Source: Oscillospiraceae bacterium (GTDB taxonomy: Bacteria > Bacillota > Clostridia > Oscillospirales > CAG-382). From it: a stretch of DNA of 64,000 nt. The position numbers were made by a program, and so were the translations under genes. The stretch lies in contig SVRF01000006.1 of assembly GCA_015064945.1 (NCBI GenBank), positions 4,074 through 68,073 of the forward strand. The letters are read 5' to 3'. Under the pieces are notes generated by a model, which was not told the DNA's origin, made no database searches, and saw nothing but the letters and a program-made list of their open reading frames with translations. Positions 1 to 64,000 of this stretch are shown one piece after another. Each line of letters begins with the position of its first letter. The first letter of the stretch is position 1.

Positions 1-9654: not shown

Positions 9655-11142
9655 TTAAATGTAAAAGCTGAAAACGGACCCTTCGCCGAGTACGCTTTCT
9701 GCGCTGACAGTTCCGCCGTGGGTTTCTATTATGGATTTAACCATAGGAAGCCCCAGTCCTATACTGCCGCTGTCACTGCTTCTTGCGCTGTCTGCTCGGA
9801 AAAAGCGGTTCCATATACATTTTAAATCTTCCGGTGATATACCAATACCGTCATCAATTACCTTGCATAGTATATGTCCGTCGCCCTTGTCCTCAACGCT
9901 TACGCTGACCGTACCGCCCTCTTTTCCGTACTTTACGGCGTTGCTTATAAGGTTAATAAGCACACGCATTATCTGAGTCTGGTCGGCACGCACGAATACA
10001 GCCTCTTTGGTTTCCAATGACAGGCTTATATTCTTTTCTTTGGCATAAGCATCGTTTTCCGCAAGTACCATTTCGGCAAGCTCGCAAATATCAAAGCTTT
10101 CCTTTTCCAACGCCTCAACCTTGTTATCGGCACGGGCAAGATTAAGCAGTTCCGATAACAGCTTGTTCATCTTTTTGCTTTGGCGGTTAATGCTGTTTAA
10201 TGCTTCAGTGCGGTCCTCTTTTGTGGCTTTCGGGTCAAGGGCAAATTCGCTTTGAGCCATTATAACCGCTACGGGTGTCCTCAGTTCATGGGAAGCGTCC
10301 GCTGTAAACTGCTTTTCCTTCTCAAAATTGCGTTCTATGGTGTCAAGCATACCGTCAAAGGTAGAAGCAAGGGTGCTAAGCTCGTCCTTCCCTTCGCCCA
10401 TATTAAGTCTTTGAGACAGGTCATTGCTTGCGGCGATGGTAGCCGCCGCCTCGGTAATCTTAGCAACAGGCTTAAAGGTGTGCTTGCTTACAAAATAGCT
10501 CAAAACGGCTGCAAGCAGGATAACAAAAGGAATTTGTATCAGGGTCAGCCTGGTAGTGTTATATGCGGCGGTGCGTGTATCGGATGTATCAATAGCACCG
10601 CAGACCCAAATTCCCTTTTTGCTTATAATAGGGTCTTCTATAAAACGCACAAAAACATAGTATCCGTTTAGTTCAAAAATCTTGTCTGTTTTCCAAGCGG
10701 TATCAAATTTTAACTCGGCAGGTAAAGCACCTTTTGTAAAACATATGTTCTCTGTATTCACCTCGTTTGACAGATCTGCCCATACAAACAGATCTACCCC
10801 GCGGTTTTCGTATTTTGCATCGGCGGGTACGGTAAGCGTAAACTTGCGCGGCGCTTTGTCTTTATCTCCTCCGCCATATCCGTTAAAGGCGCCCTGCCCC
10901 TCAGGAGGAAGTTCACCTTCAGGCGGCCTTTGTCCCTCGGGCGGCAGCTTTTCTTCTTTGGCGGATACAAATTTAAAACCGCCGTAAAGACTGTTGACCT
11001 CTTCTCTTAAGGTGTCTTTTAGCTGATGTACGGAAGAGGTACGTGCAAAGTTTACGGTGATCATCATCATCGCCACCGCAAATGCAGAAAGGATAAGGGT
11101 AATATACAGGGTTATCTTAAGTTTTATGCTCAAACGCTTCAT
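9655..11142 (-). CDS. Sensor histidine kinase (two TM segments, HAMP, HisKA, HATPase)
   Basis: H-box ADASHELRTP and C-terminal G-boxes; 4-nt overlap with the response regulator gene. Confidence 0.9.
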   Translation of the reverse strand: MKRLSIKLKITLYITLILSAFAVAMMMITVNFARTSSVHQLKDTLREEVNSLYGGFKFVSAKEEKLPPEGQRPPEGELPPEGQGAFNGYGGGDKDKAPRKFTLTVPADAKYENRGVDLFVWADLSNEVNTENICFTKGALPAELKFDTAWKTDKIFELNGYYVFVRFIEDPIISKKGIWVCGAIDTSDTRTAAYNTTRLTLIQIPFVILLAAVLSYFVSKHTFKPVAKITEAAATIAASNDLSQRLNMGEGKDELSTLASTFDGMLDTIERNFEKEKQFTADASHELRTPVAVIMAQSEFALDPKATKEDRTEALNSINRQSKKMNKLLSELLNLARADNKVEALEKESFDICELAEMVLAENDAYAKEKNISLSLETKEAVFVRADQTQIMRVLINLISNAVKYGKEGGTVSVSVEDKGDGHILCKVIDDGIGISPEDLKCIWNRFFRADSARSSDSGSIGLGLPMVKSIIETHGGTVSAESVLGEGSVFSFYI

Positions 11143-11816
11143 TGCTTGCTGTCCTTTATAATATATCCAACGCCCCTAATGGTGTGTATAAGCTTATTGG
11201 GATTATCGCCGTCTATCTTTTTTCTTAAATAGCTTATATAAACATCAATAACATTACTGCCGCCTTCGTAGTCAAAGTTCCAAATATGTTCCTCTATTTT
11301 TTCTCTGGAAAGCACGTTGCCTTTGTTTTTAACCAAATATTCCAATATTGCAAACTCTTTGGAGGACAAGCTAATGTCTTTGCCGTTACGGGTAACGCTG
11401 TGGGTATTAAGGTTTATTTCCAGGTCGCCCGCTGTAATGATATTTGTGGCAACGCCGCCTGTTCTTCTTGTGATGGCACGCAGCCTTGCAACCAGCTCGT
11501 CCAAGGAAAAGGGCTTTATCAAATAGTCGTCAGCACCTGAGTTAAGACCTGCCACACGGTCGCTGACAGCATCTTTTGCCGTTAGTAACAAAACAGGAGT
11601 GTTTATCTTGCGCTTTCTCATCCATGCAAGAACCTCAAGTCCCGAAGCTTTGGGCATCATAATATCTAAAACCACCGCATCGTACTCTGTAACAGAAAGA
11701 AAATCCTTCACTTCTTCGCCGTCATAACAACTGTCAACGGAGAAACTTTCCACAGATAACCTGCGTGTAACAACGGCATTCAAATCCCTTTCGTCGTCCG
11801 CAACAAGTATACGCAT
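11139..11816 (-). CDS. OmpR-family response regulator
   Basis: Receiver domain (DD...D...K) plus a winged-helix C-terminus (RGVGY). Confidence 0.9.
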   Translation of the reverse strand: MRILVADDERDLNAVVTRRLSVESFSVDSCYDGEEVKDFLSVTEYDAVVLDIMMPKASGLEVLAWMRKRKINTPVLLLTAKDAVSDRVAGLNSGADDYLIKPFSLDELVARLRAITRRTGGVATNIITAGDLEINLNTHSVTRNGKDISLSSKEFAILEYLVKNKGNVLSREKIEEHIWNFDYEGGSNVIDVYISYLRKKIDGDNPNKLIHTIRGVGYIIKDSKQ

Positions 11817-11873
11817 AAGTCTTTCCCTCCTTGATTTTAATAGAATATATCAGCCCATCATTAAGATAAAATG

Positions 11874-11910
11874 AAAACCCCTGTGTTTTTATAAAAACGA
11901 CAGGGGTTTT
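11874..11910. terminator. Bidirectional-looking hairpin between truB and the response regulator gene
   Basis: AAAACCCCTGT...ACAGGGGTTTT with flanking A/T tracts. Confidence 0.6.
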
Positions 11911-11913
11911 AAT

Positions 11914-12822
11914 TCAGTTAAAAAACATTTTCTTTGCCCTTACCGCAAGCCCCTTGTCATACATAGCAGTCTCGGCAAAGGCAATAAAGCCGTCCCTGTC
12001 GTAAACACGCAAAAGCAACCCTTCGGTGCCAAGCTCTATCTCCTGCTTCTTAATCTTTTTGCAGTAGATTTCACAGCCGTTTTTAAACAGCTTAGAGTAA
12101 AACTCAGGCAGCATTATTTTGGGATACTGAGCAAAAACGGTTTCTACGGGAATAAGCAATGCGGCAAGCTCCTCTTCGCTCAACCCTTCCAACTCTTCGG
12201 CGGTATAAGCGTTTTCTATGCTGTAGTCGCCCACACGGCGTCTTTCAAGGGAACACATACAAGCGCCGCAGCCAAGCTTATCGCCTATATCCTCGCACAG
12301 GGTGCGTATATATGTGCCTTTAGAGCAATTCACGTCTATGTAAAATACGCCGTCATTTTCAAAGGGGACAACGGAATATATATTTATTTTTCTTGCCTTT
12401 CTTTCTACCTCTATGCCTTTGCGTGCCAAGTCAACCAGCTTGACGCCGCCAACCTTTAGGGCGGAGTACATGGGGGGCACCTGCATACGCTCGCCCACAA
12501 AGCTCTCAGCCGCTTGGCTGAAGGTGTCAAAGTCGGGAAGTTCTCCCTCGTATTCCTTAAGAACCGTGCCGGTAGTGTCGCCGCTGTCGGTACAAAGTCC
12601 AAGCTTTACCCCTGCTACATAGCTCTTATCGTGGTCCTGCATATATTCGCAAGCTTTAACGGCACGGCCTATAAGCACGGGTAAAACACCTGTCGCCATA
12701 GGGTCAAGAGTGCCCGCGTGACCTACTGTTTTTATGCCGTATATACGCCTGACAATATTAACGATTCTGTGACTGCTAACCCCTGCAGGCTTGTTTACAA
12801 TAAGAATACCGCTTACGTCCAT
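11914..12822 (-). CDS. truB: tRNA pseudouridine(55) synthase
   Basis: GHAGTLDPMATGVLP motif and operon position. Confidence 0.95.
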   Translation of the reverse strand: MDVSGILIVNKPAGVSSHRIVNIVRRIYGIKTVGHAGTLDPMATGVLPVLIGRAVKACEYMQDHDKSYVAGVKLGLCTDSGDTTGTVLKEYEGELPDFDTFSQAAESFVGERMQVPPMYSALKVGGVKLVDLARKGIEVERKARKINIYSVVPFENDGVFYIDVNCSKGTYIRTLCEDIGDKLGCGACMCSLERRRVGDYSIENAYTAEELEGLSEEELAALLIPVETVFAQYPKIMLPEFYSKLFKNGCEIYCKKIKKQEIELGTEGLLLRVYDRDGFIAFAETAMYDKGLAVRAKKMFFN

Positions 12823-12825
12823 AAA

Positions 12826-13782
12826 TTATAATCTACCGTCCAAATTTGTAATTAAAGCATTTGCGGCATCTGCAACGTTACCGTTGTACTTGTATCCCGC
12901 CGCGTGGGTGTGACCGCCGCCGCCGTAGTTCTTTGCAAGCTCTGCTACGTCAAAATACTCGTTAGAGCGTAGGGAAACCTTTGCGCCGTCACCACGGTTG
13001 CGTATAACCGCCGATACTTCAACCCCAAGTATTTGCCTTGGAATTTGGTTGATTACGTCAAAATCGCTGTCTGCCGCACCGATTTCCTCTGCCTGATCTT
13101 TGCTTATGGCAACAACCGCAAGCTTGCCGCCGTAATGCAGCTGAAGAGAAGCGTAAGCCGCCTTTTCCAAGGCTATCTGCGTGGGCGTTTTCTGCTCAAA
13201 CAAGCGTCTGTTTATCTCTGCAAAGTCAATGCCCGTTCTAAGCAGTTCACCTGCGTATTCATAGGTTTCCGGCCTTGTATCGCTGTAACGAAACCCGCCG
13301 CTGTCAGAGCATATAGCCGTATATAGCGCTTCGGCAATATCCCTGTCAAGCTTGGCACCAAGGTAGGGCATAAGCTCGTAAATGATCTCCCCGTTGGCAA
13401 TATAGTCGGGCATAAGCAGTCTGCGCTTGCAGGGCAGGGTACTTATCTTATGGTGGTCTATGGCAAGCTCAAAGCAAACAGAACCGCAGACCTCCTCGAA
13501 ACCGCCAAGCATAGCGGCAGAAGCTACATCCACCGCAATTGCGGTCTCTATATTTTCGGGCAGTTCTTCCGCAAACACGCCGTCCTTTACCAAAGGTAAA
13601 AGCTTCCTCGGCACAGGGTCAGCGCATACGGCAACAGCGTTTTTACCTAAGCCGCGCAGGCAACGCACAAGGGCGGCTGCAGAGCCGACGGTATCCCCAT
13701 CGGGATTACCGTGGGTAAAAACGACGAAGCCGTCACGCTCCAAAAGGAACGCGGCAGCCTCTTTATAACTAACGTTATTCAT
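12826..13782 (-). CDS. nrnA: DHH/DHHA1 phosphoesterase (NrnA-type oligoribonuclease/pAp phosphatase)
   Basis: THGNPDGDTVGS and GGGH motifs. Start ATG 13782 overlaps the rbfA stop (ATGAATAA). Confidence 0.8.
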   Translation of the reverse strand: MNNVSYKEAAAFLLERDGFVVFTHGNPDGDTVGSAAALVRCLRGLGKNAVAVCADPVPRKLLPLVKDGVFAEELPENIETAIAVDVASAAMLGGFEEVCGSVCFELAIDHHKISTLPCKRRLLMPDYIANGEIIYELMPYLGAKLDRDIAEALYTAICSDSGGFRYSDTRPETYEYAGELLRTGIDFAEINRRLFEQKTPTQIALEKAAYASLQLHYGGKLAVVAISKDQAEEIGAADSDFDVINQIPRQILGVEVSAVIRNRGDGAKVSLRSNEYFDVAELAKNYGGGGHTHAAGYKYNGNVADAANALITNLDGRL

Positions 13783-14137
13783 CGTCGTCCTCCAAAGGAG
13801 TGGTATACTCAATATCTTTAAGGATGCCCGAGATGCGCATAGCTCTCTCTGCGGTATCATCCTTAATAAAGTTAAGCTTGGGTGTTGTTCTGAGGTTAAG
13901 TCTGGAAGCCAGTTCGCCCCTTATATATCCGCTTGCGGAAACAAGTCCCTTCGCCAGCTTGGGGTCGCTTTGCCCCAAAACGCTGTAGTAGATCTTGGCA
14001 AAGGAAAGGTCCGCAGAAACGTCAACACCCGTAATGCTTATAAAAGCGCCTGAAACACGGGGGTCCTTAACATTACGCAGTATGTCTGTAAGCTCTCTTG
14101 CAACGCTTTCGTTAATTCTGTCGATCCTGTGTGCCAT
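13775..14137 (-). CDS. rbfA: Ribosome-binding factor A
   Basis: RINE.V..EL..IL..VKDPR signature; its start overlaps the infB stop (TAATG). Confidence 0.9.
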   Translation of the reverse strand: MAHRIDRINESVARELTDILRNVKDPRVSGAFISITGVDVSADLSFAKIYYSVLGQSDPKLAKGLVSASGYIRGELASRLNLRTTPKLNFIKDDTAERAMRISGILKDIEYTTPLEDDDE

Positions 14138-16446
14138 TAAGCCTTAACTTCCTCCATAATAAACGCTTCAAGTACGTCGCCAACCTTAATGTCGTTAAAC
14201 TTTTCAAGGCCTACGCCGCATTCAAAGTTCTGTGCAACCTCTTTAACGTCATCCTTAAAGCGGCGCAGAGAGGAGATCTTATCCTCAAATATAACAACGC
14301 TGTCTCTTACAACACGGATAAATGCATTTCTTGTAATCTTACCGTCCTGGACGTAAGAACCTGCAATAGTACCGACATTGGGTACGTGGATGGTCTGTCT
14401 AACCTCGGCACGGCCAAGTATAACTTCCTTAAACTTGGGCGCAAGCATACCCTTCATAGCCGCTTCAACTTCCTCAATGCACTCGTAAATAATACGGTAT
14501 GTGCGGATGTCAACGTTCTTTTCGTCAGCAGAGGAAAGGGCAGACTTATCAGGTCTGATGTTAAATCCGATGATAATGGCATTGGATGCATCTGCAAGCA
14601 TAACGTCATTATCGCTTATACCGCCAACACCTGTGTGTATAACCTTAACCTTAACCTCTTCATTGGAAAGCTTTTCAAGGCTTGCCTTAACCGCTTCCGC
14701 AGAGCCCTGTACGTCAGCCTTAACTATGATGTTAAGCTCCTTAACACCGTCGTTGATCTGGCTGAACAAATCGTCCAGATTAACCTTTGCGGCACGGCTG
14801 AACTCGGCGTCCTTCTTTTCCTGCTTACGCTTTTCAACAAGCTCTCTTGCCATTTTTTCGTCCTTAACGGCATAGAAAACATCGCCTGCGTCGGGTACTT
14901 CGGAAAGACCTGTTATTTCAACGGGGCAGGAAGGACCTGCTTCCGTAATGCGCTGACCCTTGTCGTTAAGCATAACTCTTACTCTGCCCACGGAGGTGCC
15001 CGCAATAACGACGTCACCGTGTTTAAGAGTACCGTTTTGAACAAGCAGTGAAGCAACGGTGCCTCTGCCCTTGTCCAAACGTGCTTCTATAACAACGCCT
15101 TTAGCTGCTCTGTTGGGATTAGCCTTAAGGTCCATAACCTCAGCGTTAAGCAAAATCATTTCCAAAAGGTCTTCGATACCTGTGCGCTTAACAGCGGAAA
15201 CAGGTACACATATAACGTCGCCGCCCCATTCTTCGGGCACAAGCTCATACTGAACAAGCGCGTTCTTAACATTGTCGGGGTTGGCGGTGGGCTTATCCAT
15301 TTTATTTATTGCAACAACGATGGAAACACCTGCCGCTTTGGCGTGGTTGATAGCCTCAACGGTCTGAGGCATAATGCCGTCATCAGCCGCAACAACAAGT
15401 ACGGCGATGTCGGTTATATTTGCACCTCTTGCACGCATTGCGGTAAATGCGGCGTGGCCGGGGGTATCAAGGAAGGTAATGTCTTCACCGTTTATGGAAA
15501 CGCTGTACGCACCGATGTGCTGGGTAATACCGCCGGCCTCACCGGAGGTAACGTTGGTGTTACGTATAGCGTCCAAAAGGGAGGTCTTACCGTGGTCAAC
15601 GTGACCCATAACAACAACAACCGGCGGTCTGTGAACAAGCTGTTCTTCGGTGTCAACACTTTCGTCAAATAGCTTTTCTTCTATGGTAACAACAACTTCC
15701 TTTGTTACTTCAATGCCCATATCGTCACAAAGGAGGAACGCTGTATCAAAGTCAACTGTTTCGTTAACTGTAGCCATAACGCCCATCTTCATAAGACGCT
15801 TGATTACTTCCGCAACGGCGGTCTTCATTCTGGAAGCAAGCTCTGATACGGTGATCTCATCGGGCACTTCTATGCAAAGCTTAACGGGCTTGGGCTTAAA
15901 GGGGGTCTTCTTAGGCTCATTCTTGTTAAAGCCGTTCTTGCCGTCCTGCTTGCCAAAGTTGTTCTTCTTCTTTATGCGTTGTACGTTTTTACTTTCTTTA
16001 TCAGAGCGTGTGTCGTACTTCTCAAGCTTTTCATCGTACTTGGAAAGGTCAACAGCAACGCCGCCTCTTGTATCAACGTGGCGTACCTGAGTCTTATCCT
16101 TCTTCTTGACGGGGGCGGCACCCTTCTTCTGTTGCTCCTTGGGCTTAACGGGTATGCCCGCCTTAGCGGCCTCTTCAGCAGCTTTAGCTTCTTCTGCAGC
16201 CTTCTTGGCTTCGGCTTCTGCCTTTGCGGCAGCCTTTTTGTCATCATAGTACTTGAAGAAAGCGGCAATATCCACCTGGTTCTTCTGTGTAATATACTCA
16301 AATATAAGGCTAAGCTCATCGCCTTCCAGGGTAGACATAGAAGTCTTTGCCATACCGTGGTCGCTGAGCAGTTGAACCAAATCCTTGTTTTTTACGTTTA
16401 ATTCCTTCGCCAAGGTGTTTATCTTGTATTTTTCCATTGTTGCCAT
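14137..16446 (-). CDS. infB: Translation initiation factor IF-2
   Basis: [13 protein letters not shown]-domain and a low-complexity Lys/Ala/Glu N-terminal region. Confidence 0.97.
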
Positions 16447-16449
16447 ATA

Positions 16450-16728
16450 TTATCGCACCTCCATATTAGACGAAAGCTCTTCCAGCTTCGTGTATATCTC
16501 CGCAGGTATCTGTGTGTGTAAAACCTTGTCCAAGCGTCTGCTTTTTATAACTCGTTTTAAGCAGTCAGCTTTGCCGCAAAGGTAAGCACCACGCCCGTCT
16601 GCTTTGCCTGTAGGGTCAAGCCTTATTCCTTCGCTGTCCTTAACTATCCGTATAAGTGACTGCTTCGGCAACATCTCCTGACAGCCCATACACTTCCGTA
16701 AGGGAATATGCTTTTGTTTTTCTGCCAT
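16450..16728 (-). CDS. ylxR: YlxR/RnpM-family protein (DUF448)
   Basis: PLRKCMGC...R.D..GK..GRGAY motif; lies between nusA and infB. Confidence 0.85.
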   Translation of the reverse strand: MAEKQKHIPLRKCMGCQEMLPKQSLIRIVKDSEGIRLDPTGKADGRGAYLCGKADCLKRVIKSRRLDKVLHTQIPAEIYTKLEELSSNMEVR

Positions 16729-16786
16729 TGCCGTAACACCGTCCTTACCGATATGAAAAATAACTGCGGTGGGTAATCAGCAAGCT

Positions 16787-17860
16787 TTAAGCTTCCTCTG
16801 CTTCATCCGCAAGCTCTGCTTCTGTTGCACGGTTGCTCTTAATATCTATCTTGCAGCCGGTAAGCTTTGCGGCAAGTCTTGCGTTCTGCCCTTTTCTGCC
16901 TATGGCAAGGGAAAGCTGATCGTCACTTACCAAAACTCTGTAGGAGTTATCACCGTCTGCGGTCTTAACAACGGAAAGCACCGTTGCGGGGGCAAGTGCG
17001 GCAGAGATGAACTCTGCAGGGTCTTCGCTGTACTTGATAATGTCTATCTTCTCGCCTACAAGCTCAGCAGAAATAGCGTTCTTACGTGCGCCCTTGGGGC
17101 CTATGCAGGAACCAATGGGGTCAACCTCGGGGTTGGTGGAGCTAACGGCTATCTTGGTTCTGCTGCCTGCTTCTCTTGCAACGGCGTTAATAACAACGGT
17201 GCCGTCCTTAACCTCGGGTACTTCCAACTCAAATAAGCGGGTAACAAGGCCGGGATGTACTCTTGAAAGCACAATGGAAGGACCTCTGGACTCTCTGCGT
17301 ATCTCGGTAATAAACACCTTTATGCGATCGCCAACCTGCAAGTTTTCGTCGGCGATCTGCTCGTGCTTATATAAAGCCATTTCGTTTTTGCCGATTTCCA
17401 GGGTAGCGTTGCCTGTGGTGGGGTCAACTCTGGTAACGATTGCGGATACGATCTCTTCCTTCTTTTCGTCGTATTCCTTAATCATCATGCCTCTTTCCGC
17501 TTCACGTATGCCCTGTATAATAACCTGTTTACCGGTTTGTGCGGAAATTCTGCCAAAGTTCTTGGGCTTAAGCTCTATCTCATAAACGTCACCCACCTTG
17601 TATCTCTTGGACTTCATCATTGCGTCTTCCAAGGATATCTGGGTGTTCTCGTCTTCCACTGTTTCAACAACGTCAAGTCTGCGGTAAAGTCTTACCTCTT
17701 TCTTTACGGGGTCAAGCTTAACACGTACGTTTTCCTGTCCGCCGCTGTCTCTTCTGTAAGCGGAAAGCAAAGCCGCCTCAACCTTTTCCATCATATAAGC
17801 GGCAGATATGCCCTTTTCTTTTTCAAGTAAATCCAAAGCTTCAAAAAATTCTTTGTTCAT
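16787..17860 (-). CDS. nusA: Transcription termination/antitermination factor NusA
   Basis: S1 and KH domains. Start trimmed to ATG 17860 (MNKEFFEALDLLEKEKGI) after GGTGAGGAAG. Confidence 0.95.
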   Translation of the reverse strand: MNKEFFEALDLLEKEKGISAAYMMEKVEAALLSAYRRDSGGQENVRVKLDPVKKEVRLYRRLDVVETVEDENTQISLEDAMMKSKRYKVGDVYEIELKPKNFGRISAQTGKQVIIQGIREAERGMMIKEYDEKKEEIVSAIVTRVDPTTGNATLEIGKNEMALYKHEQIADENLQVGDRIKVFITEIRRESRGPSIVLSRVHPGLVTRLFELEVPEVKDGTVVINAVAREAGSRTKIAVSSTNPEVDPIGSCIGPKGARKNAISAELVGEKIDIIKYSEDPAEFISAALAPATVLSVVKTADGDNSYRVLVSDDQLSLAIGRKGQNARLAAKLTGCKIDIKSNRATEAELADEAEEA

Positions 17861-17910
17861 TGTGTCTTCCTCACCTATATTTTTGCGGCGCTTAAAACTG
17901 CCGTTTAATT

Positions 17911-18375
17911 TTATATTTCGTGGTAAATGCAAAGCCTTGCGACAGACTTTTTGGGCAGGGTCAAAACCTCGCCGCTTTTGTCAAAACTAAAGCCCTCGCT
18001 GTCCCAAGCGGTCATAACCGCCTCAAATTCCTTAACCCCGTCCACCGGCGCAAAAAGCTTAACCGTTACGGGCAGTGCCGTCTTTACTGCGTAGTCGTAA
18101 TGCTCGTCACGTCTAAGGGCGCGCTCTGCCCCTACGCTGGAAACCTCTAAACAGTAGGAGGAGGGGATAGGGTCAGCTTCGTCAAGCATAGGGTCAATAG
18201 CCCTTGTAACTTCAGAGCAGTCGTTAATGGTAATACCTTCCTCTTTGTCAATGGTAACAAGCAAATTAAGGCCTGAGCCTTCCTTAACGAGCTCCACATT
18301 CCAAAGCTGAATGCCCAAGGACTCTATGGTGGACTTAATAAGATTTTCAACATCTTTCGCAATGTTTTTTGCCAT
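17911..18375 (-). CDS. rimP: Ribosome maturation factor RimP
   Basis: Operon position and length. Start trimmed to ATG 18375 (MAKNIAKDVE...). Confidence 0.85.
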   Translation of the reverse strand: MAKNIAKDVENLIKSTIESLGIQLWNVELVKEGSGLNLLVTIDKEEGITINDCSEVTRAIDPMLDEADPIPSSYCLEVSSVGAERALRRDEHYDYAVKTALPVTVKLFAPVDGVKEFEAVMTAWDSEGFSFDKSGEVLTLPKKSVARLCIYHEI

Positions 18376-18402
18376 AAATAACACTCCAAAATAAAAAGCA
18401 CA

Positions 18403-18434
18403 CGAAAAAAGTGAGCATTTTAAAATGCTCACTT
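18403..18434 (-). terminator. Intrinsic terminator/attenuator inside the rimP-nusA-infB leader
   Basis: Minus strand AGTGAGCATTTTAAAATGCTCACT followed by TTTTTTCG, between the promoter (18463-18490) and the rimP start. Confidence 0.55.
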
Positions 18435-18462
18435 TATAAACTATGCTATCATCATTAAGTTT

Positions 18463-18490
18463 ATTATACCACAAAAAACAGTAAAAGCAA
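18463..18490 (-). promoter_or_regulatory. Promoter of the rimP operon
   Basis: Minus strand TTGCTT, 16-nt spacer, TGgTATAAT (extended -10). Confidence 0.6.
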
Positions 18491-18528
18491 TAGAGTTTAA
18501 CAAAAAAATGCCCCAAATTTTAAAAAAA

Positions 18529-19248
18529 TCAATATTCTGCGTTGTATAAACCCTTGCTTTCCGCCAAATCCCAGTCAACAAACAAAACGTCCTTTGCGGT
18601 ATTTCCCTTGCCGCTCATATTGCGCTTGCTTATAACGCGCTCTTCTATAAGCTTGTCAAGGGCGAAGGTAACCTTTTTGCGCTCCAACCGTCTGTCATTA
18701 GCCACTGCATCAACCACCTTGCTGTAAGTAGGCAGTTTTTTTGAAAATCTGTTTTGTTCTTCTTTTAAGTATTCGAAAATCTTTCGGTAATACAGCCCGT
18801 AAACATCCGCATCGTTGGGCAAAGCTACCGTCCATGTAGAGGTCTCTATAAGCTGTTTGGAAAAACAGCCCTTAATGGCGTAAACGCCAACCTCTTTACC
18901 GTAAATATTCTTTAAAAACGCCGTAACCGAGCTGAAATGTCCGTCGCCCGAAAACAGCACAAATGCTTCAATATCGTCTGCAAGCAGTGCCTTTTGATAA
19001 ATATTATCAAGCAAAATAAAGTCGGTAAAATCTTTTTTTGTTCCGTTTGGAGAGCGTGTGTCGATAATTTTGTTGGTGTACGGCCTTATGCGCCCAATCT
19101 CATCCGCCAAATTCTTGTGTGAAAAGTCTGCAAAAAACATAACCTCTTTCACGTTAACCCTGGTTTGCAAATCCTCAAACCAAGCCTTTATGTTGGGACG
19201 TATGCCGTAGTTGTTGTTTAACGATATGTACCAATGCTCATAGTCCAC
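18529..19248 (-). CDS. NYN/LabA-like domain protein (start uncertain, see findings)
   Basis: FVDYEHW...FVLFSGDGHF pattern typical of NYN (DUF88) domains. Confidence 0.6.
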   Translation of the reverse strand: MDYEHWYISLNNNYGIRPNIKAWFEDLQTRVNVKEVMFFADFSHKNLADEIGRIRPYTNKIIDTRSPNGTKKDFTDFILLDNIYQKALLADDIEAFVLFSGDGHFSSVTAFLKNIYGKEVGVYAIKGCFSKQLIETSTWTVALPNDADVYGLYYRKIFEYLKEEQNRFSKKLPTYSKVVDAVANDRRLERKKVTFALDKLIEERVISKRNMSGKGNTAKDVLFVDWDLAESKGLYNAEY

Positions 19249-19398
19249 AAAGACCGCCGCCGAAGGCAGACCCTCTTTTCCCGTTTTGATGGGGGAAGGG
19301 AGTTGCTTCGTTTCTTCGCCGCCTTTGCCAAATAACCGTAATATAACCCTTTACACCTCCTTCCTCAGTTCTATTAATACGAAGCATTCTGCACAAAA

Positions 19399-19428
19399 AT
19401 TATAACACTCCTGTCGGTACTTTGTCAA
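19399..19428 (-). promoter_or_regulatory. Promoter of the NYN-domain gene
   Basis: Minus strand TTGACA, 18-nt spacer, TATAAT with an upstream TG. Confidence 0.6.
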
Positions 19429-19444
19429 GTTATTTTAACGCCGC

Positions 19445-20167
19445 TTAACCCAGCCCCATTTTGCACAGCTCCTCCTTCAGCTTTTCTATAATCCGTTTTT
19501 CAAGCCTTGATATGTAGGATTGTGATATTCCCAGCATATCCGCTACCTCTTTTTGTGTAAGCTCCTTACCGTCGGCGTTGCCGAAGCCAAAACGTTTTTC
19601 TATTATCAGCCGATCTCTTTCGCAAAGCTTGTCTATGGCGGTACGTATTATCTTCTTGTCCTCGCCGTTTTCAATTGCGCTGTAGACAAAGTCGTTTTCC
19701 GTACCCAAAACGTCAGAAAGCAGTAGCTCGTTACCGTCCCAATCGGTGTTAAGCGGCTCGTCCAGCGAAAGCTCTGTCTTACCGCTAAGCTTGCGCATAT
19801 ACATAAGTATTTCGTTTTCAATACAGCGCGATGCATAGGTGGCAAGCTTTATCTGCTTATCTGCTCTGAAGGTGTTGACAGCCTTCATAAGACCTATGGT
19901 GCCGATGGATATTAAATCCTCTATTCCTGCGGAGGCGCTCTCAAACTTCTTTGCTATGTATACCACCAGCCTCAGATTATGCTCTATAAGCTTATTGCGG
20001 GCAGAAGGGTCGTTTTCTGCCATAACGGTAAGTCGGGTTTCTTCTTCCTTGCTCAAGGGCGGTGGTAGTGTCTGGGGTCCGTTTATGTAATATACAAGGT
20101 CTTCGCTATTAAAAAACAGCTTTGCCAAAAGTCTAAGAGCGCTTGACATAATCTTTTTTGTTTTCAC
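19445..20167 (-). CDS. sigE: Sporulation sigma factor SigE (pro-sigma-E)
   Basis: [18 protein letters not shown] pro-sequence junction, [14 protein letters not shown] and [14 protein letters not shown]; lies directly downstream of spoIIGA. Confidence 0.9.
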
Positions 20168-20179
20168 AGATAATTCCTC

Positions 20180-27712: not shown

Positions 27713-29590
27713 ATGGCAGATAATCTTCCGTTATACCTGTTTAAGCAGGGAACAAATTACCGTGCTTATGAGTATTTGGGCGCACACAAAAACAAGGACG
27801 GCAGCTACACCTTCAGGGTGTGGGCACCTAATGCCGATGGAGTGTATTTGTGCGGTGACTTTAATAATTGGCAGGCGGACTTACCTATGACCGATATCGG
27901 CGGCGTGTGGGAGATAAATTTTTCCCACCCTATGCTGGAGAACGGTGCGCGTTATAAATATATAATCGACCGCGGCGGCGTTTTCAGATATAAGGCAGAC
28001 CCTTACGGCTATTTTGCGGAGACTCTTGCCAATACAGCATCCCGTATTTTCGATATAGAAGGATTTGAGTGGGAAGACGAAGCGTATTTGAAATACCGTA
28101 AAGAGAATTACGGCTGTCTTGCTAAAAGTGAAACCCCAAATGTTCCTATGAATATTTATGAGGTGCACCTGGGTTCTTGGCAACGGGATGAAAAAGGCGA
28201 TTATTTGGATTACAGAGAGCTGGCTGACAGGCTTTCGGCTTATGTTAAGCGTATGGGCTATACTCATATAGAGCTTATGCCCGTGGCAGAGCATCCCTTT
28301 GACGGTTCCTGGGGATATCAGATCTGCGGCTATTATGCTCCTACCTCTCGTTTCGGTAACCCTCACGACTTTATGTATTTTGTAAACAAAATGCACAGTG
28401 TGGGCATCGGCGTTATAATGGACTGGGTGCCTGCCCATTTCCCTAAAGACGCCCACGGACTTTATGAGTTTGACGGCGGACCTCTTTACGAGTATCAGGG
28501 CTGGGACAGGCAGGAGCATAAAGAGTGGGGAACAAGATGCTTTGACGTTGCCCGTAACGAGGTAAGCTGCTTCCTCATTTCCAATGCAATGTTCTGGGCG
28601 GACAAGTATCACATAGACGGCTTGCGTGTGGATGCGGTTTCGTCAATGCTGTATCTCGATTACGGTAGAAATCCCGGCGAGTGGTTACCCAATCCGGACG
28701 GCAGTAACATAAATACCCAAAGCGTGGCGTTTCTGCAAAAGCTAAACGGTGAAATGAAGGGGCACTATCCCGATGTGCTTATGATAGCCGAGGAAGCCAC
28801 CTCCTACATTGGTATAACACGCGGTGATGGGCTGGGCTTCAGTATGAAATGGAATATGGGGTGGATGAATGACACTCTTAAGTATATTTCCGCTGACCCG
28901 ATTTACCGCAAGGATATGCATACGAAGATGAACTTCTCGCTTATGTATGCCTATAACGAGCGCTATGTGCTTCCCATTTCTCACGACGAGGTAGTGCACG
29001 GCAAAAAGTCTTTGGTTGATAAGATGACAGGCAACTATCACAACAAGTTCGCAACGGCACGTACCTACTTGGCGTATATGATGACCCACCCCGGTAAGAA
29101 GCTGTTGTTTATGGGCTGTGAGTTTGCACAGTTCAGGGAATGGGACTTTGAAAACAGCCTTGAGTGGTTTATGCTGGACTATGATATGCACGCCCGTTTT
29201 CAGCGATACGTTTCGGAACTGAATGCGTTTTATCTGCAAGAGCCTGCTTTGTGGCAACAGGACGGCAGTCCATTGGGCTTTGAGTGGATAGATGCGGACA
29301 GAAATAACGATAACACCTATCTTTACCGCCGTTATGCAAAAAACGGCGACTGTATAACGGTTGTGGTGAACTTTGCACCTGTGGAGAGGGAGTACTACAT
29401 CCCCGTAAAAGAAAAAGGCGTATACAAAGAAATTATAAACAGCGATAATACGGATTACGGCGGCGGAGGTTGTATAAACTACGGTCTTATGTCCTCCCGT
29501 GATGACGGCTTCGGCCCTTGCATAAAGATCAAAATACCGCCTGCGGGCTTTACGGCAATAAAAAAATTTGAAGGGAATGATGAGGAATGA
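27713..29590 (+). CDS. glgB: 1,4-alpha-glucan branching enzyme
   Basis: GH13 catalytic motifs (DWVPAHF, GLRVDAV, EE); length and operon context. Confidence 0.93.
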
Positions 29591-30807
29591 TCAAAAAGAA
29601 AGAATGCGTGGCAATGCTTCTTGCCGGCGGACAGGGTAGCAGACTTTATCTCTTGACACAAAGGGTGGCTAAGCCTGCGGTATCCTTCGGTAGCAAATAC
29701 AGAATTATCGACTTTACCCTTTCCAACTGCATCAATTCCGGTATAGACACAGTAGGTGTTCTTACCCAATATCAGCCTTTGGCGCTTAATGAATACATAG
29801 GCAACGGTCAGCCCTGGGACTTGGACCGTACCTTTGGCGGCGTAATGGTGCTTCCTCCTTATCAGGGACAGAAGCGTGCCGATTGGTATAAGGGCACCGC
29901 CAACGCCATTTATCAGAACTTGCACTTTTTGGATAAGTATGATCCCGACTATGTTGTAGTACTTTCCGGCGACCACATTTATAAGATGGACTACAGCGCA
30001 ATGGTTGATTATCACAAGCGTATGGGCGCTGCCTGCACCATCGCAGTAATAGATGTTCCCCTTTCCGAGGCAAGCCGCTTCGGTATAATGAACACCGATG
30101 AGAATATGCAGGTTTACGAATTTGAAGAGAAACCCAAGAACCCCAAGAGTACCTTGGCTTCCATGGGTGTTTACGTGTTCTCCAAGGCGGAGCTTTACAA
30201 GTACCTCATAGCTGACGAAGCGGACGAAAACAGCGATAAGGACTTTGGTAAGAACGTAATTCCCGCTATGCTTGGCGCAGGCGAAAAGCTGTTTGCATAT
30301 CCCTTCAAAGGGTATTGGAAAGATGTTGGTACCATCAACTCCCTTTGGGAAGCTAATATGGACCTGCTTGGTGACAGACCTGCCCTCAACCTCAATAACG
30401 GAAACTGGCGCATATTTGCACGCCACTCCTCCAACCCTCCCCATTTTCTGGGCTACGGTGCACAGGTGGAAAACAGCCTTATTACCGGTGGCTGCGAGAT
30501 ATACGGTACCGTTATCAACAGCGTGCTTTCCAGCGGCGTAAAGGTTGCAAAGGGCGCTGTTGTTAAGGACAGCGTTATAATGAAGGACTGTGTTATTTCC
30601 GAGAACGCACGTGTTGAGTATTCCATTATGGACAGCGATACCGTCGTAGGTGTTAACGCTATCGTTGGCGAACCCAAGGAAGACGGCAAGGGCATAGCGC
30701 TTGTTGGCTTCGGGCTTAACATAAAGGCAGGTACAAAGGTGCCCGGCGGCGCAATGGTGGACGAAGCTTTCCTTGCGTCACTTGAAGAAGGAAAGGAGGA
30801 GGCATAA
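29587..30807 (+). CDS. glgC: Glucose-1-phosphate adenylyltransferase
   Basis: LAGGQGSRL motif and a left-handed beta-helix C-terminus. Confidence 0.93.
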
Positions 30808-30810
30808 GTT

Positions 30811-31941
30811 ATGGCAAGCGTAGTAGGTATTATCTTTTCCAACATACACGATAAAAACGTAAGCGAGCTTACAAGAAGAAGAACTATGGCAAGTGTGCCC
30901 TTTGGTTGCAGATACAGACTTATCGACTTTACTCTTTCCAACCTTGTAAACTCCGGTATAACCCACGTGGGCGTTGTAACCCATTACAACTACCAGTCTC
31001 TTATGGACCATATAGGTACAGGTAAGGATTGGGACTTGGCAAGAAGGTCCGGCGGTATCAAGATACTTCCTCCCTTTATAACTGCTTTTGCCAACACCCA
31101 AAACTCTCTTTACCATACCCGTCTTGAAGCGATGAAGAGCATGATAGAGTTCATATCTTCCTGCAAGGAAGAGTATGTAATTCTTTCAGACTGTGATATT
31201 ATCTGTAATATCGACCTTAGTGAGATGATAAACGCTCATATAGCCAGCGGTGCCGATATGACTATGGCTGTTAAGCGTATGTATATCACCCATGACGTTA
31301 AGAATGTTGAGATAGTAGAATCCGATGCAGAAGGCAGAATAACCGATATTTCCGAGGCGAACGGTATTGTTACCGGTTACAGAGACGTTAATCTTAACAT
31401 AATAGTAATGCACCGTAAATATTTGGTTAACCTTATAATGGACGCAACTGCTCACGGTTACGACAGCTTTACCAAGGATATCGTTGCAAAGAATTTGGAA
31501 AATTGCGATTACCGTGTTTACAGCTACGAAAACTACTTTGCGGCAATCAATTCTCTTACCGATTTTTATATGTGTAATATGGACCTTCTCAGCTCTTCCG
31601 CAAGGGATAGCCTGTTCAACGTTAAAAACCGTCCCGTTTACACAAAGATACGTAACTCCAGCCCCACTACTTATGCAGAGGGCAGTAACGTTAAAAACTC
31701 CCTTATCGCAGACGGTTGCGTAATCCACGGAACAGTTGAAAATTCCATACTCTTCCGCGGCGTAAAGGTTGGCAAGAATACTGTGGTTAAAAACTCTATA
31801 CTTATGCAGGATACCCTTGTGGGCGAAAACGTTGACCTTAACTGTGTTATTACCGATAAGGATGTGGTTATCCGTGACGGTAGGGTGCTTTCCGGTCACG
31901 AAACAAAGCCCTTCTATATAGACAAGCTTACAGTGGTATAA
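30811..31941 (+). CDS. glgD: Glucose-1-phosphate adenylyltransferase subunit GlgD
   Basis: GlgC paralog lacking the GGxGxRL motif, in the Firmicutes glgCD arrangement. Confidence 0.85.
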   Translation: MASVVGIIFSNIHDKNVSELTRRRTMASVPFGCRYRLIDFTLSNLVNSGITHVGVVTHYNYQSLMDHIGTGKDWDLARRSGGIKILPPFITAFANTQNSLYHTRLEAMKSMIEFISSCKEEYVILSDCDIICNIDLSEMINAHIASGADMTMAVKRMYITHDVKNVEIVESDAEGRITDISEANGIVTGYRDVNLNIIVMHRKYLVNLIMDATAHGYDSFTKDIVAKNLENCDYRVYSYENYFAAINSLTDFYMCNMDLLSSSARDSLFNVKNRPVYTKIRNSSPTTYAEGSNVKNSLIADGCVIHGTVENSILFRGVKVGKNTVVKNSILMQDTLVGENVDLNCVITDKDVVIRDGRVLSGHETKPFYIDKLTVV

Positions 31942-31968
31942 ACTTATTATAAATAAGGAGGCTTTATA

Positions 31969-33405
31969 ATGAGAAAGCAAAAAATACTGTTTGTAGCTTC
32001 CGAGGCGGTGCCTTACGCATCTTCGGGCGGCTTGGGCGATGTAATAGGCTCTCTTCCCGCGGCGCTTTGCGGCGCTTCTAAGGGCGAGCTGGACGTCCGT
32101 GTAATAATGCCCCTTTACGGAAGTATGAAGGACAGCTATAGGGAAGCGCTTACCAAGGTTTGCGAAACCTATATAAGTCTTTCCTGGCGCAGACAATATC
32201 TTGGCATTTATAAATTGGAAAAGAACGGCGTTATATATTACTTTTTGGATAACGAGTATTATTTTAAGCGCCCCACCCTTTACGGCAGCTATGACGACGG
32301 CGAGCGTTACGCTTTCTTCTGCCGTGCGGTGATGGAATCACTGCCCATTATAGACTTCTTCCCCGATGTGCTCCACGCACACGACTGGCAAAGCGCACTT
32401 ACTGTCATATATCTTAAGCGCCGCTACGCTAACGAGGAGGGCTACAAAGATATTAAAACAGTGTTCACCATCCACAACATCGCTTATCAGGGCGTTTACG
32501 GCCACGAGATACTCGGCGACGTATTTGACCTTGGTTACGGCGATAGGGAAATAGTGGACTATAACGGTGCTATTAACCTTATGAAGGGTGCTATAGTTTG
32601 TGCCGATACCGTAAGCACCGTTAGCCCCACCTATGCTCTTGAGATACTTTCTCCACGTTTTTCCAACGGTTTGCATTATGTGCTGGAGCAGAATAAGGGC
32701 AAGCTTCGCGGTATACTAAACGGTATAGATACCGACTATTACAATCCCGTAACGGATACCGAGCTGTTTGCAAATTACTCCTCCGACGACCTTTCCGGCA
32801 AAGCGGTTAACAAAAAGGAACTGCAAAAGCTTGTAGGTCTTGAAGAGAAGGAAGACATCCCCGTTGTGGCAATAATCTCCCGTCTTACCGGCCACAAGGG
32901 GATAGATATAGTAATGCTTGCCGCAGAGGAGCTGCTTAAGGACAGAATACAGCTTGTTGTTCTCGGTCAGGGTGACTATACCTACGAAAACTATTTTTGG
33001 CATTTGGCAGACAGCTATAAGGGTAAGGTAAGTACTTTGCTTATGTACAATAAGGACATGTCCAAAAAGATTTACGCAGGTGCGGATATATTTCTTATGC
33101 CTTCCAAGAGCGAGCCTTGCGGCCTTGCCCAGATGATAGCATCCCGCTACGGTACAGTACCCGTAGTCAGGGAAACAGGCGGACTTTACGACTCTATTAA
33201 GGACGTAGGCTTTGAAAACGGCAACGGCTTCACCTTTGCTCATTACAGCTCCGAGGACCTTATAGGCGCCGTAAGACGTGCAGTTAACGCATATAACGAC
33301 AAAGAAAACTATAAATCCCTTGTTAAAAAAGTTATGGAAGTTGATTTTTCTTGGGACAAATCTGCTCTTGATTACATTAAAATGTATAAAGAGCTATTAG
33401 CATAA
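31969..33405 (+). CDS. glgA: Glycogen synthase
   Basis: KILFVASE..PYASSGGLGDV (KxGGL) N-terminus. Confidence 0.93.
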   Translation: MRKQKILFVASEAVPYASSGGLGDVIGSLPAALCGASKGELDVRVIMPLYGSMKDSYREALTKVCETYISLSWRRQYLGIYKLEKNGVIYYFLDNEYYFKRPTLYGSYDDGERYAFFCRAVMESLPIIDFFPDVLHAHDWQSALTVIYLKRRYANEEGYKDIKTVFTIHNIAYQGVYGHEILGDVFDLGYGDREIVDYNGAINLMKGAIVCADTVSTVSPTYALEILSPRFSNGLHYVLEQNKGKLRGILNGIDTDYYNPVTDTELFANYSSDDLSGKAVNKKELQKLVGLEEKEDIPVVAIISRLTGHKGIDIVMLAAEELLKDRIQLVVLGQGDYTYENYFWHLADSYKGKVSTLLMYNKDMSKKIYAGADIFLMPSKSEPCGLAQMIASRYGTVPVVRETGGLYDSIKDVGFENGNGFTFAHYSSEDLIGAVRRAVNAYNDKENYKSLVKKVMEVDFSWDKSALDYIKMYKELLA

Positions 33406-33433
33406 AAATCAGATAATTTAAGGAGAAACAAAA

Positions 33434-35854
33434 ATGACCGCTAATCGCAATCAGATTGAAGAGGCTATACAGAATAAGCTTTCCCGCTTTTTCAGTGTAG
33501 CTATAGAAGAGGCCGATGCCAACCAAATGTATAAGGCAACGGTTCTTACCGTAAGAGATATTCTTGCACAGAAGCGTAAGCTTTTTAATGCCGAAACACG
33601 CGCACAGGGCAAGAAAAAGGTTTATTATATGTGTATGGAGTTCCTTATGGGTACATCCCTCCGCACAAACCTTAACAACTTGGGCTTGGAAGCAGCTTAT
33701 AAGGATGTTTTAAAAGAACACGGCTTCGACCTTGACAATATCTATGAGATGGAGTCCGACCCCGGCTTGGGTAACGGCGGTCTTGGCAGACTTGCGGCTT
33801 GCTTTATGGATTCGCTTTCCACCCTTTCTTATCCCGCACGCGGCTACTCTATCCTTTACGAATACGGTCTGTTTAAGCAGAAGCTGGCAGAGGGCGAGCA
33901 GATAGAGCTGCCCGATATTTGGATGCCCGGTGGGGACGCTTGGCTTGTTCCTCGTCAGGATAAGTCTTGCGTTGTACGCTTTGGCGGTACAATTACCGAA
34001 AAGTGGGATAACGGCAGATGCGAAATTATCCACGAAAACTATGAAGAAGTTGAGGCTGTTCCTTACGATATGCTTGTTTCCGGTGCGGACAGCAAGGCAA
34101 TAACCACCCTCAGACTGTGGAAAGCACAGGATATTCGCAACTTTAATATGGAGCTTTTCTCTCAAGGTCAGTATATCAAGGCTGTTGAAGAAAACACTAT
34201 GGCACAGACCATCTCCAAGGTGCTTTATCCTAACGATAACCATCCCGAAGGTAAGCTGCTCCGTTTAAGCCAGCAGTACTTCCTTGTAAGTGCATCTCTC
34301 CAAAACATTATCCACGATCATATATCTACCTTTAAGAACCTTAACACCCTTCCCGAAAAGGTGGCTATCCATATTAACGATACTCACCCCGCACTTTGTA
34401 TCCCCGAACTTATGCGTATCCTTATGGATATGCACAACTACTCTTGGGAAGAAGCTTGGGATATGGTTGTTAAGACCGTTTCTTACACAAACCATACCGT
34501 AATGCCAGAAGCTCTTGAGTGCTGGAACGAAGGTCTGTTCCGTCTTAAGCTGCCCAGACTTTATATGATTATCCGTGAAATAAACGAGCGTTTCTGTGCA
34601 GACGCCTGGGAACAGTTCCCCGGTAACTGGGATAAGGTTGGCAGAATGTCCATAATCAACCACGGTCAGATTCGTATGGCAAACCTTTCTGTTGTAGGTT
34701 CCCACCATATAAACGGTGTTTCCGAACTCCATTCCGATATACTTAAGAACAATACATTTAGGGACTTTAACGATATGTATCCCGACAGGTTCCTTAATGT
34801 TACCAACGGTATCGCTCACCGCAGATGGCTGTGCTACTCCAACCCTCGTCTTGCTTCTCTGCTTGATGAGACTATCGGTAGCGGTTACCGTACGGATGCT
34901 TCTCAGCTTTCCAAGTTCCTTAAATATCAGGACGATAAGAGCGTTCTTAACGCACTTGCAGACATCAAGCACGCAAATAAGGTGGACTTCTCCAATTATA
35001 TCAAGCGTACGGCAGGCGTATCACTTGACCCTGACTCCATCTTTGACGTACAGGTTAAGCGTATACACGAATATAAGCGTCAGCTTCTTAACGCTATCCA
35101 CATTATAAGCGTTTACTGCGCACTTAAAGAAAATCCCGATTTGGATATCAAGCCCGTAACCTATTTGTTCGGCGGTAAGGCTGCACCCGGTTACTATATG
35201 GCTAAGGATATAATCCGTCTTATCTGCTACATCAGCGCGGATATCCAGAAGAATCCCAAGATAAGAGAAAAGCTTAACGTTATGTTCTTGGAGAACTATA
35301 ACGTAAGCCTTGCAGAAAAGCTTATCCCCACCGCTGACGTAAGCGAACAGATCTCCCTTGCAGGTAAGGAAGCAAGCGGTACCGGTAATATGAAGTTTAT
35401 GATAAACGGTGCGGTTACCATCGGTACTCTTGACGGCGCTAACGTTGAGATGTGTGAAGAGGTGGGCAGAGACAATATCTTTATCTTCGGCCACACCGCA
35501 GAAGAGGTTGACGAGCTTTGGAAGAAGGGCTATGCTTCCTCCTACTACTACCACCGTAACGAGTCTCTTAAGAAGGCTATCGATTATTTGCAGATAGGCT
35601 TCAACGGCAGGTCCTTCTCCGATATAGCTAACTACTTGCTGTTCTCCTACGGTATAGCAGACCCCTATATGTGTCTTGCCGACTTTGACTTCTATCAGGA
35701 TGCTCATTTAGAGCTGGTAAAAGCATACGGCGACAAAGAGGCTTGGAACAAGAAGAGCCTTATCAACATAGCAAAAGCAGGCAAGTTTGCGGCAGACAGA
35801 AGCATAGAAGACTATGCAAGAGATATCTGGAAGCTGGAAAAACAGCTTGACTAA
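33434..35854 (+). CDS. glgP: Glycogen/starch phosphorylase
   Basis: EASGTGNMKFMINGA PLP-lysine motif; 806 aa. Confidence 0.95.
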   Translation: MTANRNQIEEAIQNKLSRFFSVAIEEADANQMYKATVLTVRDILAQKRKLFNAETRAQGKKKVYYMCMEFLMGTSLRTNLNNLGLEAAYKDVLKEHGFDLDNIYEMESDPGLGNGGLGRLAACFMDSLSTLSYPARGYSILYEYGLFKQKLAEGEQIELPDIWMPGGDAWLVPRQDKSCVVRFGGTITEKWDNGRCEIIHENYEEVEAVPYDMLVSGADSKAITTLRLWKAQDIRNFNMELFSQGQYIKAVEENTMAQTISKVLYPNDNHPEGKLLRLSQQYFLVSASLQNIIHDHISTFKNLNTLPEKVAIHINDTHPALCIPELMRILMDMHNYSWEEAWDMVVKTVSYTNHTVMPEALECWNEGLFRLKLPRLYMIIREINERFCADAWEQFPGNWDKVGRMSIINHGQIRMANLSVVGSHHINGVSELHSDILKNNTFRDFNDMYPDRFLNVTNGIAHRRWLCYSNPRLASLLDETIGSGYRTDASQLSKFLKYQDDKSVLNALADIKHANKVDFSNYIKRTAGVSLDPDSIFDVQVKRIHEYKRQLLNAIHIISVYCALKENPDLDIKPVTYLFGGKAAPGYYMAKDIIRLICYISADIQKNPKIREKLNVMFLENYNVSLAEKLIPTADVSEQISLAGKEASGTGNMKFMINGAVTIGTLDGANVEMCEEVGRDNIFIFGHTAEEVDELWKKGYASSYYYHRNESLKKAIDYLQIGFNGRSFSDIANYLLFSYGIADPYMCLADFDFYQDAHLELVKAYGDKEAWNKKSLINIAKAGKFAADRSIEDYARDIWKLEKQLD

Positions 35855-35871
35855 AACGCAAGAGGTAATTT

Positions 35872-37752
35872 GTGTCTTTCAATGTATTAAACAGGCTGAC
35901 AGAAATGTCATACGGCAAATGCTTTCAGCCTATAGTTACCGTAAACGGTAAAAAAATAAACGTATGTACAGCGCCAAAGGGAAAAGCCATAAGCTTTTCC
36001 CTAAAGGCGTTACGCACTTTAGGTGTACTTAAAGCCTACCTTATATTTACCGAGGACGGCTGTGACGACCAAAGGTATGAGGGTAAGTGGCAGGGGCTGG
36101 AAGACGGTATGGATATCTACAGCTTCGGCTTTAAGGTAAAGCCCGCCGCAGGGCTGTATTTTTACGGATTTGAGCTTCATACGCCCAGCGGCGTGTGGTA
36201 TGTGGCAGAGGACGGCTCTAAGTGCCGTCATAAAGTACATACGGACAGGGTACTTGTGTACAACGAAAAATATAAAGCCCCCGCTTGGTTGGATGGCGGT
36301 ATTATTTACCACATATTTGTGGACCGTTTTTATAAGGGCGAAAAGGAAGTAGCTGTAAGGGACGATGTGGTTATGTATACGGATTGGGATAACGGCATTC
36401 CCGAGTATCCCGAGTATCCGGGTGCATTCCTGCGCAACAATACCTTCTTCGGCGGCACCCTTTGGGGCGTCATCGAAAAACTGCCTTATCTTAAGGGACT
36501 GGGCGTCAGTTGTATCTATTTAAGCCCCGTATTTAAAGCGTATTCCAACCATAAATACGACACGGGCGACTATATGCAGGTTGACGAGATGTTCGGCGGC
36601 GACGAAGCGCTGGAACAGCTCTTCATCAAAGCTAAAGAGCAGGGCATAGGCGTAATTCTTGACGGCGTGTTTAATCACGTTGGTGACGATAGCCTGTATT
36701 TCGACCATTTCGGCAAGTACGGCGGCAACGGAGCCTATTCAGGCAAAAAAAGCCCTTATTATAAGTGGTTCAGCTTTATAGATTTTCCCGATGTTTACGA
36801 GGCGTGGTGGGGTATAGGTAACCTGCCCCGTGTTAACCGTGTTGCTTCCTTCCGCAAGCTTATTTACGGCAAGGGTGGCGTGGTTGAAAAATATATGGGT
36901 ATGGGCGCTTCGGGCTTTCGCCTTGACGTGGTTGATGAACTGGAACGTGACTTTACCGAAGGTCTTTGCGCCGCTGTTAAAAAGCAAAAGGAAGATGCGT
37001 ATATGGTGGGCGAGGTGTGGGAGGACGCTTCCGACAAAATAGCCTATGATGACCGTAAACGTTATTTTCAGGGCAAGCAGCTTGATGCGGTAATGAACTA
37101 TCCCTTGCGCAGCGGTATTATCGAGTATGCTTTGTGGGGTAACGGAGAATTTTTGGCAGATACGGTAAATACTCTTTACCGTCATTATCCGCCCCATAAA
37201 ACTGCGTATATGATGAACGTTCTCGGTACTCACGATACAGAGCGTATCCTTACGGTTTTGGGCGGTGACACCGCAGACGAATGCACTAACGCAGAGAAGG
37301 CTGTAAAGAAAATGAGCGCTGAGGAGTATAAAAACGCTGTAAAGCGTCTTAAGATAGCTTCTCTTTTGCAAATGACCTTGCCCGGTATCCCCTGCGTTTA
37401 CTACGGTGACGAGGCAGGTATGGAGGGTTACAAGGACCCCTTTAACCGCCGCCCCTTCCCATGGAACAACGTAGACGGTGATATATACGCTTGGTATAAA
37501 AAGCTTACGGAAATAAGACGTCAAAGCGGTGCGTTTACCTCAAGGGACTTCAAAATAATAAAGCGTCATAACGGCGTTTTTGCCTTTGTCAGAGGTGACG
37601 GTGACGAAAGCGTATGCGTTATAACAAATATGGGAAACAGCGATGCTGTTATAAAAGGTAGCTTTGTATCCTTGCTTACGGGTAAGGTTTATGAAGATAG
37701 CTGTACGGTGGCACCCTTTTGCGGTGACATTCTTTTGAAAAGCAAAAAATGA
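35872..37752 (+). CDS. GH13 alpha-glucosidase/neopullulanase-type enzyme
   Basis: DGVFNHVG, GFRLDVVDEL, EVWED and GTHDTER conserved regions I-IV; GTG start after AGAGG. Confidence 0.8.
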   Translation: MSFNVLNRLTEMSYGKCFQPIVTVNGKKINVCTAPKGKAISFSLKALRTLGVLKAYLIFTEDGCDDQRYEGKWQGLEDGMDIYSFGFKVKPAAGLYFYGFELHTPSGVWYVAEDGSKCRHKVHTDRVLVYNEKYKAPAWLDGGIIYHIFVDRFYKGEKEVAVRDDVVMYTDWDNGIPEYPEYPGAFLRNNTFFGGTLWGVIEKLPYLKGLGVSCIYLSPVFKAYSNHKYDTGDYMQVDEMFGGDEALEQLFIKAKEQGIGVILDGVFNHVGDDSLYFDHFGKYGGNGAYSGKKSPYYKWFSFIDFPDVYEAWWGIGNLPRVNRVASFRKLIYGKGGVVEKYMGMGASGFRLDVVDELERDFTEGLCAAVKKQKEDAYMVGEVWEDASDKIAYDDRKRYFQGKQLDAVMNYPLRSGIIEYALWGNGEFLADTVNTLYRHYPPHKTAYMMNVLGTHDTERILTVLGGDTADECTNAEKAVKKMSAEEYKNAVKRLKIASLLQMTLPGIPCVYYGDEAGMEGYKDPFNRRPFPWNNVDGDIYAWYKKLTEIRRQSGAFTSRDFKIIKRHNGVFAFVRGDGDESVCVITNMGNSDAVIKGSFVSLLTGKVYEDSCTVAPFCGDILLKSKK

Positions 37753-37813
37753 TGTGCACGCATATACTTAAAAACACAGGTGTGAAAAAATATTACGAAT
37801 GGTTGGTGTCAAA

Positions 37814-38914
37814 ATGGAAAAACTTTTTGGCGAAATCTGCAATGCTTATGAGTTAAAGGGTACACTGTATAAGTGGGCTCGTTTAAAGCGTGGACATATA
37901 AACGATACATATAGGGTAGACCTGTTGGAGGACGGAAAGGAAAAATCCTATCTGTTCCAAAAGGTAAACGATTTTGTTTTTAAAAAGCCGGAGCTTATAG
38001 TTAAAAACGTTAAAGGCGTAACCGCCCATATACGTTGCAAAATGGAAGCTATAGGTGCGTGCGACGTAAAGAGAAATGTGCTTAAGCTTTATGAAAACAA
38101 CGGCAAGGGCTTGTATTATACCAAGGACGGCGGCTGTTGGCGTGTACTTTCCTTTGTGTATAATGCTACCACCTATGACAAATTCGACCTTAAAAAACTT
38201 GGGGCTATCGGCAGAGGCTTTGGTATCTTCCTTGCAATGCTTTCCGATTACCCCTGCGGTGATCTTTATGAGACTATCCCTGACTTTCATAACACTCCCA
38301 AACGCTTTGATGCCTTCTTTAAGGCTTACGAGGCAGATACAGAGGGCAGAGCGGCAGAGATAGCTGAGGAAGCCGAATATATCCGCAGTGTCGCCTGCCA
38401 TGCAGATAGATTTAATAAGCTGTATATGGAAGGAAAGCTACCCCTGCGTGTTACACATAACGATACAAAGGGTAACAATATAATGATGGATATCGACACT
38501 GACGAGCCGCTGGCGGTAATCGATCTTGACACGGTTATGCCCGGTTTTGCCATGCACGACTTTGGTGACGCTGTGCGTTATGCGGCAAACACCGCCGCAG
38601 AGGATGAAAAGGACCTGACAAAGGTGTCCCTGGATCTGGAGCGTTACAAGGCGTTGGCGGACGGCTTCTTGCCGCCTATGCTTGGCAAATTTACCGAGGT
38701 GGAGATACGCAATATGCCTTGGGGAGTTATCCTTATAACCCTGGAAACAGCTGTTCGGTTTTTGACGGATTATTTACAGGGCGACGTATATTTTAAAACG
38801 GAATACGAAGAACATAACCTTGTCAGAGGCCGTTGTCAGCTTGCGTTGGCAAAAGATGCTATAAATAAGCTTGACGATATGGAAAAAATAACCGAAAACT
38901 ACCTTAAAATTTAG
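37814..38914 (+). CDS. APH-fold sugar kinase, N-acetylhexosamine 1-kinase (NahK/LnpB)-like
   Basis: RVTHNDTKGNNIM...IDLDTVMPG...FGD...EDEKDL...YF...EHNLVR resembles my recollection of Bifidobacterium NahK. Confidence 0.55.
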   Translation: MEKLFGEICNAYELKGTLYKWARLKRGHINDTYRVDLLEDGKEKSYLFQKVNDFVFKKPELIVKNVKGVTAHIRCKMEAIGACDVKRNVLKLYENNGKGLYYTKDGGCWRVLSFVYNATTYDKFDLKKLGAIGRGFGIFLAMLSDYPCGDLYETIPDFHNTPKRFDAFFKAYEADTEGRAAEIAEEAEYIRSVACHADRFNKLYMEGKLPLRVTHNDTKGNNIMMDIDTDEPLAVIDLDTVMPGFAMHDFGDAVRYAANTAAEDEKDLTKVSLDLERYKALADGFLPPMLGKFTEVEIRNMPWGVILITLETAVRFLTDYLQGDVYFKTEYEEHNLVRGRCQLALAKDAINKLDDMEKITENYLKI

Positions 38915-38948
38915 TATATTCTTACAAGCGGTTATTTTTTAAAAAAAC

Positions 38949-38976
38949 TTGACAATTGAGTTAAAAGTGCTATAAT
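38949..38976 (+). promoter_or_regulatory. Promoter of the sigma-factor gene
   Basis: TTGACA 38949-54, 16-nt spacer, TGcTATAAT 38971-76. Confidence 0.6.
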
Positions 38977-39031
38977 AATGCTTAGAGCTGTGCAAATATC
39001 CTGCTCTAATAGCTAAAAACGGTTGGTCTGA

Positions 39032-39589
39032 TTGATGAACAAGGGCAATATGATGGAAGAGAATGTGTTGGTTGCTTCCGCTAAGGAAGGGGACAGTGAC
39101 GCCTTCGACTTGCTTGCAACTCGCTACCAAGGCTTTTTAAGCTCTTATATCTCTTCTCTGTCCGTACTGCCTTCCGAAAGGGAGGACCTTATGCAGGAGG
39201 CGCTTATAGGTCTTTTGCGTGCGGTGCGCAGTTATGATGCTGAAAAGGCGGGCTTTTCCACCTACGTGTCTGCCTGTGTCAAAAACAGCGTTATATCCTA
39301 TTTAAGAAGATACGGCAGACAAAGTATAGCCTTGCCGATGGATGATGTTTCATCCGCAAGCGGTGACTATGACACCAATACGCCGGAGCTTCAGTTTATC
39401 GATCTTGAAACAACCGCACAGTTGCAACAAAAAGTTTTCTCGGTTCTTTCGCCTTACGAAACACAGGTTTTTGAGATGTACTTGGCAGAAACCCCTTATG
39501 CGTTAATAGCGAAACGGCTAAACAAAAACGAGAAAAGCATCGACAACGCTATACAGCGTATCAAATCCAAGCTTAAAAGGCTTGTTTGA
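39032..39589 (+). CDS. Sigma-70-family RNA polymerase sigma factor (regions 2 and 4; start uncertain among 39032-39053)
   Basis: DL.QEALIGLLRAVRSYD (region 2) and a C-terminal HTH (YALIAKRLNKNEKSIDNAIQRIK). Confidence 0.75.
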   Translation: MMNKGNMMEENVLVASAKEGDSDAFDLLATRYQGFLSSYISSLSVLPSEREDLMQEALIGLLRAVRSYDAEKAGFSTYVSACVKNSVISYLRRYGRQSIALPMDDVSSASGDYDTNTPELQFIDLETTAQLQQKVFSVLSPYETQVFEMYLAETPYALIAKRLNKNEKSIDNAIQRIKSKLKRLV

Positions 39590-39641
39590 TAAATATGGGG
39601 TGACCCAAATAATCACATTATACCAAAGCGAGGTAAAAATT

Positions 39642-39914
39642 ATGTACGAAGACAAGACCTTAGTTTGTAAGGAATGCGGCGCAGAATTCGTTTTCTCCGC
39701 TGGCGAACAGCAGTTCTATGCAGAACGTGGCTTCCAGAACGAGCCCCAGCGCTGCAAGGCTTGCCGCGACGCTAAGAAGAACGCTGCAAGAGGCCCCAGA
39801 GAATTCTTCACCACCACTTGCGCAAGCTGTGGTAAGGAAGCAAAGGTTCCCTTTAAGCCTTCCGATGACAGACCTGTATACTGCAGTGAGTGCTTCGCAG
39901 CTCAGAAGCAGTAA
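39642..39914 (+). CDS. CxxC-x17-CxxC zinc-ribbon protein (two units)
   Basis: CKEC...17 aa...CKAC and CASC...17 aa...CSEC; start trimmed to ATG 39642. Confidence 0.65.
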   Translation: MYEDKTLVCKECGAEFVFSAGEQQFYAERGFQNEPQRCKACRDAKKNAARGPREFFTTTCASCGKEAKVPFKPSDDRPVYCSECFAAQKQ

Positions 39915-39957
39915 TTTGCGAGTTTGTGGTTTATAACATAAACACTAAATAAGCAGT

Positions 39958-39990
39958 AGAAAACGCAACCGATTTTCGGTTGCGTTTTTT
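39958..39990. terminator. Bidirectional terminator between convergent genes
   Basis: AAACGCAACCGA-TTT-TCGGTTGCGTTT with T-tracts on both strands. Confidence 0.7.
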
Positions 39991-40011
39991 AGTCTGTATA
40001 AGGAAAAAATG

Positions 40012-40569
40012 TTATTCTTTTACGGTGCCGTCAGCGTTGAACAGGGGAAGAGGCTTGATATAGATAATATCATCTCTGTCCTTGGCGTCACCTTCCGCAA
40101 GCACTGCCATCTTACCGACAATATTGCCGCCTGCCTGTTTAACAAGTTCCTCAAGCGCCGCCAAAGACTCGCCGGTGGAAATAACGTCGTCAACAATAAG
40201 TATGCGCTTGCCCTTCATAAGCTCCGCATCTGCCTTGTCAAGATACAGCTTCTGCTCCTTGGCTGTGGTTATAGAGCGCACATTTACCTCAAACACTCCC
40301 GTCATATAAAGCTTGGGGGCTTTACGTGCAAGCATATAGCGCTTCTCGCCGTTTTGTCTTGCCATCTCGTGTATTATGGGTATACCCTTAGCCTCTGCGG
40401 TGATAATATAATCGTGCTCGGGCGCCTTCTTTAAAAGCTCACTTGCACATTCCACGGTCAACTCATAATCACCGAAAACCACAAAAGCTCCGATATATAA
40501 ATCCTCGGTAACGGGACAAATGGGCAGTTGTCTTTCTGCCTTGCCGATGGTCATAGGATAATAATGCAT
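40012..40569 (-). CDS. Phosphoribosyltransferase-family protein
   Basis: PRPP-binding motif ILIVDDVISTGES. Start set at ATG 40569 because the consensus promoter at 40601-40629 lies inside the longer ORF. Confidence 0.7.
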   Translation of the reverse strand: MHYYPMTIGKAERQLPICPVTEDLYIGAFVVFGDYELTVECASELLKKAPEHDYIITAEAKGIPIIHEMARQNGEKRYMLARKAPKLYMTGVFEVNVRSITTAKEQKLYLDKADAELMKGKRILIVDDVISTGESLAALEELVKQAGGNIVGKMAVLAEGDAKDRDDIIYIKPLPLFNADGTVKE

Positions 40570-40600
40570 ATAATCACTTCCGTTATATATTTTCAAATAC

Positions 40601-40629
40601 ATTATATCCCCATACTCCCAAAATGTCAA
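40601..40629 (-). promoter_or_regulatory. Promoter of the phosphoribosyltransferase gene
   Basis: Minus strand TTGACA, 17-nt spacer, TATAAT (perfect consensus). Confidence 0.65.
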
Positions 40630-40634
40630 TAGCC

Positions 40635-40663
40635 TTGACAAAAGGCTTCCCAAACATTAAAAT
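40635..40663 (+). promoter_or_regulatory. Promoter of the SDR gene (divergent, back-to-back with 40601-40629)
   Basis: TTGACA 40635-40, 17-nt spacer, TAAAAT 40658-63. Confidence 0.6.
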
Positions 40664-40692
40664 ATAAATAATAAGAAACAGAGGTAATAAAT

Positions 40693-41454
40693 ATGAATAT
40701 AGCTATAATTACCGGCGCTTCCTCAGGTATGGGCAAGGAATTTGCCCTTCGTATAAGCGAAACCGCAAATATAGAAGAAATGTGGCTTATAGCTCGCCGT
40801 GAGGATAAGCTTAAGATGCTTGCATCACAACTTAAAATTCCTTGCCGTGTGCTCCCTATGGATTTGACAAAGGAAGAGTCGCTAAGTGAGTTAAAAAACT
40901 TGCTGAGCCAAGAAAATCCTGTCGTAAAGGTGCTTGTCAACGCAGGCGGTTACGGAAAGTTCGGTGCCTTTAACGATATCCCCATAGAAGAGCAAATGGG
41001 GATGATAGACCTTAACTGTAAAGCTCTTACCCAAATTACCTACTTTGTGTTGCCTTATACAGAAAAGGGCAGTCAGATATACCAACTGGGCTCTCTTTCC
41101 GCCTTCCAACCCGTGCCCTATATAGGCGTTTACGGTGCAGGTAAAGCGTATGTTTTAAGCTTTAGCAGAGCACTTAACAGAGAGCTTAAGAGGAAGGGGA
41201 TACGTGTTATGGCGGTTTGCCCAGGTTGGGTCAAGACGGAATTTTTCGACCGCGCCGTAAGGGACGATACCATTTCTTACTATAACCGCTTTTACACGGC
41301 AGAACAGGTGGTAAAACGCGCCCTCAGGGATATGAAAAAAGGCAAAGATGTTTCTATATGCGGTATTGCCGTCCGTATGCAGGTAAGGGCAACAAAGCTT
41401 TTGCCCCACAAGCTTGTTATGGCAATATGGTGCAAACAGCAAAGGAAAACGTAA
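40693..41454 (+). CDS. Short-chain dehydrogenase/reductase (SDR)
   Basis: TGASSGMG cofactor motif and YGAGK catalytic motif. Confidence 0.85.
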   Translation: MNIAIITGASSGMGKEFALRISETANIEEMWLIARREDKLKMLASQLKIPCRVLPMDLTKEESLSELKNLLSQENPVVKVLVNAGGYGKFGAFNDIPIEEQMGMIDLNCKALTQITYFVLPYTEKGSQIYQLGSLSAFQPVPYIGVYGAGKAYVLSFSRALNRELKRKGIRVMAVCPGWVKTEFFDRAVRDDTISYYNRFYTAEQVVKRALRDMKKGKDVSICGIAVRMQVRATKLLPHKLVMAIWCKQQRKT

Positions 41455-41457
41455 AAA

Positions 41458-41493
41458 TAAAGCGACGGGATTCTCCCGTCGCTTTATTTTTTT
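41458..41493. terminator. Bidirectional terminator between the SDR gene and nadE
   Basis: AAAGCGACGGGA-TTC-TCCCGTCGCTTT followed by ATTTTTTT. Confidence 0.75.
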
Positions 41494-41499
41494 GCGATA

Positions 41500-42246
41500 C
41501 TATTCTGCTTTTACTTCAATGCCGGCGTCAAAAACGGGCATCAGCTTAAGCTTAAACAGATTGGCTTTGTGTTTTCTGTCGATAAGCTCCTTTTTAGCCT
41601 TGTCTTCAATAAAGCCTGTGCGTATGTAGGTATCAAGCTCTGCATAGGTAAAGCCAAGGTTTTCCTCATCAGTTTTGCCGCAAAGTCCGTCAATGGGCAC
41701 CTTTTCCACAAGCTCTGCAGGTAAATTAAGCAGATGCCCTATTGCTTTTACTTCCGTTACCGTAAGGTTACTCATAGGGGAGAAGTCACCTACCGAGTCG
41801 CCGTATCTTGTGGAATAGCCTACCCAATCCTCAGAAAGGTTGCAGGTATTAACAACTCTGCCGTTAACGGATTGGCTAACCGCATAAACCGTGGACATCC
41901 TTATTCTGGGGGGCAGATTTTGCCTTGACTGTGCAGAAAGCTCAAAGTCTTTGGGCATAGCATCAATTATTGCGTCAACTGCGCCCTTTATGTTGATCTC
42001 GTAATGCTTAATACCAAGGTGCTTAACAAGCATATAAGCCTTATCTATATCGTGCTGCACGCCTTGGGGCATTAAAACCCCTATAACACGGTCCTTGCCC
42101 AACGCTTCCACGCACAATGCCGCCGCAACAGAGCTGTCCTTACCGCCGGATATACCAAGCACGGCGTTGCAGTCTTTTCCGTTGTTTTCAAAAAAGCTTC
42201 TTATCCATTCCACGCATTGGTCCTTAACTTTTACAGCGTCAAACAT
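41500..42246 (-). CDS. nadE: Ammonia-dependent NAD+ synthetase
   Basis: SGGKDSS PP-loop motif; ~250 aa. Confidence 0.85.
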   Translation of the reverse strand: MFDAVKVKDQCVEWIRSFFENNGKDCNAVLGISGGKDSSVAAALCVEALGKDRVIGVLMPQGVQHDIDKAYMLVKHLGIKHYEINIKGAVDAIIDAMPKDFELSAQSRQNLPPRIRMSTVYAVSQSVNGRVVNTCNLSEDWVGYSTRYGDSVGDFSPMSNLTVTEVKAIGHLLNLPAELVEKVPIDGLCGKTDEENLGFTYAELDTYIRTGFIEDKAKKELIDRKHKANLFKLKLMPVFDAGIEVKAE

Positions 42247-42262
42247 TATAACTTACCTCCGT

Positions 42263-43129
42263 TTACAGCTCAATAAGCTCGTAGTTCTTTGTGCCGTAGC
42301 CAAGTTCGGCGGCAGCATCTATGGTGTGGGTACCGTTACGGCTTTCCACACGCTTCAAAAAGTGCGCCTTGCCCTTGTCTTCACTTGCGTATACCAAGTC
42401 AATACATGCCTTATCTATGGCAACGGGGTCATCGGATACTAAAACCCCGATGTCTGCAATGCAAGGGTCTTCAGCCACCGCACAGCAGTCGCAATCCACG
42501 CTCATATTCTTCATTACGTTAACGTAAACAATGTTACCGTCGAAGTACTGGACAACGCTCTTTGCCGCATCTGCCATCGCTTCAAGAAACTTGTCGTGGT
42601 CTGCCGTCCATATCTTTTCCGGCTCGCCCGCCCCGTGGATGTACGCCTTGCCGAAAGAGGATGCCACCCCGATGGAAAGCTGTTTTATAGCACCGCCGTA
42701 ACCGCCCATAGGATGTCCCTTAAAGTGGGAAAGCACCAGCATACTGTCATATTTTTCTATATTTTTTCCCACATAGTTCTTTTTTATAACCCTGCCGTCG
42801 GGTATCTCAAGCACCTTGTCGGGTCCCTCTGCATCAAGTAAATCCACGTCGTAAAGGGCGTTCCAACCGTGATAATCGAAAAGCTTAAGGTGCTTTTCAG
42901 TGGTGTTGCGCTCACCGTCGTAGGCGGTGTTGCATTCCACGACCGTGCCCCCCACGTGGTCAATAATCGGCTTCCAAAAATCGGGCTTCAAAAAGTTTTG
43001 GTTGCCCTTCTCACCGGAGTGAACTTTTACCGCCACATTCCCTTGAAGCTCTTTGCCCAAAAGATTGTAAAGCTTCAGTACCTCCTCAGGGGTAATAGTC
43101 TTGGAAAAATAAACCTTAGCTTTGTTCAT
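42263..43129 (-). CDS. DUF362-like protein
   Basis: Overall resemblance (VAVKVHSGE..., CNTAY..., C-terminal Cys cluster DCDCC); family call from memory. Confidence 0.45.
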   Translation of the reverse strand: MNKAKVYFSKTITPEEVLKLYNLLGKELQGNVAVKVHSGEKGNQNFLKPDFWKPIIDHVGGTVVECNTAYDGERNTTEKHLKLFDYHGWNALYDVDLLDAEGPDKVLEIPDGRVIKKNYVGKNIEKYDSMLVLSHFKGHPMGGYGGAIKQLSIGVASSFGKAYIHGAGEPEKIWTADHDKFLEAMADAAKSVVQYFDGNIVYVNVMKNMSVDCDCCAVAEDPCIADIGVLVSDDPVAIDKACIDLVYASEDKGKAHFLKRVESRNGTHTIDAAAELGYGTKNYELIEL

Positions 43130-43264
43130 ATATTTTCTCCTTTCGGTAACTGCTTATGTTATTAAAATACAAGTCAACGGGAATTTGAGCGTAAACAGCA
43201 GTGCATACAACCGTATCCTTTTCGTCGCGGTCCCTCATCCCTAAGTTTTTAATGATGTGACCGG

Positions 43265-44284
43265 CTACTCCTTTAACGAAAGTGAGTAGTCGGGAAAACA
43301 AAACCTGACAAACCGCGGGGATGCAACAAAGCGTTTTCTGTTAGTTGCAACAATCAGCATCATTAAAAACAGTATAAAATACGGAATAAAAACAATAAGC
43401 CCAACAACCAGCAAAAATATTATTTTGTATCTGTTTAGTTGGTTTGTGTGCTCAAAAGAACGGTAAACGGTACCCTCCATGCTTTCAAGCTGAATTATCT
43501 CATAGTAATTATCGTAGTTTTTAGGCTCTTTATATTCTGCGTATACAACCAAAGTTTCACCCGTCTCACATCTTGCAATCAGTTCTTCTGGCAAGTCGGA
43601 ATACTGAAAGAATCGGGAAATTTCAAAATTTTCTTTAAACCCCTTGCAAGATAGGTAAAGGTAATCGTACCCGTCCGTGTTTTCGTATTCACAGTCAGTT
43701 ACTGTAATCTCGTATCGTTCTCCTTTAGCGTCTTCTGTATATGCAGAACAACAAACATAAACAATAAAACCCGTAATTATAAAAATAATGATAATTGGGA
43801 CTATCATTCGGAAACAAAAATATCCGACCAAGCTCATTGTGTTGTATTCATTGTAGCGGTAAATGGTACTGTTTCCTTTTTTAAAACTGCTTGTTTTTGG
43901 GATTCGCATGGATAATATTTCTTCAAACCATTCGTATCCATACATTTGGCAAAAGGGAAATATGTATTTTTCTTTAAAGGTCTTGTCCCAAACTTCTTCA
44001 CCGCAAAACAGCAACGGAACACGGTGTATTGCCTCGGCAAAACGGGATATTTTTGTAAAATCTCCTTCCTCTACAAGTTCGTCAAACGCACCTAAACAAG
44101 AAAAAAGAAAATCTCTTTCAACATCATTACACTTTTTGTCTATAAATTGGCAAATATCTTCTGTATATTTCATCGCCGATGCCAGCTTGAATTTAGAATA
44201 CGGCAGGTCGTTAACCTTTGCATAGTATCCGTCGCGGATAATCGAGAACGCTTCTGAAAGTTTTTCGGCTTTTTTTGTGTGCAT
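43265..44284 (-). CDS. Hypothetical protein with two TM segments
   Basis: 339-aa ORF with hydrophobic stretches near residues 150-180 and 295-320; no recognised motif. Confidence 0.5.
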   Translation of the reverse strand: MHTKKAEKLSEAFSIIRDGYYAKVNDLPYSKFKLASAMKYTEDICQFIDKKCNDVERDFLFSCLGAFDELVEEGDFTKISRFAEAIHRVPLLFCGEEVWDKTFKEKYIFPFCQMYGYEWFEEILSMRIPKTSSFKKGNSTIYRYNEYNTMSLVGYFCFRMIVPIIIIFIITGFIVYVCCSAYTEDAKGERYEITVTDCEYENTDGYDYLYLSCKGFKENFEISRFFQYSDLPEELIARCETGETLVVYAEYKEPKNYDNYYEIIQLESMEGTVYRSFEHTNQLNRYKIIFLLVVGLIVFIPYFILFLMMLIVATNRKRFVASPRFVRFCFPDYSLSLKE

Positions 44285-44367
44285 ACAGACCCTCTAAGCA
44301 TGTGCGTGTATGTTTATTGTTGTTGTTGGGTATAAGTTCGGATGTGCAACCCTCGCCCAAGCGGCAA

Positions 44368-44880
44368 CTACTTGTTCCGCTTTTCAAAACGATTCAGCCA
44401 CTTGAAGGCTTTAAAAAACTGCTTGTTAACCTCGTTGCAAATTTCAATTGCTGTGTTGTCGTCAAATTTTTGAACAAGCTTATATCCTCTGGGCGGTATA
44501 AAATCAAAAGCGTGCTTTTCTGGGACATCATAATAGTTTTTTCCAAATAACAGTGTACGCTTTGCGTACAAATTTCTATAATAAAACCACCCGTTATACA
44601 TTCCCTTTAAGCGATAGCGCTCGTTAGTATTCCAAACGGTCAGCTGATTTACGGTTAAACCCTCCCATTGTGCGTAGTTCTTGTTATTTGAATTGGGAAA
44701 AACAGCGGAAACTTCAATGGTGAAAGAGCCGCCCCATTTATTAGTTTGAACACTTATAAGCTCAATGCAGTCTTTTTGCACTCTGCGAAAATGAGGATAC
44801 TTTCCCGTAAATCCCTCCTCAAACAGGGGAGCGATTACAAGCTTTTTAAAATACGACTTCATCTTTTCATTGTTTGTCAT
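44368..44880 (-). CDS. Hypothetical protein (possibly DUF4304-like)
   Basis: 170-aa ORF; weak recollection of the family pattern GF.GKYPHFRR...I.......KWGG.F.IE. Confidence 0.4.
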   Translation of the reverse strand: MTNNEKMKSYFKKLVIAPLFEEGFTGKYPHFRRVQKDCIELISVQTNKWGGSFTIEVSAVFPNSNNKNYAQWEGLTVNQLTVWNTNERYRLKGMYNGWFYYRNLYAKRTLLFGKNYYDVPEKHAFDFIPPRGYKLVQKFDDNTAIEICNEVNKQFFKAFKWLNRFEKRNK

Positions 44881-44912
44881 AGCTTCATCTCTTTCGCACG
44901 TAATATGTAAAA

Positions 44913-45458
44913 CTAATACACATCAACGTTTTTGCATTTTGTTTTTATAAATGCAATAAAGCTATCGTATTGTGTTTTTGATTCAAATACAGCCATAGGT
45001 AATATGTGTCCCAGCAAGTTGTTATAGTGGAGATAAACCGCCTCACCGTTTACAATGCTTACCCTCTCAAGAGAAGAATATTTAGCTTCCATCTTGTTTT
45101 CCGGTGCTGTTTCAATAAAGCTTTCCTCATAAAACTCTATTTCGGTTTCAGGTGAATATCTCTTTTTTTCACTTTTATTTAAGGCTTTTATGTGTAGCTT
45201 TAAAGTCCAAATGTGTATAGGTTTTATCAGCGCTTGTACCAGGACCAAAGCCAATAAAAAGGGGATAAGCATCATAAAAGCGTCTGCCGAAAAACATTCT
45301 TGTATCAAAGTTAGAACTACAAAAGCTAAAAATAACAAAGAAATAATAATTCTGAGTCTTGTTATCTGCTTTTTTCCGTAGTAGGACTTTACGGCACAAA
45401 ATATATTGAAATTAAGATAATCCTTATCGGATAAATTCACATTGAATTTAAAAAGCAT
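44913..45458 (-). CDS. Hypothetical membrane protein (YcxB-like pattern)
   Basis: Two central TM helices; start trimmed to ATG 45458 after GGGAGA. Confidence 0.4.
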   Translation of the reverse strand: MLFKFNVNLSDKDYLNFNIFCAVKSYYGKKQITRLRIIISLLFLAFVVLTLIQECFSADAFMMLIPFLLALVLVQALIKPIHIWTLKLHIKALNKSEKKRYSPETEIEFYEESFIETAPENKMEAKYSSLERVSIVNGEAVYLHYNNLLGHILPMAVFESKTQYDSFIAFIKTKCKNVDVY

Positions 45459-45535
45459 ATTTTGTCTCCCTTCGTCAATGTCGCTCAAGGCTTACCTTAA
45501 TTTTACCACAACCGTAATAGGTTAGTCAAGGACAA

Positions 45536-45565
45536 ACGAAAAACAGTCCCGAAAGAACTGTTTTT
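45536..45565 (-). terminator. Terminator of 45566-46732
   Basis: Minus strand AAAAACAGT...ACTGTTTTT then CGTTT, starting at the stop codon. Confidence 0.65.
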
Positions 45566-46732
45566 CTAAATACGTTTATCCAATATATTAAGCTCTGCGG
45601 CACGCAAAAATCCCGTTGCGGCGTAAAACTTATAGCCGCCAACCGTAGAACCGTTGTCAATCTCCGTTGTTTTCCCATCGTACAGCACATATACCAGCTT
45701 GGGCACGGGGTTGATTATCAAAATCTTCGGTTTTTCCGATTCGTAGTCAAAACTGTATGTAGTCGTGTACTGATACAGCACGGCTCTGCGTAAATGTATG
45801 GAGTGTATAAAGGACAAAGTTCCGTCTTCCGCAAGGGCGATCGGCACACCTTTCTTTTGTGCGGAAACAAGCTTGCAGGAATAGCTTTTTTCGCCTGTAG
45901 ACAAGGTAAAGCTCTCACCGCCTATAAATTTAAACAAAGAAAGGTACGGCTTTTGTATTTCCGATACGGTATACCCCTTATCATCGCATAGTTCCTTAAG
46001 ACTTCGTAAAAATGACCTGCGCTTGGAGAGGGCACGAAGCGACCTGAACACAAAAGGCAAGCTGAGCAAAACAACGATCCCTATCACACGCCCTACGGTC
46101 AGCGACATATATATAACAATAAATATAGGCGCCAAAAAAGGCAACATAACCATAAAAGCGCCTGAGCCGCCGAGATAAGCAAGGTTTGCATAGGTACTTT
46201 CTACAGTGTATCTTTTTTTGCCGTAGGCATCAGGGTCTTTGTTTCGTCCCCACCGCTTATAGGAAGAAAGATGCGCAAAAACCGCCAAGACAAAAAGCGT
46301 AGGCAAAAGGACCGCAAGATAGGGGAGCTTATCCCAAAATGTTACTGCCTGAGTTAGCTCTGCCAATGCTCTAAGTGACCATTTCAACGGCAGAAAAAGA
46401 TAGATTAAAGCGATAATAATGGTTTTTATCCAAAACTCCCGCTGATGTATCAAAAACGAAAATCTGCTTTTCAGGGAAGGCTCAACACCGTTTCTCCAAA
46501 ACCGTTCTCTAAGTGGGGCGTTGTAGCTTACTTCGATTCTGATATACGAGTAGGCGGAACAAACAAAGGCTACAAGACAAACATAAAGGGGGAAATTTTC
46601 CGCACCTCCGCCTTCATAAGCTTCTCTCACAACAGGAGCGCGGGAATATAAAAATACAGCGTGAGGTATGGCAATAAGATACAGTATTACGTTAAATAAG
46701 GTGCTGAAAAAAGCCAGATCTTTTTTAGTCAT
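45566..46732 (-). CDS. Hypothetical polytopic membrane protein with a soluble C-terminal domain
   Basis: 388-aa ORF with at least 6 hydrophobic helices; no recognised motif. Confidence 0.5.
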   Translation of the reverse strand: MTKKDLAFFSTLFNVILYLIAIPHAVFLYSRAPVVREAYEGGGAENFPLYVCLVAFVCSAYSYIRIEVSYNAPLRERFWRNGVEPSLKSRFSFLIHQREFWIKTIIIALIYLFLPLKWSLRALAELTQAVTFWDKLPYLAVLLPTLFVLAVFAHLSSYKRWGRNKDPDAYGKKRYTVESTYANLAYLGGSGAFMVMLPFLAPIFIVIYMSLTVGRVIGIVVLLSLPFVFRSLRALSKRRSFLRSLKELCDDKGYTVSEIQKPYLSLFKFIGGESFTLSTGEKSYSCKLVSAQKKGVPIALAEDGTLSFIHSIHLRRAVLYQYTTTYSFDYESEKPKILIINPVPKLVYVLYDGKTTEIDNGSTVGGYKFYAATGFLRAAELNILDKRI

Positions 46733-46909
46733 TTACATACCTCCTCGCTGGTTGTCGGGGTTTCCAAGAAGTAGTCAGACTTCTTAGGGTGATTTTATTA
46801 TATACTGAAATTTGTGATAAAGTAAACCGCAACTTCCGCAAAATAACGGTAGGTATTTGAACAACCGAAGAAGAAAAATTTATTTAAAAAATTGCGCTTG
46901 CCGAGCTTG

Positions 46910-47263
46910 TTATCCTGTACATATCAAAAGCAAAAACGAAACCGACGCGACTCCCAGTGTACCAAAGGGAATGAATTGCACCCAAAATGAAGCGACGTAG
47001 TTATATTTTTTTCTTAACCGAATAGAAAGGGCAATGCCAAGTACACAAAAAATCGGGGTAATCGAACACAGAAACGCTGATGTGAAAGACCAAATAAAAG
47101 GAAAAAACTTATCAGGCAACCCAAGGCTGAAAAGCATAACGCCCAATACAGTAAATATCCACGCAGATATAATATACAAAACAGAAACTATCACGTTGCT
47201 TATTTTGCATATACGGTTTCGTTTATTATCGAAGGCATAAGCAATTTTTGCAGACCCGAGCAT
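46910..47263 (-). CDS. Small membrane protein (117 aa)
   Basis: ATG 47263 is preceded by GGAGG that lies in the last codons of the methyltransferase gene (TAAtATG junction); 3-4 TM helices. Confidence 0.5.
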   Translation of the reverse strand: MLGSAKIAYAFDNKRNRICKISNVIVSVLYIISAWIFTVLGVMLFSLGLPDKFFPFIWSFTSAFLCSITPIFCVLGIALSIRLRKKYNYVASFWVQFIPFGTLGVASVSFLLLICTG

Positions 47264-47264
47264 A

Positions 47265-48107
47265 TTATATCCTCCTTCTATCGCTCTGCTTATTTCCAAG
47301 CTGATAGAAAGCGACAGCAGAAGCGGCGGCAACATTCAGTGAGTCAACACCGTGATGCATTGGTATTTTTACAGTATAATCGCATTCGGCTATAGTCTTG
47401 TCGGAAAGCCCGTCGCCTTCGGTTCCCATTATGACAGCAAGCTTCTTTTCGGCTGACAGCCTTGGGTCGTCTATGGCGAGGGTATTATCTTTGAGTGCCA
47501 TAGCTGCGGTTTTGAAGCCGAGAGCTTTTATTTCACTAAGGCTATCGCTTTCCAAAAATGTCCATTCGATTTGGAATACGGTGCCCATGCTGACTCTTGC
47601 AGCCCGTCTGTACAGTGGGTCGGAGCATCCCGGTGTGAGCAAAACGGCATCCATCCCCAGTGCTGCGGCGGAGCGGATTATTGCACCTACGTTGGTGGGG
47701 TTCATAACTTTGTCAAGTACAACTATTCGGCTTTTGTTTTGGCAGATTTTTTCTACGGTAGACTGAGGCTTCCGTCTCATAGCACAAAGCATACCTCTGG
47801 TAAGCTTAAATCCCGTAAGCTGAGTCAGAATATCAAACTCAGCCGTAAAAACAGGAACACCTGCTATTCGGGAAAGGATATGCTTGCCTTCGCCTTCGAT
47901 ATGCTTTTTCTCTATCAGGCAAGAGAGCGGCTCATATCCCGCATCAAGAGCCCTCTCAATAACCTTTGGGCTTTCCGCTATAAACAAACCTTTTTCGGGG
48001 AACTCCCTGTTTAAAAGCTGCGCTTCGGTAAGCCTCGCATATACGTCCAGCTCGGGCGCGGTAAAGTCTGTTATTTCTTTAATACTGTTCATAATCTTCT
48101 CCGTCAT
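47265..48107 (-). CDS. TrmH/SpoU-family RNA 2'-O-methyltransferase
   Basis: NVGAIIRSAAALG, IMGTEGDGLS and IPM...DSLNVAAA SpoU motifs. Confidence 0.85.
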   Translation of the reverse strand: MTEKIMNSIKEITDFTAPELDVYARLTEAQLLNREFPEKGLFIAESPKVIERALDAGYEPLSCLIEKKHIEGEGKHILSRIAGVPVFTAEFDILTQLTGFKLTRGMLCAMRRKPQSTVEKICQNKSRIVVLDKVMNPTNVGAIIRSAAALGMDAVLLTPGCSDPLYRRAARVSMGTVFQIEWTFLESDSLSEIKALGFKTAAMALKDNTLAIDDPRLSAEKKLAVIMGTEGDGLSDKTIAECDYTVKIPMHHGVDSLNVAAASAVAFYQLGNKQSDRRRI

Positions 48108-48111
48108 GTTA

Positions 48112-48138
48112 AAGAGAAACCACCCTTTTGGGTGGCTC
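48112..48138 (-). terminator. Terminator of the dockerin protein gene
   Basis: Minus strand GCCACCC-AAAA-GGGTGGT followed by TTCTCTTT. Confidence 0.55.
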
Positions 48139-48184
48139 CTCGTTGTTCATTGAGCGGTTTTGGGATGAAAGCTTTTTTGCGTTT

Positions 48185-50110
48185 TTATTGATAAAGCTCC
48201 AGCTCGGACATAAAGAATATCGGGTTTGTGATACTCTTTATACCTATCTGCACACAATCAATCTGCGTTGCATCAAAATCCGCAAAGAATGCAACCGTCA
48301 TATCATCGTATTTCATATACGTCGAATTTGCGTCGAAGGTAGCAAGAACCTTCCATTCTATACTGCCGTCCGATTGTGTAACACCGCCCAGCAGGTCGAA
48401 GGCATCCGGTGCATTCACTCTGTTGAAGAACATCCCTACACCTCTTGTATTTATCGCGTTGGTTAGGTCATAGCCGATCAGAGATATATAAGCCTGCTCG
48501 CCGCTTGCGGCAGTTTTGCCGTTTGCGTTATAGGCATCACCAAGGTTATTTACCTTCCAATAGGTTTCACTGCCGTCGGTTTTACCTTTGCTTCCGCGCA
48601 CACCGTCGCAGGATGCTGCCATCCCTTGGATAGAGCTGTAGCCGGCGCGGCCCCAACCCGAGGTTGTCTTATAAAACACATTACCAAGACCTGCAAGCAT
48701 ATAATCCTTAACGGTGCTGTAGCCTGCGGCGCTTACATCATCGTTGCTGATGTACATGTGGTTAACGCCGTTTTCGTCCGTTTCCTCAAGGCTGATACTG
48801 CCGCAAAGGGAGCATTCGTGCGCCTTAAGACCTGCCGATGCAAGCGCCGAATCGTTTGCGTTGTCCTGATATTCGGTATTGCTGTGCTCGCCGCCGTCAA
48901 AAAGGCTGAAATTGTATTTTTCAAGATACTTATCCATAAGTGTTTGCAAACCCAGCATATCGGGCACGGAATCGAAAACCGCGTCAAAATTAGTTGTGCC
49001 CGCGTTGTAATAACTGGAGATAAAAGCATCGGGATCGTATTTGCTGTTAATGGAAGTATCGGTACAAAACTCATAGCTTTGGCCGACAGCGCTTTTACCG
49101 GTTATCGCACAATACGCCATTTGTGCGGTGATGTATCCCGAAAGCATATTTTCGTGGTGAGTATCGTTTTTGTTAACTATAAATGTGTTCTTATCGTAGG
49201 TTTTAGTAGCGCCGGGAACCGATTCGTTTCCTTTCCAAACATCATACACAAGCTTGCCCCAGTTTACTATGCCAATGCCCTTATCCTGCAAGGTTGAAAG
49301 GGCATTTTTGATGTTGCTGTGCCCCGCCTGATAGGTATAAGAATGGCAAAGGTAATAGAACTCTGTCTTGGAAGACGGATAAAGGTCTATTATTTTTTGT
49401 ATATCCGATACCAAGGCGGAATTGTTTTCGCCTGCTTCAGAGAGGAAAACATAATCTATCGTGCTTAAAAAATCCTCGGTACAGTCTACAAGATAGTTTT
49501 CGTAAATATAATCAAGGTTTCTCCCGCCCCATACATAGTCGTAAACGTTAACATTTTCGCCGTTTGCCGTACACAACTGCTTGAAGTAGCCTTTGTCTGT
49601 TTTGGTTTGGCTGCCGTTATTTACGCAATAGCCGTAATATATGAACGAGTTGCCTATAAACATTACGTTTTTGCCGTCTAAAGAACGTACCGCTGCACCG
49701 TTTTCAGTGTAGGACTTTTCGGTTTTGCTGCATAGACTGCAAGTGCGTGACGTTATTATTTTGCCCAAACAGTTATACGTTTCGGTTTCTGCCCAGCTTG
49801 AGAAATTGTGTGTGCATACAAGCGGATTTTTACCGGATATATGCTTTCTTACGGAGACAAGGTCTGTAATGGAAACAACGCCGTCGAAATTAACGTCCGA
49901 AGCGGCAAGGCATGATTCGGACAAGGCACATCTGCCGGTTAAGTACGATCTCAACAAAACGTAATCTGTCGTGTTGACCGTACCGTTACCGTCTGTGTCG
50001 CCAATTAAAATTTCGCCCACACTTGTGTCGGCTGAAGAAGTTTGACACGCTAAAGAAAGCACGGATAAAAGCAATGCTATGCAAAGAAATAATGAGATCC
50101 TTTTCGTCAT
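48185..50110 (-). CDS. Secreted dockerin-bearing protein with a central SGNH-like region and a C-terminal discoidin/CBM32-like domain
   Basis: Signal peptide, then two dockerin Ca-binding repeats (GDTDGNGTVNTTD, SDVNFDGVVSITD). Downstream domain calls are tentative. Confidence 0.7.
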   Translation of the reverse strand: MTKRISLFLCIALLLSVLSLACQTSSADTSVGEILIGDTDGNGTVNTTDYVLLRSYLTGRCALSESCLAASDVNFDGVVSITDLVSVRKHISGKNPLVCTHNFSSWAETETYNCLGKIITSRTCSLCSKTEKSYTENGAAVRSLDGKNVMFIGNSFIYYGYCVNNGSQTKTDKGYFKQLCTANGENVNVYDYVWGGRNLDYIYENYLVDCTEDFLSTIDYVFLSEAGENNSALVSDIQKIIDLYPSSKTEFYYLCHSYTYQAGHSNIKNALSTLQDKGIGIVNWGKLVYDVWKGNESVPGATKTYDKNTFIVNKNDTHHENMLSGYITAQMAYCAITGKSAVGQSYEFCTDTSINSKYDPDAFISSYYNAGTTNFDAVFDSVPDMLGLQTLMDKYLEKYNFSLFDGGEHSNTEYQDNANDSALASAGLKAHECSLCGSISLEETDENGVNHMYISNDDVSAAGYSTVKDYMLAGLGNVFYKTTSGWGRAGYSSIQGMAASCDGVRGSKGKTDGSETYWKVNNLGDAYNANGKTAASGEQAYISLIGYDLTNAINTRGVGMFFNRVNAPDAFDLLGGVTQSDGSIEWKVLATFDANSTYMKYDDMTVAFFADFDATQIDCVQIGIKSITNPIFFMSELELYQ

Positions 50111-50296
50111 AGTATCATCTCCAATTCAAAATTTATCGCTTTGATATGTTTATGCCCTCAGTGATGTCGGTGGAGGTTTGTCTCCTCTTAGATTTAGAGT
50201 ATCATATTTATTTCCGAATGTCAATTTTTTTCAGGAATATAATGCTATTTTCGGGTGGTCTAAAAAATTTTTTTGAGTAGAGGTGAAAAGATGTGC

Positions 50297-50330
50297 GCTA
50301 AAAAAGGCCATCGGAGAACCAATGACCTTT
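50297..50330 (-). terminator. Terminator of rtcB
   Basis: AAGGTCAT...ATGGCCTT stem whose single non-WC pair is a G-U wobble only on the minus strand; followed by TTTTTTAG. Confidence 0.6.
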
Positions 50331-50337
50331 TAAAAAA

Positions 50338-51510
50338 TCAGCAAGCTTTGAAATTGTATATCGGCCTTATAATCTCAATATCCGAGACTGTTTCGTCTAT
50401 AAAACCAAGTATCCGCCCAGGGGATTTGTATGCCATCGGGCACTCGTCAATGGAACCCTCGTTCGCCGTTGTCGTGAATATTCCTTCCATTTGGCGCCTA
50501 TAATCCTCGACGGTAAAAGCGTACTTAGCCTCTGTTCTGCTGCACGCACGTCCTGCACCGTGAGGAGCGGAAAAATTCCAATCGGGGTTTCCTTTACCCG
50601 TGCCGAGTACTGCCCCATCTCTCATATTAAGCGGTATTATTACCCTTTCGCCCAAGCGTGCAGAGATGGCACCCTTGCGAAGTATCATATGCTCTGTATC
50701 AATGTAATTGTGAACGCACGAAAACCTATCCGTTACGGTAAGTCCCATTTGCTTACATATCAACTCTGCAATAGTCCTTCTGTTCAAATCGGCGAAAGCG
50801 GTCACAACGGTCAAATCGTGGAGGTAATCGTCGAAAAGCCGTCCTTCAAGAATCGCCTCTTCCCGTTTTACCTTTACAGCACCCTTTTCGGATTTAGAAA
50901 AGTAATATAAGCCTGTATCCTTTGCATCGTAATAGCTTTGTTTTGTGCGTTTGCGTTGCTTTTTGCATTGATAGCGGTAGGCCTGCTCTTGATAATAGCT
51001 TGCAACATCACTGCCCAACTGTCTTGAGCCCGAATGGATAACAAGCACAAGTTCACCGCTTTCTGTCCTGTCCACTTCAATAAAGTGATTACCTCCGCCA
51101 AGAGTTCCAAGACTGCGGAGCGCTCGTTCTCGATCTACATTAGCTTTGCAAATCAGGCTGTCGAGGTCAAAGGCGTCAAGAGGGGTAGCGTGTATCTTTG
51201 CACCGGCGGGAACGTGAGAATGTATCATACCGTCAAGCTTTTCCAAATCAAGCTCTCGCTCAGCCAAAAACACAACCTCCATACCGCAACCGATATCAAC
51301 ACCCACCAGGGCAGGTGCAATTCTCTTTGATACGGTCATAGTCGTTCCCACTGCAACGTGTTTACCCGAATGGGTATCGGGCATTATGCGTATCTTGCTA
51401 TCGGAGTAGGCTTCTTCTCGCAGCAGCGACGATATCTGTGTTTTGGTTGACTTGTCAAGTTTATCAGTGAAAACAATTGCCGAGTTTCTTTTTCCTTGTA
51501 GTTTGATCAT
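50338..51510 (-). CDS. rtcB: RNA 3'-phosphate/2',3'-cyclic phosphate ligase RtcB
   Basis: MPDTHSGK, DIGCGM, GGGNHFIE and SAPHGAGR metal/GMP-His motifs. Confidence 0.9.
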   Translation of the reverse strand: MIKLQGKRNSAIVFTDKLDKSTKTQISSLLREEAYSDSKIRIMPDTHSGKHVAVGTTMTVSKRIAPALVGVDIGCGMEVVFLAERELDLEKLDGMIHSHVPAGAKIHATPLDAFDLDSLICKANVDRERALRSLGTLGGGNHFIEVDRTESGELVLVIHSGSRQLGSDVASYYQEQAYRYQCKKQRKRTKQSYYDAKDTGLYYFSKSEKGAVKVKREEAILEGRLFDDYLHDLTVVTAFADLNRRTIAELICKQMGLTVTDRFSCVHNYIDTEHMILRKGAISARLGERVIIPLNMRDGAVLGTGKGNPDWNFSAPHGAGRACSRTEAKYAFTVEDYRRQMEGIFTTTANEGSIDECPMAYKSPGRILGFIDETVSDIEIIRPIYNFKAC

Positions 51511-51606
51511 TATATCTCCTATCAGTATTAAGTTTTGATTGTGATTTATTTGCGGTATATACGTTTGCAGACATAATGATCAACTCCTTTTCTACTAATC
51601 GTCTCA

Positions 51607-51635
51607 ATTATATATTATTGCATACAGCTTGTCAA
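51607..51635 (-). promoter_or_regulatory. Promoter of rtcB
   Basis: Minus strand TTGACA (51635-30), 17-nt spacer, TATAAT (51612-07); perfect consensus. Confidence 0.7.
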
Positions 51636-51694
51636 GTTTATCTTCTCCAAATTATTCTAAAATAACTTACCTTATTGTTTCTACCCTTCGCCCG

Positions 51695-51897
51695 TTTGCG
51701 GTGCCCGAAAAATCTTCGCATCCGTGGGTGCTTGATTTTTATCGGGGTCCCCGGGAAGCCGTTAGACTTCGTGGGGTGACTCGACCGTTGCACCCAAAAC
51801 TCCTCGCTACATCCGCCACAGGCGGCGCTTCGGAGTTTTGACCTCCGAGTTATTCGCCCTTCGGGCTCATAACCCGTCGGTCATCGCACCAACCAAA
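51695..51897. ncRNA. Unclassified multi-helix RNA candidate (strand unresolved)
   Basis: Long-range pairing 51695-51704/51886-51897 encloses helices 51726-31/51790-95 (with hairpin 51749-76), 51795-803/51832-40 (with hairpin 51813-25) and 51845-51880. There is no coding potential. Confidence 0.35.
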
Positions 51898-51913
51898 CTT
51901 CAGAACCAAAACG

Positions 51914-51945
51914 AAAAACCACCCTGTTTGGGTGGTTTTTCATTT
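51914..51945. terminator. Bidirectional terminator (tRNA operon on the minus strand; possibly the RNA candidate on the plus strand)
   Basis: AAAAACCACCC-TGTTT-GGGTGGTTTTT with T-tracts on both strands. Confidence 0.75.
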
Positions 51946-52022
<77 letters not shown>

Positions 52023-52070
52023 AAATATATGACATTGTCACCCCCGAAGGGAGACTATGTGTTGTTAAAA

Positions 52071-52159
52071 TGGTGCCGGAAACCGGGCTTGAACCGGTAC
52101 GAGATTTGAGTCTCACGGGATTTTAAGTCCCGGGCGTCTGCCAATTCCGCCACTCCGGC
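52071..52159 (-). tRNA. tRNA-Leu (TAA), long variable arm, CCA encoded
   Basis: Acceptor GCCGGAG/TTCCGGC, anticodon loop CUUAAAA, variable arm hairpin, T-arm GGTTCAAGCC. Confidence 0.9.
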
Positions 52160-52172
52160 GTCAGCAAAGAGT

Positions 52173-52201
52173 ATTATAACCCAAAGCACTTCGTTTGTCA
52201 A
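52173..52201 (-). promoter_or_regulatory. Promoter of the tRNA-Leu/tRNA-fMet operon
   Basis: Minus strand TTGACA, 17-nt spacer, TATAAT; the -10 ends 14 nt before the tRNA 5' end. Confidence 0.7.
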
Positions 52202-52225
52202 GCCCTTTTTTAAGATTTTTAGCTT

Positions 52226-52831
52226 TTACTTTTCGACATCTGCAAGAAGCTCCATTTTGTAAAGCTTATTGATGCCTTCGCAGGCGGTGTAGCCTATGTG
52301 AAACTCCGCAGGGATTTGCGGGTGTGACACCGAAAAACGTCTGCCGTTTATCTCTGCAAAAATCGTGCCGTTCTTAACCTCAACGGTCATATCAATAAGG
52401 CTTCCGTCTTCGATTTTAAAGCTTTCTGCCAGGATTTTGGTGGGTTTTACGGGATGCTCCGTCCTTTCGGGGTAGGGGACGATATACCAAATATTACAGC
52501 CTTGCTCCCACGCTACAACTTCAAAATGTACGCCGTAAAATTTATGGCTTTTGCCGTCTTTTCCAACGGCATCACATATATCGTTACCAAAGACGATAAT
52601 AGGCGCACCGTATTTATGGAAGTCACATTGCACATTAAGCTTTGCGTTTTTGTAGCTGTCGGCGGATAGTATGCTTATATATTCGTAGTCCTTTGTTTCT
52701 TCGTCAAAACGGTTGGCAAGGCAATTCTCTTGCTTTTCAAAAACAGGATAGGTCTTGACAATAGGGGAGTAGACGTACATTAAATCCTCTTCCCATTTGT
52801 TTTCCTTGCTAAAATCGTACACCTTTTTCAT
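52226..52831 (-). CDS. Hypothetical protein (201 aa)
   Basis: Clean ORF; no motif recognised. Confidence 0.5.
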   Translation of the reverse strand: MKKVYDFSKENKWEEDLMYVYSPIVKTYPVFEKQENCLANRFDEETKDYEYISILSADSYKNAKLNVQCDFHKYGAPIIVFGNDICDAVGKDGKSHKFYGVHFEVVAWEQGCNIWYIVPYPERTEHPVKPTKILAESFKIEDGSLIDMTVEVKNGTIFAEINGRRFSVSHPQIPAEFHIGYTACEGINKLYKMELLADVEK

Positions 52832-52936
52832 AAACTCACGCTCCTGTTTTGATTATATCGCAAACTGCGAAATTATGCAATACCGTCTTGATAATAACTT
52901 GGCTTTATGTTATACTTTGCTGGAGGAGATAGGCTT

Positions 52937-53242
52937 ATGGGTTGCTTGATAGAGTTGTTCTGTGAAGTTGTTATTGAAATAATCGGCGAAGCGTATTTTT
53001 ATCTTATGACTATGGTAATTCCCAAAAACAAGCTTCCCGAGGCAAAAGAGAAAAAACTGCATAAATTTATCAGGATATACTCAGCAGTGCTCGTGCTTAT
53101 GTTGATAGCCGGCTTGTTTATATCGCTTCCCGATAACGAAATTTTAAGTCTTGTAGGCAACGTTTTTATGTATATTTCTGCAGGGCTTATAGTTTTGCAG
53201 ATCGTTGCGGGTGTTTTAGTGAAAGCGTTGAAAAAAGAATAA
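52937..53242 (+). CDS. Small membrane protein
   Basis: ATG 52937 lies 10 nt after GGAGG; three hydrophobic helices. Confidence 0.45.
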   Translation: MGCLIELFCEVVIEIIGEAYFYLMTMVIPKNKLPEAKEKKLHKFIRIYSAVLVLMLIAGLFISLPDNEILSLVGNVFMYISAGLIVLQIVAGVLVKALKKE

Positions 53243-53272
53243 AGGTAATAACCGTTTGCAAACAGCAGACGG

Positions 53273-53812
53273 TTATTTTGTTATAGCAAGGGACACCAAT
53301 ATTGCAGGTAAGCTCCCCAAAAGACTCCCAAGAAGATAGCTCCAAAACGAAAAGCCCGCACTGCCCATACAAATTCCTACGGTTTTGCAGGGCGCAACAC
53401 GTATGCACCTAAGCACCAAAGCGGTCAGAAACCCTCCCTTTACCGGCGAAACCAAGGATATGGAAGGTGCGCCGTTCTTGTGCTTCCCCAGGAAATACGA
53501 AAAGGAAAACACCAAGGCACTGCCGCAGATGCACATAAACAAACCGTGGCGAAAGGGAAGCACCATTCCGCACAGCAGATAAATAAGCGATAGCGGGGGG
53601 AAAACTCCTAAGGTGCAAACGCCGAATAGCACACCGATAACGCAGGCGGCACGCATAGGTGTGGCAGACACCAACAGCAAAAGGGGGTGACTTTGGTCTT
53701 TATACAGACACAGCATAAGAGCAACAAAAATTGCGCTGAATACCAGACGCCACACAAATTGTTTGCCGATAAAAACACCTCCCGATTTACAGCGGTTAAC
53801 AATTATATGCAA
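53273..53812 (-). CDS. Hypothetical polytopic membrane protein
   Basis: 179-aa hydrophobic ORF; start uncertain. Confidence 0.4.
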   Translation of the reverse strand: MHIIVNRCKSGGVFIGKQFVWRLVFSAIFVALMLCLYKDQSHPLLLLVSATPMRAACVIGVLFGVCTLGVFPPLSLIYLLCGMVLPFRHGLFMCICGSALVFSFSYFLGKHKNGAPSISLVSPVKGGFLTALVLRCIRVAPCKTVGICMGSAGFSFWSYLLGSLLGSLPAILVSLAITK

Positions 53813-53859
53813 TCAAGGAGCTAAATATTAAAGGGCGTCCAAAAAATTGTCTTATTCTA

Positions 53860-53888
53860 TTGCATTTTGTTAATTATATTGTTATAAT
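53860..53888 (+). promoter_or_regulatory. Promoter of the rfbA operon
   Basis: TTGCAT 53860-65, 17-nt spacer, TGtTATAAT 53883-88. Confidence 0.6.
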
Positions 53889-53925
53889 GTAGTTTGATGA
53901 ATTGGGAAAGGATGTGTCCGATAAA

Positions 53926-54792
53926 ATGAAAGGTATTGTTCTTGCAGGCGGTAAAGGCACAAGGCTTTATCCCCTTACAATGGCGGTTTCCAAACAGCTT
54001 CTCCCCGTTTACGATAAACCTCTTATTTACTATCCGCTTTCCACATTGTTGCTTGGCGGTATAAATGAGATACTTATTATTTCCACCCCTGCAGATATAG
54101 AGGATTACAGAACACTGCTTGGTGACGGCTCCGGCTTTGGCGCTAAGCTTTCTTATGCAGTCCAGGAAACTCCCCGCGGTTTGGCAGATGCGTTTATTAT
54201 AGGCAGAGATTTTATAGGTGATGACAGCGTTTGCCTTATATTGGGTGACAACGTGTTCTACGGGCAGGACCTTACCCGCATACTTCAGCGTGCTCTTAAG
54301 CGTACAGAGGGCGCAACCATATTCGGCTATCCCGTTAAGGACCCGCGTGCCTTCGGCGTTGTGGAGTTTGACGAAAACAGAAAGGTTGTTTCCATAGAGG
54401 AAAAGCCTGCAAAGCCCAAGTCCAACTATGCGGTGCCCGGTCTTTATTTCTACGATAACCGTGTTTGCGATATTGCCGCAAACGTAAAGCCTTCCCCCCG
54501 TGGCGAGATAGAGATAACCTCTATTAATAACGCTTATCTTGAGATGGGGCTTCTGAATGTAGAGCTTATGGGCAGAGGTATGGCTTGGCTTGATACGGGT
54601 ACGCCTGACGGGCTTTTAAAGGCGGCTATGTATGTAGAAGCGGTACAGTCCAGACAGGGCTTTTACATCGCCTGTCTTGAGGAAATTGCGTGGCGCCGTG
54701 GGCTTATCACCAAGGAACAGCTGAGGGCTGTGGGCGAAAAGCTTAAGATGACGGAGTACGGTCAGTACATACTTTCGCTTATAGAAGATTGA
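53926..54792 (+). CDS. rfbA: Glucose-1-phosphate thymidylyltransferase
   Basis: [19 protein letters not shown]-terminus (start trimmed to ATG 53926). Confidence 0.93.
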
Positions 54793-54806
54793 GAGGATAA
54801 AACATA

Positions 54807-55862
54807 ATGAAGAATATACTTGTAACAGGCGGCGCAGGCTTTATAGGCAGTAATTTTGTAAAATATATGCTTAAAGAGCATAGCGAATACCGAATAGTAA
54901 ACATAGACGCACTTACCTACGCAGGCAATCTTGAAAACCTTGCAGACGTGGCAGAAGGTGCAAACTACCGCTTTGTTAAATGCGATATAAGAGACAGTGA
55001 GGCAGTAGAAAAGATTTTTGCCGAAGAGGATATAGATACCGTGGTTAACTTCGCAGCGGAAAGCCACGTTGACCGCAGTATTGTTGACCCCCAGGCGTTT
55101 TTGACCACTAATGTGTTTGGCACACAGGTGCTTCTTGATGCGGCTAAAAAGTTCTGGAAGCTGAAACCCGACGATAAGTATGACAGGACGTTCCGTGATG
55201 GTGTTAAATATCTTCAGGTTTCCACCGATGAGGTTTACGGTGCGTTGGGAAAAACAGGTATGTTTACCGAGACGACCCCTCTTTCCCCTAACAGTCCTTA
55301 TTCTTCTTCCAAGGCATCTGCGGACTTATTTGTAAGGGCATATCACGAGACCTTCGGTCTGCCCGTTAACATTACCCGTTGCTCCAACAACTACGGACCC
55401 TATCAGTTCCCCGAAAAGCTTATTCCCCTTATGCTTAACAACTGCCTTAAGGGCAAGCCCTTGCCTGTGTACGGTGACGGCTTGCAGATTAGAGATTGGC
55501 TTCATGTTAGCGATCATTGCAAGGGTATCTATACCGTTCTTGAAAAGGGTAGGGTAGGCGAAGTTTATAATATCGGCGGCAACAATGAGAAGGCTAATAT
55601 AGAAATAGTAAAGCTTATAATAAAGGCGGCAGGTGCATCCGAGGATCTTATTACCTACGTCAAGGATCGCCCCGGCCACGACCGTCGCTATGCGATAGAC
55701 AACACTAAGATAACTACCGAGCTGGGTTGGACGCCCGAATACACCTTTGAGCAGGGCATTGCCGAAACGGTTAAGTGGTATCTTGACAACCAAGAATGGA
55801 CCGACCATATAATAAGCGGCGACTACGCAAGCTATTATGACAGAATGTATAAAAACGCTTAG
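54807..55862 (+). CDS. rfbB: dTDP-glucose 4,6-dehydratase
   Basis: TGGAGFIGSNF Rossmann motif and YSSSKAS catalytic motif. Confidence 0.93.
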   Translation: MKNILVTGGAGFIGSNFVKYMLKEHSEYRIVNIDALTYAGNLENLADVAEGANYRFVKCDIRDSEAVEKIFAEEDIDTVVNFAAESHVDRSIVDPQAFLTTNVFGTQVLLDAAKKFWKLKPDDKYDRTFRDGVKYLQVSTDEVYGALGKTGMFTETTPLSPNSPYSSSKASADLFVRAYHETFGLPVNITRCSNNYGPYQFPEKLIPLMLNNCLKGKPLPVYGDGLQIRDWLHVSDHCKGIYTVLEKGRVGEVYNIGGNNEKANIEIVKLIIKAAGASEDLITYVKDRPGHDRRYAIDNTKITTELGWTPEYTFEQGIAETVKWYLDNQEWTDHIISGDYASYYDRMYKNA

Positions 55863-55879
55863 TCAGAGGTGAAAAACAG

Positions 55880-57013
55880 ATGATTCCTTTTAACCGTCCC
55901 CCTTTTGTGGGCAAGGAAACAGATTATATAAAAGAAGCCATAGCCGCAGGTAAGATATGCGGTGACGGTGCGTTTACCAAAAAGTGCAATAAGTGGATAG
56001 AGGACAAAACGGGCACCCCTAAGGCCTTGCTTACTACTTCCTGCACCCACGCTTTGGAGATGGCGGCACTGCTTGCGGAAATCAAACCGGGGGACGAAGT
56101 TATTATGCCCTCCTACACCTTTGTTTCCACCGCAGACGCCTTTGTACAAAGAGGCGCAACAATAGTTTTTGTGGATGTGCGCCCCGATACTATGAATATT
56201 GACGAAAAGCTTATAGAGGCGGCAATAACTCCTAAGACAAAGGCTGTTGTACCCGTACATTACGCAGGCGTTGCTTGTGAAATGGATACAATTAACGAGA
56301 TAGCCAAAAGATATGGTCTTTGGGTGGTAGAGGATGCGGCACAGGGTGTTATGGCAAGCTACAAGGGGAAAGCCCTTGGCACCATAGGCGACTTTGGCTG
56401 TTACAGCTTCCACGAAACCAAGAATTATAGTATGGGTGAAGGCGGTGCTTTGCTTATCGGTAAAGAGGACCGTATAGAGCAGGCGGAGATAATCCGTGAA
56501 AAAGGTACGGACAGAAGCCGCTTTTTCAGAGGTCAGGTTGATAAATACACTTGGGTGGACTACGGCTCTTCCTACCTGCCCAGTGATATGAATGCCGCTT
56601 ATCTTTATGCTCAGCTTGAGGAGGCGGATACAATCAATAACGCGCGCCTTTCCGTGTGGAACCGTTACTATAACGGTCTTAAGCCATTGGCAGACGCAGG
56701 CAAGATAACGTTGCCTGTTATACCTGAGGGTTGTGTTCACAACGCCCATATGTTTTATATTAAGGCGGCGGACCTTCCTCAAAGAAGTGCCCTTATAAAC
56801 AGCCTTAAGGAAAACGGGGTAGGCAGTGCGTTCCACTATATTCCTCTGCACAGTGCACCTGCGGGCATTAAGTTCGGCAGATTTAACGGCGAGGATAAGT
56901 ACACCACCGCAGAAAGCGAAAAGCTGCTTCGTCTGCCTATGTATTACGGCTTGACCGATGACGAGGTGGAAAAGGTAATTTCTTCGGTATTGGAGTTTTA
57001 TAAGACAGTATGA
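55880..57013 (+). CDS. wecE: dTDP-4-amino-4,6-dideoxygalactose transaminase (WecE-type DegT family)
   Basis: Near-colinear similarity to my recollection of E. coli WecE (MIPFN.PP.VG.E.DY..., EVIMPSYTFVSTA, FHETKNY, RGQVDKYTW). Confidence 0.8.
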   Translation: MIPFNRPPFVGKETDYIKEAIAAGKICGDGAFTKKCNKWIEDKTGTPKALLTTSCTHALEMAALLAEIKPGDEVIMPSYTFVSTADAFVQRGATIVFVDVRPDTMNIDEKLIEAAITPKTKAVVPVHYAGVACEMDTINEIAKRYGLWVVEDAAQGVMASYKGKALGTIGDFGCYSFHETKNYSMGEGGALLIGKEDRIEQAEIIREKGTDRSRFFRGQVDKYTWVDYGSSYLPSDMNAAYLYAQLEEADTINNARLSVWNRYYNGLKPLADAGKITLPVIPEGCVHNAHMFYIKAADLPQRSALINSLKENGVGSAFHYIPLHSAPAGIKFGRFNGEDKYTTAESEKLLRLPMYYGLTDDEVEKVISSVLEFYKTV

Positions 57014-58119
57014 AAAAAATTGCAATAATCGGCGCAAACAGCTTTCAAAACAGGCTCATATTAAAGGCTAAGGAAATGGGGTACGAGACCCACGTTTTCG
57101 CTTGGCAATGCGGTGACGTAGGAGAAACCACCGCAGACTTTTTCTATCCCATAAGCATTGTGGAGAAAGAGCAAATTTTAGAAGAGTGCAAAAAAATAAA
57201 GCCCGACGGTATTGCCTCGATTGCGTCGGACTTGGCGGTTATCACCGTAAACTACGTGGCAGAGGCCTTAGGTCTTACCTGCAACGACTACAAGGATAGC
57301 ATTATCTGCACCAATAAGTACGAAATGCGCCGTGCCTTTATGGAAGGCGGCGTACCCGTGCCCAAGTTTTTAAAGGTCAGCGCCGCACCTACGGAGGAGG
57401 AGCTTGCAGGCTTTACCTACCCCCTTATAGTAAAGCCCACCGACCGCAGCGGCAGCAGGGGCATAACCAAGGTAAACGCCTACGGGGAGCTTGCGGCGGC
57501 AGTGGAAGCCTCCGCCGAACACAGCTTTGAAAAATGTGCCGTAATCGAGGAGTTTATTGAGGGGGACGAGTACAGTTGTGAGTGCGTTTCCTATAAGGGC
57601 AAACACCATTTTCTTGCCCTCACCAAGAAGTATACCACGGGCGCCCCTCATTTTATAGAAACAGGGCATAGGCAGCCTTCAGATATCCCCGAGGAATATA
57701 GGGATGGTATAATTACAAGTATATTTAAGGCGTTGGACAGCTTAAATATTAAAAACGGTGCATCTCATACAGAGTTTAAGTTGTTAACAAATGGCGACAT
57801 ACGCATAATAGAAATAGGTGCACGTATGGGCGGCGATTGCATCGGCAGTGACCTTGTGTACCTTTCCACGGGCGTGGACTTTGTTGCGGCAGTGGTGGAT
57901 ATCGCCTGCGGCAATGCCCCCGACCTCAAACCTAAGCATGCTCCTCAAAAAGCGGCTATACGCTTCTTATTTGAGGAGAAAGACCTTGCACTTATTGATG
58001 AAGCAAAGGCGGACAGCACGAAGAATATCGTACTCATAAGTGATATTGACAAGGAAAATATGGGCAAGGTTACGGATAGCTCTACACGTATGGGCTATTA
58101 CATATATACACAAGCCTAA
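57010..58119 (+). CDS. ATP-grasp domain ligase
   Basis: YPLIVKPTDRSGSRGI and E.F.EG.EYS...EIGARMGGD ATP-grasp pattern; ATGA overlap with wecE. Confidence 0.7.
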   Translation: MKKIAIIGANSFQNRLILKAKEMGYETHVFAWQCGDVGETTADFFYPISIVEKEQILEECKKIKPDGIASIASDLAVITVNYVAEALGLTCNDYKDSIICTNKYEMRRAFMEGGVPVPKFLKVSAAPTEEELAGFTYPLIVKPTDRSGSRGITKVNAYGELAAAVEASAEHSFEKCAVIEEFIEGDEYSCECVSYKGKHHFLALTKKYTTGAPHFIETGHRQPSDIPEEYRDGIITSIFKALDSLNIKNGASHTEFKLLTNGDIRIIEIGARMGGDCIGSDLVYLSTGVDFVAAVVDIACGNAPDLKPKHAPQKAAIRFLFEEKDLALIDEAKADSTKNIVLISDIDKENMGKVTDSSTRMGYYIYTQA

Positions 58120-58169
58120 GCGGCGGTATGGCCGTTTGGTATAAATTAAACACCTTTATGGAGGAAATT

Positions 58170-58535
58170 ATGGGAAAATTCGTAGTAAGAGAAACAGCAA
58201 CAGGCGTAAAGTTTGATCTGAAGGCGGGTAACGGTGAAGTTATTGCTACATCTGAAGTTTACACTACCAAAGCTGCTTGCCTTAACGGTATCGAAAGCGT
58301 TAAGAACAACTGTGTCGGCGAAGTTGAAGACCAGACCGTAGAAAACTTTGAAACCGTAAAGCACCCTAAATTTGAGCTGTATCAGGACAAAGCGGGTGAA
58401 TATCGCTTCCGCCTTAAGGCAAAGAACGGCGAGGTTATAGCAACCTCCGAAGGCTATAAGACCAAAGCAAGCTGTGAAAACGGCATAGCAAGCGTTAAGA
58501 AGAACGCTCCCGAAGCAGAAGTTACAGAAGCATAA
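58170..58535 (+). CDS. YegP-family (tandem DUF1508) protein
   Basis: Two repeats of F.L.A.NGEVIATSE.Y..K..C.NGI.SVK.N; start ATG 58170 after GGAGG. Confidence 0.75.
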   Translation: MGKFVVRETATGVKFDLKAGNGEVIATSEVYTTKAACLNGIESVKNNCVGEVEDQTVENFETVKHPKFELYQDKAGEYRFRLKAKNGEVIATSEGYKTKASCENGIASVKKNAPEAEVTEA

Positions 58536-58544
58536 AAATAAAAT

Positions 58545-58577
58545 GGACTGAGCCGACGCTCAGTCCGTTTTTCGTTT
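58545..58577. terminator. Bidirectional terminator between yegP and the convergent membrane protein gene
   Basis: GGACTGAGC-CGAC-GCTCAGTCC with T-tracts on both strands. Confidence 0.75.
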
Positions 58578-58582
58578 ATGGA

Positions 58583-59572
58583 TTAATTAAATATAGTACT
58601 TAAAGCGGCGTTGTCTTCCTCGCTTAAAAAGCGGTTGCCGTAGATAAAACCGCTTCCCAAATTGGGCTGGTATTCAAAGTCTACCCAAAGTCCGTTTTTA
58701 AGCATAAGCTTTACAAAAATTACGGTTTGCTGTTCCTTGTCAAGCTTTTTATATTCCTCACGGGCTTCGCAAAGCCAGTCGGGGTCGCCGGAGAGGTTGC
58801 TTTCTCTTACATAGGGCGTCAGCTTTGTTATCACGTCCATAACGGTGCTTATCTTTTCGGGTGCAATGACGGTGCCTTCCTTTTGCGTTTGTATAAGCGT
58901 ACCGTTAGGCACTTGTATCTCAAAGCTTATGCTTTCTATATCTTCAGCGTTTAGAGCACCTTTTACTTTAAGTACATCGGCAATGCTGTTCCCTTCTTCC
59001 GCAAAATTGTTGAACCCAAATAAACAGCAGGCGCCGTTGCCCTGTACTATTATAAGCCCCTCGCAGTTCACGGGCTTGTAATAATATACCTCACAGCCTG
59101 CAAGGCGTGGTTCTTGGGCGCAGGGAGTGCTGTCTGCCTTATCCCAAGCTCCTATCTCTTTAACCGTACCAAGTTTTTCTCCGTAGTCTGCGGAATTTAA
59201 GGTGCCGTCTGCGGTGAATTTGGCGCATTCACTCTCGCTTAGCTGTGTGTAAATTCTGTTGCCCTGTAAAATCACCTCAACGTGATGTAATTCATCCTCC
59301 GCAAACCAATCCTCGTCCGGGTCGGGCGCTGTCGCTTCAAAGGGGCAAAGCGCTATATTTTCTGTGCCTGCATCAGACGCAGACGGTGCTTTTTCAGTGC
59401 TGACGTTCTTTAACAGCAAAGCACCAACGACAGACACAAGGCACAGGCAGGCGGCAAGAGATGCGTATTTTAAAACCCTGTTTGCGGTTCTGCGTTTAGT
59501 CACAGTATCTGCCTCCTCAATATATTTGTCGTCAATATCCTCAATAATAGTAAGTAAGCGTTTGCTTTTCAT
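58583..59572 (-). CDS. Single-pass membrane protein, putative anti-sigma factor
   Basis: 4-nt overlap with the upstream ECF sigma gene; short cytoplasmic N-terminus, one TM, large extracytoplasmic domain. Confidence 0.5.
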   Translation of the reverse strand: MKSKRLLTIIEDIDDKYIEEADTVTKRRTANRVLKYASLAACLCLVSVVGALLLKNVSTEKAPSASDAGTENIALCPFEATAPDPDEDWFAEDELHHVEVILQGNRIYTQLSESECAKFTADGTLNSADYGEKLGTVKEIGAWDKADSTPCAQEPRLAGCEVYYYKPVNCEGLIIVQGNGACCLFGFNNFAEEGNSIADVLKVKGALNAEDIESISFEIQVPNGTLIQTQKEGTVIAPEKISTVMDVITKLTPYVRESNLSGDPDWLCEAREEYKKLDKEQQTVIFVKLMLKNGLWVDFEYQPNLGSGFIYGNRFLSEEDNAALSTIFN

Positions 59573-60126
59573 ATCTTAATCCCTTCCTTTTCAAGTAATG
59601 CTTTAAGCTTTTTTCTGCATCTGAACAACAGTGCCGTAACCTTTCCCTCGGTATACCCGTACATTCGGGCAATTTCGCTGACCGTACCCATATACCAGTA
59701 CCGCCGTACAAATACCCTTCTCATATCGGCGGATAAAGAGGCAAGAAAACTGTTGAGCATCTCCTTTATCTCGGCATCGTCTGCTGTTTGACCGCCGTTT
59801 TTTGCGGGGATACATTCCGAAAGCTCCTCCAGACAAAGGTCCGTCTGTCCGCCGCCCCGCCTTATTGCCGACTTCTTTTTGTAAAGCTTAAGGGCGGCGT
59901 TGCGTGTTATCTTGCCCACAAAGGTCTTTAGGTTCTGTGGGCGATGGGGCGGAATACAGTTCCACGTGTTAAGATATGCTTCGTTTACGCATTCCTCCGC
60001 ATCTTCACGGTTTTCAAGTATTCCGTGGGCAATGTTTAAGCAGTACTTCCCGTATTTATCTTGGGTTTGTTTTACGGCATCTTCGTTTCTTAGCAGATAA
60101 AGCTCCACTATTCTTTTGTCATCCAC
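59569..60126 (-). CDS. ECF-type sigma-70-family sigma factor
   Basis: Region 2 (DAEECVNEAYLNTW) and region 4 HTH (VSEIARMYGYTEGKVTALLFRCRKKL). Confidence 0.8.
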   Translation of the reverse strand: MDDKRIVELYLLRNEDAVKQTQDKYGKYCLNIAHGILENREDAEECVNEAYLNTWNCIPPHRPQNLKTFVGKITRNAALKLYKKKSAIRRGGGQTDLCLEELSECIPAKNGGQTADDAEIKEMLNSFLASLSADMRRVFVRRYWYMGTVSEIARMYGYTEGKVTALLFRCRKKLKALLEKEGIKI

Positions 60127-60267
60127 GGATTTTCACATCCTTTCGTAAAGGTCCCTTACACTATAATACACCGATTTTGTGCGGCAAATATTACAAAGCT
60201 GTTGCAAAAAAAATGTTTTTGTGATAAAATGATTACGTCAAAGCCGTTACATAAAAGGAGATACATT

Positions 60268-61077
60268 TTGAATATTAATTTTAGTGACCCTAAGTATTTA
60301 AAGCTTATAAAAAGCATTCGCTTTAAAAGAAGATGTGTTATTGCCGTAATGATTATCGCCATCCTTGCCTGTTTACCCACGTATATAAGCTTCGGTGACA
60401 AGGTGATAATAGATAAGGCGTTTTCACCTTGGCTTACCGCCCTCCTTGTTATACTTTGCGTTTTTGTGGGACTTATAGCATACGGTGCGGTGTCCGTCCC
60501 TTTGGTAACCGCTATGGATAAGGAATGCGACCCCGAAAAGCACCTTGTGTTAAACACTGCTCTGTACGGTCAGGATAAAATGGACCATATCTTTGCGGTA
60601 GATCATTTGTACTTGGGCAATTTTTCTGTTGCGTTTGATTACGCAACGCGTATGACAACAAACGCCAAGCCATCCTATGCAATTTCCGGTCATTTTAACA
60701 AAGCAAGATGTGCTTTTATGCTTGGTGATAAGGAAGGACTTAACCAAAGCACCGACCGCTTTTCAAGTTCTTTGTCCACAGCAAAGCTTCCCCAAAAAAG
60801 CGTCCTTGTCTTTGAAAAAATGGAAGTGCTTTTAAAATTAATGTGCGCTGTTGCCGATAACGACATAGAACGCATAGAAGAACTGCGTGGAAAAGCGGAA
60901 ACGTGGAGTACCTCCGTAGCTGCTACAGGATTTGTGAATTATATAAAGGGCATAGCCGCCGTAGAAGCAGATGACAAGGTAGAGGCTGTATACAGGCTGA
61001 AGCTCGTGACTGAAAATTGCCCCAAGACCGTTTTTGCAAGTCTGTCGGCAGAGCAACTTTCCTCTTTGAAATTATAA
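60268..61077 (+). CDS. Hypothetical membrane-anchored protein
   Basis: TTG 60268 lies 7 nt after AAAGGAG; two TM helices then a helical soluble domain. Confidence 0.45.
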   Translation: MNINFSDPKYLKLIKSIRFKRRCVIAVMIIAILACLPTYISFGDKVIIDKAFSPWLTALLVILCVFVGLIAYGAVSVPLVTAMDKECDPEKHLVLNTALYGQDKMDHIFAVDHLYLGNFSVAFDYATRMTTNAKPSYAISGHFNKARCAFMLGDKEGLNQSTDRFSSSLSTAKLPQKSVLVFEKMEVLLKLMCAVADNDIERIEELRGKAETWSTSVAATGFVNYIKGIAAVEADDKVEAVYRLKLVTENCPKTVFASLSAEQLSSLKL

Positions 61078-61084
61078 GCGCAAC

Positions 61085-61112
61085 AAAGATCCACCCAAAC
61101 GGGTGGATCTTT
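61085..61112. terminator. Hairpin between convergent genes
   Basis: AAAGATCCACCC-AAAC-GGGTGGATCTTT. Confidence 0.6.
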
Positions 61113-61118
61113 GCATCA

Positions 61119-62555
61119 TTACATATTGACAGAATAATCTTTTTTGAATCCGTGTGCGCCAAAGATTTGCCAATGTCCTACCCCAAGTCGCCCCATGATC
61201 GCTTTTCTCTCTTCTAAACACAATTTCGGATCAGTGTCAACAGAGGTCATAAGTATAGGAGCATATTGGTTATATTTAGCCTGTTCTGCGGTTAATCCAT
61301 GGGTATTAATATAAATATCGCCCGTAATAGCAATATGCTTTGAATAGTCTATCAGCACGATTTCTCCGGGCAGATGACCACCCTTTCCCTCGTATACTTC
61401 AAAATGTAATTCTCCAAAATTAAAAAATCCGATTTGAGTAAGAGGCTCGGTCGGGTTACCCACATCGTTCCATAACGCTGTGATCTTATCGGGATTTACA
61501 GCTTGATACGAGGTCAGTAGTTTGCAGATATTTATATACGGTTTATGAAGCGGATTTGATTCTCTGTAGCCGTTCATTCCGTGATATTCATTGTAAAGGC
61601 ATTTTGCGGTTTTTTTGCTTGTGATTATTTCATCAAATAATGGGAGCAATCCGCAATGGTCAACATCAGCGTGGGTTACAATAATTGTTTTTTTTATAGA
61701 GTCAAACTCGGGAAGAATTTTTTTAAATACAGCAAGCATTTCGTCCTTATAACAAGCATAACCGCTATCTACAAACAACACTTGGTCGTTGCTTTTAATG
61801 ACAATTGTGTTGCTTCCGCAAGGAGGTTCTATAAGCGTTATTTCCGTATTTTCGGTTATCTTATGGGTGCTTACGCGAGGGTTGAAGTTTTTCTCATTTG
61901 ACGAACCAAGTAATTCAGCAAATTTGCTAATACTGTCAAAAGTGCGGTATGGTGACAGGCCTTGCTCGTCAAGGGTTTGCATTGCAAGATTTACATGTAC
62001 TAAAAGCTCACCGCTTACTTCTTCTGAAAGCCCCATAGTTTTTGACAAGCCTAAAACGTAGGTGCTATAGAAAATGCTGTTGTCATAAATTTTTTCGGAG
62101 CTGTTGTAATCAATCACCCGAACCTTGCAAAGTTTTTGGGCTTCTTTCAAAAACTCTGAAATTTTATTATAATCGTCAACATACAATCCCATTTTGAAGA
62201 GCTGATAATCAGTTCCGTTTTCCTGAGAGCTGATGTAAGAAATATTGAAATTAAAATCGTTAATAAGTGTTAACACGTTTGTAACGCTTCCGGGAATATC
62301 TTTAAGACGAAATTCAATCAAAACAACGCTTGTTTTGTTAACGTTGCTTTGCAGATATCCGATTTTCTCAAGCTCAGCATCTGCTTTTTCTAATTGTTTC
62401 TCCGTGCCCTCTGCATCAATAAACAAGGTATGGGAATCCACCGCTTTGTTATAGCTTACACGAGTAATGTTAATTCCCAACGCAGAAAAACATTTACTTG
62501 CTTTCAAAAACGCTCCTATATGATTTGGCATAGATGTTACGTAGGTTTTTTTCAT
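61119..62555 (-). CDS. ACT-ACT-metallo-beta-lactamase-fold fusion protein
   Basis: Two ACT-like beta-alpha-beta-beta-alpha-beta units at the N-terminus, then the MBL motif THADVDHCG; start trimmed to ATG 62555. Confidence 0.6.
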   Translation of the reverse strand: MKKTYVTSMPNHIGAFLKASKCFSALGINITRVSYNKAVDSHTLFIDAEGTEKQLEKADAELEKIGYLQSNVNKTSVVLIEFRLKDIPGSVTNVLTLINDFNFNISYISSQENGTDYQLFKMGLYVDDYNKISEFLKEAQKLCKVRVIDYNSSEKIYDNSIFYSTYVLGLSKTMGLSEEVSGELLVHVNLAMQTLDEQGLSPYRTFDSISKFAELLGSSNEKNFNPRVSTHKITENTEITLIEPPCGSNTIVIKSNDQVLFVDSGYACYKDEMLAVFKKILPEFDSIKKTIIVTHADVDHCGLLPLFDEIITSKKTAKCLYNEYHGMNGYRESNPLHKPYINICKLLTSYQAVNPDKITALWNDVGNPTEPLTQIGFFNFGELHFEVYEGKGGHLPGEIVLIDYSKHIAITGDIYINTHGLTAEQAKYNQYAPILMTSVDTDPKLCLEERKAIMGRLGVGHWQIFGAHGFKKDYSVNM

Positions 62556-62577
62556 TTCGTGTACCTCGTATTTCAAT

Positions 62578-62617
62578 TATAGCCGCAGAGTGCTTACTCT
62601 GCGGCTATAATTTTTTT
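62578..62617 (+). terminator. Hairpin whose T-tract is on the plus strand although both neighbouring genes are on the minus strand
   Basis: TATAGCCGCAGAG-TGCTTAC-TCTGCGGCTATA followed by ATTTTTTT on the plus strand. Confidence 0.45.
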
Positions 62618-62619
62618 GC

Positions 62620-64000
62620 TTATTTACTCATCTTTTGCATATCGTTTTTGCGGATTTCAACACGTCTTACCTTGCCGCTGATGGTCTTAGGCAGCTCTTC
62701 CACAAACTCTACTATTCTGGGATATTTGTAGGGTGCGGTGTGGGTCTTAACGTATTCCTGAATTTCCTTCTTAAGTGCGTCTGTGCCAACGGTATTCTTG
62801 GTTAGCACTATGGTCGCCTTAACTATCTGACCACGCACTTCATCGGGCACGGGGGTGATTGCACATTCAAGAACATAGGGCAGTTCCATAATAACGCTTT
62901 CGATCTCAAAGGGCCCAATACGGTAGCCGCTGGACTTGATAACGTCATCAATACGGCCCACGTACCACAAATAGCCGTCCTCGTCCATAGTAGCCTGGTC
63001 GCCTGTGTGATAGAAACCGTCGTGCCATACCTCGTTTGTCTTTTCTTCGTCCAGATAATAACCGATGAACAATCCGCAGGGTGCGCCGTCCTTAGTGCGG
63101 ATACAGATCTCACCTGCATCACCCGTCTTACACTCGTTACCGTCGGGGTCAAGGATTACAACATCATACAAGGGGCTTGCCTTACCCATAGAGCCGATCT
63201 TAGGAGTAGAGCCTACAAAGTTAGCGATGGAAAGAGTAGTCTCTGTCTGGCCGAAACCTTCCATAATGGTAAGCCCTGTTGCCTTTTTAAATTGATTGAA
63301 CACTTCGGGGTTAAGTGCCTCACCCGCAGTAGTGGCGTACTGAATAGAGGAGAGGTCGTACTTGGAAAGGTCTTCCTTAATGAAAAATCTATACATTGTG
63401 GGAGGTGCGCAGAAGGTAGTTATGCCGTACTTCTTAAAGAGAGGAAGAATATCATCGGGATGGAACCTGTCAAAGTCATAGGTGAATACACCTGCTTCGC
63501 ACAGCCATTGACCGTAAAGCTTACCCCAAAGCGCTTTACCCCAACCCGTGTCGGAGATGGTGAAGTGCAAGCCGTCGGGCTTAACGTTGTGCCAATGCTT
63601 GGCGGTGGGGTAGTGACCAAGGGCATATTTGTAGGAGTGGGTAGCAATACGGGGATAGCCTGTAGTACCCGATGTAAACAACATAAGCATAGGGTCGTTG
63701 CCGCAGGGCGTATCTTCCTTGCGGTAGAAATGGGTACTGAAACGCTCCATTTCCACATTAAAGTCGTTCCAGCCGTCTTTTTTGCCGCCCACAAGAATCT
63801 TTATCATTTCGGGGAACTCTGCCGCCGCCTTTTCCGCTTCTTCGGAAACAACGCCGTCAGCGGTGCAAACGATGGCTTTAACCTTGGCGGCTTTGTATCT
63901 GTAGGTAAAATCGTGCTCGACAAGCTGGTTAGTAGCGGGGATGGCTATAGCGCCGATCTTGTGAAGTGCCAACATACAGAACCAGAATTGGTAATGACGC
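62620..64000 (-). CDS. AMP-binding acyl-CoA synthetase/ligase; N-terminus lies outside the window
   Basis: TSGTTGYPR AMP-binding motif, YHTGD, and C-terminal GK.RR; the frame is still open at the window edge. Confidence 0.85.
   Translation of the reverse strand, partial: RHYQFWFCMLALHKIGAIAIPATNQLVEHDFTYRYKAAKVKAIVCTADGVVSEEAEKAAAEFPEMIKILVGGKKDGWNDFNVEMERFSTHFYRKEDTPCGNDPMLMLFTSGTTGYPRIATHSYKYALGHYPTAKHWHNVKPDGLHFTISDTGWGKALWGKLYGQWLCEAGVFTYDFDRFHPDDILPLFKKYGITTFCAPPTMYRFFIKEDLSKYDLSSIQYATTAGEALNPEVFNQFKKATGLTIMEGFGQTETTLSIANFVGSTPKIGSMGKASPLYDVVILDPDGNECKTGDAGEICIRTKDGAPCGLFIGYYLDEEKTNEVWHDGFYHTGDQATMDEDGYLWYVGRIDDVIKSSGYRIGPFEIESVIMELPYVLECAITPVPDEVRGQIVKATIVLTKNTVGTDALKKEIQEYVKTHTAPYKYPRIVEFVEELPKTISGKVRRVEIRKNDMQKMSK

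Follow-up and report, generated by a model that had tools for sequence, protein, structure and literature searches.

A structured region between rtcB and a tRNA operon in an Oscillospiraceae genome, read as a mosaic of hairpin repeats at a recombination hot spot

The 64,000-nt stretch of Oscillospiraceae DNA analyzed here (the window) contains, between rtcB and a tRNA operon, about 200 nt of dense helices (positions 51695 to 51897) for which the first-pass annotation could name no class. The question raised by this locus is whether the helices belong to one RNA with a tie to the neighboring rtcB gene, as had been suggested, or have another source. In the best reading of the data the region is not one RNA gene; it is a mosaic situated immediately 3' of the tRNA-Leu/tRNA-fMet operon, in a recombination hot spot. 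The excess pairing is real, and its source is a string of separate hairpin repeats, not one global fold.

The rtcB gene (390 aa; 50338 to 51510, minus strand) matched Pfam RtcB with an E value of 1.5e-55. Its consensus promoter (51607 to 51635, minus strand, 12 of 12 positions matching) lies downstream of the structured region, and of the A-C element described below, when the minus strand is read, so the region is not the rtcB leader, as had been argued before. A weaker promoter with 9 of 12 matches was found by the promoter scan on the plus strand (51629-51658). On the other side of the region, the terminator scan and a palindromic self-match located a bidirectional intrinsic terminator (module T; 51913 to 51945, the scan itself giving 51913-51941), which has a 12-bp stem, a T-run on the plus strand and TTTTTCGTTTT in the minus-strand reading, the features of an intrinsic terminator, and which is common to the tRNA operon and any plus-strand reading. 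Next to it are an initiator-type tRNA-Met (CAU) (51946 to 52022) and a tRNA-Leu (UAA) (52071 to 52159), both on the minus strand and both identified by ARAGORN and Rfam, followed by the consensus promoter of the tRNA operon (52173 to 52201, minus strand, 12 of 12). The two promoters and the terminator that had been named as the flanking signals of the region were all borne out.

In 51695-51897, no ORF exceeded 70 aa and none gave a family match. When the whole window was searched against Rfam 15, the two tRNAs alone passed the gathering threshold, and a permissive search gave no match with E < 0.01 within 51695-51897, in agreement with the earlier statement that no class could be named. The folding energy of the plus strand was -80.7 kcal/mol in RNAfold (z = -3.3), and none of 200 shuffles folded equally well; the minus strand folded better than the plus strand (-89.9 kcal/mol, z = -3.9). 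The region is noncoding and strongly structured, as had been annotated, and shuffled sequences folded worse on both strands. The nested architecture that had been drawn, with a closing helix around three domains, was returned by RNAfold as the minimum-free-energy structure of the plus strand. Its helices were present where they had been placed, and every pair was Watson-Crick or G-U apart from two small slips: C51795 had been assigned to two helices, and 51754/51771 is a G-G mismatch.

The global fold was not upheld by comparison with relatives. In seven orthologues, no pair of this structure was changed on both sides. The closing helix (51695-51704/51886-51897) had uncompensated mismatches in four of the seven and was missing in G004b and G023, and the GGGTGC/GCACCC helix of domain 1 had an A-C mismatch in four of the seven. 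Both helices compete with a pairing of 51697-51707 with 51782-51792 that is conserved across the A-C family. A tRNA-like molecule with an acceptor-like closing helix ending in ACCA was also considered and was rejected, as the helix is not conserved outside four copies from the genus.

The modularity of the region was demonstrated by BLAST against its own genome and 60 relatives, in which the 200 nt fell into pieces, each with an independent distribution. Module A is the first hairpin. Its 5' arm and variable tip (CCGTTTGCGGTGCC-CGAAAAA-tip-GATTTTT) occupy 51693 to 51740, and its 3' arm, TCGACCGTTGCACCC (51781 to 51795), pairs with 51697-51707 in the RNAalifold and covariance-model structure. 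Module B (51739 to 51780, plus strand) is a REP-like hairpin repeat of 40-41 nt with the consensus TTGTCGGGGTCCCCAAGAAGTCGTCAGACTTCTTGGGGTGA and sits in the T-run of hairpin A. Module C (51795 to 51840, minus strand) is the second hairpin of the A-C element, and module D (51841 to 51900, minus strand) is a hairpin from an inverted duplication of the tRNA-fMet anticodon arm.

Module B, the 40-nt inner hairpin of domain 1 in the first-pass annotation, was missing from all six orthologous copies (two in G004 and one each in G005, G006, G012 and G023). These orthologues, from the same genus and one sister genus, have the order A-C-D-T, with A joined directly to C. Since B is missing from the orthologous copies, it is a recent insertion, and domain 1 is not an original part of the structure as had been supposed. 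In the 2.0-Mb genome of the same organism, nhmmer found 46 full-length copies of B in 38 arrays, seven of which contained two to three tandem units, and tandem copies were present in relatives as well. Inspection of the listing by eye showed that most arrays lie directly 3' of a strong hairpin and T-rich run, that is, of an intrinsic terminator. As a short imperfect palindrome with many copies, intergenic and often clustered, B has the properties of REP/BIME repeats. A further copy is located in the window at 46752-46792 (G000:C33:50825-50865), and some of the tandem arrays have a 43-nt period. The search for a RAYT-type transposase associated with B returned a single IS200-like Y1_Tnp gene in the genome, on a contig without B or A-C and flanked by neither. 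This gene (G000:C55:34560-34916; L115:1423-1902) encodes 159 aa and matched Pfam Y1_Tnp with 134 bits. We propose that B is a second, unrelated selfish repeat that targets hairpin-plus-T-run sites and that hit the first hairpin later. In the window it landed after the hairpin-plus-T-run inside module A, an imitation of its usual terminator site.

When B is set aside, the A-C core of the window (51693-51740 and 51781-51840; covariance-model match 51689-51844, 68.6 bits) is one copy of a noncoding element of about 115 nt, a single strand of which folds into two hairpins. The layout of the element is CCGTTTGCGGTGCC-CGAAAAAA-variable tip-TTTTTTCG, followed by ACCGCGGCACC, a variable stem of 9-15 bp, TCGCTgnATCCGCCACnGGCGGCGCTC and the other side of the stem. 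The exact 21-mer CCGTTTGCGGTGCCCGAAAAA occurred in 40 loci of rumen and gut Clostridia MAGs, labeled Acutalibacteraceae, Oscillospiraceae, Faecousia and the like. Searches with a covariance model trained on 32 copies gave matches in 67 of 151 genomes at the level of the family. At the level of the order, 49 of 151 sampled genomes, from 19 of 30 families, carried 1 to 12 copies each; most of these genomes are incomplete MAGs, so absence here means not found in those searched, and related genomes are not independent samples.

The structure of the A-C element covaries. In 69 aligned copies, 93.3% of the cells were paired compared with 73.7% in shuffles, and 21 of the 31 pairs were changed on both sides. 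The covariation score of 0.437, against 0.114, was reached by none of 500 shuffles, and slid controls gave at most 0.105; the alignment was fitted to the model, which somewhat favors the structure. Per-sequence, alignment-free folds of the C hairpin in 32 members agreed with it. Module C consists of a variable outer stem of 9-15 bp, a conserved internal loop and an apical CCGCC-ACA-GGCGG, and in 32 family members the outer stem differs in sequence and keeps its complementarity. This hairpin had been described as domain 2, and it is truly conserved and covarying. The A6/T6 helix was considered as a terminator or attenuator and was rejected: the run flips to T/A in many members, indicating that it is a helix and not a U-tract.

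No Rfam family matched the element in 18 loci with intact copies, nor in L069 with E values up to 10. All Rfam searches otherwise returned only the expected tRNAs, two unrelated riboswitches and a Gut-1 RNA beside the element in L038. The literature search found no paper describing the element; general papers on tRNA fragments were its useful part. The A-C core is an unnamed structured element, both real and widespread. A variant at L039:101-200 has a hairpin A that is a near-perfect palindrome (CCGTTTGCGGTGCCCGAAAAAACC ... GGTTTTTTCGGGTACCGCAAACGG), lacks hairpin C and carries inverted copies of another repeat module on its flanks.

The element is linked to tRNA genes in a fixed orientation. 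tRNA sequence was present in 73 of the 138 flanks of the 69 copies, confirming that the tRNA neighborhood, part of the position that had been called suggestive, does matter. In 65 of these 73 flanks the tRNA was on the strand opposite to the reference plus orientation, indicating that the minus strand of the window is the tRNA-sense strand of the element. Members of the family typically sit within or next to a partial duplicate of the tRNA: an intact and a partial tRNA flanked the element at Met, Ser(CGA), Ser(GCT), Glu and Pro loci, and the fragments were 95-100% identical. DNA that has integrated into a tRNA gene is known to leave this pattern, an intact and a partial copy of the tRNA in direct orientation (PMC9897764).

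The layout differed with the tRNA. Loci of the Met type, read on the tRNA-sense strand, contain an intact tRNA-fMet, the terminator, D', C', A' and a 3' tRNA-fMet fragment that is 100% identical to the gene. The window copy is of this type on the minus strand, with tRNA-fMet, terminator, the tRNA-derived hairpin D, hairpin C and hairpin A; its left tRNA fragment is missing. Loci of the Ser(CGA) type begin with a strong promoter and nt 1-18 of tRNA-Ser, followed by C', A' and about 12 nt more of the tRNA, which snap back into a hairpin, then by a spacer of about 65 nt and the intact tRNA-Ser. With the promoter in front of the truncated tRNA, the element precedes the intact tRNA in the direction of reading. 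The second A-C copy in the same genome as the window (G000:C48:523-638) is of the Ser(CGA) type and lies in the leader of tRNA-Ser(CGA), with the duplicated tRNA 5' piece on its far side. L105 contains tRNA-Leu, nt 1-31 of tRNA-fMet, C', A', 30 nt and the intact tRNA-fMet, and in L076 a tRNA-Glu copy is interrupted in the T-loop and followed by the intact gene. The element-tRNA junctions varied among the D-loop, the anticodon stem or loop, the variable loop and the T-loop. In a Clostridia MAG, the Gut-1 RNA (RF01706, 58.8 bits; L038:2003-2077) lies about 40 nt past a displaced tRNA-fMet fragment, near an A-C copy.

Module D contains TCGGGCTCATAACCCG, which is identical in 16 of 16 nt to the anticodon arm of the adjacent tRNA-fMet, and ends in a tail, CGCACCAACCA, similar to the tRNA 3' end. 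Across the terminator, module and tail together match the reverse-complemented 3' half of the tRNA with 76% identity over 90 nt. The D hairpin is the tRNA-fMet anticodon arm together with its inverted copy. On the tRNA-sense strand, D reads GGGTTATGAGCCC-GAA-GGGCGAATAACTCG, and two other families (L140 and L143) have this hairpin with an unchanged layout around it, indicating that the Met-type unit is old or has spread as a block.

The tRNA-sense strand, minus in the window, is also favored as the relevant strand by the hairpins themselves, although the question is not settled. The C hairpin folded better on the minus strand in 31 of 32 members, by a mean of 3.8 kcal/mol, and had 500 pairs (23 G-U) on this strand versus 473 (8 G-U) on the plus strand. 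Read on the minus strand, C and D both have tandem G-A/G-A in their conserved internal loops. In helices 3 and 4, A-C mismatches, which are G-U on the minus strand, numbered 27 versus 10 for G-U. The strand evidence was mixed: helix 1, in the RNAalifold register, has an invariant U-G on the plus strand, which an alternative register (GCGGT/ACCGC) removes. The U-G of helix 1 and a G-U pair in the B hairpin suit a plus-strand RNA. Most of the strand evidence nevertheless speaks against the stand-alone plus-strand RNA that had been proposed, and the region of its promoter is not conserved; the left flank of other copies is a tRNA fragment.

Among the relatives compared, rtcB was present at this locus only in the genome of the window (G000) and in G005. 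The element is followed by other genes in G004 and G006, and neither the element nor rtcB is present at the locus in G001 and G008, so the suggested link to rtcB did not hold. Different cargo genes lie downstream of tRNA-fMet in different species. In G005, a truncated A (…GGTGCCCGAAAAA/GATG…, the slash marking the junction) is on one side of rtcB and the next A-C-D-T unit on the other. The junction GGTGCC(C)GAAAAA/GATG recurs in G004, G005, G008 and G012, and the left boundary motif of the rtcB segment in the window, GAGTAGAGGTG-AAAAGATG (50276 to 50300, plus strand), is like the 5' half of A fused to GATG. In the form GGTGCC(C)GAAAAA/GATGC (or GAGTAGAGGYGCCGAAAAAGATGC), this junction forms the start of different cargo segments downstream of tRNA-fMet, including that of rtcB (window 50276-50300; L048:1785-1810 and 3505-3530; L037:3399-3425; L108 of G008). 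Judged from its sequence, it appears to join the 5' half of hairpin A to other DNA. The rtcB gene is apparently cargo, carried in a variable islet that has A-type sequence at its borders, and not a partner of the element.

Presence or absence of the element is polymorphic. At the tRNA-fMet locus, genomes of the genus have either the full unit or less of it: G011 has only a diverged A and G009 a stub, and G001 and G008 have nothing there. In some genomes, A-C has multiplied to 7-12 near-identical copies, and tandem arrays occur. In G228 and G277, 7-10 copies that are nearly identical lie away from tRNAs at unrelated sites, surrounded by other repeat modules and often at contig ends. In G228 and JAZRFL, inverted CTCCCTC motifs bound a larger composite containing A-C. 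Multicopy composites were located at L128-L134 (G228) and at L040, L050, L060 and L073 (JAZRFL), and the CTCCCTC-bounded composite has one hairpin with a different sequence in every otherwise near-identical copy.

The first-ranked explanation, to which we assign a probability of roughly 0.55, is that A-C is a nonautonomous mobile structured element at a tRNA hot spot. Such an element would integrate in or beside a tRNA gene and leave one intact and one truncated tRNA copy in direct orientation, and its folded strand might act as DNA or as RNA. As A-C encodes no protein, it would have to be moved in trans. The near-identical copies at unrelated sites, the tandem arrays and the varying content of the tRNA-fMet locus within the genus speak for mobility. 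On the other side, no recombinase or transposase was found to recur beside about 60 copies; all-against-all ORF clustering of 40 loci gave only spurious ORFs across the repeats and no linked protein gene. Pfam detected no recombinase among the cargo genes, no integrase was found inside the insert, and no ORF recurs beside the copies. Terminal inverted repeats and target-site duplications, by which a MITE would be recognized, were not seen at the tRNA-linked copies; the inverted CTCCCTC motifs of G228 and JAZRFL bound the larger composite. The range of junction positions, from D-loop to T-loop, would be unusual for one site-specific integrase. Phage and plasmid collections contained no A-C match. 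Viral contigs contained two, one of them beside tRNA genes at a contig end. At the end of one IMG/VR contig (L149:11600-12300), three tandem A-C-like units lie beside tRNA-Lys and tRNA-Gln; these units may be the host flank of a prophage.

The second-ranked explanation, which does not exclude the first and which we regard as possible but clearly less probable, is that A-C, with D in the Met layout, is a functional structured RNA of tRNA transcription units, made from the tRNA-sense strand. It would form the leader of tRNA-Ser(CGA), the spacer that parts tRNA-Leu from tRNA-fMet, or a trailer, and processing of the tRNA precursor would release it or act on it, the partial tRNAs being by-products of the spread of the module between tRNA loci. 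The strong promoter upstream of the truncated tRNA in the Ser(CGA) type, the position between tRNA-Leu and tRNA-fMet in L105 and the tRNA-sense orientation in 65 of 73 flanks are consistent with this, as are the tandem G-A/G-A loops of C and D and the better fold of C on that strand in 31 of 32 members. Where divergent genomes have a copy at one and the same tRNA position, with about 70% identity, compensatory changes affected 18 of 31 pairs in Ser-type copies and 15 of 31 in Met-type copies; a cis function of resident copies would account for such change at a fixed position at least as well as mobility would. However, a strong terminator stands between tRNA and element at Met-type loci, including the one in the window. 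The element is also dispensable in close relatives (G001 and G008) and decaying in G009 and G011, the window copy is interrupted by B, and bursts of near-identical copies occur away from tRNAs.

More tentatively still, A-C (with D in the Met layout) might represent a new class of small structured element inside tRNA transcription units, in one of two variants. It could be a site for recombination of folded single strands, by which tRNA genes are split and duplicated and cargo such as rtcB is captured; by analogy, this would be an attC-like system without an integron. Alternatively, it could be a stable RNA cut from tRNA precursors with a role in tRNA supply.

The whole stretch might also be the decayed scar, the attL and attR arms, of a larger integrase-borne island or prophage once present in tRNA-fMet, its hairpins having no activity of their own. 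A segment flanked by intact and partial tRNA copies and different cargo downstream of tRNA-fMet in different species would suit such a history, but we consider it improbable. The same 115-nt unit was found with no fewer than five kinds of tRNA as well as at non-tRNA sites, in every case with no integrase, and its structure is kept by compensatory change across 19 families, which is not expected of a neutral scar. Least probable of all is one stand-alone plus-strand small RNA of about 280 nt with a functional tie to RtcB: it has the nested plus-strand fold in its favor and is bracketed by the 9-of-12 promoter and the strong terminator, but the comparative data have largely refuted it already, since the fold lacks covariation and has mismatches in the closing and domain 1 helices, the inner hairpin of domain 1 was inserted recently, rtcB is absent beside the element in G004 and G006 (as it is from the locus in G001 and G008), and no match to Y RNA, YrlA or another Rfam family was found.

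What appeared to be a new rtcB-linked RNA is therefore reclassified as a patchwork of repeats. One of them is a common, covarying two-hairpin element of about 115 nt in a gut and rumen Clostridia order, absent from Rfam and linked in a fixed orientation to tRNA genes that are split or duplicated. If mobile, it would be an unusual protein-less element targeting tRNA genes and would explain many of the "tRNA fragments" in these genomes; if an RNA, it would be a new passenger of tRNA operons. In either case, its presence points to hot spots of gain and loss of cargo genes such as rtcB.

Several known systems resemble parts of this locus. Group I introns occur in bacterial tRNA-fMet and tRNA-Leu(UAA) genes and have a P3-P9 catalytic core. 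A-C likewise interrupts copies of exactly these tRNAs, sometimes at the anticodon loop, but it consists of only two hairpins, and an intact gene lies alongside the interrupted copies. A group I intron or an intron-containing tRNA was rejected on the lack of a core and of an Intron_gpI match and on the truncated, decayed or mutated state of the interrupted copies. Y RNA and YrlA accompany rsr-rtcB operons, as in Salmonella and Deinococcus; they combine a Ro-binding stem with a tRNA-like domain and are encoded beside rsr. The region in the window is also structured, noncoding and adjacent to rtcB and contains tRNA-like pieces. In contrast to Y RNA, however, its tRNA-like piece is a palindromized anticodon arm and not a mimic of the T and D arms, and the idea of a Y RNA or YrlA with an rtcB operon was dismissed because the adjacency to rtcB is not conserved and no Rfam family matched.

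Folded single-strand recombination sites are represented by the attC sites of integrons and the attP(+) hairpin of the CTX phage. As in attC, hairpin A has two conserved paired boxes split by unpaired bases and a variable tip, and the sequence of A-C varies while its structure is kept. By analogy, the hybrid junctions (…GGTGCCCGAAAAA/GATG…) suggest a crossover inside hairpin A. The core sequences of attC are R''/R', RYYYAAC ... GTTRRRY; the A-C consensus, CCGTTTGCGGTGCC ... ACCGCGGCAC, differs from attC in lacking this core and also has no conserved protein neighbor.

Genomic islands and prophages in tRNA genes reportedly fall into sublocation classes, described by Williams in 2002. As at A-C, a complete and a partial tRNA lie in direct orientation on either side of the insert, with junctions at the anticodon loop, the T-loop or the variable region. 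The A-C insert differs in being only about 200-300 nt long and without an integrase, in occurring at several different tRNAs and in duplicating, in some copies, the 5' end of the tRNA and not the 3' end.

The REP/BIME repeats known from enterobacteria and pseudomonads, like the BOX elements of Streptococcus pneumoniae, are imperfect palindromes of short length that occur between genes in tens of copies. They are often arranged in tandem or as mosaics of different modules, and their stems are kept by compensatory changes. A-C is longer than REP/BIME (about 115 nt), has two different hairpins and is tied to tRNA genes. Module B differs from REP/BIME in its specific position after terminators and in flanking no RAYT-type transposase. 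In other respects the likeness of B to REP/BIME and BOX is good, and it extends to the mosaic nature of the region.
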